Shown here: positions 1 through 11,236 of the stretch, one piece after another
Layout: each line of letters opens with the position of its first letter
How positions within the stretch are numbered: the first letter of the stretch is position 1
Assembly (NCBI GenBank): GCA_034660555.1
Contig: JAYEJL010000007.1
Span: 1 to 11,236 of the forward strand
Origin: Thermotogota bacterium
Lineage (GTDB): Bacteria; Thermotogota; Thermotogae; Petrotogales; Kosmotogaceae
DNA: 11,236 nucleotides
Reading direction: 5' to 3'
The notes under the pieces: model-generated
What the model was told of the DNA's origin: nothing
The model's database searches: none
Seen by the model: only the letters and a program-made list of their open reading frames with translations
Translations under genes and position numbers: made by a program

Positions 1-505
1 AACTAGATAACACAGTCCCTTCACTCTACTTCCATTACAAAAGTTTCATCGCTACTACAGACTGTTCCGCTCCTGTTCCTGGCATTGGTACTTTCACCTT
101 CGTAGGTCCTCCACTTATGGCTTTTCCCTTACATCCAGAAACAGGTTCCCAAGTTCCTAATCAGAGCCTGTACCAGGGTCACGCCACCTCTATGCCGGCC
201 ACCATCTGGACAGTAAACAGGTTTCTTCCAGACTTATCCCTGGATAGTCTAGCCTCCAGGTTTTGATGACAGCAATGGGTTTTACGACACGTTCACGGTG
301 ATTCACTTGTATTTGTCTCCTCTGGAACTTACCTGATAGGATCGTTGTCCTGCCTTTTCCGTAACGCTCATCACCATGGCTCTTTACCACAGCAGCTTAC
401 GGTGTTTGAAACCTTCACCTGCATGACGACTTCGAGGGGACCTCCCTCATCTCCGATTAAGCACGGCTCGAAAGAAAAGTTCTCTTTCTTGTCTTCTTGG
501 CACAC
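1..505 (-). mobile_element. Group II intron, 5' portion (domains I to ~III), probably subgroup IIB / bacterial class D; RT ORF and 3' end expected left of the window
   Basis: The minus strand begins GTGTG (GUGYG consensus) at 505. It carries recognisable ribozyme segments: ...GGTGGCCGGCATAGAGGTGGCGTGACC..., GGAACTTGGGAACCTG, and GCGGAACAGTCTGTAGTAGCGATGAAACTTTTGTAATGGAAGTAGAGTGAAGGGACTG (DII/DIII region). Hairpin 239-260 (CCTGGA/TCCAGG, 10-nt loop) is a candidate EBS1 stem-loop. The class call is from memory of RmInt1-like introns. Confidence 0.9.
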
Positions 506-517
506 GACCAAGTGAAA

Positions 518-604
518 CGTTGGACGTTATTTCCCTTCATTCCAAAAAGCTTCTAATACCAATAAACAGCTGGATAGAATGTTGTCAAAAAAAGAGTCTG
601 TCAC
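518..604 (-). repeat. Left arm of 87/88-bp inverted repeat (partner 2773-2860)
   Basis: The reverse complement aligns to 2773-2860 with about 5 differences; the outer 53 nt are identical. Confidence 0.95.
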
Positions 605-813
605 GGGGTCCTGACTTTTGTCGAGACGCCGCAGTAGGACGGCACATTCGGTGCGCGTGGAGTGGCTAAACACCCCATGATCACGGTGAATTCTGCTATA
701 GGTAATGCCATATTTGATGCTTTAGGTATCGATATTATGGAACACCTATAACCTCTGAAAGGATATGGAGGGCAATTCAGGATAAAAAACCAGAGATGAA
801 GCATGAATTTTGA
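605..813 (+). pseudogene. C-terminal remnant of a xanthine dehydrogenase-family molybdopterin-binding subunit
   Basis: Translates as GVLTFVETPQ*DGTFGARGVAKHPMITVNSAIGNAIFDALGIDIME, then after a frameshift near 744 PITSERIWRAIQDKKPEMKHEF*. This matches the GPFGAKGxGE...AIxNAIxDAxG...PITPERI C-terminus of Mo-hydroxylases. In-frame TAG at 635-637; 5' end cut at the inverted repeat. Confidence 0.85.
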
Positions 814-943
814 AACACAAAACTATCAAGGTTTGCAGGAATAGCAAAATAAAAACTTTTCGTGCTTTTTCCGCATGAAATCGTGAAAGATATAGGATTT
901 GGAGCATTTTTGATTCTTCACCTCTGTAAAAAACTGCAGGCTC

Positions 944-971
944 TTGACAAAAAATAGAACTTCTGTAAAGT
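944..971 (+). promoter_or_regulatory. Possible sigma70-type promoter for the permease
   Basis: TTGACA (944-949), 16-nt spacer, TAAAGT (966-971). The -10 box is weak. Confidence 0.3.
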
Positions 972-1055
972 CGGAAGGAGGCTAAGCGAAAATAATTTTA
1001 CAGCCTTAAGATTACAGTTATAGCATTAAGATAACATTTGGAAGGAGGAATTGCA

Positions 1056-2291
1056 ATGACAGACGGTCAAACAAGTGTTGGAAAACAGATAAAGGGGGTG
1101 ATAAGGCCCGGGGACCTTCTGCCCGTTCACCAGCTTTTGATTTTGGGGCTTCAACACACCTTTACCATGTTCGGAGCAACGATACTGGTGCCTATCCTAA
1201 CAGGTTTGAATGTTGGTGTGGCCCTATTTACAGCCGGAATCGGGACATTATGGTTCCACCTTGTTACTAAAAGGAAGATTCCAGTTTTTCTTGGTTCGTC
1301 ATTTGCCTTTATAGCTCCTGTGGCCCTGGTAGTGGAAAAGTGGGGTATCCCTGCAGCACAGGGTGGAATAATAGTAGCGGGTATGATATACTGTGTAATT
1401 TCAATACCGATATACTATTTAGGGACTAAATTCTTAGAAACCCTTTTGCCTCCGGTGGTAACGGGGCCGATAATAATGGTGATAGGCCTTAATCTTGCCC
1501 CTGTAGCCATCGGTAGTGCCAGCGAGAACTGGATAATTGCCATTATCGTTTTAATTACAGTAGTCATCGTTAATATTTATGTAAAGGGTTTCTTCCGCTT
1601 GATTCCGGTACTAATAGGTTTATTGGTGGGATATATAGTATCGCTGATAGCGGGGATAGTAGATCTTACACCTGTTAAAGAAGCGGCAGTATTAGCGATG
1701 CCCAATTTTACCTGGCCTGTTTTTAATGCCGCTGCTATCGGCCTGATTGCCCCTGTGGCACTTGCTACTATAGTGGAGCACGTAGGGGATGTTCTGGCCG
1801 TAGAGGCTACCGTTGAGCAGGACTTTATAAAGGATCCGGGCCTCCACAGGACGATGATCGGAGACGGTATAGCTACATCTTTGGCTGCTCTCTTTGGCGG
1901 ACCTGCCAATACCACTTATTCTGAGAATACAGGGGTTTTAGCGCTTACTAAGGTGTGGAAGCCGGAAGTTATGCAGATAGCAGCCCTGATGGCCATAGCT
2001 TTTTCATTTGTTGAGAAACTGGGGGTAGCTATAAGGACCATACCGGCACCGGTAATTGGCGGTATTTCAATAGTGCTGTTCGGAATGATAGCCAGCATAG
2101 GGCTAAGGACCGTTGTCGAAAACAGTGTGGATTTTAAACAGTCCCGAAACCTCATTATCTCCAGTGTAATTCTGGTTATCGGTATAGGGGGAGCGGTTCT
2201 TAGATTATGGGGCAATGTGCAGCTCGGCGGTGTGGGCCTGGCAGCAATTATCGGAATAATATTAAATCAAGTTCTGCCTAAAGAGAGTTAA
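1056..2291 (+). CDS. uraA: NCS2/NAT-family nucleobase:cation symporter, uracil permease (UraA/PyrP) clade
   Basis: Motifs GLQHTFTMFGAT, FLGSSFAFI, EHVGD, GDGIAT, GGPANTTYSENTGVLALTK and many hydrophobic helices. ATG 1056 has the AGGAGG RBS just upstream and is preferred over TTG 1038. Confidence 0.92.
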   Translation: MTDGQTSVGKQIKGVIRPGDLLPVHQLLILGLQHTFTMFGATILVPILTGLNVGVALFTAGIGTLWFHLVTKRKIPVFLGSSFAFIAPVALVVEKWGIPAAQGGIIVAGMIYCVISIPIYYLGTKFLETLLPPVVTGPIIMVIGLNLAPVAIGSASENWIIAIIVLITVVIVNIYVKGFFRLIPVLIGLLVGYIVSLIAGIVDLTPVKEAAVLAMPNFTWPVFNAAAIGLIAPVALATIVEHVGDVLAVEATVEQDFIKDPGLHRTMIGDGIATSLAALFGGPANTTYSENTGVLALTKVWKPEVMQIAALMAIAFSFVEKLGVAIRTIPAPVIGGISIVLFGMIASIGLRTVVENSVDFKQSRNLIISSVILVIGIGGAVLRLWGNVQLGGVGLAAIIGIILNQVLPKES

Positions 2292-2297
2292 AAGCTT

Positions 2298-2321
2298 ACA
2301 GGTGGGGGGTTCCCCACCTGT
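2298..2321 (+). terminator. Hairpin directly after the permease stop codon, probable terminator
   Basis: ACAGGTGGGG-GGTT-CCCCACCTGT, a perfect 10-bp stem; the U tract is poor. Confidence 0.65.
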
Positions 2322-2426
2322 TACCTATTTCGTTCAGCAGTTTTAAATAGAACCTAAAATAGCCTGACGCTAAAACGGGACAAGTTCTGTGGTTGTGAAT
2401 AGCTGCATGAGAAAGGGGGGATTGGT

Positions 2427-2600
2427 TTGGAATTATGGGAAGCGCTCAATCTTAAAAACAGCGGATTGATCTCTGCAGTAGGTGGAGGTGGCAAGACAGT
2501 ACTGAGTTTCAGCCTTGCACGGGAACTCAAAGCTCAGGGCAACAACTTCTGGGACAAACTCGTGTATCCAGGAAAGTCAAGTACATTCAGAGGGAGATAA
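2427..2600 (+). pseudogene. yqeC: N-terminal remnant of YqeC-like selenium-dependent Mo-hydroxylase accessory protein
   Basis: AAGGGGGG RBS and TTG start; MELWEALNLKNSGLISAVGGGGKTVLSFSLARELKAQG resembles the YqeC N-terminal P-loop (ISxVGxGGKT...LAxEL). Similarity ends near 2545 and the frame stops at 2600. The neighbouring xdh remnant fits this call. Confidence 0.75.
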
Positions 2601-2772
2601 ACCCACCAAGGTAAAAGCCAAAATCTTGTAGCTAGGTCAGTAAGGGGGGGAAGGAAACTGGACTCTTGAAGCCTGATGACAAAGCCATCATAAGGGTGGT
2701 GGGCGAGTATCTGGACCGTAAGGAACAAGTGAACGCATAGGTAGCCTCGATACCCAAAACTCTGTGGGAAAA
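2562..2772 (+). mobile_element. Degenerate 5' fragment (domain I) of a second, different group II intron
   Basis: GTGTA start, then GCTAGGTCAGT...GAAGCCTGATGACAAAG...GGCGAGTATCTGGACCGTAAGGAACAAGTGAACGC...AGCCTCGA, a motif order I recognise from group II domain I. The 5' end deviates from GUGYG; no DV or RT is present; it ends at the inverted repeat. Confidence 0.55.
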
Positions 2773-2860
2773 GTGACAGACTCCATTTTTTTACAACATT
2801 TTATCCGGCTGTTTATTGGTATTAGAAGCTTTTTGGAATGAAGGGAAATAACGTCCAACG
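2773..2860 (+). repeat. Right arm of 87/88-bp inverted repeat (partner 518-604)
   Basis: GTGACAGACTC...GGAATGAAGGGAAATAACGTCCAACG is the reverse complement of 518-604. Confidence 0.95.
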
Positions 2861-3240
2861 CTGACGTTTTGTCCAACGTTGACACTTCCTCCAACGCTCG
2901 TCTTGCAACTCGCTTCGTCCAACGATTGGAGCAAGAACAATGATATGCGCGTTAAAGGGCAAGCGGATTTGCTCCAAAAAACGAACGGATATGCTGATCT
3001 ATGATCAGGATATGCGAATCTGACGATTCGGGTATGAGCTTCGCGGATGAAGACCAAAAGCACACACCTCCACGCTAACACGGGACTCCTTTCTAGAGGG
3101 CATTAGAACCAATCGGTTCATGTGTTTTATTATTTATGGTATTTTTCTCGGTTCTCGAATTCTCAAACTTTCGTTTTGCATTTTTAGGTTTTTTTGAACT
3201 TCCGTACAACGTACAACCTACTGACGCACAACGTGTTTTT
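2853..3240. repeat. Intergenic repeat mosaic A (REP/BIME-like)
   Basis: Modules: GTCCAACG array (2853, 2871, 2889 variant, 2917); GGATATGC array (2941-3052); ACACACCTC...GAGGG (3062-3100); CGGTTCA...TTATTTATGGT (~3114-3140); CTCGGTTCTCGAAT (3147-3160); TTTGAACTTCCGTACAACG...ACAACG (3192-3240). Each has a counterpart in 6771-7590. Confidence 0.85.
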
Positions 3241-4608
3241 CTAAATATGTATCTCCCTATCGTTTGCTTTTTCAAGTGCCCCCAAAACAGTCTCTGTTAA
3301 TGTTGGATGTGGATGTATCGATTCCATAAGTTGCAAGGTAGTTAGTTTATTTCTTACAGCGATTACACCTTCCATAATCATTTCAGTCGCATTAGGGGAA
3401 ACTATTGTAAGGCCAAGAACAGTGTCATCTTCTTCATCTGAAATAACCTTTGCAAAGCCTATTCTTTCTTCCATAGTTCTGGCTTTTCCAGTTGCAGAAA
3501 TGGGAAATTTTGATACCTTAATTTTTTCCTTTTCAACATCCTTTTCTCTTAAACCAACCGATGCAACTTCCGGGTTTGAAAATATCACAGAGGGAATTGC
3601 TGAGTAGTCCATTTTTGTATCTATTCCGGCGATGTTTTCTGCTGTAACTATTCCTTCATGCATCGCTGTATGTGCCAGCATGTACTTAGCTTTTATATCG
3701 CCGATAGCATAAACATTCTCTATATTTGTACACATATGATCGTCTGTAATAACGCCTTTGTCTATTTCAACACCGAGCGCTTTAATATCCTCTGTTATAG
3801 CAGGTTTTCTCCCCACAGCGAGTAAAACACTTTCTGTTTCTAATTCCTGTTGTTCGTCTTTTTCCTTATTCTTAATAGTTGAAGTGAATGTACCATTTTC
3901 CTTTTCAACAGTCGTTACTTCGGTTTTTTCTAATACTTTTACTCCCTTCCTTTTGAGTGATTTTTTGATATCTTCGGCAACATCTTTATCCTCTGTTGAA
4001 AGTATCTGATCAAGAACTTCAACAAGATTGACCTTCACTCCGAAGGAAGAAAAGAATGTAGCAAATTCAACTCCAATATATCCACCACCTATTATAAGAA
4101 TTGATTCAGGGAATTTTTCCATGCTAAAAACATCGTCGCTGGTCATAATGCCTTCGACATTTTCAAAAGGCGGAAAATTGGCTGGATTTGAGCCCTGAGC
4201 AAGGATCAAATTCTGTCCTTCAACAAATGCACCGTTCTCTTTAATTCTGATTTTTCCTTTATCTACTATTTCTGCTGTACCTTCAATAATTTCTACATTG
4301 TTCTCATTCAACAAATGTTCTATACCTTTACGGGATAGTGTAACTGCTTTTTTTGAGTGCTTCATTACTTTGCCTACATCGTAGCTGAGTTCTTCTGCAG
4401 TTACACCGAAACGTTTACCTTTATCATTCATTTCAGAATAAAGATGTGAAGCGTTCAACAAAGCTTTTGTAGGTATACAACCTACGTTGGTACAGGTACC
4501 TCCTAATTCATTTTTTTCAATAAGCACAACGTTTTTACCAAGTTTACTTAGCCTAATGGATACTACATAACCTCCTGGTCCTCCACCAATTATAATGACA
4601 TCATACAT
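3241..4608 (-). CDS. lpdA: Dihydrolipoamide dehydrogenase (E3 / glycine cleavage L protein)
   Basis: FAD motif GGGPGG, redox disulfide GGTCTNVGCIPTK, NAD motif GGGYIG, C-terminal HPHPTLTE; GAGGAGG RBS upstream. Confidence 0.97.
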   Translation of the reverse strand: MYDVIIIGGGPGGYVVSIRLSKLGKNVVLIEKNELGGTCTNVGCIPTKALLNASHLYSEMNDKGKRFGVTAEELSYDVGKVMKHSKKAVTLSRKGIEHLLNENNVEIIEGTAEIVDKGKIRIKENGAFVEGQNLILAQGSNPANFPPFENVEGIMTSDDVFSMEKFPESILIIGGGYIGVEFATFFSSFGVKVNLVEVLDQILSTEDKDVAEDIKKSLKRKGVKVLEKTEVTTVEKENGTFTSTIKNKEKDEQQELETESVLLAVGRKPAITEDIKALGVEIDKGVITDDHMCTNIENVYAIGDIKAKYMLAHTAMHEGIVTAENIAGIDTKMDYSAIPSVIFSNPEVASVGLREKDVEKEKIKVSKFPISATGKARTMEERIGFAKVISDEEDDTVLGLTIVSPNATEMIMEGVIAVRNKLTTLQLMESIHPHPTLTETVLGALEKANDREIHI

Positions 4609-4730
4609 AATATTCCTCCTCTCTATTCTTATTTTAGCTTATATAAGCAAAAGAGCAAATGCGTTTTGCAAATGGTAAATGATATAATTAATTGATTGAA
4701 TGTTTTTCTAATGGTTTAGGAATCATCTTC

Positions 4731-5067
4731 ATTAAAAATTCTGCATCTTGAAGACATGATATTGGAAGAACCTTTGTGCCTTCAGAAATTTTGAACAAGC
4801 CTGGAGAACTGAAAACAGCACCACGAACGACTTGATGGAAGCGGTTATTCCGATGGTTTAAAAAATGGAGAGATAACATTAGAAGCCCAAATTCTTGCAA
4901 TAGCTGATGTAGTAGAGGCCATGACTTCTCACAGACCTTATAGACCTGCTCTTGAATTCAACGAAGCATTCAACGAAATAAGAAATAATGCTGGTATGCT
5001 TTACAATGAAACAGCAGTAAAAGTATGCCTTGAACTTTTTGAAGAAGGTTTTGCTTTTTCTGATTAG
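4731..5067 (+). pseudogene. HD-GYP (c-di-GMP phosphodiesterase) domain remnant
   Basis: One frame reads IKNSAS*RHDIGRTFVPSEILNKPGELK. From 4816 another frame reads QHHERLDGSGYSDGLKNGEITLEAQILAIADVVEAMTSHRPYRPAL...FAFSD* (TAG 5065-5067). The segment normally between KPGxL and HHE is deleted with a frameshift. The 5' boundary is approximate. Confidence 0.9.
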
Positions 5068-5090
5068 TTATAAATAGTAATTTACAAAAC

Positions 5091-5115
5091 AAAAAAGGCA
5101 CCCGTAATGGGTGCC
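5091..5115 (-). terminator. Intrinsic terminator of the minus-strand small-ORF cluster
   Basis: GGCACCC-5 nt-GGGTGCC stem (5097-5115) followed on the minus strand by T6 (5091-5096). Confidence 0.85.
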
Positions 5116-5135
5116 AAAAGTTTAGGTGGTACCGT

Positions 5136-5228
5136 TCAGCTTCTCCAAAAGAGATCCTTCAGTGCCTGTAATTTCTGTTCCTATACCAATTTTTCTATGT
5201 CTTTTGCATTTCTATACAATCTTTTCAT
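5136..5228 (-). pseudogene. Small ORF 3, 30 codons with an internal TAG
   Basis: AAGGAGG RBS 9 nt upstream of the ATG; MKRLYRNAKDIEKLV*EQKLQALKDLFWRS*. TAG at 5181-5183. Similar to small ORF 1 on both sides of the stop. Confidence 0.65.
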
Positions 5229-5258
5229 TATTATCATCCTCCTTTAAAGTTTTACTTA

Positions 5259-5357
5259 TTACCTGTAAACGTGAATTCTTTTAAGCGTATCAATTCTAGT
5301 TGTTTCCAAAATATTATCTACTTCCTTGAAATGGATCTTCTTTTCTCTTTCTTTTAT
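5259..5357 (-). CDS. Small ORF 2, 32 aa, ATA (non-canonical or mutated) start
   Basis: AAGGGGGG RBS 7 nt upstream of ATA; IKEREKKIHFKEVDNILETTRIDTLKRIHVYR followed by tandem TAA TAA. Confidence 0.5.
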   Translation of the reverse strand: MKEREKKIHFKEVDNILETTRIDTLKRIHVYR

Positions 5358-5385
5358 ATTGCAACCCCCCTTTTTAAAAGGCTCG

Positions 5386-5493
5386 TTACACTGAAGGTCT
5401 TACATTGATGAGGAGATCTGAATAAACTTTTTCTTTCTGAGACTCAATAATTCCTTCGATGTTGCTGTAATTTCTAAATTTTCTTTTGAACAT
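5386..5493 (-). CDS. Small ORF 1, 35-aa peptide of unknown function
   Basis: AGGAGGGG RBS 5 nt upstream of the ATG; MFKRKFRNYSNIEGIIESQKEKVYSDLLINVRPSV*. Confidence 0.7.
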   Translation of the reverse strand: MFKRKFRNYSNIEGIIESQKEKVYSDLLINVRPSV

Positions 5494-5531
5494 TTCAACC
5501 CCTCCTAAACATCTCGTTGATTTCTATTTAT

Positions 5532-5560
5532 AATATACACTTTTAATTTAATAATGTCAG
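5532..5560 (-). promoter_or_regulatory. Candidate sigma70-type promoter for the small-ORF cluster
   Basis: Minus strand CTGACA-17 nt-TATATT, each box 5/6 to consensus. The context is very AT-rich, so a chance match is possible. Confidence 0.45.
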
Positions 5561-5561
5561 G

Positions 5562-5707
5562 AAAAATTGAAGAATATTATAAAATAATTGATAAAATTCA
5601 AGAAAAGAATGACAATAAAACAAGAAAAAGTGTCTGTAAACACCAAATATAATCAATTATGAAAGGAAAATAAGAATTACAGAACAAATAAAAAATTGAA
5701 GAATATT
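5562..5707 (+). repeat. 17-bp direct repeat AAAAATTGAAGAATATT (5562-5578 and 5691-5707)
   Basis: Exact match; both copies are followed by (T)ATAAA. Confidence 0.7.
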
Positions 5708-5855
5708 TATAAATTTAAATCATTTTAAGTAAAAAATTAAAATTTGTTGCTTGGAATGAGAATATTATTTTTATGGACTTGTATATTGTTGGAATTTGAT
5801 TAACTAATAAATTTGATATAAACTTAATACATACTCAATAACAGGAAGTGTTTAT

Positions 5856-6770
5856 ATGTTTCTTGATTACCCTGAAAAATCCTGGTCATTATCGAAGCAA
5901 AATGTCTTTGATGAGTGTAGAAGAAAATATTTCTTCAAAACATATGCTCACTGGAAAGGCTGGGAACAAAATGCATCAGAATTTACAAGAAAGGCATATC
6001 TTCTAAATAAACTGCAGAATATATATGCATTACTTGGTCAGGCAGTACATGACGAGGTCAAAAAGGCCATACTTAACAAGAAAATACAAAAAGCCTTATC
6101 CATTAAAGACATAAGGGAGAAACTGAATGAAGCGTGGAAAGATTCAATTAATAATAGAGCTGATTGGGAACGCTGGCCTAAGGAATTTACAATGCTTCAA
6201 GAAATATACTACGGTAACAAAAGCTTTCTAAGGCAAAATTCTTCTAAAATAACAAAAAGAGCTGAGATCTGTATAGAGAATTTTTCTGGTTCGGAAGTAT
6301 TCAAAAGAATAAAGAATAGCGAATTCCAGATATTAGAAGTTGATGAAGACTTCCCATCATTTAAGTACAATGGAGTTCGTGTTTTCTCGATCATTGATTT
6401 TCTTTACAAAACAAATAAAAATACTATTTACATAATTGATTGGAAAACAGGAAGACCCAATGAGGAAAAAGATAAGAGACAACTAAAATTATACACAATA
6501 TATGTGCTTGAAAAGTATAAAAACGCTGAACTTAGCAACATTAAATGTGTTAACGAATATCTGTTAACTGGAGATAGATCTGTTCACGAATTTAGTGAAA
6601 AGGAAATAGCAAATACAAAGAAATATATTGAAAAAAGTATCAGTGAAATAGATAAATACTGCGAAGATCCCCAACTAAATAAACCAAAAGACATCTCCTT
6701 TTTTGAGAAAAATCCTGGAAGACGCTGTAATTACTGTGAATTTCTTGAACTCTGTAAGGGAACTGAGTGA
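5856..6770 (+). CDS. PD-(D/E)XK nuclease, RecB/AddB/Cas4-like, with probable 4Fe-4S staple
   Basis: SLSK...C21-RRKYF, GQAVH, IIDFL, IIDWKTG, QLKLY and C-terminal C291-x2-C294-x5-C300. Confidence 0.9.
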   Translation: MFLDYPEKSWSLSKQNVFDECRRKYFFKTYAHWKGWEQNASEFTRKAYLLNKLQNIYALLGQAVHDEVKKAILNKKIQKALSIKDIREKLNEAWKDSINNRADWERWPKEFTMLQEIYYGNKSFLRQNSSKITKRAEICIENFSGSEVFKRIKNSEFQILEVDEDFPSFKYNGVRVFSIIDFLYKTNKNTIYIIDWKTGRPNEEKDKRQLKLYTIYVLEKYKNAELSNIKCVNEYLLTGDRSVHEFSEKEIANTKKYIEKSISEIDKYCEDPQLNKPKDISFFEKNPGRRCNYCEFLELCKGTE

Positions 6771-7590
6771 TCCTAAGAAAGCGAGAATCCGAGAAGATTC
6801 GAAGAAACGAGAAACCGAGAAAGAACAAAAAAATGGTTAAATAAAGAGAATAGAGCCCCCGACTAATCTTTCATTTTTAAAAACGAGAATTAGAGAGTGT
6901 GATAAAACAACAAAAAATAAGAACCGATAATCCCTAGATTTAATTTTAAAGCTACTGTGCACAAGTGCGCTTAAAGAAACACACCTCACCACTTCGTGGT
7001 CCCCTCCTCTCAAATAGAGGAGATTCTAAAACATATAAACCAAAATGCGGTTTTTATCCTGAACTCTTATATTTGAACTTTCCAAACAACGCACAAACTA
7101 CTATCGTACAACGTTTTTTATTAATGGTTTTAGTCGGATCTCTGATCTCGGTTCTCGAATCTCGATTTTAATTTTAGATTCCACCCTTGAGGGTGGCCAG
7201 CTGTACCTAGCTGGGGGTGTAGATTTTTAATTTTATCTGCAAAGCGCATATCCAAGCGCAGCTCGCACATCCTGAGCTTCGCTCAGCATATCCGATTGCT
7301 TTACAAATCGCATATCAATGTTTTGTCTTTTGTACTTCCGAACAACCTACAACCAACAACCGACAACGTTTTCTTGATTTTTATCGTCGATTGACGAAGC
7401 GCCGCGTTCAGCAAGCGTTAGACGAAACGTCAGTGCTGGACGACTAGACGTGTTTTTCGAACCTGTCGGTTCACGTCTATTGTTATTTATGGTGGTTTTC
7501 GTCGAGTCTCGGGGTTTAGTTCGATGGACCAAGTGGAACGTTTGACTTTCTTTTAGTCTCGCTTTCTCGTCAACTGGGTTCTTCTCGTTT
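6771..7590. repeat. Intergenic repeat mosaic B (REP/BIME-like)
   Basis: Modules: CGAGA runs (6782-6820; inverted 7557-7590); double hairpins 6979-7022 and 7181-7220; CAAC modules ~7072-7119 and ~7329-7372; CTCGGTTCTCGAAT 7147-7160; GCATATCC array 7239-7317; inverted GTCCAACG module 7388-7442; CGGTTCA...TTATTTATGGT ~7467-7494; intron-target-like 20-mer 7527-7546. Confidence 0.85.
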
Positions 7591-7768
7591 TCTATATGAG
7601 CTTATCTCAATTTTTAATTTGTTTCACGTGATTTTATTTTTCGAATTGTTTTGTTGTTTATTAAAATTTCGTGCTATTATTTGAGAGTAATAGTCTGTGA
7701 TTTTACTTTGACCTTTATTACAATAACTAGGATGTTAAAAAAGTTGCAGTCTAGAGGGGGCAAACATT

Positions 7769-10261
7769 ATGAAGAGAATTTCACTTTTCATACTTACAGG
7801 TTTGTTAGTAATCTTTCTGTTAACTGCATGCCCACCAAAGGAAATATTGTATCTAAATATAGAAATTGAAACTACAGAAGATGCTTCAGGATCAGTTTAC
7901 CCCTTTGAAGGGGAATATCTTTATTATGAAGGTATGACACAAGAAATTATTGCAGCTCCTTCTGAAAGCTCAGTTTTTGAAAGATGGATAATAGATGGTA
8001 TTGAAGAAACAAAGGCATCGACGACAATAACAATAAATAAAAGTCTTACAGCTACTGCTTACTTTGAAAATGCAGAACCACCTGGAGTTAAATATACATT
8101 GACTGTTTTAAAATCTCAAGGAGAGGGAGAGATAGAACTTGCTTCAGGAACTTATGAATATGCTGAAAATTCAGTAATTTCATTAACCGCGACTCCAGCT
8201 GATGGATGGGAGTTCGTCAAGTGGGAAGTGGATGGAACCGAATACTCTACTGAAGACTCAACTACCTTGATCATGGATGCAGACAAAGAAGTAAGTGCCT
8301 ACTTTGAAGAAATCTCCCCAGAAGAATATACATTGTTCATGCTCGAACCTGAGGGTGAAGGAGATACATCGCCTACTTCTCCAGGAACCTACACATATGA
8401 AGAAGAGATTGAAATTATATTATCCGCTACTCCAACTGATGGATGGAAGTTCATTAAATGGGAAGTGAACGGAGAATTTTATTCCAGCCGTGAATCTGCG
8501 ACTTTACTTATGAACTCTAATAAAGAAGTGAAAGTATTTTTTTCGAATGATAGTGAGGGTTATATATTAACTACAATAGTTGAGGGCGATGGAAGGATAA
8601 AAATTGAACCAGAAAAAAACACATATTCCCAGGGAGAAATAGTTGAACTTGAAGCAATTCCTGATAACTGTTCTAGTTTTGTTAAATGGGACGGAGACAT
8701 TATTTCTGAAAAAGAGAAAATCGAACTGATAATGGATAATGATAAGATTGTTTACGCTGCTTTTAAAGAGAACGATAAACCTCCATCTGTAGAAATTATT
8801 TCACCTCAACCAGTACCAGAATATGTTAATGATTTATCTAAGGAATTTGAGTTTGCTTTCTCCCCCAGTAATGAAGGAGTAAATTTACATAAAATTTCTG
8901 CAGAAATATGTTCTGATAATTGGACATTTAACTCTAATATTTATGATAATGTTGGTCGGGGTGAACTTGTTTTGAGTTTTGATCAAGACAAAGTTATTGA
9001 TTGTGAAACATATTATGCAACTATTACTGTAGAAGATTGTTGTGGTAATGTAGCCTCAAAGCAAATTAATCTTACAATAGACAATATACTACCCAAACTG
9101 GATTTTTCAGTATGCGCTTTTAAAAATGAAAACAATTTTGTGGAAACGACTCTTTCCTGGACAGCCACAGACACTTGTTTTGATAAAATAAGAATCGAAG
9201 TAAATAAAGGAACCACTACTGAAACTTATACATTTGTCAATAAAGGTAACACAAAATGGATTATTCCTGTTGATGAACTAAACGAAGAAAATCTGGTTGT
9301 TAGAGCCACAGCTTACGATAAAGCAGGAAATACAGAGACTGTTTCAAGGACAATACCAGTCAGGAAACTATCAATGAGGGTAAATTCAGAAAATGCCGGG
9401 AGTGTTTCTCCAGCTCCGGGTGATCATTACTATCCATCATCAGTAAGAATTGGCTTATCTGCAGTACCAGATACAGAATACGCCTTTGATAAATGGATAG
9501 CCACAGCAGGTTCATTTGAAGACGAAGCTTCTGCTGAAACCAAATATTTGATGCCCGATCAAAATGCAACAATTACGGCAAATTTTACTCCTATTTGGAA
9601 AGGCTTTACTGAAAATCAATCAATTCTGCAACAGACAGCAAATGTTTCAGTTAATAAACCTCCTGGAGTTGAAACAGGAGATATGATAATTGTAATTCTT
9701 CACACAGATAACAGGATAGATGATAAATGGGCGAATGATCCATCATCTTTACAGGGTTTCTCAATTATCGGGCATTCCACTAATGAAAGCGACTATGAAA
9801 GACCAACAGTATCTGCAGCTTACAAAATAGCAGGAGAAAATGAACCAGCTTCATATTCCTTCGAAATTTCTGAAGAGATGCATTGGTATATTACTGCCAT
9901 ATGTATTAATAAATTTAATGGCATTGGGACAATTATTAGAAAAACTTCAGGAGAACAATCAGTGGAATCAATAACCTTTGATAATTTAACTACTTCAGAT
10001 AAATCATTAATAATTGCTGCAATAACTCAAAGACGTTCCACTGATTCAGATTATAATGCAAGATCCATAGTGCCTCCTCAAGGTATGAAAGAAAGGTACT
10101 CTTATTATTCATTCGAAACATTTGGAGAAGATGGTAAACCCAATGCATCTGGCGCTTCAAAATTAATGAAACCCGGACAAATTATTAAATCACCAACCTA
10201 CAGTTGGGATTATACTGGCAGAGCTGCCGGTATAATGTTTGAAATTATTCTCAACGACTAA
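7769..10261 (+). CDS. Surface lipoprotein with multiple divergent InlB-B-repeat-like domains, Ig-like segments and a distinct C-terminal domain
   Basis: Signal peptide with LTAC lipobox. Five repeats of the type YTLT...GxG...G.Y.Y......L.A.P..G..F.KW...........M.....V.A.F, acidic and beta-rich. TVEDCCGN and TAYDKAGN Ig-like turns. GAGGGGG RBS. Confidence 0.85.
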   Translation: MKRISLFILTGLLVIFLLTACPPKEILYLNIEIETTEDASGSVYPFEGEYLYYEGMTQEIIAAPSESSVFERWIIDGIEETKASTTITINKSLTATAYFENAEPPGVKYTLTVLKSQGEGEIELASGTYEYAENSVISLTATPADGWEFVKWEVDGTEYSTEDSTTLIMDADKEVSAYFEEISPEEYTLFMLEPEGEGDTSPTSPGTYTYEEEIEIILSATPTDGWKFIKWEVNGEFYSSRESATLLMNSNKEVKVFFSNDSEGYILTTIVEGDGRIKIEPEKNTYSQGEIVELEAIPDNCSSFVKWDGDIISEKEKIELIMDNDKIVYAAFKENDKPPSVEIISPQPVPEYVNDLSKEFEFAFSPSNEGVNLHKISAEICSDNWTFNSNIYDNVGRGELVLSFDQDKVIDCETYYATITVEDCCGNVASKQINLTIDNILPKLDFSVCAFKNENNFVETTLSWTATDTCFDKIRIEVNKGTTTETYTFVNKGNTKWIIPVDELNEENLVVRATAYDKAGNTETVSRTIPVRKLSMRVNSENAGSVSPAPGDHYYPSSVRIGLSAVPDTEYAFDKWIATAGSFEDEASAETKYLMPDQNATITANFTPIWKGFTENQSILQQTANVSVNKPPGVETGDMIIVILHTDNRIDDKWANDPSSLQGFSIIGHSTNESDYERPTVSAAYKIAGENEPASYSFEISEEMHWYITAICINKFNGIGTIIRKTSGEQSVESITFDNLTTSDKSLIIAAITQRRSTDSDYNARSIVPPQGMKERYSYYSFETFGEDGKPNASGASKLMKPGQIIKSPTYSWDYTGRAAGIMFEIILND

Positions 10262-10394
10262 CAGAAATTATTATTTAGAATATTTTTCTATTAATTTAGA
10301 GAAAACATATTTAATTTAAGCACTAAAGATATATAATCTACGAACAAAAATTTCTGTTTTCAATTTAACTCCTCTTTTGTAGGAGACGAAGAAC

Positions 10395-10876
10395 ATAGAA
10401 ACAATCATAAAGAAGCGAGGGTCTTTTAGAGCAGGGGGTCTTAGATACTACGGAGATGTTAGTGACATAGTAAAGATGGCGCCCAAATTATGGAACAATT
10501 CAATAAGAGAATGTCTGAAGTTAGAGATGCTGTTCCAGGATGTGCTTACGGTCTTATGAGTACTGATATCGATCCTGTAAGCATGGAGAAATGGGATTAT
10601 ATGGCATGTATTGAGGTAAAAAGCTTTAAGGATATTCCTGAAGGAATGGTAGAGGTGGAAGTACTTGAACAAACATATGCCATTTTCACTCATAAAGGAA
10701 AATTGGACAAACTAAGACAGTATATAATTGCATTTATAGTGAATAACTGCCACAGTCAAATTACGAACATGTGGGTAAATTCGATTTCGAACTATATGAT
10801 TACCACTTTATTATAGATAGTGAGTGATCAATCAGAGTTGGACATCTATATTTCGGTAAAACAAAAGAATAAATAA
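10395..10876 (+). pseudogene. GyrI-like small-molecule-binding domain protein, frameshifted
   Basis: AGGAG RBS then ATA: IETIIKKRGSFRAGGLRYYGDVSDIVKMAPKLW / EQFNKRMSEV...DYMACIEVKSFKDIPEGMVEVEVLEQTYAIFTHKGKLDKL / VYNCIYSE*LPQSNYEHVGKFDFELYD... / DQSELDIYISVKQKNK*. Three frameshifts and one internal stop; ORF 10490-10816 is only the middle piece. Confidence 0.85.
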
Positions 10877-10992
10877 AAATTATCAAAGGAAAAATGCGAA
10901 TGGTAGAAACTTTGTCTTTTTGTTGAACATATTAAAGAACATGTATGTCTTAATTCCGAGTAATATAATCAGAATACGAGGAGTTGAATTGG

Positions 10993-11236
10993 ATGAAGTT
11001 TATTAAGTTTGCTCTGATGTTTATTTTCATAGGAGGATTGGCGATGGTTTCGAGAGGTAATGAGATACCGATTATTGATCAGAATGTTCCAGAACAATTG
11101 GATATAGCAACTTTTAGTATGGGTTGTTTCTGGGGATCTGAAGCGAGTTTTGGAGCAGCAGAAGGAGTTTACAGAACTCGAGTAGGTTATGCGGGAGGTA
11201 CAAAAGAAAATCCAGCCTACTACAGACTTGGTGACC
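10993..11236 (+). CDS. msrA: Peptide methionine sulfoxide reductase A, 5' part (runs off the window)
   Basis: GAGGAG RBS; MKFIKFALMFIFIGGLAMVSRG...ATFSMGCFWGSEASFGAAEGVYRTRVGYAGGTKENPAYYRLGD, with the GCFW active site and GYAGG motif. Confidence 0.95.
   Translation, partial: MKFIKFALMFIFIGGLAMVSRGNEIPIIDQNVPEQLDIATFSMGCFWGSEASFGAAEGVYRTRVGYAGGTKENPAYYRLGD

Follow-up and report, generated by a model that had tools for sequence, protein, structure and literature searches.

Small group II introns without a protein gene at junctions of dispersed intergenic repeats in a Thermotogota genome

The stretch of DNA analysed here (the window) takes up positions 1-11,236 of contig C7 in an assembly of 2.1 Mb and 188 contigs, and it opens inside a group II intron that is read on the minus strand. 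The account in which we have good confidence is that the genome holds at least five ORF-less, IIB-like copies of this intron, each located exactly at the ...NNGTC↓CATCG... junction of intergenic repeats (the arrow marks the splice junction throughout), and that these sites were targeted mainly via EBS1, the loop of the 239-260 hairpin pairing with 5-7 nt at the end of the 5' exon, most likely by retrohoming with a protein provided in trans. In this mechanism, pairing of the EBS1 loop with the exon end, joined in relatives by pairing of EBS2, would be followed by reverse splicing of the intron into DNA at the repeat junction, and reverse transcription by an endonuclease-less protein would then complete the insertion. 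The protein would be of the kind that is still encoded by the full-length relatives of about 1.9 kb in a sister genus, and the insertion sites would presumably be neutral. The case offers a clean natural example of several retunings of a guide loop, to variant forms of a repeat dispersed between genes, with filled and empty paralogous sites that set the boundaries to the base. It also bears on the persistence of ORF-less introns and on the repeat mosaics that fill long intergenic regions.

Identity, copies and boundaries of the intron

The first-pass annotation had proposed a group II intron with pairings of the IIB type; the group II identity holds, as do the positions of all the strings that it named. 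In an Rfam search, the model RF01999 (group-II-D1D4-2) matched 331-448(-) with 101 bits (E 2.3e-20; gathering score 36), and a search of positions 1-3300 with a permissive E-value gave nothing further for this intron. The consensus fold of the D1 alignments agrees with the group II D1 core, and its D1 arm has an IIB-like layout. On the minus strand, the junction of the window copy reads ...CGTTTCACTTGGTC↓GTGTGCC, or in a longer reading ...AAAUAACGUCCAACGUUUCACUUGGUC↓GUGUGCCAAGAAG..., and the GUGUG start is kept in most copies, with the variants AUGUG, GUGCG, GUAUG and UUGUG also present. This junction is spanned without differences (482-547, 0 differences) by a unitig from a public sequencing run, which may be the assembly's own source sample, and a 314-nt unitig of the public DNA run X3 reaches 103 nt beyond window position 1; the comparison covered four DNA runs of a single study, as short unitigs only. 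When positions 1-1100 were scanned, no sigma-70 promoter-like site turned up ahead of the intron on its own (minus) strand, and the number of terminators was 0. The contig ends at intron nt 505 of the window copy, ahead of D5/D6, and positions 1-505(-) would correspond to the 5' two-thirds of one small IIB-like intron copy without a protein gene, with D4-D6, the loss of the ORF and the 3' exon read from paralogs. The features of the window that are discussed below are collected in Table 1.

Table 1. Positions in the window of the intron features and of the target sequences.
Feature	Position	Strand	Remarks
Group II intron, first 505 nt	1..505	(-)	nt 1 = plus 505; runs off the contig start
GUGUG 5' splice-site consensus	501..505	(-)	direct reading; fits the GUGYG start of group II introns
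Conserved D1 core	331..448	(-)	Rfam group-II-D1D4-2 match
Near-invariant internal loop GUGAAC	291..296	(-)	alignment A1 columns 30-35; 'EBS2' of the first-pass annotation
Hypervariable 10 nt AACCCAUUGC, putative EBS2 position by homology	272..281	(-)	within a 14-nt internal loop, alignment A1 columns 42-55
EBS1 hairpin	239..260	(-)	loop GGCUAGACUA at 254-245; candidate registers GGCUAG (254-249) and GACUA (249-245)
IBS1, (C)UUGGUC, end of the 5' exon (5-7 nt)	506..512	(-)	pairs with loop 245-254
Rest of the 5' exon, repeat 'head' module	513..607	(-)	ends ...AAAUAACGUCCAACG; sharp outer boundary at GACAGACUC
Empty paralogous target GUCAAACGUUCCACUUGGUC↓CAUCGA	7521..7546	(-)	junction between 7527 and 7526; 5' exon motif as in 506-523

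BLAST searches of the assembly with the window copy returned four further 5' ends, on contigs C23 (94.1% identity), C58 (90.2%), C159 (89.1%) and C100 (87.9%), and one 3' part on contig C22, which is 96% identical to the window copy across a short overlap and holds the sole D5/D6 match in the assembly (RF00029, 50 bits, compared with 53.5-55.1 bits in relatives). The genome count is at least five diverged 5' ends, with copies that differ by 6-12%, and one 3' end. Every one of these copies meets a contig end, and therefore the 3' halves have been collapsed by the assembler; for annotation, this means that such introns break assemblies. Contig C23 contains intron nt 1-632, of which nt 323-632 overlap C22 at 98.4% identity across 310 nt. 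The overlap is followed immediately by D5, and the intron ends with ...CUUAAC at position 3985 of C22. Together, the two overlapping copies give a length of 708 nt (632 + 76), and because D5 comes directly after the overlap, there is no room for an ORF. D4 is short in C23/C22 and does not contain the RT/maturase ORF that marks an autonomously mobile intron.

Searches of the assembly with RVT_1, GIIM and the protein of the relatives gave 0 matches each, although the absence of an RT is unproven in this 95.54% complete assembly, from which a short RT-bearing contig may be missing. RT/maturase genes are present in three of four other genomes of the same genus and are merely 33-37% identical to the protein of the relatives. 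Judged by sequence, the copies in this genome now look non-autonomous, and they are possibly fossil. It had been suggested that the intron homes into a repeat; its residence there was confirmed, but present activity finds no support in an assembly where no RT/maturase was found and the copies have diverged to this extent.

The exact boundaries are given by sites that occur both with and without the intron. The filled site on C159 reads ...CGTTTGGTC↓GTGTGCC (in RNA letters ...CGCCCAACACUGCGUUUGGUC↓GUGUGCC), and an empty paralog of the same site, located downstream of the C22 intron, reads ...CGTTTGGTC↓CATCTCC (...CGCCCAACACUGCGUUUGGUC↓CAUCUCCACCGUCCAUCGAC). The 3' end of the C22 intron itself is ...CTTAAC↓CATCGTCC, with CAUCGUCCACCGUCCAUCGAC as the 3' exon in RNA letters. 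These filled and empty paralogous sites fix both junctions, except for one base (C) that is common to the end of the exon and the end of the intron. The first base of the 3' exon is C in this genome and A or T in relatives.

Matching sequences were found in 16 of the 41 genomes searched (this assembly included), which belong to 4 of 12 genera. The closed 2.97-Mb genome of a sister-genus member has 14 matches, including three copies of about 1.9 kb that span the intron from end to end, two with an intact 411-aa ORF and one with a broken ORF. The ORF-bearing relatives are 85-86% identical to the intron and carry the ORF within D4. The encoded protein matches TIGR04416 with 434 bits, as well as RVT_1 and GIIM, and has no endonuclease domain; its best match among solved structures is the GsI-IIC RT (6ar1, E 5.6e-45). 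By tblastn, many plasmid-borne relatives of the protein were found at 55-63% identity; all of them bear just the annotation 'group II intron reverse transcriptase/maturase', and this is uninformative as to class. A complete ORF-less copy of about 690 nt is present in a further genome, and 28 more loci came from metagenome contigs scanned with a sequence pattern. On one metagenome contig, two introns of the family lie head to tail (at about 52-130), where the 5' exon of one consists of the last D6 bases of the other (...GGGCUACUCACC↓GUGUGCC). A 19-nt invariant intron word was also compared with a contig collection, and its five matches, all in unrelated organisms with about four expected by chance, were set aside; the collection apparently holds no relatives.

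In the closed sister-genus genome, the minus strand of contig C1 carries 11 of the 14 matches, all within 1.70-2.96 Mb, and the plus strand carries the other three, at 0.89, 1.81 and 2.16 Mb. For introns with an endonuclease-less protein, an orientation bias linked to replication is expected. The strand skew may reflect such a bias relative to replication.

Pairing of the intron with the 5' exon

The hairpin at 239-260 is formed by a CCUGGA/UCCAGG stem around the loop GGCUAGACUA (-7.9 kcal/mol). In the consensus fold of 28 distinct arm sequences, the loop is found at the tip of the hairpin, where the window's own U-A pair replaces the G-C pair of the others, and the hairpin has been retained through compensatory changes (columns 69/87 and 71/85 of alignment A1). 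Copies for the pairing analysis were extracted by a regular expression on conserved anchors, which gave 47 matches, or 38 after exons of less than 20 nt had been dropped and duplicates collapsed; degenerate copies, truncated copies and copies cut by a contig end before the hairpin are not included in this count. The mean anchored EBS1 run in the 38 copies was 4.68 for cognate exons vs 3.20 for non-cognate or shuffled exons, and 0 of 5000 permutations reached the cognate mean, a figure that ignores kinship among the copies and is not to be read as a probability. Anchored runs of at least 5 were obtained for 18 of the 38 cognate pairs vs 204 of 1238 non-cognate pairs, and random exon ends reach a run of at least 5 with the loop of the window copy with P = 0.028. 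The run is shorter than 5 in 20 of the 38 copies. Some copies (at least three) fall short by a single internal mismatch, and in others (at least four) the loop is unrelated to its own exon. Many of the short-run copies are located on metagenome or draft contigs, in which flank and interior may derive from different copies (chimeric).

Seven EBS1 variants match their own exon. The loop UGCAAC(U) is found with the exon end (A)GUUGCA, UGGAAC with GUUCCA, CCUGGUU with AACCAGG, CUUAUA with UAUAAG, UGCUAC with GUGGCA, and GGCGAAG with CUUCGUC (C100), while GGCUAAG is found with CUUAGUC (C58) and also, via wobble pairs, with UUUGGUC (C159). The pairings CUUAGUC:GGCUAAG in C58 and CUUCGUC:GGCGAAG in C100 differ by a compensatory change. 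This covariation identifies the loop of the 239-260 hairpin as the EBS1 site, which is where the first-pass annotation had placed it.

The same annotation had specified the pairings as GACUA (249-245) with UGGUC for EBS1 and GUGAA (296-292) with UUCAC for EBS2. Both are present in the sequence, but taken together they are unlikely to be the pairings used. For EBS1, the hairpin loop stood and the exact register in the window copy is ambiguous, with GGCUAG (254-249) pairing with UUGGUC at -3.5 kcal/mol, including three G-U pairs, and GACUA (249-245) pairing with UGGUC about equally well at -3.3 kcal/mol. GACUA directly abuts the 3' side of the loop, the position that EBS1 has in C58, C100 and C159, and it would be a perfect complement to UAGUC, with which the C23 and C58 exons end, whereas the motif GGCUA(A)G that is common to the sister copies favours the other register. 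When the exon was compared with intron nt 186-275 using RNAduplex, the best duplex was CAAGUGAA:UUCACUUG; the segment involved is near-invariant in the family and clashes with EBS1, and the duplex was treated as a chance match.

For EBS2, the proposed GUGAA is not borne out. The motif is part of the 6-nt loop GUGAAC, between helices 25-29/140-144 and 36-41/131-136 (alignment A1 columns), and this loop is identical in 27 of the 28 aligned sequences even though the exons at -7 to -11 are unrelated. There are five GTGAA motifs within the 505 nt (at nt 88, 200, 210, 409 and 482), and the complementarity of GUGAA to UUCAC is real yet not above chance. In the IIB subclass, EBS2 is located in an internal loop, and a separate asymmetric internal loop, the coordination loop, lies 5' of EBS2. 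The layout of the fold from 28 sequences, with columns 30-35 and 137-139 followed by columns 42-55, is exactly that of the IIB definition; no EBS3-IBS3 or delta-delta' pairing was identified. By its position in this model GUGAAC looks like the coordination loop. EBS2 is predicted about 11-20 nt further 3', in the stretch that is variable among relatives. A structural model that puts EBS2 elsewhere had been named beforehand as a refuting result, and the fold of the arm came out against GUGAA as EBS2.

In the sister-genus copies, nucleotides 1-5 of the variable loop pair with exon positions -10 to -14, as in CAACU:AGUUG, GAACU:AGUUC and GAUCU:GGAUC. The mean EBS2 score (out of 5) in these copies is 3.87 when intron and exon are cognate and 3.19 when they are not; a mean as high as the cognate one came up in 1 of 5000 permutations. 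For the five copies of the present genome, no EBS2 register does better than non-cognate combinations (best 19/25; 44 of 44 derangements as good), and a search for sites complementary to positions 272-281 of the window copy together with an IBS1-like word gave scattered matches only, none recognisably in repeat modules. The assignment of EBS2 to 272-281 is therefore a putative one, made by homology.

Intergenic repeat modules as the target

All six flanks of the copies (five 5' and one 3') are repetitive in the genome, with 8, 20, 25, 3, 14 and 23 hits (self included), whereas more than one hit was obtained for only 8 of 200 random 120-mers. The common junction is CTT[C/G/A]GTC↓CATCG. Empty junction sites of the form CTT[CGA]GTCCATCG occur 19 times in the genome vs 0 times for the reversed control pattern. 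Fourteen of the 19 empty sites are located outside stop-free frames of at least 120 codons, which make up 88.9% of the genome, and two of the six occupied flank positions are inside such a frame. No transposase was found beside the window copy. These results agree with what had been read from the window alone, namely that a multicopy non-coding repeat, and no gene, is the host site and that it provides many landing sites; the comparison of flanks across all genomic copies, proposed at the same time as a check, gave the same picture. An empty site is also present in the window itself (7521-7546), where the CATCG that follows the junction is the sequence found after the 3' end of the intron in C22. 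The head module of the 5' exon is about 90 nt long and has an inverted partner at 2773-2860 (94-96% identity), which is one of five copies, on four contigs, that were aligned.

It could be argued that the copies arose without separate insertions, through segmental or repeat-driven duplication of a single repeat unit that already carried the intron. The flanks do belong to multicopy repeat families, no RT was found in the assembly, and the copies are old (6-12% apart), but the five 5' exons diverge within 10-20 nt of the junction and have different module contexts, EBS1 and IBS1 have changed together between C58 and C100, and a paralog that otherwise matches the C159 flank at 96% identity is empty. 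Duplication is on this evidence very unlikely, and separate insertions guided by EBS1 explain the copies better.

IIC ribozymes are about 400 nt in length. Targeting of the IIC kind, by a DNA hairpin (terminator- or REP-like) and a short IBS1 without EBS2 pairing, would fit the C100 site, which lies 6 nt after the strong hairpin GCTTGCC...GGCAAGC, the 7 of 19 empty sites with a full-length hairpin (-9.5 kcal/mol or stronger; three more have weaker, mismatched ones), the EBS2 pairing that is not demonstrable in this genome and the IIC RT as the best structural match of the relatives' protein, but it is highly improbable, because a strong hairpin is present at only one of the five occupied sites, and the 708-nt ribozyme, the EBS2-IBS2 covariation in relatives and the EBS2 internal loop in the D1 arm also speak against it.

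Alongside insertion guided by EBS1, a broader idea can be considered, which we regard as possible but rather doubtful: that this intron lineage is specialised on intergenic arrays with a period of about 7 nt in this bacterial family, that intron and arrays co-diversify with the arrays as landing pads, and that mobilisation in trans is still possible for the ORF-less copies. The exons of the sister-genus copies are arrays of NAGTTGN heptads, and the motif CAACUA is found there in both guides (EBS2 CAACUAC, EBS1 GCAACUAU), so that any two adjacent NAGTTGN heptads form a target. In the closed sister-genus genome, the word AGTTGNNNGTTGCA, which joins IBS2 and IBS1, is present at 12 places, compared with 0 for the control. 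Similar heptad arrays are present in the window at 3204-3237, 7081-7117 and 7331-7370, and 20 arrays of at least three NNGTT[GC]N units were counted, a number for which the control is uninformative (GTTG is the same when reversed). If the idea is correct, the loop would have been retuned in this genome to CTT[C/G]GTC↓CATCG, where the G and U variants of EBS1 match the C and the G/A variants of the repeat, respectively.

Several other features of the window were noted around these modules. The long intergenic regions 2861-3240 and 6771-7740 contain families of short-period words (CGAGAAN, NCGTCCA, NACAACN/GGTTGT heptads and GCATATC), which also flank other intron copies. A gene for a PD-(D/E)XK nuclease family protein (5856-6770, plus strand) and one for a protein of 830 aa that contains five divergent InlB B-repeat domains (7769-10261, plus strand) are located between repeat-filled spacers. 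At 638-751 (plus strand), a short open stretch with an in-frame stop upstream ends in ...AIGNAIFDALGIDIMEHL* and is cut off where the head module begins; it may be what remains of the C-terminal part of a gene of the xanthine dehydrogenase family. The N-terminal fragment LELWEALNLKNSGLISAVGGGGKTVLSFSLARELKAQGNN at 2427-2545 (plus strand), with a P-loop that presumably resembles that of a YqeC/XdhC-type accessory protein, breaks off at a second, unrelated group II intron fragment at 2588-2726 (plus strand; RF02003, group-II-D1D4-4, 89.5 bits), which has no D5 nearby. The latter fragment has the truncated gene start on one side and the inverted head module on the other, and a partial copy of it (92%) adjoins the same head module on contig C169. 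Positions 1-3100, which include the intron, a xanthine/uracil permease gene (1038-2291) and the gene remnants, have a G+C content of 44-46% vs 36.4% for the genome, and the first 3 kb or so of the window may be acquired DNA.

Comparison with known introns

RmInt1 of Sinorhizobium meliloti (class D) is a mobile IIB-like intron with a protein that lacks an endonuclease domain. Introns of this type have in common with the present family the GUGYG start, a terminal-loop EBS1, an EBS2 placed (by homology in the present genome) within an internal loop of the D1 d arm, a protein (about 410 aa in the relatives) with RT and maturase but no endonuclease domain, and residence in repeated, non-essential DNA. 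They differ in that the target here consists of short intergenic repeat modules and not of an insertion sequence, and in that the copies in this genome are ORF-less and a cognate RT was not found. One class D ORF from the Thermotogae is listed in the accessible part of PMC3552965.

ORF-less group II introns of bacteria and archaea are reportedly mobilised in trans, as Dai and Zimmerly in 2003 and Simon et al. in 2008 are said to have described. Mobilisation of ORF-less introns in trans is also the subject of the excerpted text of Mohr et al. 2010 (PMC2882425). The present introns resemble these in the short D4 without an ORF, the several diverged copies per genome and the existence of protein-encoding relatives, whereas the protein-encoding relatives belong here to another genus and not to the same genome. 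For the Thermotogae, the excerpt of the Mesotoga prima genome paper reports two group II introns with an RT, in 19 copies, of which several are located around an 80-kb duplication, and contains nothing on targets or ORF-less copies.

According to the available part of a review (PMC4424553), three target specificities are distinguished in bacteria, namely homing sites, terminators and attC sites, of which the latter two are used by class C (IIC) introns, inserted after terminator hairpins or at attC. The present introns are similar to IIC introns in their multicopy, non-coding and presumably neutral sites, one occupied and several empty ones of which follow a hairpin, and are unlike them in the larger ribozyme, the EBS2 of relatives and the hairpin-free majority of occupied sites; the small ribozyme, missing EBS2 and post-hairpin insertion that define IIC are not what was found. 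In the present case, the homing site coincides with a dispersed repeat. In Pseudomonas putida KT2440, two of nine group II intron copies are associated with REP elements, as given in the excerpt of PMC1525189; there, too, an intron resides in dispersed intergenic repeats, but this applies to a minority of the copies, while in the present genome repetitive flanks were found at each of the five 5' ends and at the single 3' end. A limited literature search found no group II introns that target such repeat arrays, and examples may still have been published. The general picture of group II intron function is unchanged: this is a known kind of retroelement with an ordinary mechanism, here in non-autonomous form, and it is the target that is uncommon.

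Follow-up and report, generated by a model that had tools for sequence, protein, structure and literature searches.

REPs consist of a conserved stem of 5-13 bp that is directly preceded by an unpaired tag, GTAG or CGTC; they alternate in orientation within BIMEs, where defined linker motifs separate them, and REPINs are mobilised by RAYTs, which are Y1 HUH transposases whose genes the repeats flank. BOX elements have the form boxA-boxB(n)-boxC, in which the modules are 45-59 nt long and have a conserved sequence. CRISPR arrays are built from repeats of 23-50 nt with unique spacers of similar length and are accompanied by cas genes or a leader. The Csr/Rsm sponge RNAs present multiple GGA motifs in hairpin loops and have their own promoter and terminator, the ToxI-like arrays of type III toxin-antitoxin systems are near-identical tandem repeats of about 34-36 nt located directly upstream of an endoribonuclease toxin gene, and integron attC sites are imperfect palindromes of 57-141 nt with R''/R' boxes (RYYYAAC...GTTRRRY) and with IntI nearby. 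To our knowledge, bacterial genomes rarely tolerate intergenic spacers of 1 kb, and almost no non-coding RNA has been characterised in the Thermotogota.

Among the Thermotogota, Kosmotoga olearia and Mesotoga prima carry CGTC-tagged REPs which, in the available excerpts of a REP survey, have a CGTC head, a stem of 8-9 bp, a loop of 4-5 nt and a CCA tail (PMC3733652). In the Beggiatoaceae, TAACTGA direct repeats place a short motif two to six times in intergenic regions with no evident mobilising enzyme; the excerpts of the report on them propose that they are binding sites for a post-transcriptional regulator and give predicted structures for six direct repeats (PMC4679880).

The DNA analysed here is a stretch of 11,236 nt (the window) which contains two arrays of the octamer GGATATGC, referred to as linkers, separated by variable spacers. 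A pattern scan of genome contigs with three consecutive linkers as the query returned 106 loci. When the window was compared with all 106 by blastn, each of the 13 HSPs fell on one locus, L038, a 5-kb stretch of a contig from a Kosmotogaceae MAG, so that only 1 of the 106 loci is homologous to the window (72-92% identity over 32-209 nt). L038 has three such arrays (copies a to c), all on the reverse strand, at about 446-523, 2500-2569 and 4044-4119, and also carries all of the sequence types that neighbour the arrays in the window. The two loci share a dispersed, modular, non-coding repeat that is thus common to two Thermotogota genomes. The invariant part of its linker-containing module (the G module) is the linkers, and the stems between the linkers are maintained by compensatory change.

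Linkers and hairpin spacers of the G module

The initial annotation had reported an array of short repeats at 2941-3052, and the linkers and spacers were found at exactly these positions. On the plus strand the linkers are TGATATGC (2941-2948), GGATTTGC (2965-2972) and GGATATGC (2987-2994 and 3008-3015), followed by the further linker-like octamers GGGTATGA (3030-3037) and GGATGAAG (3045-3052), and the spacers are in order 16, 14, 13, 14 and 7 nt long. The last of these octamers, which had been counted as a sixth repeat, is not a linker and is instead the start of a conserved flank, GGWTGAAGAYCAAAAGCACACACCTC, that is common to this copy and L038, which leaves five GGATATGC-like linkers. Copy A of the G module therefore occupies 2941-3037, with spacers of 16, 14, 13 and 14 nt, and its conserved flank (gcttcgc GGATGAAGACCAAAAGC) occupies 3038-3065 and matches 3975-4043 of L038 (alignment A3). 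Both are assigned to the minus strand, which is the canonical strand of the mosaic at this point and on which the linker reads GCATATCC. Copy B lies inverted at 7246-7317 and has four linkers, which read GCATATCC on the plus strand (canonical here) and GGATATGC on the minus strand; from 7317 to 7246 on the minus strand its order is TGATATGC-16-GGATATGC-13-GGATGTGC-11-GGATATGC. The two copies pair as inverted repeats over 40 nt (80%) and 38 nt (76%). Successive linkers are spaced 24, 22, 21 and 22 nt apart in copy A and 19-24 nt apart in the other copies.

With up to one mismatch allowed, GGATATGC occurs 15 times in the window compared with 5.9 +/- 2.7 times in shuffled sequence, where none of 200 shuffles reached 15, and 8 of the 15 matches fall in the two clusters formed by copy A and the inverted copy B. 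The linker is near-palindromic, with six of its eight bases equal to its own reverse complement, and the array consequently looks almost alike on both strands; the strand on which it was initially read may be antisense to the one favoured by the rest of the mosaic. The earlier characterisation of the array as constant short linkers with variable structured spacers remains a fair description of it. No coding signal was found across the G module, and a protein search with the spurious ORF that spans it, meant to lead to more copies, gave no homologue and no candidate. A coding reading was rejected because the unit lengths (19-24 nt) do not run in multiples of three and because of the lack of Pfam matches.

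Two spacers of copy A, tgatc-tat-gatca and gaatc-tgac-gattc, had been read as perfect hairpins, each closed by the flanking C and G, and this reading holds. With energies computed on each spacer plus its flanking C and G, they fold at -4.7 and -5.0 kcal/mol, and 0.000 and 0.003 of shuffles, respectively, are as good. Spacers 1 and 2 of copy A form no significant hairpin (-1.8 and 0.0 kcal/mol) and look decayed, since their counterparts in L038 do form hairpins. Summed over all 20 spacers in the five copies, hairpin energy amounts to -66.8 kcal/mol, whereas shuffled spacers give -17.2 +/- 5.2 kcal/mol (z = -9.6). Each G module has three to five hairpin-forming spacers with stems of 5-7 bp, and two neighbouring linkers can make a stem longer, in alternative registers, when their ATAT cores pair beyond a G.G mismatch.

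Types of unit recur among the copies. The 16-nt first spacer occurs in gcc..ggc, tgc..gca and gat..atc versions, and the 13-nt unit tgatctatgatca is found unchanged in copy A and L038 copy c, its version in copy B being tgagcgaagctca. Relative to L038 copy c, copy A has one additional unit and is otherwise equivalent; L038 copy a has this unit too (the unit gaatctgaYgattc is common to copies A and a), and in L038 copy b one unit is duplicated. Judging from these unit patterns, the number of units would shift by recombination or slippage between identical linkers.

Covariation had been proposed as a check on the structure, and in the first hairpin covariation exceeds that of shuffled controls and pairing that of slid controls. 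In its alignment (alignment A2, five rows), 88.6% of the cells are paired and in four of the seven pairs both partners have changed. Covariation scores 0.471 compared with 0.137, a value that none of 500 shuffles reached, and pairing in the slid controls is at most 37%. RNAalifold applied to the five whole G modules predicted 22 pairs, 10 of them with compensatory changes, in a sample of five copies from 16 kb that are not independent, as some of their units hardly differ from one copy to another. In alignment A2, the left linker is invariant at positions 2-8 and the right linker at positions 1-4 and 6-8. The compensatory changes across copies point to action of the G module as a single strand, either RNA or ssDNA. 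The same hairpins form on both strands with either RNA parameters (z from -1.4 to -3.7) or DNA parameters (z from -1.1 to -5.6), and counts of G.U versus C.A mismatches, made by eye from the folds, split two to two, so that these measures favour neither RNA over ssDNA nor one strand over the other. The structured RNA or ssDNA scaffold that was initially suggested is partly supported: its stems are kept by compensatory change, and it is not a stand-alone mini-array.

The intergenic mosaic and its genomic setting

Rather than being independent, the array is one module of larger intergenic mosaics of about 0.3-0.8 kb, for which a motif map and reading of the sequence distinguished at least seven module types, those other than G being mostly unstructured motif arrays. 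Besides the G module, with its GGATATGC linkers and hairpin spacers, these are the P module (ACACACCYC and strong stem-loops), the D module (TCCAACG / TGGACGA arrays), the C and K modules (CGYACAAC and CAACC arrays), the F module (a GAACCnnnnGGTTC hairpin and GTTCACG repeats), the E module (TCTCG arrays) and the X module (a block repeated at 518-592 and 2786-2860 with 96% identity). Most modules are arrays of a motif of 5-8 nt. At least six mosaics are present in the 16 kb of the two genomes, with their modules recurring in differing order, and in its general kind the mosaic was found to be a non-coding, multi-copy, intergenic element with recombining sub-modules.

The minus-canonical modules of mosaic A are the X module (2773-2851, repeated inverted at 518-604), the D module (2850-2930, four TCCAACG motifs, which are of the TGGACGA type on the canonical strand), copy A with its conserved flank, and the P module (3066-3110), which consists of ACACACCTC, then the stem-loop ctcctttctagaggg, then cATTAGAACC. 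In the plus-canonical part of mosaic A (3103-3240), a GAACCaatcGGTTC hairpin is accompanied by TCTCG motifs and by a CGYACAAC array that ends in ACGTGTTTTT. The TCCAACG-type motif has five exact matches where 0.8 are expected. Mosaic B has a plus-canonical part at 6975-7600, with the order P, C, E, P', g, K, d, F, E, d, E, and a minus-canonical part at 6776-6930, with a CGAGA array and a ATCGGTTC-type start. A partial third copy on the plus strand at 505-620 contains the end of a d module and an X module; a group II intron interrupts it with its 5' end and extends leftwards on the minus strand from about 504.

In all three spacers of L038, the labelled modules share one orientation on the plus strand, which defines the canonical one, and the flagged array reads GCATATCC in it. 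For most of mosaic B (6975-7600) the canonical strand is likewise plus, the strand of its flanking genes, and both window mosaics contain an opposite-orientation block as well (2773-3100, including copy A, and 6776-6930). The P module adjoins the G array in four of five copies, and the composite P - G - D is found in three of five, with the fourth, copy B, having a K module inserted. In copy B this K module lies between G and d with T-runs on both sides, whereas the three other copies join G directly to d. A CGTGTTTT-type tail ends most modules, with 22 occurrences on the canonical strand versus 5 on the other strand in 3608 nt of mosaic from the window and L038; the strand-specific tail pattern is CG[TA][GAC]?TTT, typically AACGTGTTTTT. 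The tail is not a standard intrinsic terminator, given that no strong hairpin is located 5' of the module tails. Scans of the mosaics for promoters and standard intrinsic terminators gave nothing notable, and a terminator reading of the T-runs was discarded on the lack of hairpin-plus-T-run sites, with only CACG..CGTG mini-stems of 3-4 bp seen by eye. The structured modules are G and P only (mean z of -2.4 and -2.2), the C, F and E modules having values near 0. The P class has a mean z of -2.2 on the canonical strand and -1.6 on the reverse complement, and its copy at 3066-3110 has a z of -0.03.

The F modules (3106-3119, 7456-7475 and 6915-6928 of the window; 150-160 and 3683-3703 of L038) start with a GAACC-n3-4-GGTTC hairpin, after which GTTCACG repeats follow and end in CACGTG, an end that we take to resemble a parS half-site. 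In both window mosaics the switch in orientation falls at the F-module palindrome. The C/K modules (3203-3240, 7085-7122 and 7330-7375 of the window; 100-142, 243-283, 343-385, 2695-2775 and 3822-3905 of L038) are C/A-rich, with essentially no structure on the canonical strand, and AACCTAC occurs in several of them. The K modules at 7330-7375 of the window and 243-283 of L038 read ACCTACAAC, which is identical at 8 of 9 positions to the T. maritima DnaA box, ACCTACCAC, as redefined in the available part of a published report (PMC10316083). This likeness may be a coincidence or may mark DnaA-box-like clusters.

Mosaic A lies in the spacer 2292-3240 between genes for a uracil/NCS2 permease and dihydrolipoyl dehydrogenase, and mosaic B in the spacer 6771-7768 between genes for a PD-(D/E)XK protein and an InlB-B-repeat/Ig-like surface protein. 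Both non-coding spacers are unusually long, about 1 kb, and the mosaic spacers have a G+C content of 42-56% compared with about 30-38% for the genes. The dihydrolipoyl dehydrogenase is at most 62% identical to proteins from named Thermotogota (Fervidobacterium, Thermosipho and Marinitoga; 57% for Mesotoga), with another entry at 94%, which places the window in an undescribed Thermotogota lineage. A co-occurring gene such as a RAYT/HUH transposase or nuclease had been named as something to look for; in the 16 kb of the window and L038, from which 25 ORFs were scanned, there was no Y1_Tnp or other transposase domain, no integrase, no intact RT and no dedicated nuclease. The PD-(D/E)XK gene beside copy B is absent from the related L038 locus, and its product scores 23 bits where the Cas4 cut-off is 65 bits. 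Between the mosaics of L038, at 779-3535, are genes for an XRE HTH protein and an ImmA/IrrE peptidase, a DUF3368 protein, and a nucleotidyltransferase with HepT, which look like toxin-antitoxin or defence-type genes.

Positions 1-504 of the window hold, on the minus strand, the 5' part of a group II intron, with a GTGTGCC start at about 504 and an RF01999 match at 448-331 (101 bits). This intron sits inside the d module of the partial mosaic copy, which indicates that mosaic repeats serve as intron landing sites. Upstream of mosaic A is gene debris, namely what may be left of the N-terminus of a YqeC-like P-loop protein (2427-2545; a weak match, 21.8 bits versus a cut-off of 73) and, after it, an internal group II intron fragment (2588-2726; RF02003, 89.5 bits). 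The segments 518-592 and 2786-2860, comprising the X module and one D motif, form a 75-nt inverted repeat with 96% complementarity, with the uracil permease gene between its two arms. The repeat could give rise to an inversion, and it suggests a recent duplication of parts of the mosaic. Further along, what seems to remain of the C-terminus of an HD-domain-type gene, lacking an intact start, was recognised by eye on the plus strand at about 4760-5066, overlapped by a T-box match at 5001-5162 that is probably spurious (25 bits versus a gathering score of 93), and a stem-loop, ggcaccc-gtaat-gggtgcc, was noted by eye at about 5098-5116. In the 830-aa surface protein, repeats of 95 nt at 8142-8236 and 8379-8473 (75% identical) correspond to InlB B-repeat domains.

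Of the 106 loci that match the linker pattern, 79 consist of plain tandem repeats in which neighbouring spacers share at least 80% identity, and were taken as chance products of the pattern. By a rough estimate made with no control scan, chance alone would yield hundreds of tandem repeats with a period of 19-23 that contain the octamer, and no meaning is accordingly read into the wide taxonomic spread of the pattern loci. Dispersed GGATATGC arrays with spacers of 14-16 nt were seen in Phocaeicola coprophilus An818 (L033, L058 and L093) and in the Verrucomicrobia MAG BM_Day0_Bin.15 (L054, L067 and L069); as these loci were chosen by the linker pattern and otherwise have no similarity to the window, they may be unrelated to it. 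The Phocaeicola loci and L069 have variable, hairpin-forming spacers, including UUCG and GCAA loops in L069, and L054 and L067 have near-identical gctcgc-type spacers with no clear hairpin. Collections of plasmids and phages contained no match to the mosaic.

Possible roles of the mosaic

The explanation favoured here, tentatively and at somewhat less than an even chance, is that the G module, part of a lineage-specific mosaic repeat of an uncultured Thermotogota bacterium, acts as a single strand, likeliest a co-transcribed RNA, and has a structural role of the sort played by REP, BIME and BOX elements. The mosaics resemble beads on a string, with most beads ending in CGTGTTTT, and transcription through an intergenic mosaic would bring the G module into RNA form. 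The module is a chain of three to five short stem-loops with GGATATGC between them, each stem being closed by the C and G that border the linkers, and such a chain could be a structural block that serves as an RNase barrier, an insulator or a terminator aid. We infer that co-transcribed RNA is the likeliest form from the T-rich tails and from the co-orientation of modules within blocks and with most flanking genes, although both window mosaics hold minus- and plus-canonical parts, which counts against a uniform gene-linked orientation. Further points against the explanation are that the mosaics yielded no promoter or standard intrinsic terminator and that both strands, also with DNA parameters, fold equally well. 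In a thermophilic organism, stems as short as these may be only marginally stable. The two unpaired spacers in copy A are what weak constraint on this copy would produce. If the mosaic does act as RNA, the hairpin chain and its neighbours would be new cis-acting structural or protein-binding elements.

An unlikely alternative, though the strongest of those considered, is that the modules are selfish, orientation-specific mobile units which insert beside earlier ones at a T-run and of which only the 3' tail, CGTGTTTT, is recognised, with the recognising enzyme being an HUH/ssDNA transposase or a reverse transcriptase and the hairpins serving propagation rather than the host. Several features of the mosaics speak for this: the modules have a common 3' tail (22 versus 5 by strand) and no common 5' end, they vary in order and are constant in orientation within a block, the mosaics differ from the genes in GC content (42-56% versus 30-38%), and the T-run-flanked K module between G and d of copy B is missing from three other copies. 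The 96% identical 75-nt pair in the window suggests recent spread, and group II introns provide sources of RT in the genome. Weighing against mobility are the failure to find, in the window or L038, a gene for a transposase, a RAYT, an integrase or an intact RT, the lack of clean target-site duplications that can be read in the low-complexity T-runs, and module lengths without the 5' truncation usual in retroposed copies; we also know of no established case of RT-mediated insertion of non-intron RNAs in bacteria. If the modules are mobile, the common 3' tail and the strict co-orientation within blocks would suggest an insertion mechanism as yet undescribed in bacteria. It is improbable, in our estimation, that the mosaics grow by orientation-specific accretion through a SINE-like spread in which the 3' CGTGTTTT tail alone is recognised. 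The recognising activity would in that case be the RTs of resident group II introns or an ssDNA enzyme, and the GGATATGC chain would be a passenger whose stems are kept since a single-stranded intermediate must fold.

The suggestion made at the outset, that the array presents repeated sites for binding or cleavage, we regard as improbable. On this reading the single-stranded linkers between hairpins would be sites for an RNA-binding protein or an endoribonuclease, and the RNA would work as a sponge or be processed into separate hairpins. It would fit the status of the linkers as the most conserved positions in alignment A2, the presence of a hairpin on the flanks of every linker, and the GGA in the linkers, which in one case has the context CAGGATG and resembles Csr/Rsm motifs; the other modules, as unstructured motif arrays, could be further binding platforms. 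The GGA is located at the base of a stem rather than in a loop, however, the first linker (TGATATGC) lacks it and the canonical strand reads GCATATCC. No promoter or terminator was found in the mosaics that would define a small RNA, and homogenisation by recombination could explain the constancy of the linkers equally well.

That the modules are protein-binding arrays in duplex DNA (iteron-, centromere- or DnaA-box-like), with the mosaics organising the chromosome or titrating regulators, is very improbable. Direct short motifs about two helical turns apart (17-24 bp) are iteron-like, and adjacent K modules carry ACCTACAAC, matching ACCTACCAC, the T. maritima DnaA box given in the accessible part of the source, at 8 of 9 positions (PMC10316083). 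The spacing of the linkers is inconstant, however, a duplex site gives no reason for palindromic spacers with compensatory changes, and the elements are dispersed over several intergenic regions rather than confined to one locus, points that speak against a duplex-DNA role. Least credible of all is functionless 'cryptic simplicity', with minisatellites arising by slippage in decaying, unconstrained spacers, since despite the nearby gene remnants (the weak yqeC piece, the HD-like tail seen by eye and the group II intron fragment), the unusual length of the spacers (about 1 kb) and the 79 plain tandem repeats among 106 same-pattern loci, all of the spacers fold although they all differ, the modules keep a common orientation and tail, and homologous modules are conserved in two genomes at 72-92% identity with compensatory changes, which argues against neutrality.

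Comparison with known repeat systems

The initial annotation did not recognise the array as a named element, and this agrees with the lack of a match to any Rfam family or tagged REP. The mosaics gave no match to Rfam (release 15) in a permissive search (E <= 10), and the whole window (E <= 1) matched only the two group II intron pieces and the sub-threshold T-box. Literature searches returned no description of this mosaic repeat, and within the excerpts available, REP surveys were the only sources to mention Thermotogota (PMC12306157, PMC3733652).

CRISPR arrays are similar in their regular alternation of constant and variable segments. They were rejected on the grounds that the constant part is here 8 nt long, the variable part is 7-16 nt and self-complementary, there are four to six units, and no cas gene is present at the cut-off. 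The CsrB/RsmZ sponge RNAs are alike in having several GGA motifs amid hairpins; here GGA occurs in predicted folds at stem bases or in linkers, no promoter/terminator pair was found, and the sponge identity was discarded. A ToxI-like array was likewise dismissed, the units being 19-24 nt long with different spacers and the flanking genes differing between copies. Integron attC sites appear to differ, since by inspection the units here are 25-30 nt long, and the scanned ORFs of the window and L038 have no integrase domain. The TAACTGA repeats are comparable in their short conserved heptamer or octamer, intergenic location and lack of an evident mobilising enzyme, whereas in the excerpts of their description they are contiguous, without structured spacers, and of unrelated sequence (PMC4679880).

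The CGTC REPs of Kosmotoga and Mesotoga come from the same phylum and, in the survey excerpts, are likewise intergenic and palindromic and have no dedicated transposase, but the anatomy described for them was not found in the window or L038, a distinction that is based on the described anatomy (PMC3733652). Both strands of the window and L038 were scanned for REPs, defined as a CGTC, TGTC, CCTC, GTAG or GTGG tag with a stem of 7-10 bp (at most one mismatch) and a loop of 3-8 nt. The three matches obtained include none in the G array: one is a GTGG-tagged hairpin at 7193 in P' of mosaic B and the other two are in coding DNA. The REPs and BIMEs of the Enterobacteria and Pseudomonas are also non-coding and form clustered intergenic stem-loops in mosaics with compensatory change. 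Compared with REPs, the stems here differ and the constant part is an 8-nt linker, and compared with BIMEs, all units run in the same direction and share a single type of linker.

Pneumococcal BOX elements (PMC3049150) are likewise modular interspersed intergenic repeats; they have a variable number of tandem internal units and are predicted to fold. The unit here differs in consisting of an 8-nt linker and a variable hairpin, and there are many more module types with a common T-rich tail. The mosaics inflate the intergenic length and attract group II introns, and they can mislead gene callers as well as finders of CRISPRs and tandem repeats. Spacers of about 1 kb are here filled by ordered, punctuated motif arrays that have been found so far in one deep Thermotogota lineage only. 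The mosaic is an interspersed intergenic repeat, and it is unusual among such repeats in combining constant linkers and variable hairpins in a punctuated, co-oriented mosaic.
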